DNA of 64,000 bases, taken from positions 85,622,001 to 85,686,000 of the forward strand of contig OX597822.1 in assembly GCA_951406725.2 (NCBI GenBank), in the 5' to 3' direction. The stretch comes from Octopus vulgaris. Taxonomy: Eukaryota. This document shows, one piece after another, positions 1 to 64,000 of the stretch. The position numbers were made by a program, and so were the translations under genes. Position 1 is the first letter of the stretch, and every line of letters begins with the position of its first letter. The notes beneath the pieces were generated by a model. The model saw only the letters and a program-made list of their open reading frames with translations, made no database searches and was not told the DNA's origin.

Positions 1-450
1 CTTTTGGTCCATAGCTCCTTCCCTGACCCTACCTCCCAACCCGGCTCGTTCCCCTGCTCCCGCCCACGTTGCCGCACTTGCCCTTACATCTCCAACACCA
101 CCCGCCTCACTAGCACCCACCATCGACCCTATCCCATCATCCACTCCTTCACCTGCACCTCCAGCAATATTATCTATTGCATCTCTTGCTCTCTCTGCAA
201 TTCCTTGTACATCGGACAAACGGGACGCCGCTTGGCTGACCGGTTCGCGGAACACCTTCGTGACATCCACCTTGCGAACGACACACCGGTCTCACGCCAT
301 TTCCGCTCAACCGGTCACTCCTTGCAACACCTATCTGTGTTCGGTTTGTCCTTACACAGAGGCCATCCGGATTCCCGTTTGCGCCGTGAACAGGAATTAA
401 TCTTCTCTCTTCGCTCTTATACGCCATTTGGTCTCAACTCTCCCCCCTCC
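1..450 (+). mobile_element. Penelope-like retroelement (PLE), 3' fragment encoding the GIY-YIG endonuclease
   Basis: ORF 4..813 reads CSRPRCRTCP...FTCTSSNIIYCISCSLCNSLYIGQTGRRLADRFAEHLRDI...HF...H...RLRREQELI...PFGLN. This is the PLE GIY-YIG signature (NIIY-CxxC-YIGQT, R..EH, E, GLN). After ~450 the ORF runs into CT-rich low-complexity sequence. Confidence 0.9.
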
Positions 451-829
451 TCATCTAACCTCACCCCCCTCCTCACCTATCCTTTCTCCCCCCGACCCCT
501 ACTTCTTCAGTCCTTCATCCTTTCACCCCTACTCCCCTTCCCTTCTTCCCTCTTTCTCCCTCCCTCTTCCCCTTCCCTCTGCTCCCTCACTCCCTCTCTC
601 CCCTTCTCTCTCCCCCTCTCCCTCTTTCCTCCTTCATCCCCCTCATCCCCTTCCTTCTCCCCATCCTCTCCTCTCCCCCTTCTCCTCCCCCTCTTCTTCT
701 CCTCCCCTTCTCTCCCCCTCTTCTCTCCCTCCCCCTCTTCTCCCCCTCCCCCTCTTCTCCTCACTACACCACATGACTTTACACATCACATCACATATGA
801 TGTGCCATACTAATACACACACCAACTAA

Positions 830-1145
830 TACCTACTAATACGTACTAATACATACTAGTACATACTAATACTTACACCAACCCTATACATACACACGTC
901 CAGACCCCGCATACGCACTTATACTCTCTCACACACACACACACACACCTATACATACCAATACGTACTAATACATACTAATACATACTAATACATACAC
1001 CAACCCCATACATACGCACGTCCAGACCAATCTTACGCACTAATACTCTCTCATACACACACACACACACACACACACCCTTATACATACTAATACATAC
1101 ACCAACCCTATACATACACACATCCAGACCCCTCCCACGCACTTT
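830..1145 (+). repeat. Three ~120-bp tandem units in the PLE 3' region
   Basis: Repeated block actaatac(a)tacaccaacc(c)tatacatacacacgtccagacc followed by a (CA)n run, at about 865, 985 and 1090. Confidence 0.7.
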
Positions 1146-1249
1146 TAGCTGGTCCCTCAACCCTTTTATCAACCCTATTATCTCCCCTTATTTCGCTCTC
1201 GCGTCTCATGTTTGATCTTTGACCTCTGGCCGAAATCAGATCGCCATGT

Positions 1250-1452
1250 TGATTCGTTAGCTACTGCACGCATTTTTTTCTCTCCTTCTTTCTGTGTTTT
1301 TCTCTCTCTGTGTATCTTTCTGTTGAAGAGCGTAGGCTCGAAACGTTAAAGACTTGTTTTATTTATATTTCCTGAGCGCCATACTAATACAATTGTTCGT
1401 TTGTTTTCCACCTGCCTTCGTCTTTTGTTTATTTTCATAAAGCTTCCCGTTA
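1250..1452 (+). mobile_element. PLE pseudo-LTR-like terminal repeat carrying a minimal hammerhead-like motif
   Basis: Lies directly downstream of the GIY-YIG fragment and ends in ataaagcttcccgtta(TA)n. Homologous copies occur on the - strand at 2693-2895 and, partially, at 15472-15535. Confidence 0.7.
1315..1352 (+). ncRNA. Minimal type-I hammerhead ribozyme-like motif (variant core)
   Basis: UCUUU-CUGUUGA-A-GAGC(GUAG)GCUC-GAAA-CG-UU-AAAGA. Stem I is UCUUU/AAAGA, stem II is a perfect 4 bp, and the stem III region is palindromic (AACGUU). Core A6 is replaced by U and there is an extra A after A9. Confidence 0.5.
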
Positions 1453-1673
1453 TATATATATATATATATATATACACGCACATGCATACATATACATACT
1501 ACATGTATGCATACGAATATGTGTTTATACTTCGGTAGATACATACATACACATACATACATGCACACACATACATGCATAAATACATACATACACATAC
1601 GTACGTACGTACATATAACAGGTGTCTCGTAAGTAAAATTGCTTTCAGATCTTTCCTATAACAGAGTAAATCA

Positions 1674-1704
<31 letters not shown>

Positions 1705-1841
1705 TTGTGTGTGTACGTGTGTGTGTGTGTACGTGCGTGCGTGTGTATGTATAATCATATTTAAATACATATGAAAATGTCAGTGAGTCTGTATACACTT
1801 GCGTCTGCATTGAGGCCCTCAAACCTCCCCACCTCTTTCTT

Positions 1842-1877
<36 letters not shown>

Positions 1878-2156
1878 ACACGCACAACTCTCAGTCCACT
1901 CATACACGCGCACACATTCAGTTCACCACCGACCACTTGTTTGTGTGGAAGTCACGGTGTGGCTCCTGTGGCTGCTGGATTTTGAAGCAAGCCAGTCCAC
2001 AAATTGTTTGGGTAATCTGAGATGCGTGAGCCGGGTATTAGCGGCCTCGAGTACGGGTACACAGACTTTCGAAGACCTTTCTTTAATGTGGGTACAACTG
2101 ATTCAAATAGTCTTTGTTCCACCAAGATACACAATACTCGACTTAGTTTTATGATT

Positions 2157-2187
<31 letters not shown>

Positions 2188-2537
2188 ATGTTTCATTTCA
2201 TTAGGGCAAATGTAGTTGTATGCACATGTGCGTGTGTGTCTGTGTGTGTCTGTGTGTGTATGTATGTGTGTATGTATGTGTGTGTATGTATGTATGTATG
2301 TGTGTGTGTATATATATATACACGTGCACACATATATACATATTCATGAAAACTATACCATTCTAATGTGTATGCATACATACATACACATTACATACAC
2401 ACAAATTCACAGCATGTTTACATGTACAGACACATCGATATATACACACTCGTATATGTGTATATATACAAATACTTATGAACTTATGAATATATATATA
2501 TACAAATAAGTGCATATGCGTGTGCGCATGTATGCGT

Positions 2538-2635
2538 ATTATGGCTGCCCCCTCGTTATCGAGTATGGCCATTGCACGAAGCTTAATGTCTTGTACAGAA
2601 TTGGCAACTAATACCTTTACCGGTAATAGCCAACA
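2538..2635 (-). mobile_element. Internally deleted 3' tip of the RTE-like LINE family also seen at 7910-8250
   Basis: ttatggctgccccctcgttatcgagtatggccattgcacgaagcttaa is identical to 7911-7958, then joins directly to tgtcttgtacagaattggcaactaa. Confidence 0.75.
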
Positions 2636-2692
2636 AAGGTATTAGTATACATGCGTATACATGTCCATATACATACATACATAAATATATAT

Positions 2693-2895
2693 AACGGGAA
2701 GCTTTATGAAAATAAACAAAAGACGAAGGTAGGTGGAATACAAACAAACAATTGTATTAGTATGGCGCTCAGGAATATAAATAAAACAAGTCTTTTACGT
2801 TTCGAGCCTACGCTCTTCAACAGAAAGATACACAGAAAAGAAACACGGAGAGAAACAAGGAGAGAGAAAAAATGCGTGCAGAAGCTAGCGAATCA
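2693..2895 (-). mobile_element. Second, inverted copy of the PLE pseudo-LTR; hammerhead-like motif at 2791-2828
   Basis: Reverse complement of 1250-1452 at high identity. The motif reads UCUUU-CUGUUGAA-GAGCGUAGGCUC-GAAACGUA-AAAGA. Confidence 0.75.
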
Positions 2896-4361
2896 AGAAA
2901 GCAGACCTGATGACTTCTTCAACACCTCTAAGTTACTAAAGAAAAAGACTCCCATCAATTACATTGACATTACGGAAGAGGATGTATTGTCAGCCACTGA
3001 CGAGATAAAAAAAAAGGCTAACCTCGATCCTAGAAGAAAATGACTTGCTTACAGACACGCAACAGGGCTTCCGTCCCTGAAGGAATTGCTTAACACAACT
3101 ACTACACCACTTCAACTGGATACTAAAACAACAGCTCAATCATTCAAATGTGGATGTGATACATCTAGACTTTTCCAAGGCCTTTGACAAAGTCGATCCT
3201 GGGGTGATATGTCACAAATTGCGTGACCTCGGTTTTGTTGGGAGAGTGGCTGTATGATTTCCTGAAGGGCAGTAGTCAGGCTGTCACAGCAAATAGTGCT
3301 CTCTCCGAAGTGACACCAATCCTCAGGAAACAGTGCTGGGACCACTACTGTTTGTGGTTGCTATCTCGGACATGACCTCAGCCATAGAGTCAGCCACACC
3401 CACCAGCTACGCAGACGATACAAAAGTATCGCTGGCGGTCAAGGATCCTACTGACATCCTAAGACTGCAGAATGACCTGAACGCAATATGTAAATGGGCT
3501 GATGAGAATAATATGCAGTTCAATGGCGCAAAATTTCAAGCACTCCACTATCAGCCCACAAACAAACTACAACTGGGGTACTCGGGACCAGCAGGCAATG
3601 TAATCCCAGAGTTAGAGTCAGTGCGTGACCTGGGAATCCACATGAGCAACGATGCAACTTTCCATGTGCACATTGCTCAGATGGCAACACTACACATGCG
3701 GGTGGCAGGTTGGATCCTTATATCCTTCAAGACCAGGAACAGAGACACAATGCTATGGAGAACCTTTGTTTTCAGTCGTCTGGACTACTACTCCCAACTG
3801 TGGTCGCCACAGAATGTAAAACTAGAAGCGATTCAACGTCACTTCACAAAGAAGATAGACTCAGTAAAACACATGGGCTACTGGGAGAGAATGAGGGAAC
3901 TGGGGCTCTACTCTCTGAAGAGAAGACGTGAGAGATATTGAGTGCTATACATGTGGGAAATAATGGAGGGTCTGGCTCCAAATTTCGGAATCGAAATCTA
4001 CAACAATCCCCGAACTGGACGGCACTGCACAACACCAAAGGTCTCATCTTCTCCATTGAGGATACGAGCCCAATATTGTAATAGCTTGGGATTCAAAGGA
4101 CCACAACTTTTTAATGCCCTACAACAGAACATCAGGGATCTGCAAGGTGTAGACATGGAAGTCTTCAAACAACGTCTAGACAGTTTTTTATCTGCAATTC
4201 CGGATGAACAGACATCGCGGCAGAAAGCACAAAGAAAAGCTGCAAAGTCCAACCCGTTACTTCACCAGAAGCAATACTGGAAAAATCCCCGGATGCAGTA
4301 AAGGCGGTGCACCAGCATGGCCTTGGCCTCTGGCTGAAATCCGTAAAAGATAAAAGATAAA
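2896..4361 (+). mobile_element. 5'-truncated, decayed CR1/L2-group LINE: reverse transcriptase, C-terminus and 3' tail
   Basis: YLDFSKAFDKVD (frameshifted), VLGPLLF, YADDTK, LQNDLNAICKWADENNMQFN, RDLG, RLDYYSQLWSP, LEAIQRHFT, LGLYSLKRRRERY, GPQLFNAL and FKQRLDSFL are present with stops and frameshifts. Ends in aaaagat repeats. Confidence 0.92.
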
Positions 4362-4547
4362 GCTATACAAACTTACTGTTAACAAAAGTCGGGATACATG
4401 GCGTTCAGTTACTCAATAAATGCAGTAAAGATAGACAGACAGACTGACAGACAGACAGACAGACAGATATACTTATGTTTAGATTTATTTATATATACAT
4501 ACCTATTTCTCTCTCTCCCTATTTTTCACACTCTCTATTTCTAGCTC

Positions 4548-4685
<138 letters not shown>

Positions 4686-4801
4686 TTACAAACAAGTGAA
4701 AATAATTTCCTTTAGGTGAATAGAGTAAAATTTAACACTTAGTAATTTCTCACAAAATAGAACATAGTGCAAGTTGACCTTACCAACTTAGTTGCAGCTA
4801 T

Positions 4802-4885
<84 letters not shown>

Positions 4886-4887
<2 letters not shown>

Positions 4888-5100
4888 GGCGATGAGCTGG
4901 CATAATCGTTAGCACGCCGGGAGAAATGCTTAGCAGCATTTCGTCTGTCTTTATGTTCTGATTTCAAATTCCGCCGAGGTCGACTTTGCCTTTCATCTTT
5001 TTGGGGTCGATAAATTAAGTACCAGTTGCGTACTGGGGTTGATCTAATCGACTGGCTGCCTCCCCCAAAATTTCGGGCCTTGTGCCTAGAGTAGAAAAGA
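4886..5100 (+). mobile_element. tRNA-derived SINE family A (Meta-domain-like core)
   Basis: A/B-box-like head (ggcgagctggcagaatcgttagc...gagttcaaattcc) plus gtcgactttgcctttcatcctttcggggtcgataaat. Other copies at ~9787-10170(+), 21015-21232(-), 23183-23525(+), 23895-24066(-), 39725-39930(-) and 53955-54383(-, two copies). Confidence 0.85.
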
Positions 5101-5243
5101 ATATTTGCAATCTCATAGTTTCAAGGACACATGCTGGATGAGTAAGAATGGGCCTTGTCGAGAATATTCTTGGTTGTCCTGGATAGGTCCTCACCCTGGT
5201 CCCAAAACCTTAAAATAAAATATACAAGTTTCCTTGTCCTTAG

Positions 5244-5727
5244 ACCCGAAGGAGAGTATATGGTGAGTAACCTACTCTTCAATTTATCGGATGCAGCACC
5301 CGGGTAATTCTCAGATTAGCATTAAGAGTAAGAGTCACCCTGTACACTTATGTCTTGGAAAGGTAGAATCTTTTCAGTGGACAAAGGTAATTACTACAGG
5401 TGGATACCGGGAGTAAAGCCTATACATTTGCATATATATATGTGTGTGTGTGTGTATCGTTTGTCCCCACCTTGCCCCAAAAAAGAGATATCACAAGAAT
5501 ATTTCACGAAGATTGCTTATAATTCTCCTTTTCTTTTCTTTTCTTTTTTTCTTTTAGATTTATTCAGTGACTGCTGGCCAGAGACAGAACTTGTGGGACA
5601 CTCTTTGTCGTGGGAAAAGGAAAGCGCTCCGAAACTGTCCAAAGACAAAAAACACACAGCTCGTACGTGGCACCCAGAAATCCCGAACGCAACAGACTTC
5701 GTCAATCTAGCAAGCTATGGAAGCTGA
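5244..5727 (+). CDS. Possible 3' end of an unknown gene: microexons 5244-5262 and 5378-5386, terminal exon 5558-5727
   Basis: Splice sites tccttgtccttag|19 nt|gtgagt, ttttcag|9 nt|gtaatt, and a long polypyrimidine tract ttttag| join in frame as TRRRVYVDKDLFSDCWPETELVGHSLSWEKESAPKLSKDKKHTARTWHPEIPNATDFVNLASYGS*. No homolog recognised. Confidence 0.35.
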
Positions 5728-7909
5728 AGACCTAAGAATGGACTTCGATCTTGGGAAGCGCTCAGATCTGCTTCCTAAATATTCTGGAAATCACGATTGA
5801 TTGGGAAGGAGGAAGAGGAAAAGAAGGATGACGACGACGACGACGATGACGACCCATGACAGCAATGATGGCGACAATAGTGTGAAGAGAAGGAGGAAGA
5901 GGAGGGGGAGGAGAAGGAAGCAATGGAATATCCTTTGTGAGATATCATCGATAGACTTATTTTTATACAAACTTCTAAAGGCAAATATCTGTGAGACATA
6001 AACAAAACCATTGAAACGAAATAAGCAGATGGTTAAAAACAATTGGTGCTAATTAATTGATTAACTGATTTAATGACTGTAATTTACACCATCCATCTTC
6101 AATTTAGCGAAAATAGACGAATTGATAAAGTATTGGGCTATTGGAATATTGGACTCAAATATCAGGAGTTCAAATTCCACTGAAGTCATTCCCTAGGCCA
6201 TCTTGATCGAACACAGCTATAATCAAAGGTTTTCCAGCCGTGACCCTCAAGTCTTCTTTTCGGGATTCATCTGACATATTTTAAGATGGGTGAGTGTGGC
6301 TTGAGAAAAGCTTAAGATTTGGTGCGTTTTCTGTGACTAAAGCATTTTTGCCTTTATTACCACGTGCTTTTAGATATGGTTTGTGATAATCACTGCATAT
6401 ATGTAGTTATGGGACCAATAATCTGTTAACTTGTATAACAGTGTTCGAATCCTTATATCGATCAAATGAAGGTATGCTCTACTGTTCTTTCCAGAGACAA
6501 AATCATCTCTCTTTCATCCGTTCATCAGCTGAAAACTGGAATAAGTTTCAACACGCAACAACATTATTATAGTTTTAGTACTGGACGGTATTTTCTGCAC
6601 AGAAAAATCTTTTTCTAAATTAATGTAGCGAACACCGGAGAGTAAGAATTTCGAAGTAAAGTAAATCCGTGAAGAAGTGACTTCAATACACGGCTGATGC
6701 CATTCCCTTTCAATTACGATGCTAATTATCATTAAGAATGGCATAAACGCCATTCATACCATTTTTGCCTGTCCTAAAATACAGAAATATTGTTACTCAT
6801 TAAATGGTAACCAATATTCCGCATATTAATGGATGCCGTAAAGATAAGGCTTAGTAAGTCGACTGTCCGACCCAATTCTAATTCTTGCCTGTGGTCGTTT
6901 CACTTCACATTTGTTACTAAATGCTACAGAATCTCGTGTTACTCATTCCTATGCAAAAAAATAATAATAAATTAAAAAAACATAGCAGAAGATCAATATT
7001 TTTGGTGCCGTTATAAAAGATCAATAGTCTGCCATTTTTCTGATAATCCAGTTTTTATTATTTTAATGTAAAACAGAAAGTGTCCAATTATATCCAGATT
7101 CCTTAGCAAACAGAAAACAGATTTCTGCAAAAGTGTAGCTTCAATACAGACCGATAATTTTATGCTTTCATGCAATCAATTGCCAAACAGCTTACCTTTC
7201 AAAATGGTCCATTTACGATCGTATCTAATCGACGTGGATAAGATTAGGCTTGGTGTCTATTTATTATTTTTTTTAACAATCAATAATTTATCTTTTCTAT
7301 TTAACAAAACAAATATGTTTACCTTTTGTGATTAAAAATATACAAAATTTATCTTCTGAAATTCAAAGAGATAAATATATTTATATTTCATAGGTGGAAA
7401 ATAAAAAAGAATCATGTATAATTTTCAAAAAACTTTGGCTTGGATTTCTATTTATTTACTTTCACCATCGAAGTAAAATCGTAACAAAAACCTTTCATGA
7501 CGTAATACTTCGAAATTGCTCAGTTTTCCTAAAAGTTGAGTGATTATTCTGCAGAAATACTTCGTTTACAATGAACGTTAACATTTTGCTTCATAATTAA
7601 ATTTGTGTTAAAAATTTATTAAATTATTTTTCATTTCAACTTTTGTGTTTTACTTTCTTCCTTTCTCTCTCCTTTTCTTTCTCTTTTTTTTTTTTTTTTT
7701 TTTTTTTATTGTTGTCGTCGTCTCGATGAAAATATCTTCTGAACAGATTGACGCGAACGATTTTATACGATGGGAAATCAAATTCGGTTGACAAATTGTA
7801 ATTGAAAGCCGTATTGCAAGTTTTGTATCACGTCACTTATGAAGAAGCAGTACATACATACATACATACATACATACATACATACATACATACATACATA
7901 CATACATAC

Positions 7910-8252
7910 ATTATGGCTGCCCCCTCGTTATCGAGTATGGCCATTGCACGAAGCTTAACTGTTACTGGTGCTGTGATCGAATGTGACTTTTTAGCCCAGC
8001 TAAAGATCTACAATGTCTTGTACAAAATTGGCAACTAAAACATTTACTGGTAATAGCCGGCTGTACTTGTAACTGGGCTTCATGTACCTTTGCATGTCGT
8101 TTAAGTCCTCCTGCCGAATTACACTCTCTTCCACATGCCCGACAGATATGATTAGTATGATGTGTTACACCACCACCAGTGGCCAGGTTGTCACTCATCT
8201 GTCTCGCTTTATGACTACGAAGATGACTCATGAGTCCAGCTTTACTGAGGCA
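7910..8252 (-). mobile_element. RTE-type LINE 3' end with C2H2 zinc fingers
   Basis: CLSKAGLMSHLRSH, HICRACGRECNSAGGLKRHAKVH and FSCQFCTRHCRSLAGLKSHIRSQHQ*, followed by a short 3' UTR ending in (ATGT)n. A second copy of the tip is at 2538. Confidence 0.75.
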
Positions 8253-8271
8253 ACATACATACATATAATGG

Positions 8272-8312
<41 letters not shown>

Positions 8313-8341
8313 TGTATGTGTGTGTTTGTGTGTGTGTGTGC

Positions 8342-8383
<42 letters not shown>

Positions 8384-8449
8384 ATATAAATAAATATAGA
8401 GTAGTGGTACAACAAGGCACCATTATTTACTGAAAATATATATACATAC

Positions 8450-8514
<65 letters not shown>

Positions 8515-8868
8515 CAATAAGGGTTTAGCAACAAGTTGCTTGACCACATACCGAAATTTTAGAAATAGTAGCCAAAAGACTACTATTTCCTTTTTCTACA
8601 AAAATATGTCTCCACAGACAACAATATTTGTAACTCACACATGGCAAAAAAGAAGAAAAATAATGAAATTAAACAGTCTTCGATTAATTATGGACGCGTT
8701 TATGGATTAGAATCATAAGACTCATTTCCTTTGTCAACATAATATTTATATATATGAAAAAAACTTTTTGTTTAAGTTTTTACCGAATATGGTCCTTTTC
8801 CACACCGAAAAACTACTAGGTGAAATTTATTGATTTTATTAAATTAATAATTTTTCACCCTATATCTG

Positions 8869-8936
<68 letters not shown>

Positions 8937-9393
8937 TTTGAAGTCACTGTCAACACTATTCTTATTAAAGAATAACAAATATTTACTCTGCAAACGGTAT
9001 TGAATAATCGCTCTTTTCAACATAGAATTGCTTTTATTATATAACTCGACATTAAACGCGATATCTGTGTGTATTGTAATACACCGCTGATCACAATGCT
9101 CTTCCTCACAGTGGATGCCAACCCGTTGGCTAGGCGACCAGTCCAACGTAATCCCAAAAAAATAGAACCCCGGTCCATAGCAAGGTTGGTCTTTTATATC
9201 TGTTCGCCTGGAGCAACGTGAAATGAAGTGTTTTGCTCAAGGACACAATACATCACCAGCCTGAGAAGCGAAACTACGATCTTGCGATCTGGATACAACA
9301 CCCTAACCAATAGGCCACACGTCTTCACACGCACGCGCGCACGCACACACTCATCCATACATACATACATACATACATACATACATACATACA

Positions 9394-9486
<93 letters not shown>

Positions 9487-10192
9487 GACGGGTTTGTTTC
9501 AGTTTCCATCTACCAAACCCACTCACAAGGCTTTGGTCGGCCCGAGGCTATAGTAGAAGACACTTGCCGAAGGTGCCACGCAGTGGGACTGAACCCAGAA
9601 CCATATTTAATTTCTTTTTTTAAATTGATTTCTTCTTTTCTTAGAGAAGAAAAAAACAGCGCTGGTTCATATTTCTTTCACAAACTAAGAGGCAAATTTG
9701 AGTTCTTTGAAATTATTATTTTATTTCTTTTGGATTACCCAACTCAGTGCCTCGTCACTTCTTTCTATATTATTTAAACTAAAGCTAAGGCGGCGAGCTG
9801 GCAGAATCGTTCGGACGCCGGGCGAAATGCTTTGCGGTATTTCGTCTGCCATTACGTTCTGAGTTCAAATTCCACCGAGGTCGACTTTGCCTTTCATCCT
9901 TTCGGGGTCGATTAAATAAGTACCAGTTACACACTGGATCGATATAATCGACTTAATCCGTTTGTCTGTCCTTGCTTGTCCCCTCTGTGTTTAGCCCCTT
10001 GTGGACAGTAAAGAAATAGAAATAGGTATTTCGTCTGCCGTTACGTTCTGAGTTCAAATTCCGCCAAGGTCGACTTTGCCTTTCATCCTTTCGGGGTCGA
10101 TTAAATAGTACCAGTTACGCACTGGGATCAACGTAATCAACTTAATCCCCCTCCCCCAAGCTGCCCTTGTGGAAAAAATTTGAAATCCCTAT

Positions 10193-10625
10193 CATGGCTG
10201 TGTGGTTAAGAAGCCCGCTTTGGGACCACGTAGTTTCGGGTTCAGTCCCACTGCGCGGCACCTTGGGCAAATGTCTTTTACTATAGCCCCGGGCTGACCA
10301 ATGGCGTTTTGAATGAAATTGGTAGATGGAAACTGTCTGAAAACCTGTCCGTGTGTGTGTGCTTGTGTGGTGGGTTGCATGTGTGTGGGTGCATGTGTAG
10401 GTGCGTATGTGTTTGTTCGGACACACTTTTACCTTTGTGTTTGTTCATCCACCACTTGACAACTAGTGTTGGTTTGCTTACGTCCTCGTAACTAATCGGT
10501 TCGGCAAAAGAGACTGACCCAGTAAGTACCCAGCTTAAAAGCAGCGGGAAAGTTCGTTTGTTCGACTAAACCTTTCAATGCTGTGCCCCAGCGTGGCCGC
10601 AGTTCGATGACTGAAGCAAATCAAA
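10193..10625 (+). mobile_element. tRNA-derived CORE-like SINE family B
   Basis: Head tggctgtgtggtaag...gggttcagtccc, core gcaccttgggcaagt and a LINE-like tail. Full copy at 24830-25216(+); fragments at 9485-9602(-), 36853-37082(+/-), 38600-38765(+), 47800-47940(-) and 55235-55430(-). Confidence 0.85.
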
Positions 10626-10755
10626 AATATAGATAACCCTTAGAAAGACAGAGAAAGAAACTCTTGTGGTCGCAGAATTTCCGTTCAGTTTATCTTGAAT
10701 CCTTTTGGAAAATAAAGAATAAAACATTTGAATCGATAAAGAAAAATATGTCTGG

Positions 10756-11250
10756 CCAGGTTAGTTTTATCCCACAAATATATCGCGCGTCCGCGACGCC
10801 CCGAGTCGTCGAAGGTTCGGTGCAGCGGTAGCGCACTCGTGCGTCGTCCGTCACGGCCACCGACTCTTCTGCCGAACTTAGGTGGGCGCCGACAACGTCA
10901 ACTCAGCTATGACCATCCCGTCCAGTACGAGAGGAACCGCGGGATCAGAGCAACGGTTTGCGCGCTCGCTCGATAGAGCGGTGGTGCCAGGCTGCCTCTG
11001 AGCAATAACGGTTGAACGCCTCTAAGCCGGAACCATAGCCGGATCCGAGATTTTTTCACAAAAGCGTCTTAACCTCGAGATACATGCATTAGTTCGGCGC
11101 GCGCCATCCGTCCGTCGCGCCCGTGCGGCAAACGGCGACGTCACCGGCAGAATTTCTACTCTGGCTTCGGCACCGTCCCGCTTAAATATGTTTGAAGATG
11201 TCGAGACGAAAAGGATCGCTTGCATACGACTCGACTTGACGTTGGGAGTG
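10756..11250 (+). rRNA. 28S rRNA: Orphan 28S (LSU) rRNA 3'-domain fragment (pseudogene), including the sarcin-ricin loop
   Basis: Conserved LSU landmarks in the correct order: caggttagtttta(t)ccc (10757), cagtacgagaggaaccgc (sarcin-ricin loop, 10923-10940), tgaacgcctctaag (~11012) and atcgcttgcatacgact (~11216). GC- and CpG-rich, with no flanking 18S, 5.8S or upstream 28S. Confidence 0.85.
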
Positions 11251-11956
11251 ACGTATATATTGTGGAAGTAGCTTAACGTCATCAACAATGTTTTCGAAAT
11301 ACCATCGTCCCAAAGAGAGGACAATAAGCGACTTCCGTTGTGTGCATTCATATACACAGACACACACAAGGGAGAGAGAGAGAAAAGGAGAGAGGGAGAG
11401 AATGAGTGAGAGAAAACTTAAAACATATTGAAATATTTGTTTATATCGGAATGAGACGATCGGACGTAGCTGGTTGGCTGCTGACGATTTGGCACGGTTA
11501 GACTGGACAGTCTGAATTGGCGATACGCACGCGCGTGCGCTCAGAAATATAGACAAAGAGATAGAGAGAATACGAAAGAGATGGGGAGAGAGACAGACAT
11601 TACATCTGTAAACAACATAACTTGATGCTCAAACATATAATTAGAGAGAGAGGGGGAGAAGGAAAGAGCTAGAGAATCATTGTAATGAGAGAAACGTTAA
11701 AACGACTAATGTCAAACAAGTCAGCGTCGAATCAATATGACACCAGATAAGCAACGCCTAAATGGTTGTGTCAAAACGCTTCATACCCATGTGTATAATA
11801 ACAGTAGAACTCTGCTAATTTATTACGATTCTAAGACAAATATGTAAAGTGAACACTACATTTCTTTGTCCTTTCCTCTTCGATTTACTAACATGTGATG
11901 TCAACAACTATTATATGTTATATTATATATATATGAGTAACTGTCTTAAATCTAAC

Positions 11957-12003
11957 GGCGGCTGACGAGGTGAATAGTCAGTGAAACATCTACATGCCCC
12001 ACC
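11957..12003 (+). ncRNA. Decayed hammerhead-like motif, copy 1 of a direct repeat
   Basis: GGCGG-CUGACGA-GGUGA(AUAG)UCAGU-GAAA-CAU(CUAC)AUG-CC-CCACC. U16.1 is replaced by C. Confidence 0.45.
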
Positions 12004-12010
12004 AAGTAAA

Positions 12011-12418
12011 TCTCTCTATATATAAACGGCAGTTTGTCTGTCTGTGTGTCTGTGAGTCTATCAGGTTGTACCCTCACCCTGACCACGGCTTTCAACCGAT
12101 TCTGATGAAACTTGACACACACATAGCCCAATGTCATAATTCAAAACTAACGCAGCGAAAATTTTGAAAAGTTCCCCCAGTTCTGAAAAAAATCGATAAA
12201 TTCGACATGGGGTCGAGAATCTAAGCTTTTTATATTCAACACATTTTCTGTCGGGAGACAGCTAGGAACATCGTATACATAGAAGTATTCAAGTGAAGAG
12301 AAGACATTGCAACCTACACATGCGCCTTCGTTACCTGGAGGGAAAGAACTAGATTGGGATTAGTCGTTGCCTACTAGGGGCTCTTACATACCCGGGCAAC
12401 GCCAGGCTATGCTGCTAG
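12011..12418 (+). mobile_element. Non-autonomous Helitron
   Basis: Inserted between A and T. The 5' end is TCTCTCTATATATAAA; the 3' end has a subterminal hairpin (cccgggcaacgccagg) then CTAG. It retains the RepHel C-terminal peptide TARNIVYIEVFK* (~12258-12296). Confidence 0.85.
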
Positions 12419-12782
12419 TTGTGACATATATTCCATATTTTCTTTACGGATTGTGGTTCATATCCATTTGATGTCACGCTTGTTTAATTCACTTAGACCT
12501 TGCTACCTGTAAGTTGTTGTGCACTTTCGGTAATCAAATATTTCGCTTGAATTAACTATGACTCTACTATTTGTATTCATGTTTGTCTATCTGCTGTGTA
12601 TTTCAACTTTTTATATTCCCCTACAGAGTATTCTCAAAGCATTCCTCAATATTTTCTTCAGTTAAGCAAAATGACTGATCCGTTCCTTTTTTTTCTTTCC
12701 TAATCGATTGATACTCAGCCATTTATAACATCAATAGCTGCTATGTATTGTATAATTAAGCTGCAGTTGTCTTTTGTTCAAC

Positions 12783-12827
12783 GGCAGCTGGTGAAGTGAA
12801 TAATCATCGAAACATCGAAATGCCTGC
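12783..12827 (+). ncRNA. Decayed hammerhead-like motif, copy 2 of the direct repeat
   Basis: GCAG-CUGGUGA-AGUGA(AUAA)UCAUC-GAAA-CAU(CGAA)AUG-C-CUGC. The motif and its flanks align with 11957-12003. Confidence 0.4.
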
Positions 12828-13149
12828 GAAGAAACCTGTAGCAAATATTCCATATTTTTTTATGTGGTGAATAGAAGTGTCATTCTTCACGTTTGTGACA
12901 TAAAATCAATGCACCGACTTCCGATTGAGTCGTTGAACACTTTCGCTGATTATCATGCTTACACGAACTAAGTTCATCTGCGTTTATCTACTAAAGTATA
13001 TATGTGTGTATATGTGTATGTACATATGACTTAATGCGTCATACGTACATCCATCTATACATACATGCATACATACATACATACATACATACATACATAC
13101 ATACATACATACATACATACATACATACATACATACATACATACATACA

Positions 13150-13380
13150 TTTCTCAAGATTGGTATTTAGGCAGTGTGTTACATATCCCAGGGCCCCAAT
13201 AATTACAGGTATAAACCTGAACTTGTAACCTGGATAGAGTAACTGCAGATTTCTCAACAGTTCAGCGCAAGTATTTTCTTTTCCACTGATCTTCAGCTTT
13301 ATGTTAACATCCGCCGAGCAACTAATTTCCACAACTATCCCAAATCATTATGTCAGGTCTGTTGTTCTTACATTTTATTG
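13150..13380 (-). mobile_element. R4/Dong-like (restriction-like endonuclease) non-LTR element fragment
   Basis: VVEISCSADVNIKLKISGKENTCAELLRNLQLLYPGYKFRFIPVIIGALGYV matches the RLE domain (E...K..Y..L, PVIIGALG). Confidence 0.75.
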
Positions 13381-13469
13381 ACGTCTTCACTGGGATATTC
13401 CACTAGTATTCCTTTTTATTATGAGTGGCTATGGCTTCTACCATATCGTGGGTTCTTACTTCTTTGTCC

Positions 13470-13695
13470 ATACATAAAGCAAAGCATACAAATCTGCACA
13501 TATGCATACATACATGCATGCATACATACATACATACATACATACATACATACATACATACATACATACATACAAAAATTCCCTGTTGCTGATGTTGAAA
13601 TTCCGATAAAGGAGCCTTGGATCTAGGTTAGAAACCGGCTCTTTCTCTATTGGCAAGAAATCTTGAAATAAAACTGAATAATGACATACATACAT
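13470..13695 (+). mobile_element. 3' UTR of a LINE-like family ending in (CATA)n
   Basis: aagcaaa(g/a)catacaaatctgc...tacaaaaa(t)ccctgttg(c/t)tgatgttgaaattcc...gaaaccggctctttctctattggcaagaaatcttgaaa. A second copy spans ~30465-31400. Confidence 0.7.
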
Positions 13696-13770
13696 ATGTA
13701 TGTATCTATGTATATGTTTGCATATATGTATGTATATATGTATACATGTTTGTGTATGCATGCATGTATA

Positions 13771-13852
<82 letters not shown>

Positions 13853-14035
13853 CATACATATATATATATATATATACATGTATGTGTGTGTATAGATATA
13901 TATGTATGTATATATGTATGCATATATGAATATATGTATGTAAAAATGTGTGTGCATGTACATGTGTGTGTGTATGCGCGTGTGTATAAGTGCGCGTGTG
14001 TGTGAGTGTGTATAAGTGCGCGTGTGTGTGAGTGT

Positions 14036-14081
<46 letters not shown>

Positions 14082-14978
14082 CTTACAGTATGCTGTAAGT
14101 AGTACTATTTACAAGATGGCTCTTGTCTTCAGTTCATTGTCCGTCCCATCATTAACAAACTGACTTTCCATGGGACTCGCTCTTTCTTTCTTTCTCTTTT
14201 TCGTTCTCTCTTTCTGTCTTTCTTCTATGCTGTCCGATAAGAAGCGGGAATGTTAGCATATGTTAATGTATCATCATAGATATTATACTCGTAGATGTAG
14301 GGGTGGTGGTAGAGAGGTGACAATGAGTGGAGAAAAGGAGGTGTAAATAGGGGTGAGTGCAGGGTAGGTGAATGTGGGTGAGGCGGTAGTTGATGACTTG
14401 ATAAACTGTTGTTGTTTTTCTTGTTGTTGTTTAGCCCCAGGTAAATCTTTATCGCGGGGACTTATGCTCAGAGACAGTCCAGCTATCATTATTACCGCTA
14501 ATTTCACAGGCCTGAGATCCAATACATTCCGGGCACAGGAACCCTAAACCCCATTCCACAATATGACTTTCTTGTGGAACATTTATGGTTTGATTTAAGT
14601 GAGATTGAGCAAATGTTTCTAGCAGATCGGACGATCACAGAGTGACCCCTTTGTTGGCTCGTTACAAAAACCCACCTATTGCATTATAAATATTTTTTTA
14701 GAGATATCTACAACTATATTACAGAATGTGTCCTTGTTTTTTTTCCTTAATCATAATGGTGTGATTGGAGGGAGATTTGGCTGCTATTTCTTGAAAGTGT
14801 GACAATCACATAAAGACTCTCTCATATCTGATAAGTGTTAAGAAGAATGGATACGTGAAAGTGGCTCCTTAAAGAGTGTGTTTACCTGTTGTTGGGGTGG
14901 AAAAAACACTAAAAAGAAAACATTCTTTATGATTGCGTTGTCATTTGGGAGTGCTTGTCAGATAGTGTGATAGTGTGA

Positions 14979-15027
<49 letters not shown>

Positions 15028-15422
15028 AGTTATTTGTGTTGAAAGATAATGAAACGATTACATAGGCGCACTGATACACATATATACACATCGATTAAAA
15101 GGAGATAACCACACACACACACACACACACACATACGATTCTACTTAAATGTATTTCTGTTTGTGTGCGCGCGCGCGTGTGAAGAGGGGGTGGGTGGGTT
15201 GTATAGTGAAGTGTTCACAGCAGGAGAGGTGAAGATGTGTATTGCATTCAGCTATGTCTGTAACACTATGATCCGAGTTCGAATTCTAGTCAAGTCGATT
15301 TTCTCCTTCCAACTTTCTGGAATCAATGAATTCATGTCTTGATAACGTTTAATCTGGCTATTTCTCTAGCTTGACCAACAGAACACGCCATATATACGTA
15401 TATATATGTGTGTGTGCGTGTG

Positions 15423-15475
<53 letters not shown>

Positions 15476-15537
15476 CGGGAAGCTTTATGAAAATAGACAA
15501 AAGACGAAGGCAGGTGGAAAACAAACAAACAATTATA

Positions 15538-15596
<59 letters not shown>

Positions 15597-15611
15597 ATGT
15601 ATATATATATG

Positions 15612-15653
<42 letters not shown>

Positions 15654-16002
15654 CATACATATATACATATATATATATGTATGTATGTATCTAAATGCAA
15701 TTAAGATTCAGTTGAATTAGGTACTTCAATTGAGGCACCTTGTTAGGTGGGAATAACATGCATATTCAACGATATTAAGTGAATATCAAACTTGGTGCAT
15801 AAGTACTGGCTATATGATATTCTTGCAGATAATAAGACCTACATGAGTGGAGAAATCCGCTCTTGAGCTATTCAGACAAGCCGCTGGTATTTATAGAGTG
15901 TTAAACACTTTCTATATGCAAATTAGGGACTCCTTCACAGAGCAACTGCTGCATTTGTTGAGTATATAAACAGTTTGGCTGCTCATTTCTCTGGATACTG
16001 TC

Positions 16003-16071
16003 AGAATGATGTGGACGCCTCTGATGAGGACCCAACAAGGTTCGAAAATCGATTAAGGTTGTTCGTCATTC
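16003..16071 (+). ncRNA. Canonical type-I hammerhead ribozyme
   Basis: Core CUGAUGA at 16021-16027. Stem II is GGACC/GGUUC with loop CAACAA. GAAA at 16044-16047. Stem III is AA(UCGA)UU, within the palindrome AAUCGAUU. The cleavage triplet UUA ends at 16055. Stem I is GGACGCCU/AGGU(U)GUUC, extended by AGAAUGAU/GUCAUUCU. Confidence 0.8.
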
Positions 16072-16503
16072 TTTTCAGCCTGTTGAGAAATGGCTAAAAG
16101 TTGCCCTGTTTATAATTATACCATACTGTCTGTAATATTTACGAAGCACAGATTACAGGACAGGTGAACGAGTAACAAAGAAGTATAGGTGTTAATCCAT
16201 TACAGCCGTTTCCAACGACACCTTTAATTGCAAAAAAAAACGTCTTCGTCAGATGAATTCATGAACTTCTCTACACAGAAGACAATTTGATTGATTTAAC
16301 ATAGTTACGAATTCACGGAGCAAAAATATTTACGTTGATTCTGCTACTATTCAGTTGACAGAATGAATTTATCAAAATAGTGTATACTGTCAGAACAAAG
16401 GAAATTTAGGGGCTATTAGAATTTATAGTAGGGGGAAGAAGTAATTGACTCAAGTGGCCCAGTTATCTATACGTCTAACAATAGAGGAAGGATTGGCTCC
16501 AAT

Positions 16504-17990
16504 CGGCTAGAACCTCGCAGTACGAGTACACCATTGTACGAGTAATTTGCTGTACGAGTCGTGACTCGTGTGAATTTTTGTCTTGAAATACGAACGGAAA
16601 TCCGCAGTACGAGCGAGTTTCATACAAGCGACCGCTAGTCGGCGCTGAGCTCGCACGCGCTTTCCCAACAAGTGCTGTCTCCGCTCGCTCAGTTCACGTG
16701 TTTATCTCGTTGTGGTAGCATCCCTGTTATGTTTTTCCCAGAGCATCCCTGTTGTGTTTTTCCCTGTGTTTTATTCAGATTTGTACGTTTTTCGCTATTA
16801 TTGTATAGTAATTAGTTGTTAGCCATGGGTCCTAAGAATGTTGGTGCAAAGGATAGTGTTGAGAAGAAGAAAAAGCTGATTAGGGTAAAATTGAAGAAAG
16901 AAATCATTGATAAACATGAGAGAGGTGTGCGTGTAGTGGACATAGCAGGTCAATACGACCGAAGCACGTCGATGATGTGCACCGTCCTGAAGAAAAAGGA
17001 AGAGATCAAGGCTGTTACAACAGCAAAGGGTGTCTCCAGGTTGTCTAAACAACGCACATCTGTCCACAAAAGGATGGAAAAACCGCTTCTGGGGATCAAT
17101 GAGAAGTAATTCGCAGGGGATACGATTACGAAGACCATCATCTGCGAGAAAGCACGAGCGCTGAATGAAGATCTCTTGAAGCAGAACCCTGGAACATCGA
17201 TGGAGCAGACATCAGCAGACGCATTTCAGGCCAGTTGCGGCTGGTTTGATAATTTCAAGAAGAGGACTGGTGTTCATAGTGCCGTCAGGTATGGAGAAGC
17301 AGCGACTTCTGACACGAAGGCAGCTGAAGATTTTGTGCGTGAATTCCGTCAGCTTATCGCAGCCGAGAGGCACATCGCACAACAGGTATTCAACTGTGAT
17401 GAACCTGGCTTTTTTTGAAAAACAAAATGCCCAGATAAACCTACATAACTGCAGAGGAAAAGAAAATTCCAGGCCACAAGCTTATGAAAGACAGGCTAAC
17501 TCTCACCCTTAGTGCCAATGCGAGTGGAAACTTGAAAATTAAGCTGCTTCTTGTCTACCATTCCGAAAACCCACGAGCGTTCAAGTCGCACAAAATCCTG
17601 AAGGAGAAGCTGCAGGTCATATGGAGGGTCAGCAGGTAATTCTTCTCCGAGTAGGTCAACTTTGTCTTCTGACCAGCAATGAAAAATTATCTCATGAAGA
17701 ACAATTTCCTCTCAAGGCTTTCCTCATCTTCAACTATGCTCCCTGCTTAACCTCGAAGATGATAGCCAGGACGAATTTAAATTTATAAAACTTCTGAGCC
17801 TTTCACGCAGCACTACTCCTATCTTGCAGCCCATGGATCAACTGATGATTTCTAATTTTAAGAAATTGTACACCAAACACCTGTTTCGTCGGTGCTTTGA
17901 AGTCACCGAAAATACAAATCTAACCCTTCATGAGTTTTGAAAGGAGTATTACAACATTGTAAACTGCCTGAAAATCCTCAATATGGCATT
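16504..17990 (+). mobile_element. Tigger/pogo DNA transposon, decayed transposase
   Basis: HTH-psq (KKEIIDKHERGVRVVDIAGQYDRSTSMMCTVLKKKEEIK), CENP-B HTH (FQASCGWFDNFKKRTG), QQVFNCDEPGFF, KDRLTL and ILQPMDQ, with many stops and frameshifts. TIR-like tagaacctcg...tacgag at the left end. Confidence 0.9.
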
Positions 17991-18503
17991 TACAAAGTGT
18001 ACAATAATACTATGAATTGAGAAATAGGGTGATGGTCATGGAACAGATACAAACAAGAGGGTGAGAAGGAAAGTATTGTAGATTACATAGACTCCAGTAT
18101 GTGAGTTAAACATATTCTATCCACCCCGCTCTTCTCGGAAGGATTAAATGTAAAGTCGACACCGGCAGGATTTGAACTCAGAACATAAAGAAACGTAACA
18201 AAACATTACAAGATACTCAATCCAGTGTTCCGAAAACATGACTGATATTACAAAATCATTTCAAGTGTATTGATGACCAAACTTCAATAATATACACAAG
18301 AGATGGCGGACAGATGGGAGACAGATGGCGGTCAGGTTAAGTAATCGAATATGGTAGCAATAATAAAAGAGAGCGATATAGCCCCCTATCTTTACAAATG
18401 CCCCCTATACTTACAAATGTCCCTTCTTCCTCACTAAGCGTTATTCCACGTCTCCGAAGTAAGAACGATACGACAGAAACCTATAGACTTTTGTCGGTCC
18501 TGA

Positions 18504-18580
<77 letters not shown>

Positions 18581-18933
18581 TGTATGTATGTATGAATGAA
18601 TGAATGAATGTATGTATGTATGTATGTATGTATGTATGTATGTATGTATGTATGTATGTATGTATGTATGTATGTATGTATGAGTGTAGACCGAACGAAA
18701 CAAAAGTCAGATACGTAAGAAGTGAAAGCGGGGCCCATCAAGTAAAAATAAATAAATGGGGTTTAAAAAAAAGACGAAAAAAAAAAGGAAATTTTAAAAG
18801 AATCAATAAATGTCACTTTTTCGTCGATGTAATCAATCATCTCTAATCTGGTGAAACGGTATCGGTTTCAATCGAATTGTTGATGATGATGTTTAGGTTG
18901 CTGATGTTGATTCTGTTTAACTCCAGATCAGCC

Positions 18934-19045
<112 letters not shown>

Positions 19046-19394
19046 GTCCAATGAATCTTTATTTTTCTTAAAGACGGCAGGGCGCTGTTTGAGAGAGTAG
19101 TATTACTGCCACTTATCGCAAATATAAACGAACACTTACAGGTGACCTCTGGCTTTTCTCTCATGTTCAATCTTTCCTTGTTCCTCGTTACTGGCATTAT
19201 ACTCGGAGTTCCTTCCTAACAGTGATTAAAGACTTAAGTTGAAATAAAATAAATATATTTACAGTACTCCATTTTTGTAAGTTATTGTCGATCACAATGT
19301 GTGTCTATGTATGTATGTATGTATGTATGTATGTATGTATGTATGTATGTATGTATGTATGTATGTATGTATGTGTTTATGTGTATGTGTATGT

Positions 19395-19580
19395 ATATTT
19401 TCTCGTTGAGTTTTATTTAAGTTCTTTTTAAGGGAGTTCAAGCCGGTCGCTAACAAAGCGACAAGACTTTTTGAGTCAAGAGAGTTCCCGGCGTTTGTAA
19501 AGATGTGGTTGGGTTTGTATGTTGGCTGAACTGTCGATGCACACAGCCAAGTGTGTATGAAGAAAGGTTTTCTTGTGTTA
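19395..19580 (-). mobile_element. 3' UTR fragment of the R4-like LINE family (homologous to 44160-44290)
   Basis: The reverse complement matches tttacaaac..ggaactctctt(g/a)ac.caaaaagt.ttg...ttgttagcgac.g.cttgaac...aagaacttaaataaaactcaa. Confidence 0.65.
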
Positions 19581-19674
19581 AAAGAAATTATTATTTGTAA
19601 AACATATTAAGAAACAGAATGATACAAACCTTTTGGAATGAAGGGGAGCCGATGTCCCTATCCTTGTCAAATCG

Positions 19675-19726
<52 letters not shown>

Positions 19727-19788
19727 TACACATACACATATACACATACACACACACATACATCTATATATATATATATACACACACA

Positions 19789-19820
<32 letters not shown>

Positions 19821-19849
19821 TGTACGTTTAAGAATATGCAGTACATGTG

Positions 19850-20450
19850 ATAGATGGACGTCAAAAAACTAGAGCGTTTTCACCAACAGAAGTTCCGCTC
19901 TGTTATGAACGGAATGACTTTGTGACCGATGCCTCCGTTTTAGATATATCGAAAAGCAGCAGCATTGAGGCCACCATCCTGAAACATCGTCTGAGATGGG
20001 GGAGGGGCACATAGCAAGAATGGAAGAGACTTGGCTGCCTCGTCAAATTTTATATGGTGAACTTTCCACCCGAAGAAGACTCCGTGGTTGTCCCCTCCGT
20101 TGATACTAGGACCTGCTGAAGCAAAGCCTAAAACTGACTGGAATCGATCCCAAAGCCTGCGACATTGAAGCTCAGGTCAGGCCCGGCTGACATCATTCCA
20201 TCTCCACTGTGGCAGATCATTTTGAAACTGAACGACAGAGGAAAGAAGAGAAACGACAAGAAAGAAAATGGAGGCTGCAACAACCAAAGCCACCACCACG
20301 GATCCCTTGTGAATTTTGAAATAGACTCTTCTATACAAGAATCTGCCTCATTAATCATCAGAGGCATAAACAGGGACAGTTGGGAAGAGGCGGTCACGAA
20401 GAAGCCAAGTAAATTATCAGACACATGATAAAACGCCGCCGACGACGACG
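19850..20450 (+). mobile_element. RTE LINE 3' fragment (post-RT region)
   Basis: KLERFHQQKFRSV, SIEATILKHRLRWG.GHIARMEETWLPRQILYGELSTRRRLRGCP, DLLKQSL and RKEEKRQERKWR, with frameshifts. Confidence 0.85.
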
Positions 20451-21385
20451 ATTTCTATAAAAGGAACGAGTATAAAGCGGGTACATAAAAGTGTAACTAA
20501 TTCTTGGCTCTCATTAGTTAACATTAGTCAGGTGATGATCTTCAGTGGCTTTTATTGGTAGAATTGGAAATCATGGGAAGATTGTTAATATGTACTGAAT
20601 TGTTAAAATTTTCTAGCAGTCAAGAGGAAGTCATTTCGTGGGAACTCAGTAAAATGTTGCCCTCTGTAATGGCTGAAAATTTCACCCCTTCTGTTTAGTG
20701 ACTGAGTGCTTGCGTTAAGATATATGAAATTTCTCCGATAGACATAAAGTACAACATTTCTTGCCAAAAGATACAGGTGTACAGTGTCTGCTATGCCCCC
20801 AAACTATAAGCAAATTTTCGTTCGGTTACCAGAGTAACTTGACAATCATGTATGTTGATTCAATCTATAGATATGAAAGAATTGTGTTGGTCAAATCTGT
20901 TCTTAAGCGTGTGCTTTCTGAATCTAATATAGCTTCTGGAGATACTGTCATCTTTAGTGTCAGATACACATAACAAATATCAACATTCCCCCTTAACTTG
21001 AACTTTCACCAACATATATTTCTTTACTGCCCACAAGGGGCTAAACATAGAGGGGACAAACATGGGACTAAGTCGATTACATAGACCCCGGTGCGAAACT
21101 GGTACTTTATTTATCGACCCCGAAAGGATGAAAGGCAAAGTCGACCTCGGCGGAATTTGAACTCACAACGTAACGACAGACGAAATATCGCTTAGCATTT
21201 CGCCCGGCGCGCTAACGTTTCTGCCAGCTCGCCAACATAGGTCACTAATTCCTATCAGCTGACACCTATTAACCAATGAGGGCCAGGAACTAGTAACAAT
21301 TCTGACTATTATTTTGTTTTTATTATTCACTCCCAGCGTGAAACTCCGATTAGCTAAGAAATAAATAAGTGATTTTTGGTACACA

Positions 21386-21509
<124 letters not shown>

Positions 21510-21996
21510 TGCATGCATACATACATACATACTGATAGAAAGTAAGGATTGAAGAAATCTAGGCGAATGCTATATTTAACATTCCATGCGAAACCTGACT
21601 TACAAAGAGCCAAATGAGGAAGTTGGGAATCCGTCAAGATTAAAATCCAGAGGAAGTAAACGTGAGGAGAAACTCCATTCAAGTGACCGATGCATTCGCC
21701 GCCGCAAAGTATAATAGCAATCAGACAAAAATAAATGAAGACGACCTTCTTACATAGCTTTTTCAAGGTCCGAGCATTTCGAATGACTCCAGGAAGCATT
21801 TTATATTGATATGTTGGTCTGTATGTTCCATTGGTTGAGGAGAGACTATTTCATCAATTAATTAATTCATTCGTTGTGCATAAAGAATGATGTATAGCGA
21901 TGATATGGTTCGTCTAGCCATTCGAATCGAGCGTAAAACCGAATAAAGTTGTGTGACAACGTCTTCATTTTTTGTCTGATACACACACATGTATGC

Positions 21997-22032
<36 letters not shown>

Positions 22033-22969
22033 GTGTGTGTGTGTGCGCGTGTGTGTGTGTTTATGTGTCTGTGTGTGTGTGTGTGTGTGTGTTGAAAAAG
22101 TTGGAGTCAATAAGAAGGAGTACGGTTGGACATTTATTTGCAATCACTACAGCTGTTTCTAGGTAACGTAGTTCTCCGTAGAATATAACATAACTATATA
22201 GAGAGAGAACGAGAGAGAAAGAGAGAGAGAGACATGCATACATGCATAACATTTTGCCACGTGATTATACTTCAATTTAGTTTTTATTGGTCGAACATTT
22301 CAACAGAATGTCTACTCTGGTCATGCGAGTCTCTATCTCTTCTTCACGTTGTAGTTTGTGTCGGTGGTTTGCAAATGTAATCACTGACAGCTTCTCCGCA
22401 ACTATTTGCAACTTCAGATTAAAATCCAGCAATAACATTTAATGTGTGTGTGTGTGTGTGAAGGCGAGTATTGTCTACGTCGTGATATCCTGTCGTTAAT
22501 CTTTCTCGTGTTATCAAATAAGTGTCCCGCTTAGAAGACATATCGTACTTTGAAATCTTCACTATTGAAAATTCAATTAAATCTCTGCCGATAATTACGT
22601 TTCCATTCTAATCACTGGTTTCCTACATGCTTTAATAAGTAATTGTTTGCTACATGTTTTTCTAATGAGTGATTTGGGGGTAGGGTGGTTATCGGACTAA
22701 TGAGTGATTTTCATTGAATTATGACATTTTACAAACGACTGATTTACGAAATGCCTTACTCATGACTGATATACTACACGTCTTACAAACAATCGATTTA
22801 TCACATGACTTACCAATTGATTGATCAACTTATTGCTTATCTAACCGAATATTGATCTCTTGTCTGTCGGACTCCAATTTTCTCCAGGGATTTGCATAAA
22901 TTTTTATGTGGATTAGAAAGAGAAAAACCGCAGCAAAAGGCTATTTTATCATCACTTACCCAGAGCTGC

Positions 22970-23037
<68 letters not shown>

Positions 23038-24189
23038 TCTCTCTCTCTCGCTTAATTTCTCAGAACACATTGTTCCTGAATATCTGATATCCTCCATATT
23101 GGTTTTATACTTGTTGGCTCTCCCTTGTAATATGTTCAATATCTTTTCATCTGCTGAATGTTGTTTAATTGTTGTTCCCTGTAAGGCGACGAGCTGGCAG
23201 AAATGTTAGCACGCCGGGCGAAATGCTTAGCGATATTTCGTCCATCTGTACATTCTGAGTTCAAATTCCACCGAGGTTGATTTTGCTTTTCATCCTTTCG
23301 GGGTCGATAAATTAAGTACCAGTTGCGTACTGTCGTAGATCTAATCGACTGCCTCCACTTTTGGGCCGTGTGCCTTGAGTAGAAAAGAATTATTAGAACG
23401 CCGAGCACAGTGCTTAGCGGCACATTTCGTCCGTCTTTACGTTCGGAGTTCAAACGCCGCCCAGGTTGACTTTACCTTTCATCTTTTACCCCAAAATTGC
23501 TTGCTTTGTATTAAAATTTGAAACCAATATTTGTCTTATGCTGAATGTTGTTCAATCTCAAACTTGCCATCTTATCTGTTCAATACGTATTCAAAATTAT
23601 TGAATATTGTCAAATATCTATCCAATATGTGAGGAATATTATTGAATAACTGATTTGTTGTCTCATTTGTGCTCTGTTTGTTAAACATCTTTTAAATATT
23701 GAATATGTTTTCATACTGTGCGATGGATTTAGTTTCGTACTTTATGTTCTGAATTGAAATTCCCGCCAAGTTCGACTTTGTATTTCATCAATATGACTTC
23801 GATAAAATGAATATCAGTGAAATATTGGGATGGTCGTAATTCTCTAAATTGGAGGCTCTTTACAAAATCATTTATTCAATGGAGATCTGATCGTTCTTTC
23901 TAGTCTAGGTACAAGGCTTGAAATTTCGAGGAGAGCTCTCAACTGATACTTATTTTAGCGGTCTCTAAAGAATGAAAGGCAAAGTCGACGTCGGAGGAAT
24001 TTAAACTCTGAACGTGGACGAAGCGTTTTGGCAGGGGTGCAAACGATTCTGCCAGCTCACCGCCTTCATTGGAGATATGATAATAATTCATCGAATATCT
24101 CTTGTTAAATACCTATTCAGTATTTGATATGCTCTCCGATTTATGAAATATATTTGAATTCAATATTTAATCTGTTGTTGAATAAATAT

Positions 24190-24491
24190 AGTGGTTGTAT
24201 ACTCTCAACTCAACGTGACAGTCCCGTAAGGGAATTACACCACAGCCATTTAGCCCTATGAAACATCGACGTTTCCTGTCGGCTTTGACACATTTCTGTG
24301 TCCTTATATTTGCAAAGGGGAGGCAATCACCCCGTCCCAGATGGCGGGGGTGATTGCCTCCCCTTTGCAAATATAAGGTCACAGAGAATGTGTCAAAGCC
24401 GACAGGAAACGTCGATGCTTCCTAGGGCTAAATAGCTGTGGTGTAATTCCCTTACGGGACTGTCACGTTGAGTTGACAGTATACAACCACT
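24190..24491. repeat. Foldback element / palindromic MITE, ~148-bp arms and ~6-nt loop
   Basis: agtggttgtatac...ggcaatcaccccgtc | ccagat | ggcgggggtgattgcc...gtatacaaccact. The arms are reverse complementary with only a handful of differences. Confidence 0.92.
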
Positions 24492-24829
24492 CTATCGCTC
24501 CACCACCGCTCATGTCTCTCTGAGACATTTAGAAATTCAATATTTCTAATTTTGTTGAATAAATATTATCGGTTAAATGTCTGTTGGATATTTCTTAAAC
24601 ATCTGTTATATGGTAACAGGCGTTCCATATCAGTTTGGTTTTTGTTTGGCTTTTTTTGCTTGAATATGATTTAATACACATTTGCTAAGTAATATTTACA
24701 GCCACTTTAACATGGCTGTCCGTTTTAACATGGCTGTCACTACAACTACGGCGTTGATCTCTTAAGGAGATCTTAGAATTGACATTTTTTTGCTTGTTAC
24801 ATATTTGATAAATATCTATTAATTATATG

Positions 24830-25216
24830 TAGGCGTAGGAGTGGCTGTGTGGTAAGTAGCTTGCTTACGAACCACATGGTTCCGGGTTCAGTCTCACTGC
24901 GTGGCACCTCTTCTACTATAGTCTCGGGCCGACCAAAGCCTTGTGAGTGGATTTGGTAGACGGAAACTGAAAGAAGCCTGTCGTATATATGTGTATATGT
25001 TTGTGTGTCTGTGTTTGTCCCCCCAACATCGCTTGACAACCGATGCTGGTGTGTTTACGTCCCCGTAACTTAGCGGTTCGGCAAAAGAGACCGATAGAAT
25101 AAGTACTAGGCTTACAAAGAATAAGTCCTGGGGTCGATTTGCTCGACTAAAAAGGTGGTGCTCCAGCATGGCCACAGTCAAATGACTGAAACAAGTAAAA
25201 GAGTAAAGAGTAAGAG
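24830..25216 (+). mobile_element. Near full-length CORE-like SINE family B
   Basis: tRNA-like head, core, central (TG)-rich part and tail ggtggtgctccagcatggccacagtcaaatgactgaaacaagtaaaagag. Confidence 0.88.
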
Positions 25217-26349
25217 TATATACAGGTGGCGCTCGAAGCAGTGGTGCAAGATAAGCAAACTTTATACCAGTGTAAATACGTTTGGAACATCTTTGACCCG
25301 TGAAGAGGCATTTTCATTGAGGTTTCCAAGGAGGAAAAGCCTCGAATTAAGCGAAAGGTGTTAAAAACACCAAGGTCAGTTCAAAGCGCCCCCTATGGGC
25401 TGGTAGACGCATTTCTTGCAGCTGACGTGCGCCATCAGTCTTCCAGTTAGTTCGGAGGTAACCCGCTTTAGTATCTAATACAGAAGACAGCTTAAAACTC
25501 GAAATGCATCTACTATTAAAATCCTTCTTAACAGTTCAAATATGACCCAAACATATTTGAATCAATCTAAAAGTTTGTTTATTGATTATTCGTTAATAAT
25601 TAAATATGTTAAATGCGTTGGCAATTTGATTTGTTGGGTTGATTTGCCAGATATTTTTTGTTAATATATTCCAAGAGTTAAAGCGGCGAGCAGGCAGAAT
25701 CGTTTTCGCTAAGCATTTTTTTTTCAGTTTTTACGTTCTGAGTTCAAATTCCGCCGGGGTCGACTTTGAAGTTTGAGAATTACACTGGTCAATCCTGATC
25801 TAACAAACCTATAATCAAAGGCATTCCAGCCATGACCAACCCATTTTTTAAAGATATTGTGTACTCCAGACAATATTATCCAGTGTGTCTTTTTCCTCCC
25901 TAAAATAGTCGTATGTGATTTGGCCGAGATTTGGCTGCTATCTCTAGCAGGCCGAGCCACTACTTTAGCTCATATTCCTGGTGTCGTATTGCATTGAAGC
26001 AATTATCGCCAAACACTTCAAATAAGTTTCGAAACTATTTTCAATTATCTCAAACATTGATCGTTATGTGAGAAGATCTCTCGGCCCCTCAAACTCATAG
26101 AAAATACAACAGGGCCGCGACTAAGCCTTGCTTTCTTGTCTCTAATCAAATCATTTCGCGTTATATGCGTCCTAAAACTTGTGGTTTCTCTGCTCGATTT
26201 AGACACAAGCTAAACCAGCTCCAGCTCAAGGCTTCACAACGAACCGCCAAGTTTTCTGTAGTTTAGACACTCATCAAGTCTAAATGCCGCATTGATGATA
26301 GACGTTACAAGATCACAAGGGTGGGGCTTCTGTGTGATTGCTTGATTCG

Positions 26350-26680
26350 GAGACCCCCTTCGGTCACGACACAGACCATGGGATTGCACCTAGAAAGTTA
26401 CCCTCCTAGACACAAGTCCGGGTGAGGTTGTTTATGGAAGACCAGCAGTCGCCCATGCATACCAGCCTCCCCTCTCCACGTCACCGATGTTATCCAAGGG
26501 AAAGACAAAGGTCGATACAGCTTGGCACCAGTGACGTCGCAACTCATTTCTACAGCTGAGTGAACTGGAGCAACGTGAAATAAAGTGCCTTGCTCAAGAA
26601 CACAACACGCAGCCCGGTCTGGGATTCGAGCTCACAACCTCACGATCGTAAGCTCGACTCTCTAACCACTGAGTCATGCT
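26350..26680 (-). mobile_element. tRNA-derived SINE family C (V/CORE-like gtgttcttgagcaaggcacttt core)
   Basis: Minus-strand head ctcagtggttagagagtcgagcttacgatcgtgaggttgtgagctcgaatccc. Related copies at 9205-9327(-), 40884-41158(+), 42738-43028(+) and 50315-50480(+). Confidence 0.8.
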
Positions 26681-26689
26681 TGATTACAT

Positions 26690-27070
26690 ATGGAATAGCA
26701 GCTAAATATCCCTCAAAATACGCCTTACAGTCTTTAAAAAAAAAAGATTATCGGAAAAGGAGAGATTTGTTAACGGAAATATTGGGACATTTCTGGAAAA
26801 CAAAATGGATGGGATCGTCACGGCTTGATTGCCTTTGGTCGTCGATATGCTGGTATTAGAGCTAGGTTTAAATAACAATTGATCAGAAATTCGAGAAGGA
26901 AGAGGAAAATACTCTCAAATCGCATTCTTCTGATTTAAAAAAAAAGGGAGAGAGATGGACACGGGATAATCTAGTCCGAGATTCTGGTCAAAAGGACGGG
27001 ACGGTCATTGTTGGCATGTGTTTGAGCATATATCCACTCGATTAGGACTGACCTGGGATTAAACAACAAG
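26690..27070 (+). repeat. Abundant short interspersed repeat family E, ending in (AAC)n
   Basis: Shared motifs gaaatagcagccaaatctccctcaaatcac...atggtcatggctggaatgcctttgatc...gggctaaacaac. Copies at ~6190-6310(-), 14430-14820(-), 25785-25960(-), 38915-39315(+), 45500-45670(+), 46510-46850(-) and 46960-47130(+). Confidence 0.7.
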
Positions 27071-27094
27071 AACAACGACAGAGAAAAAAAAAGC

Positions 27095-27351
27095 AGCAAC
27101 AACAACAACAACAACAACGGCATTAACAACATAAATATGAATGTTACAAGTGACATCGAGTTATTTTGGCATTGAACAGCAACAACAACAACAACAACAA
27201 TAACAATAACAACAACGACGACGTCGACAACAACAACAACAACAACAACAACGATAATAGTAAGAATAGTTTCAGCAATGGAAGTCACAACAACAATAAC
27301 GTCATCACCATCAACAACATCAATAACAATGACAGTATCATCGTCGTCATT

Positions 27352-27427
<76 letters not shown>

Positions 27428-27470
27428 ACAACAACAGCAACAAACATAGCAGCAGTAGCAGCAGTAGCAA
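27095..27470. repeat. Compound trinucleotide microsatellite (AAC/ATC/GTC/AGC)
   Basis: Direct reading of the sequence; produces spurious homopolymer ORFs. Confidence 0.9.
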
Positions 27471-29880
27471 TCATTTAGTGTTATGGTGAAAGGAAGAGAA
27501 ACCTTCTGCTTGGTTCCCATATATCAACTGATAAGTAAGTATGTAAGAGGAAGGGCGGACATTCATTGAAGTTACCGCTACTGTGTTAAATAGTTAAGTT
27601 ATTGGAGGTGTTGAGTACCATTATGAAGGAGTACCAAGTGGTGAGTACCAGCACAGTGAAAAGAATAACAAGGAGATATGAGAAGGTGCTCGTCATCTGG
27701 AGTGGTATGGCGTGCGGTGTGCCATAGCGGAGGACTTGAAGTGACGCGTGCCATCAGCAGATAGATGATAAAATAGGCACTAAATATACTTGAGGTAGAA
27801 AGCCAAGAAAATTTAATTTGTTAATTAATCAAAATAAAGCCTTGTGTTGGCCAAATATAGAAGAGTAGAATGGCGTGTTTGATTGAATGAGGAAGCAGTT
27901 TGTGTGTGTCGTTCCGAAAGAAGAATGTGTTTTTTTACACGAAAAGTATAAGACATAGTGTGAAGAAGAGAAGGAGAAATGGTTTAATCTGTTCGTATAG
28001 GTAGATTTACTATGAGGTAAAATCTGTTGACCTCAAAATCTGCTGACCGTGTACCAAAATTTGAAAGGTGCCGAAAAGAAATTAGCCTTGAGCAGAGGTG
28101 AAGAATGCTTATACATCACCTGTTTAATAACTTACCGCCTGACACTTGTACCTTGCCCCAGTCCACGTTTGGCTAGGCTGGAGCAATTACTTTTCCACTT
28201 ACCGTAGAAAGGACGAGTTCTACTGGTTAGATATGGTCCGTCTGTTTTCCAGCGCCCTCTGGATGGCGGGTTTGGCATGCCATGATTGCTAATGCGTAGA
28301 CATGTGTTGGAGCTACACCACTTTTAGATTTTCCTAGACGGTGAGCCGGCGTGGTCAATTCATCTCTTCGACGGAGCTGCAATCCTGGGGCAAGAAAAGA
28401 CCAAGATTAGCTGACAGACACCTGGAATATCGTCAGGCACTCACTGCACTCTGCCGGTCGGTGGAAGTTCTATGGTAACAATATATAGAAATCTAATGGT
28501 GGGTAAGAGCGATGATGACTCTTAGCGTTGATGAGGATGAACAATCTGGTATTTCGGAAGACTTCCGAGCCTGGTGCTGCCATGGAAAACTTCCAGAAAT
28601 TCCTGGTTTCGCAATGCTACCGAGAAGCACTGCCAGTTCGAGATAATCTCTCTGCATGCACCTTGTGCAAGTGTTCGACTATTGCACTTTGGGTAAAGTG
28701 TCTGCTACTAAAGCTTTGTGAGTGGATTTGGTAGATGGAAACTGTAAGAAGCCCGTCTGATATATATATTGAAATAGTAACGTAAACGATTGTTAGTATT
28801 ATTTGGGAATAGTCGATAAACAACAAAGTGAGAAAAAGTCTTGCAAACCCGCTCAGAAAGTTCCCAGTTGTGTGATTTCCTGAGGGTGCCAACGTGGATT
28901 GTATATACATACAGTTTTTGTAAGACCAGCGGAGATGGGTAGCATAAGGTGTCCTCAGTTTCGAGTAGTAAACATATCACAAAGTTTGAGATTTTGATGG
29001 TCAACTAAGATAAGATATAGTGACAGGGACGCCGGAGACAAAATCGTTATTCTCAGAATTAGTGAGTTAATGAGATGGTAACTAATAGGGGACGACCCCC
29101 AAAAACTTGTAAAGAATTATCAAAGGAGAGTTTTCAGAATACGGATAAGCGATACAATTTAGTAAAAAGATAGCGATAGCAATGGAGTTGGAAGCTAATT
29201 AACAAATTAAGAACGGTGGCTACAAAAGACAAGACGACCAACTTGTTGGCTAGAAAATGGTGTTAGACCATTTCTCTGACGAGGAATATGACGATTATGT
29301 TATCCAAGGTAAAACACGAGGGTCTCGTTGCGTTCATTGGACCCGGGTGAAAGTGGAACCATATGGCACCAAAAGCCACAATGGCAGAGTTGTTTTCGTG
29401 GTTTTTTTCAACGGTTTCATTCTTTGGAAGAAGCGATGAATGAAAGACAATGAACATCAACGCCGATGGTTTTACAAAAACTCTCATCGGAATTGCAGGA
29501 AGAATCCAATTGTGACAGCTGTGATAAGAATTTTACATGCCTGTTTGTACACACACACACGTGTGTGTGTCTGTATGTCTGTGTGTAATTTGATGACAGT
29601 TTGATTGGACCCATGGCCTCTTAAAACGAATCCATCTCTTCAGGCTTTGGTTACCTAAGCCTGATAGTGGACTGGGAACTTTCCCAAGTGTATGAATCGG
29701 AGAGAAGGTGCAGAGGAAGAATGCAAAAAGGACATCATGGATAATTCCAAGTATAGAACAACTCTACAGAATGCTCAGTTAAAGAACTTTCACTAAGACA
29801 CTCGCAAATAAGTTAGTGTTCATCGTTAATACTGCTGAGGTATATTTTTTCCCGTCAAATTTAAGCAGGACACCCTTTCG

Positions 29881-29966
<86 letters not shown>

Positions 29967-30269
29967 ATTTAACCCCAGGGTAGCACTGACCCCAATGATA
30001 GATGATCAAGCTTACTTCAGTTATGACTACTCCTTCTGCTTTATATACTTACTACTAGAGTCATTTGAAGGACACTGACTGCTATTTCTAGCCAACTGAA
30101 TGACCATTTATTTACACTGTCACTACCGTCCTTCCCCGCCCGCCTCCGTTGATATCTAAAAACAACTGATGCGGTCATCGTATCTTGTGTGGAAAAATAG
30201 TCATCGCTGAACAAACAATGGTAAAAAAATAAAATGGGCTTTAATTCCTTTTTTTCTTTTCACACATAC

Positions 30270-30297
30270 ACACATATTCATACATACATACATACAT

Positions 30298-30335
<38 letters not shown>

Positions 30336-30356
30336 GTACATACATACATACATACA

Positions 30357-30388
<32 letters not shown>

Positions 30389-31785
30389 CATTCGTACATA
30401 CATTCGTACATACATACACATACATATACACATACATAATGCAACTATATGCATGAGAATACATACATGAAGCAAAACATACAAATCTGCGCACATACAT
30501 ATATACATACACATACATACATGCATGCATGCATACATACATACATACATACATACATACATACATACATACATACACACACACATACGTACGTACATAC
30601 ATACAAACATACATACATACATACATACATGCATGCATACATACATACATACATACATACATACATACATACATACATACATACATACATACATACATAC
30701 ATACATACATACATACATACATACATACATACACACATACATACGTACGTACATACATACATGCATGCATACATGCATGCATACATGCATACATGCATGC
30801 ATACATACATGCATACATGCATACATGCATGCATACATACATACATACATACATACATGCATACATACATACATACATACATACATACATACATACATAC
30901 ATACATACATACATACATACATACATACATACATACATACATACATACATACATACATACATACATACATACATACATACATACATACATACATACATAC
31001 ATACACACATACATACGTACGTACATACATACATGCATGCATACATGCATGCATACATGCATACATGCATGCATACATACATGCATACATGCATACATGC
31101 ATGCATACATACATACATACATACATACATACATACATACATACATACATACATACATACATACATACATACATACATACATACATTCATACATACATAC
31201 ATACATACATACATACATACATACATACATACATACATACATACATACATACATACATACATACATACATACATACATACATACAAAAATACCCTGTTGT
31301 TGATGTTGAAATTCCAATGAAGGAGCTGTGAATCTAGGTTAGAAACCGGCTCTTTCTCTATTGGCAAGAAATCTTGAAAAAACAAACTAAACAATGACAT
31401 ACATATACGCACACATACACAAGCACACACATACATATGGGCATGCATGCATGCATACATACATAAATACATACATACATACATACATACATACATACAT
31501 ACATACATACATACATACATGCACACATACATGCATACATACATACACATACACACACATACATACATACATACATACACTTATATACATACATACATAC
31601 ATACAGACATACATACATACATACATACATACATACACTTATATACATACATACATACATACAGACATACATGCATACATACATACATACATACATACAT
31701 ACATACATACATACATACATACATACATACATACATACATACATACACACACATCTCATATACTATCTCTTCCCTTCTCTCCCTT

Positions 31786-31818
<33 letters not shown>

Positions 31819-31820
31819 GT
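30270..31820. repeat. ~1.5-kb (CATA)n/(CATG) microsatellite block
   Basis: Direct reading of the sequence. The variant pattern at ~30730-30840 recurs at ~31005-31110. Confidence 0.95.
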
Positions 31821-32325
31821 CTGTATCTTTTCTCCATTACACGTTCTCGCTTTTTCTATACCTTCCCTGTTCATTGCCCCCTTTATGCAAAATAGCGACT
31901 CTTAAAGCTACCAAATTGCCTCCAGGGACAGTACTGGGTTCCAGCAATAATTTTCCGAAAACAGTTTTTTTACATCCGAACGGCCGAAGTTAGGAAGCAT
32001 CAACGACAAACATGAAGAGTATATAGAAACCATTAACAAACAGGAATAAAACTATGGAGGTGTATATTTGTAAATATGAAAATATACGGTTTTTAAACAT
32101 CAGCATGAAGTCATTTTTTGTTGTTTTTATCAAACCACTTAGTCATGTCAGCAATTTGACTTGTATTCGTGCCGCACTCAGCGGAGCCAAATGAAAGGGA
32201 AGCTACTCTTCATCGCTACGGAAGTTATTTCTTTTTTCATGTTTAATTTAAATCTAATCCAACAAGAGTTGCCTCCTTTTAGTCCCATCCCTTTCCCAAC
32301 ATGCAAAGAGCAATGAGCGCGTTTG

Positions 32326-32412
<87 letters not shown>

Positions 32413-32781
32413 TGTGTGTGTTTGAATGTGTCTCGAGGTTGTCTACAGACTATGGTGGGGTCATAACCAGAAACACTAACGAATAAGCTAATTGCCCTTT
32501 AAGCACGAACAGGGAGCGGTAAATCAACGATTTCGTTAGTAATAAATAAGCAAATGAATAAATAAACAAATAAATAAACAAATACATAAATAATAAACAA
32601 ATAAATGAAAAGTTCGACTAAAATGGAAATCCCTGAATCGTAAGTCTGCAATCAGCTCAGAAGCGGACCAATGTTGTGAAAAGCCTCCTGTGGATGGGCA
32701 GGAAGGGGAATCTGGAATGACGGAAACAAAGCAACACACGTGATGAGAAATGGTTTAATGGAGGATGGAATTGGTATTGTG

Positions 32782-32825
<44 letters not shown>

Positions 32826-34628
32826 CTGATGGTCGGTTATTGGTATATAGGAAACTCACAGCCTACGAAGTGAACTTCTTCAAACTCCCCAAAGATGCTG
32901 AGATTGGTGTATCGGATTGGTTTGTTGTCACATGTTACAACATTAGAAGCTAAAAGCTAAGAGATTCATAAGACCAAAAATTACAAGCCCGCAGGTTGCT
33001 TGAATGCGTTCCTCCAGGATCACAAAAAGACATACAATGCGGTGATTGAAGAAAGGGCAGGAGGAAAGAAAGAAGTCTGGGTCTGTGCCGAAGAATTCTT
33101 CAACGACTAAACCGTCCTCAAGGAAGACATTATACCTGTAATTTAAAAGGCACAGCTTTGTCACACTGATTCTACCTGATATTTCTATTAAGCAATATAC
33201 GTGTCTGTGAAATGGTTAGGCACTGACTGGTTCAGGAAGAGGCACTTCTTATAATTTGATAACGGTGATCTTAAAAGCTATTCAGTTACAAAGGATTTTA
33301 AATTCTTAAGCCTATTGTAAAAGCAACAATGAAGACCAAAGATGAAAAACGCTTAGGTTACTCGAAGACGAGGCAGATTCAAAGTAGTTTCATTCTTAAA
33401 GTTTGAGTTCTTCCAAATTATTTTTTCCTTTTTATTTTCTTTTTTCTTTTTTTGGTGGGGGGATAAAAATACGAGGAGTGTAATTGTTGCCGATAATTAG
33501 TTGGTATTGGAGGTGTAACAATGAAGATTAATTTTATAACGGTTGAGGTTGATTTGTAAACAATGCGACGGATGTAATCCGTTTCTAAAGATTGATTCTT
33601 CGTTGATTGCCGTTATGTAAAGATGAAAGAACAGTGATTGAAGTTGTGAAGAAAATATCTATTTTTACCGTTACATTATACAATACCTTGCCTCGACGGG
33701 CAGGTGATGAAATCGTAGAGTATGCAAAGTAAAAAAGTTAATTTCGGCCTGTGTGTTCTTGTAGTAGTAAACCATAGAGAGAGATATGGTAATGTGCAGG
33801 GAAGAGAAGTGAGAGAGTGTGGGAAGTTGGGTCTCGTATAGTCGCTTTTTTCCCTCTGGCCGTTTCTCTGCCTGTTTGTGGCCATGATTCTAGTGGTCGG
33901 TTCACTAACTGATGTCAGCTCTGTTTCAAATCACGAGTTGTCACCAACTGACTAACTGAGTTGTAACCAAGTGACTAACTGATTTTTGCTTGGGGGTTCT
34001 TGTTTTTATAACTATCCAGAAGGATAGACATATCATTGAGAACAATAGATGTAGTTGGTGGTTTTGTTATCTTAATTCTAGCTTTTAGTGAAATAAAAGA
34101 GGTTAGAAAGGTCAAGTGGTGAAGACATTATTTCGGCCTAGCTAAGTCAATCTGGCAAATGTAAAACTGCTGTCACAGAAAAACTATTGCTCCACCGTGA
34201 GAAAAGTTCTGTTGAACTGTGACTTGAAATTTGGCTATGGTGGATCGAATCCACTTCATGCCTGCAAGATCCACTACAGATGGTTAAATCTAGCCATGCC
34301 TAAACATTACCGCTTCTGAATAACAAATTTTCCACTCTAAGACGAATGAATAGTTTCTTCTGTGGATAACAAAACCAGGAGAGATTAAATAGATTCACCT
34401 TATTCTCAGTTGAAGAAAAATGTATATGCAATTGAAACAAAGAAATTCATCCCATATTGACATCGTAAAATAATTTATTTCTCAAAGACACAAACTAGAT
34501 CTGACGTCCAAATAAATAAACTATATAAAGTTATATGTTGTTAGTATTTTTACATTTATATTTGTATGCGTTTGTGCGCGTACAATGTGTGTGTGCGTGC
34601 GTGTGTGTGTGTGTGTGTGTGTGTGCGT

Positions 34629-34701
<73 letters not shown>

Positions 34702-35602
34702 TGTGTGTTTATATCTATGTATATCTATGTACCATTTTACCTTACGGTTAATAGTTTATTAGAAATTCTGTTTATTTTTTTTTAATTTACATCAGTTTAA
34801 ATATGCTTGGGACATATTCGACTTGTACAAAAATCGTTTTCATTGCTAATTTGCGTAGAGAACACTTCTCGCTTTAAACAATAATTGTTGAAAAACACCA
34901 ACAGTCATTTCAAGGTAGTCATTTCACCGTTCTCTTGGCAGAACGGTGAATGCATTTCTGGTTCATTGGCAATCATCAGCACCGTGTAATACAAGAAAGA
35001 CAACCCGGAAGTGATTTCAGAAACATTTGTTTCTTCATGGTAAATTAGCATCAAATCATGAACTACTCATGCGTGACGCAGTCCCGATTAAACTGGTTTT
35101 AATTGATCTAAATGTTTGTTTGTTTACAACACTGCTTTCGGGCGCTCATCACAATGTTGCGTTTAGCCGGGGCCGACATTGCGTGTGACCACCTCACGTT
35201 GGACATCCCAGCTTTTATTCAGACGCTGTACATTTAAGACTACATTATCTATCGTCCTTTCTTTTTTTAAGACGGCAGGATGTGATATCAGGGCAATTTA
35301 GTTTCAAGTAGGTCTAGAGATTTTGTTAATTCGATGTTTCCTTGGTTTCATTTACAGGTTAATGAATAAATTTTATTTCCATACAAATCACGGGTTATTA
35401 ACGGATTATTACAATCAGGCCTATTACAGTCTACCACGTTTAAGGTGATTAAGAGAGAATAATTACTTCTCAACTGATATTGTAAGCGTATGGAGAAAAC
35501 AAAATATGATAAGCCTTAATGAATCTCAAACTAAACTAAGTTGAAAATTGCAAATTTTAATCGCTTGAAAATGGCGATATGCAGGAGTTGAGATGGGAGT
35601 CT

Positions 35603-35679
35603 GGTCTTGATAGCTATAGACATATTTCTGCCTCGTTAGACCTCTTCGGTGACAAATATTTGGCTGCTCTACCAAGACC
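35603..35679 (-). ncRNA. Degenerate hammerhead-like motif
   Basis: Minus strand reads GGUCUUGGUAG...CCGAAGA-GGUCU(AACG)AGGCA-GAAA-UAUG-UC-...CUAUCAAGACC. It has an 11-bp distal helix, a U4C core change, and a disrupted proximal stem I. Confidence 0.35.
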
Positions 35680-37369
35680 TTAAAATAGCAAATAGGTATA
35701 GCAGTTTGCGTAAAAATAATTTATTTTTAGGCTCTGGAAAATGTAAACTGTTTCACTGAAAATGATTAATAAATCCGGAATTTTGTCTTAAATTGTCACC
35801 ATAGCTACCAAACATACCCCAGCATCTCACAATTAAATTTTTAGTCGACTGAAATTTCAAGAGTTCTCTCCCTTGCTCATTTTGTAGTAAATTTCCATTT
35901 ACACTAATGACTTTTTTTTCTCATTACGATTTAACAATGATAAGCTGAACTAAACAATGTGTTCTCCGTGCAGAAAGCATCTTGATAAGTTTTCCAGTGT
36001 CTTCATTTTAATATACTGAATATTTTCACACAGAACACAATGTCCGTTCGTGGTTGTGAGACCTTAGCAACATTGCAGTGACTTTGCTTCTAGGAAGAAA
36101 TCTAATAAGACCAAAACATGTACGAAATTATAAAAGATCAAATTCTCTTCCTTCACATTGCATATCTCCAGAGTTTCTTCCCCTGACACACCTGGAATTA
36201 ACTGTCATTAACAGTAATAACATTTTTTCTTATTACAATTATAATTTCGAGTGAAAACGTTTGGTTCACTCCTTTAAAAAATGGTAACTTTCTCTTTAAA
36301 ATGCTGTGTATATCTGCCATGATACATCTAATGTGGTTCTTTACTATTCGCTGTGGAACAGGGAGGGGAAATGCACTTTATCTTCGGCATCTCATGTGAA
36401 AGCGATAAATGGCCAATAGAGATATAGATTTTTTAAGTCTTGAATTATTGATTAGTAAGCGAAGAACTTTGCAACTGGTTCCGGTGTGTTTAATGGGATT
36501 CGAGCAAAGCAGATAAAGGGGCTTGGTGGAGGGGGGTACGATGTAATCTAATAAGTGGTTTCACAGACGTAGAAGATTAAAGAGAAGAGAAGGGAGAGAG
36601 GGAGAGAAAAGAGAGGAAGGAGAGGGGGAGAAAGAAAGAGAATGAGCAAGAAGAAGAATGAGAATTAATACACGTGAAGTAAGAGGTGTTATTTAATGTA
36701 TGGCAGAGACGTGGAGATTGTTTTCATGGTTACGAGTCTTTACTTTTATGTGAGACGCAAATGTGAGTATATGTTGAGTGACAGAGACTAACTATATTCG
36801 AGGTTATTAATCAACTACACGCATATAAATGCAATATATATATATTGCGTGTCTGTGTGGTAAGAAGCTTGCTTCCCAACCACATGGTATCGGGTTCAGT
36901 CCTACTGCGTTGCACCTTGGGCAAGTGTCTTCTATAACCTTTAAGTTCCCATCTACCAAATCCACTTACAAGGCTTTGGTCGGCCCGAAGCTATAGCAGC
37001 AGACACTTACCCAAGGTGCCACGCAATAGGACTGAATCCGGATCCATATGGTTGGCAAGCAATCTTCTCATCACACTGCCACGCAAGAAGATGGAATAAA
37101 CATAATTTAATTACAAAACACAACAATTGTTTCTGTGCAATGGTAACAGCAGCTAGGCGCTGGTTTCCTATCTTATACGTACCGTTATATAGATATGACA
37201 TAAATATGATTCCGTAGTAGCTCTGTACTCGCACGTCATCAGGTGAGTGACTTCGAAATCACAAACGAAACAATTGTAGGTGAATATATTAATTAATAAA
37301 TTAATTTGTATCCATTAGATCTCTGTTCTCTAACTCAATAATAATGTTTAACATTTTACGATACATATA

Positions 37370-37434
<65 letters not shown>

Positions 37435-37508
37435 AAACAATACTGGGAGGATAAGAAACGGAACGAAGCGAAGAATCGAACGAACCCGACGCGAAGCGCT
37501 GTCAGACA

Positions 37509-38509
37509 ATAGTGTAATAAATAAAATATATGCATACATACAAACATATATGTACGTACCTACATCTACATGTATATATACATGCATATATAAATATATA
37601 TACGTAAGTACAGGACACCTCAAAAAGACGTAGAACTCGACAGAAACGAAAACGGAAAAGCCATTTTTTTACAACAGAAAGACAGAGACGTGGAACAGGA
37701 CGAGAACGAAAACGGGAAAAACATTATTTACAACAGAAAAACAAGGTATAGGACAAGCTACACAAGGAAAATCTCCAATCATCAGTTGTCGCTAGTAGAC
37801 TTAGCGTGTTTCGAAGGCAAGACAGGACACGACTCGTCAATACTAGGCCTTCCTGCGAGAGAATTAAAATAAAATAACCTCGCAGAGGGGTAAAACAAGC
37901 ACGAAAAAAATGTAACACAAACAGGATGTAACAATAAAACTGCACAATAAAATACAAGATAAAAATACATGTACAAGAAAATACAAAACGAGAAATAAAA
38001 TACAATACGAGAAATCAAAATAAACAAGAAAACAAACGAGAAAAACAAACGAAAGGCCTTTGTTCTGGCTGGGACGGAAGAGGTTCTGGCAAGCGCATGG
38101 AAACACGACTTTCGTGCTTGTTTTACCCCTCTGCGAGGTTATTTTATTTTAGTTCTCTCGCATGAAGGCCTAGTATTGACGAGTCGTGTCCTGTCTTGCC
38201 TTCGAAACACGCTAAGTCTACTAGCGACAGCTGATGATTGGGGATTTTCCTTGTGTAGCTTGTCCTGTACCTTGTTTTTCTGCTGTAAATAATGTTTTTC
38301 CCGTTTTCGTTCTCGTCCTGTTCCACGTCTCTGTCTTTCTGTTGTAAAAAAATGGCTTTTCCGTTTTCGTTTCTGTCGAGTTCTACGTCTTTTTGTGGTG
38401 TCCTGTACTTATGTATATATATTTATATATGCATGTATATATACATGTAGATGTAGGTACGTACATATATGTTTGTATGTATGCATATATTTTATTTATT
38501 ACACACTAT
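37509..38509. mobile_element. ~400-bp near-perfect inverted repeat (arms 37509-37906 and 38110-38509), probable PLE inverted pseudo-LTR structure
   Basis: The arms are reverse complementary with roughly 8-10 differences by eye, separated by a 203-bp spacer. The ORF track shows twin 60-aa ORFs on opposite strands. Confidence 0.92.
38170..38224 (+). ncRNA. Type-I hammerhead-like motif (U3 variant); identical mirror copy at 37792-37846 (-)
   Basis: CUAGUA-UUGACGA-G(UCGUGUCCUGUCUUGCCUU)C-GAAA-C(ACGCUAA)G-UC-UACUAG. Perfect 6-bp stem I and a GUC cleavage triplet. Confidence 0.6.
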
Positions 38510-39664
38510 ATATATACATACGGATATACGGGGTACGGTAATATACATGGAGTTTAACAATTTATTAAAATTTCTAGACATAATTTGATCAAATATTGTG
38601 GCGCAGGCCTGTGCTGTGTGGTTAAGAAGTTCACTTTGCAGCCACCTGGTTTTGGGTTCAGTCCCACTGCGCAGCACCTTGGTTAAGTAACCTTCACAAA
38701 AGCACCGGGCCGACCAACGCCTTGCCGTTAAGTTTGGTGGGCGGAAACTGTGCGGAAGATCGTGTGTATTGTGTTGTGTGATGCGGGCGTGTGTGTGTGT
38801 GTGTGTGTGCGTGTGTGTGTGTGTGTGTGTTGATATTGGTTTCGATTTTTTCCAATCATAAAATGGCCAAACCGCTAATTCTCACACCACAACCACCGTC
38901 TCTTATGTCTTCGGCTTGCTGGAAATAGCAGCCGAAATTATCACAAATCACGCCTTGTTGCTTTAAAGAAAATATATATTAAACAGAGTGTTGCTGTAAA
39001 GAAAGACAGAATGGTCATGGCTGGAAAGCCTTTCATCAGTCCTCTACTCGATCGGAGCTCATCACTCGGGGTTAAACCACTACAACGACGATGACGGTAA
39101 GTCAACAAGGGTATTTATTTGTGGATGATCAACTTGCTAGAAATAACAGCCAAATCACTCCCTCAAATTTCGCCCAGCAGCTTTAAAAGAAGGATGTGTC
39201 ATGTTGCATAATAGAGTCTAAGATAAAATATCTGGGATAATGGAATGGTCGTGGTTAGACTGTCTTTGATCACGGGATATGTTCAGTCAGGATCGTCATA
39301 AGTCTAAACAACAAAAATAATGGCGACGACGGACGGCAGACGACGACGACGGACGGCGGACGGCACACGACGACGACGACACCTATTCTTAACGACCAGT
39401 TATAAGAACAGAAGATATTTGCTTCTTGCAGCAACAAACTGTAACTCAGTGGTCGCTGCTAGTGTCAGCTTTATCTGTCGCAACCCACACAATATCCAAT
39501 AACCAATCTATATTATATGCGGCACCTCATCACATCACACCCACAATTATACGGCATTACATTAGCGCGCGCAGTCACACACACACACACACACATCTGT
39601 TAACCCACAGTCGCATCGGTTTTATGTATACACACACACACACATACACACACACACACACATA

Positions 39665-39715
<51 letters not shown>

Positions 39716-40010
39716 AAACACAACACTGGTTTCAAATTTCGGGGGAGGGATAAAGTCGATTGCATCGACGCCCCTATCCTCCCTCTCCACTGGTACTTAT
39801 TTTTTTTTATCGATCTCTGAAAGGATAACAGGTGAAGTTGACGTCAGCGGAATTTGAACTCAGAACGGAAAGACGAACGAAATGCTGCTGAGCGTTTTAT
39901 CCGGCGTGCTCACGATTCTGCCAGCTCGCCCTTGAGAGACACACAGTCAATACTGACATACAGACACACTGACCTACTACACACAATAGAACGGTAGGTA
40001 CGCGCGGATG

Positions 40011-40058
<48 letters not shown>

Positions 40059-41199
40059 AACACACACACAAACACACATACAAACACACACACGCACAAA
40101 TACACACACGCACACATACAAACACACACACGCACCCACACACACATACAAACATACACACGTACAAACACACACGCACGCACACACATGCACGCACACA
40201 CACACATACAAGCACACACACGCACAAACACACAGACAAACACACACACATACACACACACACACAAATACACACAAACGCACACACACAAACACGTACA
40301 CATACATGTTAACGAACCGTGGAGAGAGAATCGCCACGCGATATCTCGAAAAGCTAGAAATAGCAACCAAATCTCCCTCAAAGCACGTTTCACACTTATG
40401 ATCCTCAGTTATAATGACTTTCACCACAAGTCTGATTCTCCGTGACCTTCCACTAAACAACAACAACAACATCAATAATCCATTGAAAATATTAAACAAT
40501 TAAAATGAAATTAAGCTCAAACAACATTATCACTTTCCGCCACTCTACAACCCACCCTACCCCCAGCCTCCCTCTCCCAGCTTCCCTCCCCACTCCTACC
40601 CCCAGCAAGGGCACATTCTCTCATCCGCACACCTACATAAAACATTTCACCTTAAATTAATCAATAAAAATAATCTCCCTCTTTCAGTTTTTTTAAGTAC
40701 TTTTTTTTTTTGTAATCGGTTGAGCTTGCAGTTTTGTGTACAATCGTATGTAAAACTACAGATATATGTGTGAATGTATGTCTGTACTATGTATGCATGT
40801 CTGCGTGTGTTTCCTAGGTATATAATAGCCTAATGCAGCTGTGATAGGTAAAAACGTAGGGTGTGTGTGTTCATGTTTGCAGTGAAGGCGCGTAGCTTAG
40901 TGGTTTAGGATATTCGGCTCTCGACCGTTAACTGGTGAGTCCGATACTCGGCGGCGTGTTATGTCCTTGAGCAAGACACTTTACATTGCCCCATCCACTC
41001 ATCTGGCAAAAGCGCGTAGTACCTGTATTTCAAAGGGCCAGCCTCGCCAAATTCTGACACACGCATACCCTTAACGTAGTTCTAAGTGTACGCATGTCTG
41101 TGGAGTGCTCAGCCACGTTAATTTCACGTGCAGACAGTTCCGTTGATCGAATCAGCTGCAAGTATAATCTCTTACATTAAGGGCTATTATCTTCATCTT

Positions 41200-41700
41200 C
41201 AAACAATTTTATTGTGAAAAACCACCATATTGTGAAGGCAATGAATAATATCAGAACAGCCCGCTAAGATGTTACTGAGAATTGCATGGACTCAATTTGG
41301 TAGAAACATGTAATGACTTTCTGGAATTTGACGAAAAATTAGTGTCTATTGTCAGTCATCTGTGATCAATGGGGAGAGAAGTGTAAAATGGAAACGCAGG
41401 AGATTTGGCAGAGAATTTATCTGTTGAAGAGCAGCTGACGTTGTCATAGAAACGCGCTCAGATGAGACCTGAAGAGTTTACTACAGAACCAGTAACAGTG
41501 GAAAGAATTCTTACCACTAAGTCCCTCATAAATATCACCACCAAGATTAAAGAAGCAATAGAGCAGTTTATTGAGAATGACCCTGACTCGAAGCGCGTGA
41601 GAAAAGAGTTAAGAAAACGCAGACGACATTAGATGTATTCTTTGAAAAGCAGCCGATTTTCCTGGAAAAGCCCAAGCCTGAACCTCGCTCCAAACAAATT
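41200..41700 (+). mobile_element. Old Tigger-like transposase C-terminal remnant
   Basis: ERILTTKSLINITTKIKEAIEQFIENDPDSKR and KTQTTLDVFFEK resemble Tigger C-termini (NDP..ER, QT.LD.FF). Confidence 0.55.
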
Positions 41701-42164
41701 CTGTTCTATTCCTACTCTATTGTATTTTAACTGATTAAATGATGGCCAGGCCTGTGTACTCGTGATTAAAGTCGATTAATTTAACCTATTTAATAATTTC
41801 ATTAGAACATTAGGTCTTAATTATGTTTTTATTTGATTTCCTCATAACCAGTTCACATTGTTAACATCCTGATGTGTTATATTAATCAAACTCATTAACT
41901 GTCTGCAGGGAGACACAACAAGTTTCTAGATATTTTTTCCAGTTATTTGCCAATTACCTTCAGTTGTGTTCGTATCACAATTTAAAAAACAACTCTTCAA
42001 ACTCATAACTCTAATATAATGACATTGTCTAGACTCCAAAGCTATTTCGTTCATAGCTGCCGACTTATGAAATGATCGAGATTGCTAACAGAGGCGTGCA
42101 TGTATGTATGTATGTATGTATGTATGTATGTATGTATGTATGTATGTATGTATGTAGGTATGTA

Positions 42165-42717
42165 TTGGGTTGTCCGGAAAGTTCGTGCCGATTTTTAAAG
42201 GAAAGAAAAAAGGTCAATAAATACTTTTTAATCAACCAAATATGAACCATTTTGTTGCACAATGCGTCTCCATCTTTCCTTAAACTTGAAAATACCCTCT
42301 TCCCAGAATTGAGGTGGTTTCATGGCAAAGAATTCATCAAGGTATCTTTTTACATCATCCAAGGAATTGAACTTTTTACCATTAAGACTATTCTGCAGAG
42401 ACCTGAATAAGTGGAAACCCGAAGGAGCAATATCTGGTGAATATGGAGGGTGGGGTAACACATCCCAGCTGGGCTGGGATTTTTGTCTGGTTCCCAAAGC
42501 ATCAAGTACCAAAAATGAACTTTCTTATCTTCCATTTTAAAGGGTTACAGAATTAATACAGGTTATAGGAACTTAAACCTTCTTCCACGAAAAGATAGCT
42601 TAAGTTGTGCTCTAAATGGAGGTGTAGTCAAATCCTATTTTATGGACTCAACCATGTTCTAAAATAAGTCGAAAGGTAAGCTACTATAAATCGGCACGAA
42701 CTTTCCGGACAACCCAA
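42165..42717 (-). mobile_element. Internally deleted mariner element with intact 30-bp TIRs and TA target duplication
   Basis: TA|ttgggttgtccggaaagttcgtgccgattt...aaatcggcacgaactttccggacaacccaa|TA. The N-terminus MEDKKVHFWYLMLW is joined to the C-terminus WDVLPHPPYSPDIAPSGFHLFRSLQN...[13 protein letters not shown]. Confidence 0.95.
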
Positions 42718-43081
42718 TATGTATGCTTGTGTGTATGTGAAGGCGCGGGGCTTACTGGTTACGGTATTCGGCTCATGATGGTAAGGTGATGAGTTTGATA
42801 CCTGACAGTGGATTGTGTTCTTAAGCAAGACTCTTTATTTCACGTTTCTCCGATCCGCTCAGCTGACAAAATCAAGTTGTACCTTTATTTCAAAAGGGGC
42901 CAGCCTTGTCACACTCTGTATCCTCACTGAATCTCTCCATGAGAACTACGTTGAGTGCAAGTAAAGCGCTCAGCCGCTTGCACATTCATTTCACGAGCAA
43001 GCTGTTCCGTTGAGCCGATCAACTGGGAGAGAGGGAAGGAGGGAAGGAGGCAGGCAGGCAGGCAGGCAGACTGACAGACAA

Positions 43082-43169
<88 letters not shown>

Positions 43170-43182
43170 CAGACAGACAGAC

Positions 43183-43237
<55 letters not shown>

Positions 43238-43292
43238 CAGATAGACAGACAGACAGACAGCAGACAGACAGACAGATAGGTAGGTAGGTAAG

Positions 43293-43392
<100 letters not shown>

Positions 43393-43934
43393 AAAACAAG
43401 TGATTGATTTTAATTATTTCATTCTTAATGTACATTCCGATGATGCAACCCGCATAATTCATTCTCGCTTTTTTTTAAATTTATTTCATTTCATTTTTTT
43501 TTTTTTGGTTTATTTACTCCGATTGACGCAGCAGCCTGTGCGACGGCATTATAGCATTACGAGTAGATTTTTCTAGGGTTATATATAAGAGTGTCATAAG
43601 CTCTATGGACTTCTAAATAAAGGGTTCTAGCAATCATGCTGGGGCACGATCTTCACGTGCATGCGTGCACATTCATACATACAGCATACATACATACATA
43701 CAGCATACGTACATACATACATACAGACAGACAGACAGACAGACATATGCATGCACGCACTCGTGCACACACATACATACACACATACACACACATACAT
43801 ACATACATACATACACACATGCACACACATACATACATACACACATACATACATACATACATACACACATACATACATACATACATACATACATACATAC
43901 ATACATACATACATACATACATACATACATACAT

Positions 43935-44290
43935 CTCATTTGTACCTATCATCATAGGTACATTAGGCTATAAACCGACAAATTTACACAAAATCTTAGA
44001 AATACTAGCGTCTTCAAAAAAAGATCAAAGAAACCGACGTGGATTCTCCAAATCCAATCCGTTGGTGTCACAGTGAAGATCTGCAAGACATTCTAAAAAT
44101 TCTCCATGTGAGGTTCTTATGTGAATAGATGCACACATTTGGGTGTATGCATGGACATTTCAACCAAAACACCAACTAAATCACATATTTACAAACAGCG
44201 AGAACTCTCTTAACACAAAAAGTTTTGTTTTGTTAGCGACTGACTTGAACCCTCTGGAGAAGAACTTAAATAAAACTCAAAGAAAAAAAT

Positions 44291-44292
<2 letters not shown>
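43935..44292 (+). mobile_element. R4-like RLE LINE 3' end
   Basis: FVPIIIGTLGY...LQIQSVGVTVKICKTF followed by a 3' UTR that is also found at 19395-19580. Confidence 0.7.
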
Positions 44293-44341
<49 letters not shown>

Positions 44342-44999
44342 TCACACACACACAAATACCTTCTGTGCTTTACAAATATTGTGTAATTGTGTGATGTTTT
44401 AAGTGTTTTCGTTTCGTAAATGCAATGATAGTCCTAGGTCTGACGTTAATAAATTGTTGAGAATCTGAGAAAATCTGCAAAACTGCCAGAAACATCACCA
44501 AAATCCAAACAGAAATTAATTTTGAATGTGGTTAATTGAAACTTCACGAAAACCGAAATTAAATTTTCCGCTCATTTATTTCCCCGTTTCGTGTTATTAT
44601 TTTTGTGATGTAGACATGACCAGACATATCTTATAAGGTACAATGACAATGGGTGTTATGTATTGTGAATAAAGTTAATATAAAAATTTATATAAAATAA
44701 GTTTCGTTGGGGGCAGCCCCATATATGTCGAACTATTTTTATTTCCCTTAATACCAACTCAGCCATACCCATTCCTTTCGTTTTCTTTCCGATGACCGTT
44801 TGTTTACTTCTCCTACTCCTACTCCTCTTGCACTAAAAGCTTCTCCTACTCCTACTCCGATAATTGCTGCTCCTTCTCCTACTCTCACTCCTACCTCTAT
44901 TTTAATATTTTAAAAAAATTGTTCTCTATCTCCCTCCCTCTCTCACTTATCTCGCTCTCTCCCCCTCTCTTCCTCTTCCCCCAACCACTTCTATCCCAG

Positions 45000-45140
45000 T
45001 CTCACCATCATATCCACGCCGTATCAACGTTGTCAGGTGGTTGTTCCGTGTACCGTGCAAATATCCCATTCATTCATTCAAGTCAACCACTTCACTTCAT
45101 TGCCGACTATTTGTCCGACCGTCTTACTCTTCTTCTTAAG
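45000..45140 (+). other. Candidate non-coding first exon / promoter region of the secernin gene
   Basis: Unique CpG-retaining sequence ending in aag|gtaaat, just upstream of the zone where CpG depletion begins. The secernin ATG exon has an upstream acceptor (55550), so a 5' exon is expected. Confidence 0.3.
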
Positions 45141-45298
45141 GTAAATCAATCACATTCGTCATGTTTCTAAATATAATTATCAATATTATTAATCCTAGAT
45201 AAACAAATCTAAAATGAATACCATTATAAGCACTGTTCGTCCACCAAACATTTTTTTTTATTTCATCTCTATCTCTCTACCCATCCATCCATCCATCC

Positions 45299-45333
<35 letters not shown>

Positions 45334-48300
45334 CATATATTTATTTCTCTTTTCTATCATCCTCCTTTCTATCTATATTTTCTGTCTATATCTTGTACTT
45401 ACCACTTTCTTTTTATCCATCTCTCTTACCTTTTGACATATTAATCCAACCAGCTTTTTTACTGTCTTCTAACGGGTATACAAACTAACAAGGGAAACTC
45501 TAGGCTAAACCATATTTCCCTCAAAATAACACCCTACCATCTTAAAAATAAAGGTAGTGGGGGACACATTGGACATTGTAGTCCTGAATATACAAAAAGA
45601 CAAGTTAGTCATGGTTGGAACGTATATGGTGATCGGCCTCCCGCTCTATCAGCGCTGACCTGCTCTTAAAAACCTACTGCGAACATATCTATCTATTTAA
45701 CTTATCTATCTCTCTGTCTATCATTCATCCACATTCATTAAAGTATCCGACTCTATCCGACCATTATAAGACAACTATTCCAGAACATCCTACCTATCGG
45801 CTTCTTGCATTTCCGTGTGCATGTCTCTCTCTATATATATATGCATACATATATATATATATATATACACACACGCCGCACGCACAAATATCTAGGTATG
45901 CATGTTATATATGTATATGTTGATGTAAATATACTTTTGGAATGAATTTTTGTATATGATTCTGTTTGGGTGTTGATGTGTATTTCATGAATGTGTTTGT
46001 ATATAAAACATCGCTCTGTAGGTGGGTGTGTACAAGGTATATTTACACACACTCCAATGGACATGTTGTGCGTATAAGATTGTATATTTATGATAACACA
46101 CTTATAATTATTCGTCGCTGTATTAATTGTATTAATTTAATCCTCGTCATTGAAATATACATTGTACACACACACATAAATGTACACTAACCAACATAAT
46201 AATTTGTTATGTATATATATCCACATCAAACTATCGCAGAAATACATACATTGGATGCGCGCGTGTGTGCGTGTATATGTATTCTTCCTTCATCTCAGAA
46301 TATATACGCACAGAGAAAGAGAGAGACAAGTCGAAAGTTCGCAAATCGACCGTGCCCCGATTTCTGATCGGTACCTTTGCTAGTGAGTGCTAATATCTCA
46401 CAAACACAATGAAATATTATGTACAAATGTAACGTAGATGACATAATTGGAGACGGGACCGGTAGAGAGTAATTGACCTGAGTAGGTTTACGACTGTTGT
46501 TAATATTGTTGAAGTCTAGGTCAACCCCGATCAGCCCCAATTCAGCTAATCTATCATCAAACATAATGCGTTTGAGACTACAATAACCAATGTATCCTTT
46601 TTTAAAAGAGATAAATGAAAACTGAGGGAGATTTGGGTATTATTTTAGCAGATCGAACAACCACGCAGATGCTTCCTCCTTTGTTCGCATTGTTGTTTAA
46701 CCCTTGGTCAGACACTGTTCGCACAGTTTTTTGTTGTTTATTTTTTAATCCAGGACGACATTGCATTAATGCGTCCTTCATTTTTTTAAGGCGGAAAAGT
46801 GAGATTTGAGGGAGACCTAATAGTTATTTCAACTGGTTACGGAGGTGCCCCCTACTTAGCTCGCCTTCTGGCGGTATGTAGACAAACCGTGTATATACAT
46901 TTAAATCCTATATATACTCGCACGAGCGTACCAACAAGGAAGCTTCTAAGGAGTTGATTTGCTAAAAAATAACAGCCAAATTTCCCTCAAACAGTACCTT
47001 AATCCTACCACCTTAAAGAAAACAAGGCAGAGATGAATTCTAGTTGCTACACTATGTCTTAAAGAAAACAACGGTTAGTTTTGACTGGTAATTACTTCGA
47101 TAACGGGTTTGATCGATCGACTTGGGGTCGATGTCCCCTAAAGGTATTTAAAGAACGTTCCTAACACACATTTGTATACATACACTCCTGACATCTATCT
47201 TACTGGGGAAAATAATTATTCTACACTTCAAAATATTTTATTTTTTATTTTTTCATTTTATAAGGATTTACAATAAGGTTTATGGGCTTATCTACTTGTC
47301 GGATTAATGTATGTAAGTATATTTGCGTGTATGTTCCGCGTGCATTTTAGAGCACGTTAAGCATACAAACACAAGCAGTCATGGAGTGATATATTCTAAG
47401 TTCATCAATGAGTCTTGCTTTTCAACTTGGACTGCAAGTGATGATACGTAAAAGGTGACACACACACACATATGCACATATTTATATATATTTACATCCA
47501 ACTATATACACGTCATTATGTCATATACAGACACAGCTGTGACTGTGTGTATGTCATCGTTTTAACGACCACCTTTTCATGTTCATATGGATCAATTGGA
47601 ATTTGTTGTGGAAGATTCTCTATGTACCCTTCCTGTCGCCTAGCTTCTGTTTCCAAATACGGTTATAGTTTCCCATGACCAGACAAGCTTTCACGAAAGT
47701 TTGGAAATGAAGAACACCGCCTGCATCATGATGACACTCCTTTACAACTATCAAGTGATGACAAGACAAGGAGACAGTAACACACACACACACAGAACAG
47801 GCTTATTTCTTTTACGTCTCCAAATCACCTCACAAGGCATTCGTCAGCTTGGGGTTGTAAAAGAAAACGCTTGCCCAAGGTACCACACCAAGGGGCTGAA
47901 CCCAGAAGTATGTGGCTAGGAAACAAACCTCTTAAACACCCACCCTTCCACCTGTGTGGGTAAACACGCGCCTGTGTATATATCATCATTTTACGTCTGT
48001 TTTTCCATGCTGGCATGGGTTGTATGGGTTGACCAATCCTGATGCATCCAAGGACCACATCACACTCCAATGTCTACTTTGGTATGGTTTCTAAAGCTGG
48101 ACGACGCCCTTGCTAATGCCAGTCGCCTTGCAGCATTGAATGGATGCTTTCTTAGTGCCACTGGCACTAATGAATTTGCCTTGCGGCTTGTAAGAAAGTA
48201 AAACCTTGGAGGGGGTTGGGCAGCATTTATGGGAGGAAATGAGGGTATGGAGTATGGGAGGAGGGCAGAAGGGAAGGGCAAGCAGGTTCTTGTAAAGGGG

Positions 48301-48579
48301 AGCCGTCTGGTTATTCACCTTGAGGAAAGAAGAAGGCAAGAATGAGTTGCAAGTCTCTTCAATGTATGAGGTGAATGTGCTGGGACAGTAGAACTAGGAG
48401 TGTGGGTGGGTAGGCAGCAGCTTTAAAGGTTAGATAGGAATGAAGGGTGTATATAGGGATTGATGGAAGACCAATGATGAGTTGAGGAATGGTGTTGAAG
48501 AGAGAGAAGATAGTGACAGGATAATAATAGTAAGTAATAATACAGGAGATCTATATTTACACCCAGGACCACGTATATA

Positions 48580-50006
48580 GGAGTGAAATTTTGGATTTCT
48601 CGGTTTTCTATGGATTGATTTTGATAAAACTTTTCCCAACTGCTGTGGACACAATGGCAACACCATTGTTATGTTTTCATTATTCTGTGTAACGTCCTTT
48701 TTAATTTCAAATTCTTCAGTTTTTGGGTGAACCACGCTAATAGCCTCTCTCCTCTCTAAGAACAATAGGATGCAGAAATAGCCTTAATGATGAAGAAAAG
48801 TTTGTCATCATAAAGAGAGTGCTAAAGGCACTTCTCTTCATGTCATTGCAGAGAAGTTTGGTCATCATATGGACATGGTTAGATGATTCCTGAAGGGCTC
48901 TTTGCCAAGGAAGAAATGATCTGATTGTGGGACCTCCAAAACTGTGACGGCTAGTGATTTAAGAAATATTGGTTGCAAGTTATGTGGGAAACCTAGACAA
49001 ACAAGCAAAGCCATTTTCACCACCTCCAGACTTCCCCATGTACCGAAAACCCCAAGAAATCGCATCCTTTGAGGCTTCAACAGCCCCAAAAGTAGATGAC
49101 GTTAGACCATGAGTTGTGTTCTATTCACTGATGAAATCAGGGCAACCCTCGATGGACCTGATGGTTGGGCATATGGTTGGGTCTGTTTTAGAGATGAGCA
49201 TCAGCAACATTTATGACATCAACAACAGAGTGGAGGGGGTCATGTTGTGGGCTGGTATCATTGGGGATAGACTTGTTGGCCCAGTAAGGGTGCCTAAAGA
49301 GGGTAAAGTGACTGCAGCCGCCTACTACATTCTCCCGAAAGCAGTCTTGGATCCCTGGCTAGAAGACACACCGCTGTCACTTCTAAGGAATCTTGTATTC
49401 GTGCATGACAACGCTCCCTCCCACTCTGCTAGGACCACCTAAACATTCCTAGGGTCTTACGGCATACAAGGTGAAAGGTTGATGGTGTGGCCACCAGCAT
49501 CTCAGCCCTATCGAAAATCTTCATTCCATCATTAAACAAGATGTTTATGTCGATGGACACCAATTTACATCAAAAGATGTCTTATGGGCGACCATCAAAG
49601 CTGCAGCAGAAGCAGTCAAACCTGCTACTATTAAGAAATTGACAGATTCCATGACTAATAGGGTTTTTGAAGTTATCCGTCAAAATGGCTCTCATGTGGC
49701 TAAATTATTATGTCAATAAATGTTGTAATATTGTTATGGCTTTCTGTTAAATATATACTCAATGTATGCTTAATATGTATCATTATTCTTCATTTTCTGA
49801 AAAAAATGTCTAGATGGGATATTTTCATTCAAAAGCTATTAGTGTGATCCACCCCAAAAAAACTGGAGAATCCAAAATAAAAAAGAAAGGATGTTACACA
49901 GAATAATGGAAATATAACAATGGTGTTGCTGTAGTATGCAAACCGGCTGGGAAAAGTTTTACCAAAATTGATTCACAGAAAACCAAGAAATCCTAAATTT
50001 CACTCC
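48580..50006 (+). mobile_element. Full-length but decayed Tc1-superfamily transposon, DD37E (TRT-like)
   Basis: TA-flanked imperfect TIRs ggagtgaaattt...aaatttcactcc. Motifs VLFTDE.RATLDGPDGW, GVMLWAGI, HDNAPSH...GERLMVWPPAS(PD)LSPIEN and SMTNRVFEVI. The D-to-E spacing is 37 once the deleted PD is restored. Confidence 0.88.
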
Positions 50007-50490
50007 TAAGCCATTAGTGTGGTTCTGTGTGTATATTATATAGTTGTGGCCAGTGCTAGTGCCACAGTACAGCATTCGTGCCAGTGGCATGTGAAAGCAG
50101 TCTAGCTAGTGACATGTAAAAGGCACCCACTACACTCTTGGATTGGTTGGCACCAGAAAGAGCATCCAGCTGCAGAAAGAAACCAAATCCAAATCAAAGT
50201 GGAACCTGGTGCAGCTCTCCGACTTACCAGTTCCAGTCTAACCCATACCAGCATGGAAAGGCAGATGCTAAATGATGATGGTGATGATATGTGTGTATGT
50301 GTTAAGTGTTGTGTGAAGGTGTGTAGCCTAGTGGTCAGGGTGATGCACTCATGATCACTAGATTATGGGTTCAGTTCCTGGACCAGGTAGTACTTTGTTT
50401 TCTTGGCCAAAAACACTTCATTTCACATTGCTCCTGTCCATTCAGCTGTACGTGGGTGACCCCTGCAATGGACTGGGCTTCTGGTCAGTG

Positions 50491-50725
50491 TGGAATGCTG
50501 GCCTGCTTGCCTTCTGATTGGAGGGATGCTGGCCTTTCTGCCTTCCAATCAAGGGAGAATGCTGGCCTGCCTCCCTCCAATCAAGGAGGAATGCTGGCAT
50601 TCCTGCCTTCCAACCGGGGAGAATGCTGGCCTGCTTGCCTTCTGATCAGGGGGGAATGCTGGCCTTTTTGCCTTCCAGTCAGGGAGAATGCTGGCCTGCC
50701 TGCCTTCCAATCAGCAGAGAATGCT
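50491..50725. repeat. ~32-bp minisatellite, ~7.5 units
   Basis: Unit gg(a/g)gaatgctggcct(gc/tt)(c/t)tgccttc(c/t)(a/g)atca. Confidence 0.9.
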
Positions 50726-50879
50726 GAAGGTCATATTGAAGAGGAAAACAAGAGTATGGAAAGGGAATTCCAAAGTTCAGAGGTGCGAGGGAAGAAACTG
50801 GTTCTGTAAAGTGCTTTATGACACTTAGATGGTTGCACAGTATACTGATGAGAACTGGTTGCAAGTCTAGTTGATTGCT

Positions 50880-51760
50880 AAGTTCTTAAAGGAGGAAGCA
50901 GAGAAGAGAGCTCAGCTGAACAATGTCCATGAAAATACTTACAGAAAAGAGACAAGGAAGTCACATGATGATGATGAGAGAGTGAATCCAATTTAGAAGA
51001 TAGATCAAGACCCAAAACATTAGAAATATGGCATTGAATGTTATCCAACAGAGTTAAACAATCTGCAGGAGCATCTGCCCACATATGACAACAGTACTCA
51101 ATGCAGGGGCAAATGCTGCACTTTTAAAGATAAAGAATAATCTCAGGAGTGAGATAACTCCTTGAACGAAGGAGTGAGCCTACCTTCATTGCAGCCGATT
51201 TGGCAATAGGTTCAATGTAAGTCCTCAAAGGAAAATCATTACAGAAAGTCACTCCTAGAGGACAAAGGAACGTCTCTCAGGTAAGTCAATACCATCCATC
51301 GAAACCGATGGCAAGAAAGGATGTCTGAAGTGATTAATTGAGAGAATTTTAGTTTCCGATGGATCGAACATTACAAGCCATTTCCTACCCCACTCAACAT
51401 TAGATCGAAGATCATTATCAAGATTAGCAGCGATCTCAACCTTATCAGACAAGTCATCAGATTTGTCCAAACAAGAGTACAAAGTAGAGTCATCAGCAGA
51501 GATTACTAGCTGACAGGTGATATGATCAGGCAGATCATTGATAAAAAGAAGAAAGGGAGTTGGGCCAAGGACAGTGTTAATAGAAAAACTAGATGAAGAT
51601 TGACCATCAAGAACAACCTTGATCCTACGGTCATAAAGGAAAGTGGAGATGATGTTCAGCATGAAACCTGACACACCAAAGGATTGGAGCTTCCATAGAA
51701 TTCCAGCATACCAAACCCTATCAAATGCCTTAGAGATATCAAGAACAACTGCCCTGGCTT
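50880..51760 (-). mobile_element. CR1/L2/Jockey-group LINE reverse transcriptase fragment
   Basis: LDISKAFDRVWYAGILWKL, FLYDRRIKVVLDGQSS, VLGPTPFLLFINDL, ISADDSTL, WGRKWLVMFDPSETK, EYCCHMWA and LSLFCKYFHG. Confidence 0.9.
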
Positions 51761-51774
51761 GACTTTCTCTTCTG

Positions 51775-51946
51775 GTGGATCATTTAATTATGATTTTATT
51801 CAACATATTCCCCTCACAGATTCACACACTTATTGCAGCAGTCCTTCAATTTTTCTAACCCTTGTAAAGGAACTCAAAAGGTTGGGCTTCCAACCAGGCC
51901 TTTCGTGATACCCTTAAAGCCAGGAACTCTTCGGCACCCCCTCATA
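51775..51946 (-). mobile_element. Short mariner-type MITE fragment
   Basis: The minus strand begins ta-tgagggggtgccgaagagttcctggcttt and carries the mariner C-terminal remnant CNKCVNL.GEYVE. Confidence 0.55.
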
Positions 51947-52087
51947 GATTAGTGAGGACTTAGTAATTATGAGGGGTACAATGTAATGCCATTACTGTTG
52001 GTGCCATAATCAAATCTACCCATGTGGATTTGATCATGGCACCAACAGTATGTATGTTGATCAAGTGATGTTAACATGGGCCTGGAA

Positions 52088-52381
52088 CAGTGGTTCTCAA
52101 CTATTCTTTGTCTGTGGACCCCTTTCATTCCTGTTATACTGGACCTCCATAGCTATTTGATGCATATAAAAGAAATCCTGTTGTACTTTTATAATTAAAT
52201 ATTATTACGGAGATGTACTTGCATAGCAAGTGACCTGATCTGAGATTGTGTGCTGGAACGAAAATATTATTATTATTAGGAATTGTAAAAAAAATATTTG
52301 AAATATTTTGTGAAGTCTAGGAATATTAACAAAACCTTTTTAACAACAAAATCTTATATATACCCTGGTTGAGAACCACTG
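52088..52381. mobile_element. hAT (Charlie/MER20-like) MITE
   Basis: 14-bp TIRs cagtggttctcaac / gttgagaaccactg, with degenerate 8-bp flanks gcctggaa / atctggag. Confidence 0.8.
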
Positions 52382-55115
52382 ATCTGGAGAGTTGTCTCAG
52401 ACATAACAACCTCTCTTGTCTATAAAAGGATGTACCCAGTTTATGCTGCAAAGGTGTTGGTGAGTGGGAAAGCATCCAACCAAAAACATGCCAAAACACA
52501 AAAAGTGAGATGCTTCTTTGAGAGGAAGACAAGAACTCCAAACTGACTAAAATTGGGATGACCTATCTGAATCCTGCCATAATGAGAATGGACTCCAAAC
52601 GGTGGCAGCAGCAGCAGCACATCTGTTTGCTTATATTCCTTAGAGAGAGAGAAGAGGGGGAGATATATACGTAGAGAGAGAGGGGGATAGATAGATAGAT
52701 AGACAGACAGATAGACAGATAAATAAATAGACAGACAGATAGATAGACAGACAGACAGATAGGTAGACAGACAGACTGATAGATAGACAGACAGATAGAT
52801 AGACAGACAGATAGGTAGACAGACAGATAGATAGGTAGACAAATAGTTAGATAGATAGATAGATATTGGAGGATTTCCACTTCATAATTCATGTTCCTAT
52901 TATCAATAATCTGGAACTAAATTCCAACCATTGCATTCCAATTCTTTTGGAGACGACATTACACTTCAGCAGCACCAGAGATTATATTATAGCATTAGTT
53001 TCTGTTTCAATGAGAAGATTTCTCTTATTCACAGTCCAAAGACCATTTTGACATTCAACCTGACGGCTAGAGGAATCCAGGCTAAAGTTGACCTACAAAT
53101 TGACATTTTACTTGAAGAAAGACAAGAAAATATAATGGTTACTTAGAATTACAAATCCGTAAACATGCACAATCACACGTGTACAAGTGTGTGTGTGTGT
53201 ATGTGTATACAATGTATGTTTACATGTTTATATATAATATATATATATGTGTGTGTGTATATATAAATGTATATATGTGAATATATACATACTGAATGTG
53301 TGTGTGTGTTGTGCATATGCATTTCTAAATATATAAATGTTTCTTCATGTGTGTATATATTTGAAAATATATGTGTGTATGAGTAAATGATACAAATGTA
53401 TATGCATAAGTGTATGTGTTATGCATATATTTTGTGTTAAGCCTAGAAGCAGTGCACATTAGCAGAATTTCCAATTCAAGTTGAATGGAACGAACCACTC
53501 TGAATTCTTGTCATAGCATCCATGTAGATGGAATTAGGAATGGTGAGCTTGCACTGGCAAGGAGTTGTATAATGTTATAATAAAGAATTGAAACCAAGTA
53601 GTGATATTTTGAATGCATTTAATACGCGTGTTTCAGGTCATTGCTCAATAGATAAAAAGGGAATTTCATCTCTTACGCAAGATCTTTCTCAGTTAAAATA
53701 TATCAAAATATGAGCAAATTTGTGGAATTCACACTCTATATATAGTTGGGACAGTTTAAATTGCTTACTAGATAGGGAGAGGACATGGCTAGGAGGGGGA
53801 GAATATTTATAGGGAGGAAATAGAAGAGAGGAGAGTGAGGAGGAGGAAAAGAAGAGAAAAGGGCAGCTAAATAAAAGAATAAATAAATAAACAACTGTAG
53901 TAAAGAACTCATTACTGAAATGAATGAAAACAATAATAATAATAATAACAACCCATTCTACTGTTGGCACAAGGCCTGAAATTTGGGGGAGGGGGATAGT
54001 CAATTATATTGACACCAGTACTTGATTTATTGACCCCCAAAAGGATGAAAGGCAAAGTCGACCTCAGCAAAATTTGAACTCTAAATGTAAAGACATGAAA
54101 TACTGCTAAGCATTTTGACCAGCATGCTAACAATTCTGCCAGCCTTAATAATAATGATAATAATAATAATCCTTTCTACTAAAGGCGCAAGGCCTCAAAT
54201 TCGTGGGGAGGGGACTAGTCAATTACATAACCCCCAGTGTGCCACTGGTACTTAATCTATTGACCCCAAAAGGATGGAAGGCAAAGTCGACCTTGGCAGA
54301 AATTGAACTCAGAACCTAGCAACAGGCGAAATACTGCTAAGCATTTCATCCAGCACACTAACAATTCTACCAGCTCACTGCCTTAATATTAGTAATAATA
54401 ATAACAATAAATTTATATGTAAATAAACAAATGTATCAGAATAGTGTGAGCAAGAATGGTGGCGGGACATTGGTGAAGGTGGAGAATTATAGTGGCATAT
54501 AAGAATGGGAAAGGTAGATAGGAGGATGGGGAAGAATGGAAACCCATGACAGGGTGTGAGCCTCCAAGGTCATCGTGTATTTGACCTTGAATTCATAAAT
54601 GGTGTCCTGGCACCATAAATTATAATAAGAATATAAAAGAGAATAAGATGGAATAAAGCATAAAAGAATTATGAGTTTACCGATTTATTTATTGAGCTCT
54701 ACATATCAAACTGTTTAGGTATGGGACCTGAGTGTCACTACTTAGAAACACTCTTATATAAGGGACAGAGCAGTGTTTGTGACTCAGGCAGGTATTGCTC
54801 AGAATTTCGTTGCTATGTCATCACACATCCAACCAATCAGATGTCCAGGATGAGTGAAGTCTTGGTTGCATTTCGCTTGAGAGGCAGTTCCCTATTCGCT
54901 GCTGATGAGCTCACTTCTCATTGGATGTGTCAGATCATGTGAAGAAAGATAACTGCTCATAAGTTGATGGAGGGCGTTAGTTTGTGAAGTGGTTAGTATT
55001 TTGCAAGGGAAGCAACTTATTGAAGAGTTAATTTTATTTATACCTATCTGTCTGTTTGTCTGCCTATATAAGTGCTTTATGGATGCAAAACCATTGGTCA
55101 GTCTATGACCAGGCA

Positions 55116-55149
<34 letters not shown>

Positions 55150-55573
55150 CACACACATACAGTAAAATCTGCAGATGAAAAATTCTTTAGTTCAGTGAAT
55201 CAATCCCTGGACTTAATTTTTTTTTAAACCTTGCTCTTATTCTATTTTACTGAACTGTTAAGTTACAGGGATGTAAACACACCAATACCAGTTGTCAAAC
55301 AACGGTGGGGTACACACACACACACATGCACATATATGTGAGGCTATAGTAGAAGACACTTGACTAAGGTACCACACAGTGGGACTGAACCCAGAATCAT
55401 GTGGTTGGGAAACAAACTTCTTACCACAGACACAATATATTTTTCAATCCAAGTCCTCCATTAGTAGAAAAAGTACAATTAGTAGAATTATTTGCACTAA
55501 TCATATTCCACCAGTATCTCTGTTCTGTAAGTTCTCAACTCCATTTCCAGGTATCATTCCGTTCCCCTTAAAG

Positions 55574-55729
55574 ATGACCGAGTGTGCTAGTTATGTATTT
55601 GTTGCACAACCCCCAGTTACTGAAACGGGCAAAATTATTTTTGGAAAAAACTCTAATCGTCCTGAACATGAAGTACAAGAAGTCATCTATGTTCCAGCCA
55701 AAGAACATAAGACAGGAGAGAAACTGAGG
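55574..55729 (+). CDS. SCRN: Secernin (peptidase C69 / Ntn-hydrolase fold), coding exon 1
   Basis: MTECASYVFVAQPPVTETGKIIFGKNSNRPEHEVQEVIYVPAKEHKTGEKLR matches the secernin N-terminus (FVAxPP...IFGKNSxRPxxEVQEV). Acceptor ttccag| at 55550, donor agg|gtaagt, phase 0. Confidence 0.93.
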
Positions 55730-55827
55730 GTAAGTCAAAGAAAAATGGTTTCTGTCTCTGGGTTTTACTCTGTGTGTGTGTGTGTGTGTGTGTGCGTGCA
55801 TATAGGTTTGTGTGTTTGTATGTATAT

Positions 55828-56775
55828 ATTGGTGAGAGCTGTATGAGTCATGTACAAGGATGCTGTCAGCAGGGTGAAAGTTGGCAACAAGTATAGTAGT
55901 GAATTCAGGGTAGGAGTTCACCAAGGATCGGTTCTCAGCCCCATCTTGTTCATCATAGTTCTCCAGGCTATAGCAGAGGAATTTAAGATGGGCTGCCCTT
56001 GGGAACTCCTCTGTGCTGATGACCTTGTTCTTATAGATGAATCACTACCAGAACTAGAGAAGAAATTTCAGGTGTGGAAGCAAGGTCTGGAATGAAAGGG
56101 ATTTAGGGTTAATTTAGCAAAGACCAAAGTCTTAGTAAATAAGAAAACAGACAAATCCCAAATCCCATCAGATAGATGGCCTTGCTTGACATGTAAAAAA
56201 GGTGTAGGTAGGAAACTCGATAAGGTGTACCTGGTACAAACTTTAGACACCTAAGCGGTACAGCAATATCAGAGGAAGGTTAACAAAGTAGTCTTTGTGT
56301 GTGGCAGGTAAATAGGTACAATAAACACTAAAAATGAAAATAGATTTTGTCAAATACCCAGAGGGATACTAAGAAGTAGTAAATAGCTTCAGTTACTTAA
56401 GTGGTCAAGTCAGCAGTGGAGGGGGATGCTCTGAGAGTGTAGCTATGAGAATAAGAATAGGCTGGGCAAAGTTCAGAGAGCTTTTGGTCCTACCTTTGTT
56501 GGTAACAAAGGATGTCTCCCTCAGAGTGAAAGCCAGATTGTATGATGAGTGTGGACAGCCATACTACATGGCAGTGAAATATGGACTGTGACTGCAGAGG
56601 ACATGCAAAGGCTTGAAAGAAATGAAGGTAGCATGCACTGCTGGATGTGCAATGTCAGTGTGCATGTCTGACAGCGTCTTTAGAGAAAAATTGTGAATAA
56701 GAAGCATCAGATGTGGTGTGCAAGAGAGATGACTGTGCTAGTATGGTCATGGGATGCATATGGCCGAGGACACTG
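55828..56775 (+). mobile_element. RTE LINE reverse transcriptase fragment (in secernin intron)
   Basis: MYKDAVSRVKVG, GVHQGSVLSPILFIIVL, PWELLCADDLVL, GFRVNLAKTKVL, RIRIGWAKFREL and LHGSEIW, with many lesions. Confidence 0.9.
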
Positions 56776-57699
56776 TAGGCATCAGGAACATTTGTTGGGG
56801 TTTTTTTTTCAGAGTTTGTCATGTTTAACTAAGTGAGTCATTCTAGTCTGTTGGGGTCCATATTTACAATTATGAGGCACAGAAAGTGCATTGATCATAG
56901 ACAAAACACAGTACTTGACACAGAAATCAAATTGCTGACTTAGGTGGTCTTACTGATTCAATGTGTCTAAGCCTCTCTGTATTATAATAATCTGCTATTT
57001 CAATATATTATCTCCCTACTTGACTGGATCACTTCAACTCGTGTGGAGTGTTCACTGGGTCATATCACAGAATAAATAGGGAGTCTTTTAAAATAGTTTG
57101 CTTCTTTTCCTTGAGACTGTTGAAGGGAAGAAAATAATACAATCCAAATTTTTTATTTGTCAAATGAATACTTTCAAAATGTAAAGGTAAAAAGTTATCT
57201 AAAAAAACCATTGATGAGGTCTAGCTGTCAGTATATCCATCCATCCATCCATTTTCTCTGCCAACTATTCCTGGGAGAGTTGTGGAGTTTTCGGGCACCT
57301 CCTCCATAGGATTCTATCAGAAGCAACGGTCACTACATTTCCTGGCTGGACTCCCAAATGTGACCAACTAACACAAATGGATGCTGTCCAGCCATCTCAT
57401 TTTTGGTCCAACCTTAGGACCCCTGCCAGTTGGCTCAGCATGAAGAATCTCTCTTACAGTCCTCTCCTGTGGCACTCTAACCACCATTAAAGCATCCACA
57501 CTACAAAGGCTTTCCTCCTTTCATTCGATATACAAACAAGTGTGGAATCTTAACTGGACTGTTGATGTTGAAGAGAATCTTCCTCTGTTGTTTCTTATGT
57601 ATGAAACCTGCTCCTAACCTGCAAAATATCAACTAATGAGAGGTTTCCTATGTCACCAATTCTCAAACTTATTTTTTGCAATTGAAATAAATATCAATG

Positions 57700-58077
57700 G
57701 AAATAGTAGTTGTGATACCTGTGCCGGTGGCACATAAAAAGCACCATCCGAATGTGGCTGATGCCAGTGCCGCCTCGACTGGCTTCTGTGCCAGTGGCAC
57801 GTAAAAAGCACCATCCGAACGTGGCCAATGCCAGTGGCACATTAAAAGCACCAACCGATCGTGGCCGCTGCCAGACTTCCCTGGCACCTGTGCCGGTGGC
57901 ACGTGAAAGCACCAACTACACTCGCAGAGTGGTTAGCGTTAGGAAGGGCATCCAGCTGTAGAAACACTGCCAGATCAGACTGGAGCCTGGCACAGCCTCC
58001 TGGCTTCCCAGACCCCGGTCGAACCGTCCAACCCGTGCTAGCGCAGAAAACGGATGTTAAACGATGATGATGATGAT
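57700..58077 (+). mobile_element. SINE-like family D with an RTE-type 3' tail and internal tandem units
   Basis: Repeated tgccagtggcacgtaaaaagcacc units, then ggttggcgttaggaagggcatccagctgtagaaac...gttaaacgatgatgatg. Copies at 47984-48180(-), 50045-50288(+), 60495-60782(+) and 61287-61598(+). Confidence 0.8.
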
Positions 58078-59371
58078 TGCTTCCTTTTTTTTTTTTACTA
58101 AGACTTTTCAACCTCTCGTAAGATTCATATCCCTTTCGTCCATTGATGGATGAGAAATCAAATAATTGAATTTTGTTTATCAGACTGGTATGAAGTATTT
58201 TTATTTCATCTTGAAAACACTCAAGGATATTCTTTATTAGAGAGAAGTCAATAGAAACAACCCAAGTGTATCACTGGTACTTGTTTTATGAATCCTGAAA
58301 GAGAGGAAAAATGTTTTGCATTATTTATATTCTGAGTTGAAATCTTTACCAAAGTAGATTTTGTCTTCCATTTTCTCAAGACTTGATAAAAAAACTCCTA
58401 TCAAATACTGGGGTTTGTTTATTCAACCGTAGCCCTTCAGGGTCTGTGTTAGAAAGCATAAATCTAAAGGATTGAATTATATCGACTGTAACATTGTTTG
58501 GATTCCAAATTTAGAACAACAGACCAAGACATTGTCAGACTTTCAGTGAGGCCAGGCATCTAACAGCTCTCTCTCTCTCAGATACAGAAAGTATTATGTA
58601 CAACTATGGTATATGTGTGTGTGTATTGTATGTCTTTGTGTGTGTGTATTGTGTGTATCTTTGTGTGTCTGTGAAGGTGCAGCCACAGCTAAGCGGTGAA
58701 GAAGCTTGCTTGAACCCTTTCTACTAATCCGATTCCTCTCTCTCACATCCAAAGCTTATTTATTGATATTCTTTTCTAGTCTTCATACATTTTCATAGCT
58801 TCAAGATTTCAATGACGTGATCGCTTAGTTTTAGAATGACATTGTAGGATAGGTGGGAGAGGTCTGATCTGGCCAGTTTGAACATAAAACAGAATCTTTG
58901 GGCCAGATACAGCTAGTTTAAATGATAAAGGGTCCTAAGACCTTGGGTTTGATCCTGCTTGTGCCTCAGAAAAACATCTTTCATAGCCTCAGGTCAATCA
59001 TAAAGTTTGTGAGTAAAATTGGGTCTAAATGGAAACTGTGTGGAAGCCTGTTGGATGGAGTGTATCTGTATGTGAAGAAGCCAGCCTTCTCAAATACAGA
59101 CACAGTGGGTCATGCTGAGACTGACCGAGGGCTACATGAAGAGTACCAGTATTAGTTGAATATTCTGGCACACAAGAATTCAGTAAGGCAGTCGTTTAAA
59201 GTAAGATTAAAAACTGGAATCTCTGTTTTTGAAACCGATGGCGTAACCATTTACTTTGTGTGTGTGTTACCATTTATTTGTGAGTGACAGAGAATTGTTT
59301 TTATGTATCTGTTAAATCCCCATCACACATCCCACAGAATCTTGTAATTTTGCTCTCAACTTTACTTTTAG

Positions 59372-59559
59372 TGCAGTCTTATAGAGATTGATCAGTCCTC
59401 CCACACAAATGGTGTGGTACTAAGCAAAGCAGCATGGATGTGGGGGGCTGAGATGGGAGCTAATGAATATGGAGTATGTATTGGCAGTTCCATGGTCTAC
59501 AGCAGACTGGAAGAGAAACTGGGGGAAGAGGAAAAGTTGCTGGCAGCTGATTTACTCAG
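59372..59559 (+). CDS. SCRN: Secernin coding exon 2
   Basis: ttttag|[63 protein letters not shown]|gtcagt. Contains the hallmark [16 protein letters not shown]. Phase 0 to 2. Confidence 0.96.
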
Positions 59560-59595
59560 GTCAGTTTTATCATTGTTGTATTCCTCTGTGTTATC

Positions 59596-59800
59596 ATCAG
59601 TGTCAGCAATTCTTGCTGTCTATGTCAGCAGTTGTTGCTGTCAGTGTCAGTAATTATTGCTGTTTGTGTCAGCAGTTGTTGCTGTTAGTGTCAGCAATTA
59701 TTGCTGTCAGTGTCAGCAGTTGTTGCTGTCAGTGTCAGCAATTATTGCTGTCAGTGTCAGCAGTTGTTGCTGTCAGTGTCAGCAATTATTGCTGTTAGTG
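59596..59800. repeat. 22-bp minisatellite, ~9 units, just inside the intron after coding exon 2
   Basis: Alternating units tcagtgtcagcagttgttgctg / tcagtgtcagcaattattgctg. Confidence 0.9.
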
Positions 59801-60139
59801 TCATGCCAACATTGACAGTATCCACTATCAACAGTTGTTGCTATCAATCTTAACATTGTTACCATTGCTTCTACCTCATTATCATTTTTATCCTCATCAT
59901 TATTCAATATTTTCTATCCTCTCTAATCCCATTATCATCATCTTCATTACCATCATGATCATATCCATCACATAATTAATAATCTTGGGAAAAGCACGAC
60001 GATCACCACCTCAGTTTTATCCTGTTTAAGAAAATATAAAAAATCTTTCTCCAAACAATCACCTTCAACCTCATTTTCATCTTTTTCTTCTTCTTTATCT
60101 TCTTTTTTGATGTTTAATGATTGATTTTGTCTCTCTTAG

Positions 60140-60354
60140 GTTGACATTAGAACGCAGCAAATGTTCTCGTGAAGCTGTCGATGTCCTTACATCTCTGCTG
60201 ACCACACATGGTCAAAGTGGCCCCTACAGTGAAATACCTACCTTCACACATTCCTGTAAACACTGCTATAGTTTCCTCATAACAGATGGTTCTGAAGTCT
60301 GGGTGGTTGAAACGGTCGGAAATGGTTCTTTCTGGGCAGCTGCAAAAGTCACAG
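60140..60354 (+). CDS. SCRN: Secernin coding exon 3
   Basis: ctcttag|(R)LTLERSKCSREAVDVLTSLLTTHGQSGPYSE...HCYSFLITDGSEVWVVETVGNGSFWAAAKVT|gtaaga. Matches LxLER..A.EA..V...LL...GQ.G and SFLI.D..E.WV.ET.G..WAA. Phase 2 to 1. Confidence 0.95.
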
Positions 60355-61043
60355 GTAAGATGATGTTCCAATCACCCAAACGCTGTTAATATATTCCAAA
60401 ACAGCATTATTAGAAATTTCATATTAAGCTTTAAATAAAAAGAAAATAGCTATTAGTGTTGTGATCATAGCAACTCCAGCCAAAGTTAGTGGTAACCCTG
60501 GCTGTGATGGTGCTATGTAAAATGCATCCAGTCCACTCTGTAAAGTGATTGGCATTTGGAAGGGTATCCAGCTGTAAAAACCATGCCAAAACTGACCTCA
60601 CCTGTGCTGGTGCCACATAAAAAGCATTCAGTCCACTCTGCTGGGTGGTTGCTGTTAGGAAGGGCATGCCAAAACAGACACTGAAGACCATGCCAAAACA
60701 GACACTGAAGCCTGGTGCAGTCTTCTATCTGGCCAGCTTCTGTCTAACTGATGTTAGCACAGAAAGCACATATCAAATGATATATATATGCCTGTGTGGA
60801 TTGTTTTCAAGTATTTTGATTTTTCTGGGAGTCCCTTTTTAAAGTAAAAGAAATAGCTAATGGTTTTTGGCTGCTATTTCTAAACTTTGGTATGTGGTAA
60901 AGCAAATCTTTGCTGAACCCTATTTATTAAGTATTACTTAAGTTTACCATGAAATGGTCCTTTTTTCATGCCGAATTCTACTTGGTGAAATTATTGATTA
61001 CTTCTTAATTAATTAATTTTACCCTTTGTTATTATATATATAT

Positions 61044-61983
61044 AATAAATTGAAAGGTATAATGAGAAATGCTGAAATTGGTAAAAACAACTTTATATCA
61101 TTCCCATATTATCATAAATCAAACATAAATATATATTAAAACAGGGCACCCAATGATAAAACCCAACAGTATAAAATATACAAATAAAGGTGTTAAAACC
61201 TAAAAGAGTAATACAAGTGAAGTTGAATGAAGAAAAATAAACGGATTAAATTAATGCATTTTAAAAGCAACTAAAAATTGAAGGCAATGGCACGTAAAAA
61301 TAACCATTGGAGCATGGTCATTGCCAAAGCCGACTGACTGGCCCTCATGCTGGTAGCACGTAAAAATAAACATTAGAGCATTGTCGTTGCCAGTGCTGCC
61401 TGACTGGCCCCCGTGCCAGTGGCACGTAAAAAGCGCCCACTACACTCTTGGAGTGGTTGGCATTAGGAAGGGCATCCAGCTGTAGAAACCTTGCCAGATC
61501 AGATTGGAGTCTGGTGCAACCTTCTGGCTCACCAGTCCTCAGTCAAATCGTCTAACCCATGCCAGCATGGAAAGCAGGCATTACACGATGATGATGATGA
61601 AAGGACAAAGCAATGACCAGAAAAAGAGTCCATTCCAAATTCATCTCCATCCAGAATACTGCCAAAATAATATATTTCAGCAATATTCTGAATAGAAATG
61701 GATTTCCTTTATTTATATATTTTAGTTTTAAATTTTTAGTTGCTTTTATTATGCATTAATTTATTCCATATATTTTCCTTCATTCAACTTCATTCTTATT
61801 AACCTTTTAAGTTTATCACCTTTTATTTATATATATATGTGTATATTTTATACTATTGGGTTTTACCATTGGATGCCCTGATGTTTTTAATATATACTTA
61901 TGTTCGATTTATGATAATATGGGAATGTTATAAAGTTATTTTGACCAATTACAGCGTTTATTCATTATACCTTTCAATTTATT
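61044..61983. repeat. Diverged ~240-bp inverted repeat (arms ~61044-61280 and ~61730-61983) in the intron after coding exon 3
   Basis: aataaattgaaaggtataatga...aaaagcaactaaaaatt pairs with aatttttagttgctttt...tcattatacctttcaatttatt. A family D SINE lies in the spacer. Confidence 0.85.
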
Positions 61984-62067
61984 TTTTCTTCCCTCTCAAT
62001 GTTACCTGAGCACTTCCATCTGCAGTCCTATTTTTATTTTTCGGTTTAGCAAAATTGTAAAATTATC

Positions 62068-62112
<45 letters not shown>

Positions 62113-62729
62113 CCACACACTCATATATATATATATATATATATATATACAGGAAATTAATTATTTGGCCAGTCATAGAGTGACTAATTGTTTTGCATCC
62201 ATAAAAAGCCTTATAGACAATTCCTTTTGTTGAATAACCAAGGTTGTAAAGTTCCATATTATCCAAGAGATGGTGGCTTTTGTGATCATGTAGATGCACA
62301 TAGTGGCAGTGCAGCTATCGGACACAAACCATGTGGTGGCCTTTGTAAGACACTCTGTGTCCAGGTCACATGGTGGATTGTCAGTGGATCATGTATCCGA
62401 CAAAGATATATGGTCCACTGACAATATATATATATATATACACACACACACCCTCTTATTTATAACTGAAATATTTACATAGTTTGGTAGATGGTAACTG
62501 TACTGAAGCTCATCTGATGTGTGTGTGTCAGTGTTTGAGTCTGTTTACACCAAATTATTTGTCTATTGAATAAAGTTAATCCATAGATATTAAATAATAT
62601 CAACAGAAAAAAAAAATAAAGACAATCAGCAAAATATCAATTTAATTTTATATCAAATTCTGTTGATAATATAATGAGTTTTTCTAGAAATGTCCAACAT
62701 TTAATTTTTTTCTCTTTTTACCATTTCAG

Positions 62730-62930
62730 CTGGATTGTATAGTATACACGGCCACCTCACCATCTCTGATAACTTCTCTCTCTCATCAGAGAATCTAATT
62801 GCTAAAGTCAGTGAAGCAGGACTTTATCAAGAATCTGATGGACCATTTAATTTTGCAAAAGTATTTACACCTGATAATGCACCTGCAATTGATGCAGAAA
62901 TTTCTAAAGCAGAGGAGCTGATCGTTGTAG
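62730..62930 (+). CDS. SCRN: Secernin coding exon 4 (gene continues beyond the window)
   Basis: tttcag|(A)GLYSIHGHLTISDNFSLSSENLIAKVSEAGLYQESDGPFNFAKVFTPDNAPAIDAEISKAEELIV|gtaaga. Matches the secernin G...I.N.L.I...L...A...G.....F.F..VF region. Phase 1 to 1. Confidence 0.85.
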
Positions 62931-63019
62931 GTAAGAAACTAATATTTATTTATTTATTAAATGGATGGTATTCTTCACAATTTCTACCTATTTCATATTT
63001 CCTACAAGATTCTATAAGT

Positions 63020-63835
63020 ATTAGGGGTACCGGAAAGTAATGTCATATTTTCAAGTAAACAGTCTGACATCATAACACAAATAGTTTACAAGCCAATCAA
63101 AGGTGTCCTAGTAATCAACCAATCAGCATAGAGTTTATAACCAAATGTCAATGTAGACACATGCTGTGTGTGTGTGTGTATGTTTTATATGAAACAAGCC
63201 ATGGAAGACAAAAACTGGTTCGTTGCATATTTGGTATTGCATGCTTTAAGGATTTCCTAAGGATAACAATGCAACGCATGCCAGGAAAAACATATGTTCC
63301 ATATATAACCTGACGGTGTGAGTTTTCAGAAATGCCAAAGGTGGTTTAATATATTTAAAAGAGAAAAAAAAACAGCGATTTTGATTTTTTGGATGAATAT
63401 CAATCAAGGAGATCAACTGTTCTCAATAATGACACATGAAAAGCAGCAATTGAAGAGGATCCAGGTCAAAGCATCGGGGAATTATTCCAGGGGTTTAATA
63501 GGTCTTGGTCCACTGTGCAAGATCATCTCAAGCAGATTTGAAAAAGTTTTTAGAGAACAGAAGTGGGTACCTCAGGGGCTGTCCCCTGAGAATGTAGCAG
63601 TGTGTTCAACAAGATAACCCAAGCTCTACCTCACCCCTCTCCAAACTTAGCACCATTAGGTTTTTACTTATTTCTGTCATTTAAATACTTTACCAGTAAA
63701 AAAAAAAAAAAGATATTCAGAAGCCAGGATGATATCGAAATGGCACTTCATATATTTGTCTCCCCTAAAGAATTTCTTCACTGTGAGAAATTCAATCACT
63801 GATAACTTGTCTGTGATGTGTGAAAATGTTATCAC
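63020..63835 (+). mobile_element. Decayed mariner element
   Basis: TIR-like taggggtaccggaaagtaatgtc, start MEDK, CQRWF, QKWVP and LPHPSPNLAPLGFYLFLSF. Confidence 0.75.
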
Positions 63836-64000
63836 TAACAAATAATAGCAACAGAGGCAGTATTAAGACCAAAAGGTGGAATTTATCTCCCACTTAATAC
63901 GGTCTCCACTTCAGGGGACTGCACCAAACTCTGCTGTCTGCGTTAGCATTGGTTCCTACACCTGAATGCCCTTCCGAAATTCCAAACACTTTACAGAGTG

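What the first reader, a model, noticed from the sequence alone, without database searches (positions are those of the whole stretch)
16003..16071. Fully canonical, apparently intact type-I hammerhead ribozyme downstream of a TATA-like box
Seen: all conserved core nucleotides (CUGAUGA, G-C closing stem II, GAAA, UH = UUA), a 5-bp stem II, a long bulged stem I with an 8-bp distal extension, and a 2-bp stem III within the palindrome AAUCGAUU. TATATAAA lies about 40 nt upstream (15963). Known: minimal type-I hammerheads with a palindromic stem III are typical of Penelope pseudo-LTRs and metazoan retrozymes and can cleave as dimers. Inference: this is a solo pLTR/retrozyme copy that may still self-cleave after 16055.
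Basis: partly seen in the sequence, partly recalled or inferred. Interest (0 to 1): 0.75.

Follow-up and report, generated by a model that had tools for sequence, protein, structure and literature searches.

The report
Solo copy of hammerhead retrozyme family
This is a genuine hammerhead (self-cutting RNA) motif inside one truncated copy of a 305-base repeat that is scattered in hundreds to thousands of copies through this genome; it is likely a retrozyme pasted in by Penelope-type enzymes, a known kind of genomic parasite, and cutting by this copy is untested.

Summary
The motif is real. Core, 5-bp stem II, 6+8-bp stem I and palindromic 2-bp stem III lie at 16004-16071 (2 of 200 shuffles give any such motif). 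It sits in a 251-bp copy (15875-16125) of a non-coding 305-bp repeat: 334 genomic copies keep the exact core pattern, control 0. Copies form head-to-tail arrays up to about 2.4 units, share a fixed 3' end at TA/CA microsatellites and have scattered 5' ends, none at the cleavage site (0 of 30). The TATA box belongs to the unit and is as conserved between two subfamilies as the catalytic core. No ORF-bearing partner was found among 50 GIY-YIG loci. Best reading: an old non-LTR retrozyme family, likely mobilised by Neptune-type Penelope elements. This copy is a solo 0.82 unit nested in another repeat, 6.5% from its subfamily majority, so it could not make a circle. Rfam gives no hit, and cleavage and expression are untested. 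This scan already noted 360- and 485-490-nt retrozymes in the same genome; this is a further family. Known kind, modest interest.

The parts
15875..16125 (+). Copy of the 305-bp repeat (family A), unit positions 55-305 (0.82 unit), one ribozyme; lacks the usual TGTTAC+(TA/CA)n end
   Evidence: 88.8% to natural unit L072; 6.5% from subfamily majority, others 3.9-7.4%
16004..16071 (+). Type I hammerhead ribozyme motif: distal stem I, internal loop, 6-bp proximal stem I with a bulge at 16059, core, stem II, stem III
16021..16055 (+). Catalytic core with stems II and III; predicted cleavage between 16055 and 16056 (NUH = UUA)
   Evidence: Sequence; 334 genomic copies match the core pattern, reversed control 0
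16047..16054 (+). Palindrome AATCGATT: 2-bp stem III in a monomer, 8-bp duplex between two ribozymes
   Evidence: Self-duplex -6.1 kcal/mol; monomer pairing probability 0.0
15963..15970 (+). TATATAAA, internal to the unit; candidate promoter
   Evidence: Subfamily 2 mismatch rate 0.043 against 0.56 and 0.31 in the spacers on either side, core 0.034
15916..15923 (+). Octamer ATGCAAAT, identical in both subfamily majorities; candidate upstream promoter element (motif name recalled)
   Evidence: subfamily 2 mismatch 0.15
15693..15878 (-). Host repeat (family B), part left of the insertion; ends at the TA/CA microsatellite near 15690; GACA (15875-15878) is shared by host and guest
   Evidence: (1170 candidates, 40 scored)
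16123..16511 (-). Host repeat (family B), part right of the insertion; ATA (16123-16125) is shared; 17 bp of host are missing at the insertion, no target duplication
16201..16252 (-). Decayed hammerhead-like motif of host family B (CUGACGA plus one extra base, long helix II partly deleted here, palindrome ACGGCCGT in the family, one change here)

Best explanation
The hammerhead is part of a solo, 5'-truncated copy of a 305-bp protein-less repeat that is likely a non-LTR retrozyme, inserted into an older repeat and decaying since. Shown: unit length, head-to-tail arrays, a fixed 3' end about 76 nt past the cleavage site that runs into TA/CA microsatellites, scattered 5' ends, copies running through the cleavage site, and selective conservation of core and TATA box between subfamilies. 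Inferred cycle: in an array of about 1.6-1.7 units or more, the internal octamer/TATA promoter starts transcription near the 5' edge of the first ribozyme. Two ribozymes cut, helped by pairing through the AAUCGAUU palindrome, and release a 305-nt monomer that is ligated into a circle. A Penelope-type RT/GIY-YIG enzyme nicks a TA repeat, primes on the AU-rich UGUUACAUAU segment, and copies round the circle for a variable distance. The window copy has the promoter and one ribozyme. If transcribed it would give a roughly 60-nt 5' piece and a run-on 3' piece, never a circle, so it is a transposition dead end. My odds that this copy cleaves in vitro: about 35% as a monomer, about 60% as a dimer.
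For: High copy number with sharp ends (3041 candidates, 40 scored, the other 39 at 87-91%; 334 exact cores, control 0). Arrays: L060 holds 2.4 units with three ribozymes; in 30 loci picked only by the sequence 3' of the cut, 5 carry two core positions. Fixed 3' end in 28 of 30 and 60 of 71 (counted from its rows; 29 of these were picked as near full length). 5' ends: 0 of 30 start at the cleavage site and 28 of 30 run through the core, as expected of a circular or uncut template. Subfamily majorities differ at 4 of 60 ribozyme positions against 32 of 154 elsewhere (p=0.014). Neptune-type elements with intact 781-aa RT+GIY-YIG frames are present and end the same way, with a palindromic hammerhead variant 33-212 nt (mostly 57-133) before a TA/CA run. 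Size, low GC (0.40), type I ribozyme and tandem form match the definition in PMC7229834.
Against: No cleavage, circle or transcript was shown. The active monomer fold is about 9 kcal/mol above the MFE in the nearest-neighbour model (-12.2 vs -21.4). Circular folds of four natural units are not unusually stable (z from -2.6 to +0.8 on the plus strand, similar on the minus strand). Within subfamily 1 the core is not significantly better kept than the rest (0.024 vs 0.047, p=0.08) and CpG sites have decayed 23%. RNAalifold gives no consensus structure. No sequence link to any Penelope element was found, so the mobiliser is inferred from shared targets and end layout only. Long arrays, typical of coral and axolotl retrozymes, were not seen. 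Only 1 of 9 Xenopus retrozyme dimers cleaved in vitro (10.64898/2026.07.22.740005, part 3). Subfamily 2 loci were picked by similarity to a query that includes the ribozyme and the TATA box, which favours their conservation.
Confidence: 0.8

Rival explanations
1. It is the 3' end (pseudo-LTR) of an autonomous Penelope-like element, left by 5'-truncated insertion; partial tandems are ordinary pLTR duplications.
For: Same end layout as the genome's Neptune-type elements. Retrozymes are reported to derive from pLTRs (10.64898/2026.07.22.740005, part 3). Only 50 of 150 scored, and of 6136 candidate, GIY-YIG loci were examined. An old parent could have decayed.
Against: Upstream of a full unit lies either another piece of the unit or unrelated flank. 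The only shared upstream, in 6 loci, is a 1.65-kb non-coding element that captured a fragment. No unit homology in 50 GIY-YIG loci and 0 of 35 alignments to 3' UTRs beat shuffles. The Penelope-type ORF fragments near copies (L013=L196, L020, L075) lie downstream or inverted. The ribozyme is canonical, whereas the elements here carry variants (UUGAUAA or UUGAAGA cores).
Confidence: 0.12
2. The repeat spread as DNA (satellite-like unequal crossover or capture by DNA transposons) and the ribozyme is a vestige.
For: One fragment was amplified inside another element (6 loci). Copies decay neutrally.
Against: Copies are dispersed over most chromosomes, with a fixed 3' end and scattered 5' ends. Core and TATA box are selectively kept between subfamilies.
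Confidence: 0.04
3. This particular copy has been kept intact by selection as a host regulatory ribozyme or promoter.
For: All core bases and stems are intact, and its ribozyme substitutions in paired positions keep pairing (16029 and 16065 as G-U wobbles, 16071 as G-C).
Against: It is as diverged as its siblings (6.5% vs 3.9-7.4%), and 6 of 29 siblings are equally intact. It lies among nested transposon relics. No host exon with a Pfam match was found nearer than 60.1 kb in the window (103 of 126 candidate frames scanned).
Confidence: 0.03
4. Chance match to a short motif.
For: Rfam gives no hit. The loose core pattern is frequent.
Against: 2 of 200 shuffles for the full descriptor; 334 genomic copies, control 0.
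Confidence: 0.01

Closest known systems
Metazoan non-LTR retrozymes (Cervera and de la Pena 2020, PMC7229834; read: parts 2-3 of 6, Discussion, passages)
   Same: Non-coding unit of about 300 bp, GC below 45%, one canonical type I hammerhead with a 2-bp palindromic helix III per unit, head-to-tail copies, coexistence with Penelope-like elements.
   Different: Mostly dispersed partial units (longest seen 2.4 units, against up to 62-mers in coral). Fixed 3' end at TA/CA microsatellites. Conserved internal TATA/octamer. Circles and cleavage not shown. No strongly self-paired fold.
Penelope-like element pLTR hammerheads (Cervera and de la Pena 2014, PMC4209133, parts 1-2 of 4; Craig et al. 10.1101/2021.04.23.441226, passages)
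   Same: Type I ribozyme near the 3' end, palindromic helix III, 5' truncation, partial tandems, TA microsatellite targets (reported there for Naiads).
   Different: No ORF-joined copy found. The ribozyme lacks the extra base after A9 and has a long stem I. Inverted arms are rare (2 of 100 loci have hits on both strands, neither adjacent).
Newt satellite 2 and Schistosoma Sm-alpha repeats (PMC6155905, PMC2632901, PMC2220036: passages only)
   Same: Repeat with hammerhead and internal promoter. Loop 2 is C....A like Schistosoma CAAAUA, and the U1 of internal loop 1 is present.
   Different: Helix II is 5 bp, stem I has a bulge, and a G stands where Schistosoma has the extrahelical C8. The promoter here is TATA-type by sequence. 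The newt promoter is described as snRNA-type (seen only as a citing sentence; the original paper is not held).
Vertebrate non-LTR retrozymes as non-autonomous PLE derivatives (Li, Clavereau, Pollet 2026, 10.64898/2026.07.22.740005, parts 1-3 of 5)
   Same: Monomers dispersed, few multimers, Neptune elements in the same genome.
   Different: There, 24 of 57 Xenopus families matched known transposons, nearly all of them PLEs. Here no homology to a pLTR was detected.

Membership tests
Type I hammerhead ribozyme | Conserved core CUGANGA, GAAA, NUH around three helices, helix I open | tested here: met
Type I hammerhead ribozyme | Loop 1-loop 2 tertiary motif (loop 1 U, 3' A of loop 2, extrahelical pyrimidine) | tested here: inconclusive
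   U16063 and A16038 are present; G16014 stands at the pyrimidine position, against the description in PMC2632901
Type I hammerhead ribozyme | Compensatory changes in stems across homologues | tested here: inconclusive
   Score 0.196 vs 0.187+/-0.007, 55 of 500 shuffles; 0.211 vs 0.189, 0 of 500 with the bulge moved to 16059 after inspection; related rows inflate this; RNAalifold found no structure
Type I hammerhead ribozyme | Self-cleavage | not testable with these tools
   Needs in vitro transcription
Rfam hammerhead families | Match to a covariance model | tested here: not met
   No hammerhead family at E<=10; a model miss, which does not remove the motif
Non-LTR retrozyme | Non-coding unit of 150-450 bp, GC under 50%, one type I hammerhead per unit | tested here: met
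   305 bp, GC 0.40; the only Pfam match over it is below cut-off
Non-LTR retrozyme | Head-to-tail tandem copies with two or more ribozymes | tested here: met
   Met by the family (L060, L020, L051, L149; 5 of 30); not by this solo copy
Non-LTR retrozyme | Abundant linear and circular monomer RNA | tested here: inconclusive
   Only contigs of runs guessed to be RNA; the tandem joint also stands in a DNA-like run
Non-LTR retrozyme | Coexisting autonomous Penelope-like elements | tested here: met
   RT+GIY-YIG frames of 781 aa with the Zn-finger linker
Penelope-like element pLTR | Flanks an RT-GIY-YIG ORF in at least some copies | tested here: not met
   None in 50 GIY-YIG loci or in the repeat loci examined; the search was not exhaustive
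Penelope-like element pLTR | Minimal or variant ribozyme with an extra base after A9 | tested here: not met
   G10.1 follows A9 directly

The most novel reading that the evidence does not exclude
The family is a self-contained promoter-plus-ribozyme cassette. Its conserved octamer/TATA starts transcription at the ribozyme's edge, so only insertions of about 1.7 turns regenerate a circle-making master. A living subfamily makes one of the most abundant small circular RNAs in a related species (run X1, summed contig depth up to about 590,000), while thousands of solo copies such as this one remain as dispersed promoters and cleavage sites that circles can activate in trans through the palindrome.
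Probability: 0.12. Interest if true: 0.62.

Novelty: new member of a known kind. Interest (0 to 1): 0.3.

Why it matters
It adds an older, mostly single-armed retrozyme family to a genome where this scan had noted younger two-armed ones. It supplies genomic footprints (fixed priming point, read-through of the cleavage site, microsatellite targets shared with intact Neptune elements) for the proposed but little-tested route in which Penelope enzymes copy small ribozyme circles. The conserved internal TATA box points to how such repeats are transcribed and is directly testable. The single locus is an ordinary relic.

Tried and rejected
Rfam scans: no hammerhead hit. A 1.65-kb element sharing the ribozyme in 6 loci was checked as the autonomous partner. 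It has no Pfam domain in the 5 frames tested and shares only unit 195-304, so it was read as a carrier that captured a fragment and left out of the counts, together with 4 duplicate loci. A by-eye likeness between the unit's 3' part and the Neptune 3' ribozyme failed: 0 of 35 pairs at p<0.05. Pile-up of 5' ends at the cleavage site: 2 of 30 near it, 0 of 30, so not supported. Expression: no RNA holder listed. Run X1 (RNA by guess, another organism) has very deep contigs over the unit, up to 433,000 against about 200 or less over most of the host repeat. But DNA-like run X3 is also deep (10,000-87,000), the host repeat is about 20% diverged and lays poorly at 80% likeness, and contigs cannot measure level, so this is a lead only. 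A compensatory change in X1 stem II was looked for and not seen. Circular folding was not distinctive. Another core-like match at 11962-11992 fails the descriptor and is not part of the repeat found there. Literature: one search listed two papers holding hammerhead, retrozyme and octopus, neither about this by title or abstract. One search (hammerhead ribozyme + cephalopod) gave 4 papers, 2 listed, neither describing it by title or abstract. One search was uninformative. I found no description of this family. Supplements of PMC7229834, PMC4209133 and the 2026 preprint were not read, and repeat libraries were not available; either may list it.

Full report
Observation. The window carries the motif as described: CTGATGA at 16021-16027, a 5-bp stem II closed by G-C with loop CAACAA, GAAA, the palindrome AATCGATT (16047-16054) and A17 at 16055. 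Stem I is best drawn as 6 bp with a bulged pyrimidine at 16059, an internal loop and 8 further pairs. With that register pair 16017-16060 holds in 61 of 66 aligned copies, against 39 of 66 for 16017-16059. A structural descriptor finds only this hit in 64 kb; 2 of 200 shuffles give any hit and none a palindromic one. Rfam does not recognise it at E<=10. Folding supports stems I and II but not stem III in a monomer, the active fold being about 9 kcal/mol above the minimum, while the palindrome pairs with itself at -6.1 kcal/mol.

The repeat. A search of the 2.8-Gb genome with 15700-16200 returned 3041 candidates; the 40 scored match almost exactly 15875-16125, the 39 others at 87-91%. Their flanks show a 305-bp unit, of which the window holds positions 55-305. 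An exact 35-nt core pattern occurs 48 times and a pattern with free stem II 334 times, with reversed controls 0. In an independently chosen set 4 of 28 copies fit that second pattern (read), which suggests roughly 2,000-3,000 copies; this is an estimate. Units stand head to tail: L060 has 2.4 units and three ribozymes, and 5 of 30 loci picked only by the sequence 3' of the cut carry two core positions. The 3' end is fixed at ...ACCATA-TGTTAC followed by TA/CA repeats (28 of 30; 60 of 71 after removing 4 duplicates and 6 carrier-borne fragments), about 76 nt past the cleavage site. 5' ends are scattered: 0 of 30 start at the cleavage site and 28 of 30 run through the core; 2 of 30 started near it in another set. 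A cut linear monomer primed at that 3' point would give copies of at most about 77 nt, so the template was a circle or an uncut multimer (inference). Inverted arms are rare: 2 of 100 loci have hits on both strands, neither adjacent, 0 of 30 in each, and one pair of opposite matches 470 bp apart in the list.

Selection and age. Two subfamilies (29 loci each) differ in their majority bases at 4 of 60 ribozyme positions and 32 of 154 others (p=0.014). Against the subfamily 1 majority, subfamily 2 mismatches are 0.034 in CTGATGA, 0.043 in TATATAAA and 0.15 in the octamer, against 0.56 and 0.31 in the spacers beside the TATA box. The subfamily 2 query contained these motifs, which favours them. Within subfamily 1, copies decay about neutrally (core 0.024, rest 0.047, p=0.08; CpG 0.23). 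19 of 29 keep the core and 6 of 29 keep core and all tested stems. The window copy is 6.5% from the majority, like its siblings. Covariation is weak: 55 of 500 shuffles reach the score in the first register and 0 of 500 in the register chosen afterwards; RNAalifold predicts nothing. So the active lineage kept the ribozyme and TATA box, and this copy is intact by luck rather than by shown selection.

Setting. Both flanks belong to one older minus-strand repeat. Uninterrupted copies read ...TTCAGACA TGTACTTTATATTAAAA ATA CTGTC. Here 17 bp are replaced by the guest, with GACA shared on the left and ATA on the right and no duplication. Either the insertion deleted the target, or it primed at the host's TGTAC and a later ATA-bounded deletion removed the tail (inference). 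The host has its own variant hammerhead (16252-16201, decayed), and 20 of 42 host loci have hits on both strands. It is cut at 16511 by a pogo/Tigger-type relic. No nearby host exon was identified (103 of 126 candidate frames), so whether the copy lies in an intron is open.

Mobiliser. [quoted passage not shown] Their 3' ends carry palindromic hammerhead variants 33-212 nt (mostly 57-133) before TA/CA runs, the same layout as this unit. No sequence link was found: blastn of 50 such loci, tblastn around repeat copies and 35 shuffle-controlled alignments were negative, apart from ORF fragments lying downstream of or inverted to three copies. Mobilisation by these elements is therefore inferred.

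Expression. No run on record as RNA holds the stretch. Contigs of four runs guessed to be RNA carry family members, run X1 at summed depth up to 433,000 on the window copy and 587,000 on unit L072, spacer included. A DNA-like run is also deep and also shows the tandem joint. This shows the family in related organisms, not expression or circles.

Mechanism and comparison. The anatomy matches animal non-LTR retrozymes as defined in PMC7229834: oligomeric transcript, self-cleavage, ligation to a circle, copying by an autonomous element. A 2-bp helix III cleaved efficiently as a monomer in coral and weakly in axolotl, where dimers did better. Only 1 of 9 Xenopus dimers cleaved. The loops partly match the Schistosoma tertiary motif. 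By standard TATA spacing (general knowledge) transcription would begin near 15990-16000, just before stem I. A circle then needs the promoter in one unit and a whole second unit, about 1.6-1.7 units, which L243, L154 and L060 reach. The window copy, at 0.82 unit, cannot do so. Earlier notes of this scan describe 360-nt and 485-490-nt retrozymes with two-armed insertions in the same genome (unchecked AI notes). A look-up by sequence found nothing like this unit. The two-armed footprint fits the host repeat here but not this family.

Verdict. Observation confirmed. New member of a known kind (non-LTR retrozyme, about 0.8; pLTR of an unfound element, about 0.12). Interest 0.3.

Noticed in passing
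window 15693-16511 (minus strand): Host repeat B: at least 670 bp in uninterrupted copies, with its own variant hammerhead (extra base after A9, helix II about 55 nt, palindrome ACGGCCGT). Hits begin at two preferred points (near 15693 and near 16165) and 20 of 42 loci have both orientations, a two-armed Penelope-type footprint.
   Followed up: partly
L081:6049-7689 and L082-L086: A 1.65-kb non-coding element in at least 6 loci (88-93% alike) carries a captured fragment of the retrozyme that starts 6 nt before the core, keeping an intact ribozyme core with a different 5' strand of stem I.
   Followed up: partly
L118, L123 and relatives (G000): Young Neptune-type Penelope family with many intact 781-aa frames. 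Its 3' UTR has repeated CCAAT/CRE-like boxes and a TATA-like box (motif names recalled), and a hammerhead variant with core UUGAUAA and palindrome ACATGT.
   Followed up: partly
L020:259-1449: A 5'-truncated Penelope ORF of the L115 family begins about 50 nt after the 3' end of a 1.6-unit retrozyme array on the same strand, probably inserted into its TA tail.
   Followed up: no
window about 16512-18000: Decayed pogo/Tigger-type transposon (HTH_Tnp_Tc5 and DDE_1 fragments) cutting host repeat B.
   Followed up: no
window 55364-63037 (+): Exon-like frames of a peptidase C69 gene; Pfam match at 60111-60386, and the frames at 55364 and 62705 were assigned by eye only.
   Followed up: no
window 37512-38504: 395-bp inverted repeat, 98% complementary, 203 nt apart.
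   Followed up: no
window 11962-11992 (+): Core-like CTGACGA...GAAA match that fails the descriptor and has no repeat copies among the top hits; likely chance.
   Followed up: yes
run X1 laid on window 15916-16077 and L072: Contigs of a diverged subfamily at summed depth of several hundred thousand in a run guessed to be RNA from another organism.
   Followed up: partly

Follow-up and report, generated by a model that had tools for sequence, protein, structure and literature searches.

A head-to-head insertion of a non-coding Penelope-type repeat in Octopus vulgaris whose arms carry a predicted split-core, doubly pseudoknotted hammerhead fold

The window, meaning the whole 64,000-nt stretch of Octopus vulgaris DNA that was analysed (contig OX597822.1, positions 85,622,001 to 85,686,000), contains one insertion, in head-to-head layout, of a non-coding repeat that targets (TA)n and has ends of the Penelope type. 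In window coordinates, the locus is composed of the following parts.

37361..37431, no strand: (TA)n target microsatellite; an AT run is also present 3' of the right end
37430..38112, minus strand: longer copy of the non-coding repeat, containing the so-called spacer; covers unit 1-683 and stops at the far fixed 3' end
37430..37508, minus strand: tail between the two fixed 3' ends, on one copy only; copies of the family end at unit 604 or 681-683
38110..38509, plus strand: shorter copy in the opposite orientation; unit positions 207-604, ending at the near fixed 3' end
38273..38390, plus strand: two 60-nt tandem units within the repeat; subfamily B has a single unit

The long and short copies abut with a 3-nt overlap (38110-38112). 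Their inverted arms, 37512-37906 and 38110-38504, are 395 nt each and 98% complementary with eight mismatches, and 203 nt lie between them, as had been claimed in a first-pass annotation of this DNA. The 203-nt "spacer" of that annotation was, however, not a separate part but belonged to the longer left copy (minus strand 38112-37430) as its unique 5' portion; this copy extends 77-79 nt beyond the arm end as the tail of the element. When compared with the family majority, each arm had four private changes, which together make up the eight mismatches, and a one-way A-to-G pattern was absent among these eight. The four private changes in each arm indicated that the insertion is young and an assembly error unlikely; as the inverted layout was also repeated at other sites, the reading of the inversion as an assembly artefact can practically be dismissed. 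No read or contig covering the complete locus was seen, which counts neither for nor against this reading. Two repeats that we take to be SINE-like flank the insertion (36855-37080 and 38600-38770). Elsewhere in the window, three fragments were seen at 3297-3941 (+), 51255-51779 (-) and 7962-8426 (-), presumably two of the non-LTR reverse transcriptase type and one C2H2 zinc-finger tail of a non-LTR element, along with minisatellites at 50493-50726 (32/65-nt period) and 59597-59803 (22/44-nt period).

A 181-nt query gave 1,529 first-look candidates in the 2.8-Gb genome. An exact 22-mer common to subfamilies A and B occurred 298 times and a related 22-mer pattern for subfamilies C and D 611 times, and the family comprised hundreds of close copies. 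The copies stop either at unit 604 (window 37509/38509) or at unit 681-683 (37430), and these two fixed 3' ends nearly always adjoin an AT-type microsatellite, mostly (TA)n, while the 5' ends are ragged. Longer copies continue 5' via a 164-nt linker into the 3' part of the unit itself, indicating a unit of approximately 845 nt that closes on itself. Subfamily C had a 775-nt unit with the same two-end layout, and some insertions exceeded one unit and carried two ribozymes (L006, L053 and L132). In an unselected sample, the inverted layout was present at approximately 5 of the 28 distinct sites, and the loci L002, L006, L037, L043, L051 and L056 are examples of it.

The two fixed 3' ends with the tail, the partial tandems, the (TA)n target and the recurrent inverted layouts agreed with the earlier proposal that this is a Penelope-type insertion whose 5' copy is inverted. 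Penelope-like elements (PLEs) have been described with (TA)n targets and tails as well as with partial tandems and inverted 5' copies (Craig 2021, PMC8557442), the tail has been linked to two reverse-transcription start sites (Frangieh 2024, PMC11167929), and opposite-strand hammerhead pairs 100-700 bp apart were already noted in PLE repeats (Cervera and de la Pena 2014, PMC4209133). Because such layouts are described in these reports and recur within the family, the inversion is ordinary; the inverted repeat itself is already known in kind and adds nothing new.

No ORF was common to the repeat copies, and the reverse transcriptase plus GIY-YIG ORF of an autonomous PLE was absent from the unit. 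Two PLE families with 717-aa and 784-aa ORFs, both abundant, (TA)n-flanked and with many open frames, were considered as autonomous partners and rejected, as they had type-I hammerheads of their own and 3' ends without similarity to the unit. The 717-aa family (L068, L061-L085) gave 23,081 first-look candidates; it had two fixed ends approximately 65 nt apart, and its 3' end contained a type-I hammerhead-like motif in which the core was CCGAAGA (U4C), GAAA was preceded by a U and helix III was palindromic. The Neptune-like family with 784-aa frames (L182, L204 and L191) carried, close to its 3' end, a type-I hammerhead whose core was the U3-A8 variant. Minimal type-I hammerheads of the ordinary kind (CUGACGA, 4-bp stem II, GAAACGUU) were also seen in short repeats of L019 (minus strand, on the upstream side of the repeat), L117 (on its downstream side) and L301; one of these short repeats terminated in ACACTAT...CTTCGCGT, a motif resembling the end of the present family.

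Within each arm, the segments known from hammerhead ribozymes were found in an unusual arrangement. Eckert et al. 2023 (PMC10085705) divide the hammerhead into blocks C, G and S, and in this notation the order from 5' to 3' was a stem II strand, the bridging helix, the cleavage site (block S), the GAAA block (block G), the bridging helix again, and a stem I strand followed by CUGAUGA. The parts at this locus are listed below.

38164..38169, plus strand: 5' strand of stem II, G10.1 first, pairing with 38198-38203; it lies upstream of, and apart from, the CUGAUGA strand
38170..38180, plus strand: 5' strand of the bridging helix, with a UU bulge; it includes most of a non-conserved UUGACGA (38176-38182)
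38185..38195, plus strand: block S, composed of the stem III strand with U16.1 (38185-38189), C17 (38190) and the stem I strand (38191-38195); predicted cut at 38190/38191 after GUC
38196..38197, plus strand: UU linker from stem I to stem II
38198..38211, plus strand: block G, composed of the 3' strand of stem II (38198-38203), GAAA (38204-38207) and the stem III partner (38207-38211)
38216..38224, plus strand: 3' strand of the bridging helix; the preceding loop has AA here and GA in relatives
38226..38237, plus strand: stem I partner (38226-38230), then the putative catalytic CUGAUGA, C3-A9 (38231-38237)
37779..37852, minus strand: mirror ribozyme in the left copy; predicted cut between 37826 and 37825

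All the core bases and stems were intact in the right arm. In the left arm, a G-to-A change at 37786 in the mismatch list against the family alignment breaks the first pair of stem I. When the two core boxes were held fixed, the three stems appeared in this order in only 17 of 20,000 shuffles. The sequence evidence makes it very likely that each arm has a hammerhead-type fold in the knotted S-G-C order, with the backbone open between A9 and G10.1, and it places the predicted catalytic core in the downstream, or second, CUGAUGA rather than in UUGACGA. The pseudoknotted hammerhead variant proposed in the first-pass annotation was thus supported as a fold, with covarying stems. The pairings between loop and flanks that it noted were also real; they corresponded, however, to the ribozyme's own stems I and II, not to switches acting on a type-I fold.

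Pairing was counted in 203 copies of seven subfamilies (A-G), which remained of 305 hits after the removal of partial copies, identical duplicates, hits at locus edges, one hit lacking the core pattern and five divergent copies. Subfamilies A-G had been gathered by stepping from copy to diverged copy and remote families were found only in the flanks of collected loci, so that the list of subfamilies is incomplete; two others, H and I (L174:638-753 minus; L291:316-429 minus; L170; L099:3220-3328 minus), had other stem III sequences and few or decayed copies. Pairs 1-5 of stem I held in 188/192, 191/192, 190/192, 198/202 and 200/202 copies, with the swaps C-G/U-A, U-A/C-G and C-G/U-A; the stem was CUGUC/GACAG in A-D, UCGCC/GGCGA in E and UUGUY/RACAA in G. 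For stem III, pairs 1-4 held in 198, 193, 200 and 196 of the 203 copies, and the fifth pair was lost in B. Its A15.1-U16.1 was fixed, the swaps were C-G/U-A and A-U/G-C, and the variants comprised CGUGU/ACACG, CAUGU/ACGUG, CGCGU/ACGCG and CGUAU/AUACG. The upstream stem II held at pairs 1-5 in 198, 202, 197, 195 and 192 of the 203 copies with a fixed G10.1-C11.1; it was GAAGG/CCUUC in A-F and GAGCA/UGCUC in G, three two-sided swaps that, within A-G, all sit on one branch. All six pairs of the bridging helix changed on both sides, the G rows being off register by one column. As a side observation, L150 had a 19-nt piece (the upstream stem II strand plus the bridging helix) in three tandem copies, probably by reverse-transcriptase slippage.

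The downstream CUGANGA was nearly invariant in all seven subfamilies, as were the core boxes and U16.1, although this invariance is slightly inflated by a capture step that demanded each core box within one change (one full-length hit failed). The free position N7 was U or A, and position 17 was C, U or A depending on the subfamily and G in only one of the 203 copies, in agreement with the NUH rule. In 50 rows chosen for intactness, 17 of 21 pairs changed on both sides, when compared to 4-6 in slid controls, and none of 500 shuffles reached this number, while both the relatedness of the copies and the choice of rows inflate such counts of two-sided changes. Related sequence occurred in sequencing runs of four organisms, none of the runs being listed as RNA. 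Compared with the window, the contigs of two other organisms had changes at position 17, in the flanks, and in the bridging helix with its loop, with no listed change in the three stems or the core save a minor G8 variant.

A sequence-blind descriptor applied to all collected loci identified a further family, J, which had the same split-core wiring as A-G but wholly different stems, with stem II being GGCUG/CAGCC (2,558 first-look candidates; loci L298-L327, L271:351-475 and L043:1860-1979). Stems I and III covaried within this family. In its subgroup J2 (33 copies), the upstream stem II paired in 28-33 of the 33 copies per position and N7 was G, C or A. Taken over the 203 copies and 48 J copies (J3 was decayed), the full hammerhead core C3-U4-G5-A6-N7-G8-A9, G12-A13-A14, A15.1-U16.1 and H17 was present, and stems I, II and III abutted the core and covaried, with G10.1-C11.1 closing stem II. 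Tandem GA, a kink-turn feature, was found in C, in most B and J1 copies and in the published consensus Naiad_Obim, and J1 looked canonical, while the window's subfamily had AA and a short bulge at this position. A kink-turn is thus plausible in B, C, J1 and Naiad_Obim and appears degenerate in the window's subfamily by its sequence; the loop before the 3' strand of the bridging helix may be a kink-turn family-wide.

Self-cleavage of the predicted split-core hammerhead appears probable. Although the flanks of the subfamilies are only 50-70% alike, the catalytic bases, the NUH rule and the free N7 have been kept, as expected under selection for catalysis. This conservation argues against the most serious alternative, that of a conserved hammerhead that is vestigial or without catalytic activity and serves as a binding or packaging signal for a Penelope-like reverse transcriptase, a reading we regard as unlikely but deserving of weight. 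Indeed, the planned test of 5' ends showed no pile-up: 0 of 92 A/B sites and 2 of 93 C/D sites began within 2 nt of the predicted cut, and 2 of 32 truncations within 60 nt fell at the cut (p ~0.47). A silent fold would also be consistent with the poor cleavage of PLE hammerheads in vitro (PMC4209133) and with the insertion of one Poseidon element without need for cleavage (PMC11167929). Against it, six E and F copies did begin at the predicted cut (4/26 in E and 2/29 in F), in sets examined only post hoc, and TA microhomology could explain part of this pile-up.

The predicted energies showed competing structures. The best nested fold of the window segment was a competitor at -17.6 kcal/mol versus -11.7 kcal/mol for the nested part of the model, and an upstream GCRG can pair with C3-U4-G5, masking the core in duplexes of -3 to -8 kcal/mol. 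The first-pass annotation expected one ribozyme plus a long dsRNA hairpin from transcription of either side; this is doubtful, as read-through produces the antisense arm first and the hairpin, predicted at -725 kcal/mol between the arms, likely buries the ribozyme. In such a model, read-through RNA at this locus probably forms the 395-bp hairpin rather than an active ribozyme.

The position of the stem II strand was the point at which the fold departed from known designs. Eckert et al. 2023 (PMC10085705) show cleavage by type-SGC ribozymes and their dependence on a fourth helix between stems I and II, and take the blocks to be uninterruptible. The octopus fold shared with them the order S, G, C, two pseudoknots, a short linker from stem I to stem II and an additional helix that connects these two stems at their far ends, but its stem II strand did not follow A9 within 1-2 nt, and block C was interrupted. 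The covarying Watson-Crick partner of the 3' strand of stem II lay upstream, whereas a downstream partner was weak in A-G and absent in J2, where the alternative paired in 0-2 of 33 copies at four of five positions. The lack of a downstream partner in J2 indicates a backbone open between A9 and G10.1. A further helix between the flanks that would close this gap was equalled by 13-85% of shuffles.

The arrangement could alternatively be a plain type-SGC hammerhead, active with a stem II built from the G-run after CUGAUGA, the upstream strand being an inhibitor. Most A-G copies could form a downstream stem II of 4 bp, in which the change seen in G (G-C to U-G) leaves a pair in place, and the upstream strand can also mask the core. 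However, the first downstream pair fails in 27 of 46 A copies, including that of the window, the third is U-U in B, the stem is rich in wobbles (-2 to -3 versus -6 to -8 kcal/mol) and it cannot form in J2. Moreover, the bridging helix joins straight onto the upstream strand, as the 'I' helix of Eckert et al. does onto stem II. These points leave the plain type-SGC fold with a small chance of being correct.

The first-pass annotation had instead read a type-I hammerhead, in which UUGACGA was the U3 core, stem II had a single pair and the cut followed the GUC at 38216-38218. All of the motifs that it quoted (CUAGUA/UACUAG, UUGACGA, GAAA, GUC, GCCUUC/GAAGGC, CUGUC/GACAG and the second CUGAUGA) were present in both arms; their order was as expected in the window, and likewise in 40 of the 46 A copies. 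U3 cores are known in PLE hammerheads as U3-A8 (PMC4209133) and occur in the Neptune-like family here. This core and its cut site were nevertheless not conserved in the sister subfamilies. The motif [CU]UGANGA occurred in the interval from the upstream strand to the cleavage block in 40/46 A, 11/29 B, 1/40 C and 1/15 D copies and in none of the E (0/20), F (0/24) and G (0/29) copies, and the UUGACGA-like motif of B was out of register with the helix. No CUGANGA-like core was conserved across the family 5' of GAAA and the cut site, where a minimal type-I PLE hammerhead would have it. The proposed core and cut regions actually paired with each other in a covarying helix, and the type-I fold was predicted at +2.9 kcal/mol; it is extremely improbable. 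An Rfam scan of 35000-41000 gave no hammerhead match at E<=10, and its matches were AT-rich miRNA only, under the gathering scores. Two further folds were rejected: an HDV-like fold (P1 GAAGGC/GCCUUC, J4/2 CUAAG), as the would-be J4/2 varied in length and sequence among subfamilies, and a type-II hammerhead, as the hairpin stem I was absent after the GUC of the first-pass annotation.

The locus is probably best explained as a head-to-head Penelope-type insertion, the arms of which carry a split S-G-C hammerhead likely cutting multimers into unit RNAs. The ribozyme would most likely cut multimeric or read-through transcripts once per unit, after GUC, with the core folding despite the A9/G10.1 backbone gap and cleavage being slow or protein-assisted. 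A Penelope-like enzyme would then start at two internal sites and copy the unit RNA, as a linear multimer or a circle, into (TA)n, so that circularisation or multimer templates may be involved, and two priming events at one site could give the inversion. The repeat may also be kin to Naiad elements.

Among a limited number of entries of the Craig 2021 supplement (PMC8557442) that were read by eye, the ends of four published Naiad consensus sequences shared the split wiring but had stems of different sequence. In Naiad_Obim and Naiad_Ovul the end was GACAC...AUGGUA, cut, CUGCCC...GUGUC GAAA CCAU...GGGCAG CUGAUGA, and two other consensus ends had stem II GGCUCC/GGAGCC and GGCCCC/GGGGCC (supplement parts 10 and 12). 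Near-copies of the part 10 end were present in part 11, and at least one Naiad end in the supplement had a core in the conventional order instead. The supplement gives (TA)n targets for both octopus Naiads and marks Naiad_Ovul with 'HHR_half_core', and the paper reports no canonical hammerhead in Naiads and describes cephalopod Naiads as long inactive. Naiads and the present repeat share (TA)n targeting, a tail at one end, partial tandems, inverted 5' copies and the split wiring. In contrast, Naiads encode N-terminal GIY-YIG, CxC and reverse transcriptase domains and the repeat has no ORF; the stem sequences of the ends compared by eye differ; and cephalopod Naiads are reported as long inactive (PMC8557442), whereas the repeat family here is young. 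With somewhat less assurance than for cleavage itself, we favour the view that a split, twice-knotted active hammerhead is the standard ribozyme of Naiads and of thousands of non-coding repeats in this genome, which would replicate via unit-length circular RNAs.

If the ribozyme cleaves, the hammerhead core would tolerate an interrupted backbone at a joint so far regarded as fixed, a permutation class would be added beyond the six enumerated in 2023, and non-circular permutations would be present in animal genomes in thousands of copies. Cleavage would likewise account for the 'half-core' motifs of Naiad elements, and the large Naiad clade could no longer be regarded as spreading without a ribozyme.

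Judged by its sequence, the putative ribozyme extends the non-circularly permuted hammerheads by a new variant. A hammerhead split at A9/G10.1 was found nowhere in the portions of the literature searched, including PMC3088659, PMC10162972 and PMC13725137; subscription papers, bioRxiv supplements and the supplement of Eckert et al. were outside this scope and could contain one. The split fold would escape published descriptors because block C was assumed to be unbreakable. Like the type-SGC/CSG hammerheads (Eckert 2023, PMC10085705), it has the S-G-C cyclic order, two pseudoknots, the full core, a short linker between stems I and II and an extra helix joining their far ends. In that scheme, however, block C is CUGANGA with the adjoining strands of stems I and II, whereas here the stem II strand is the 5'-most element and CUGANGA the last, and the validated SGC ribozymes came from metatranscriptome/metagenome searches and not from high-copy genomic repeats of an animal. 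The minimal type-I PLE hammerheads (PMC4209133) likewise lie in PLE repeats and include opposite-strand pairs 100-700 bp apart, but they have the type-I order, a palindromic or absent helix III and dimer dependence, while helix III here is a 5-bp non-palindromic stem. The non-LTR retrozymes (PMC7229834; bioRxiv 10.64898/2026.07.22.740005), proposed to be non-autonomous PLE derivatives moving via circular RNA, also comprise non-coding head-to-tail units with one hammerhead. Their hammerheads are of type I and their units, approximately 200-400 nt in the examples given, form tandem arrays, whereas the non-coding and partly tandem repeat described here has units of 775-845 nt, is mostly 1-1.7 units long and carries a knotted ribozyme that is not of type I.
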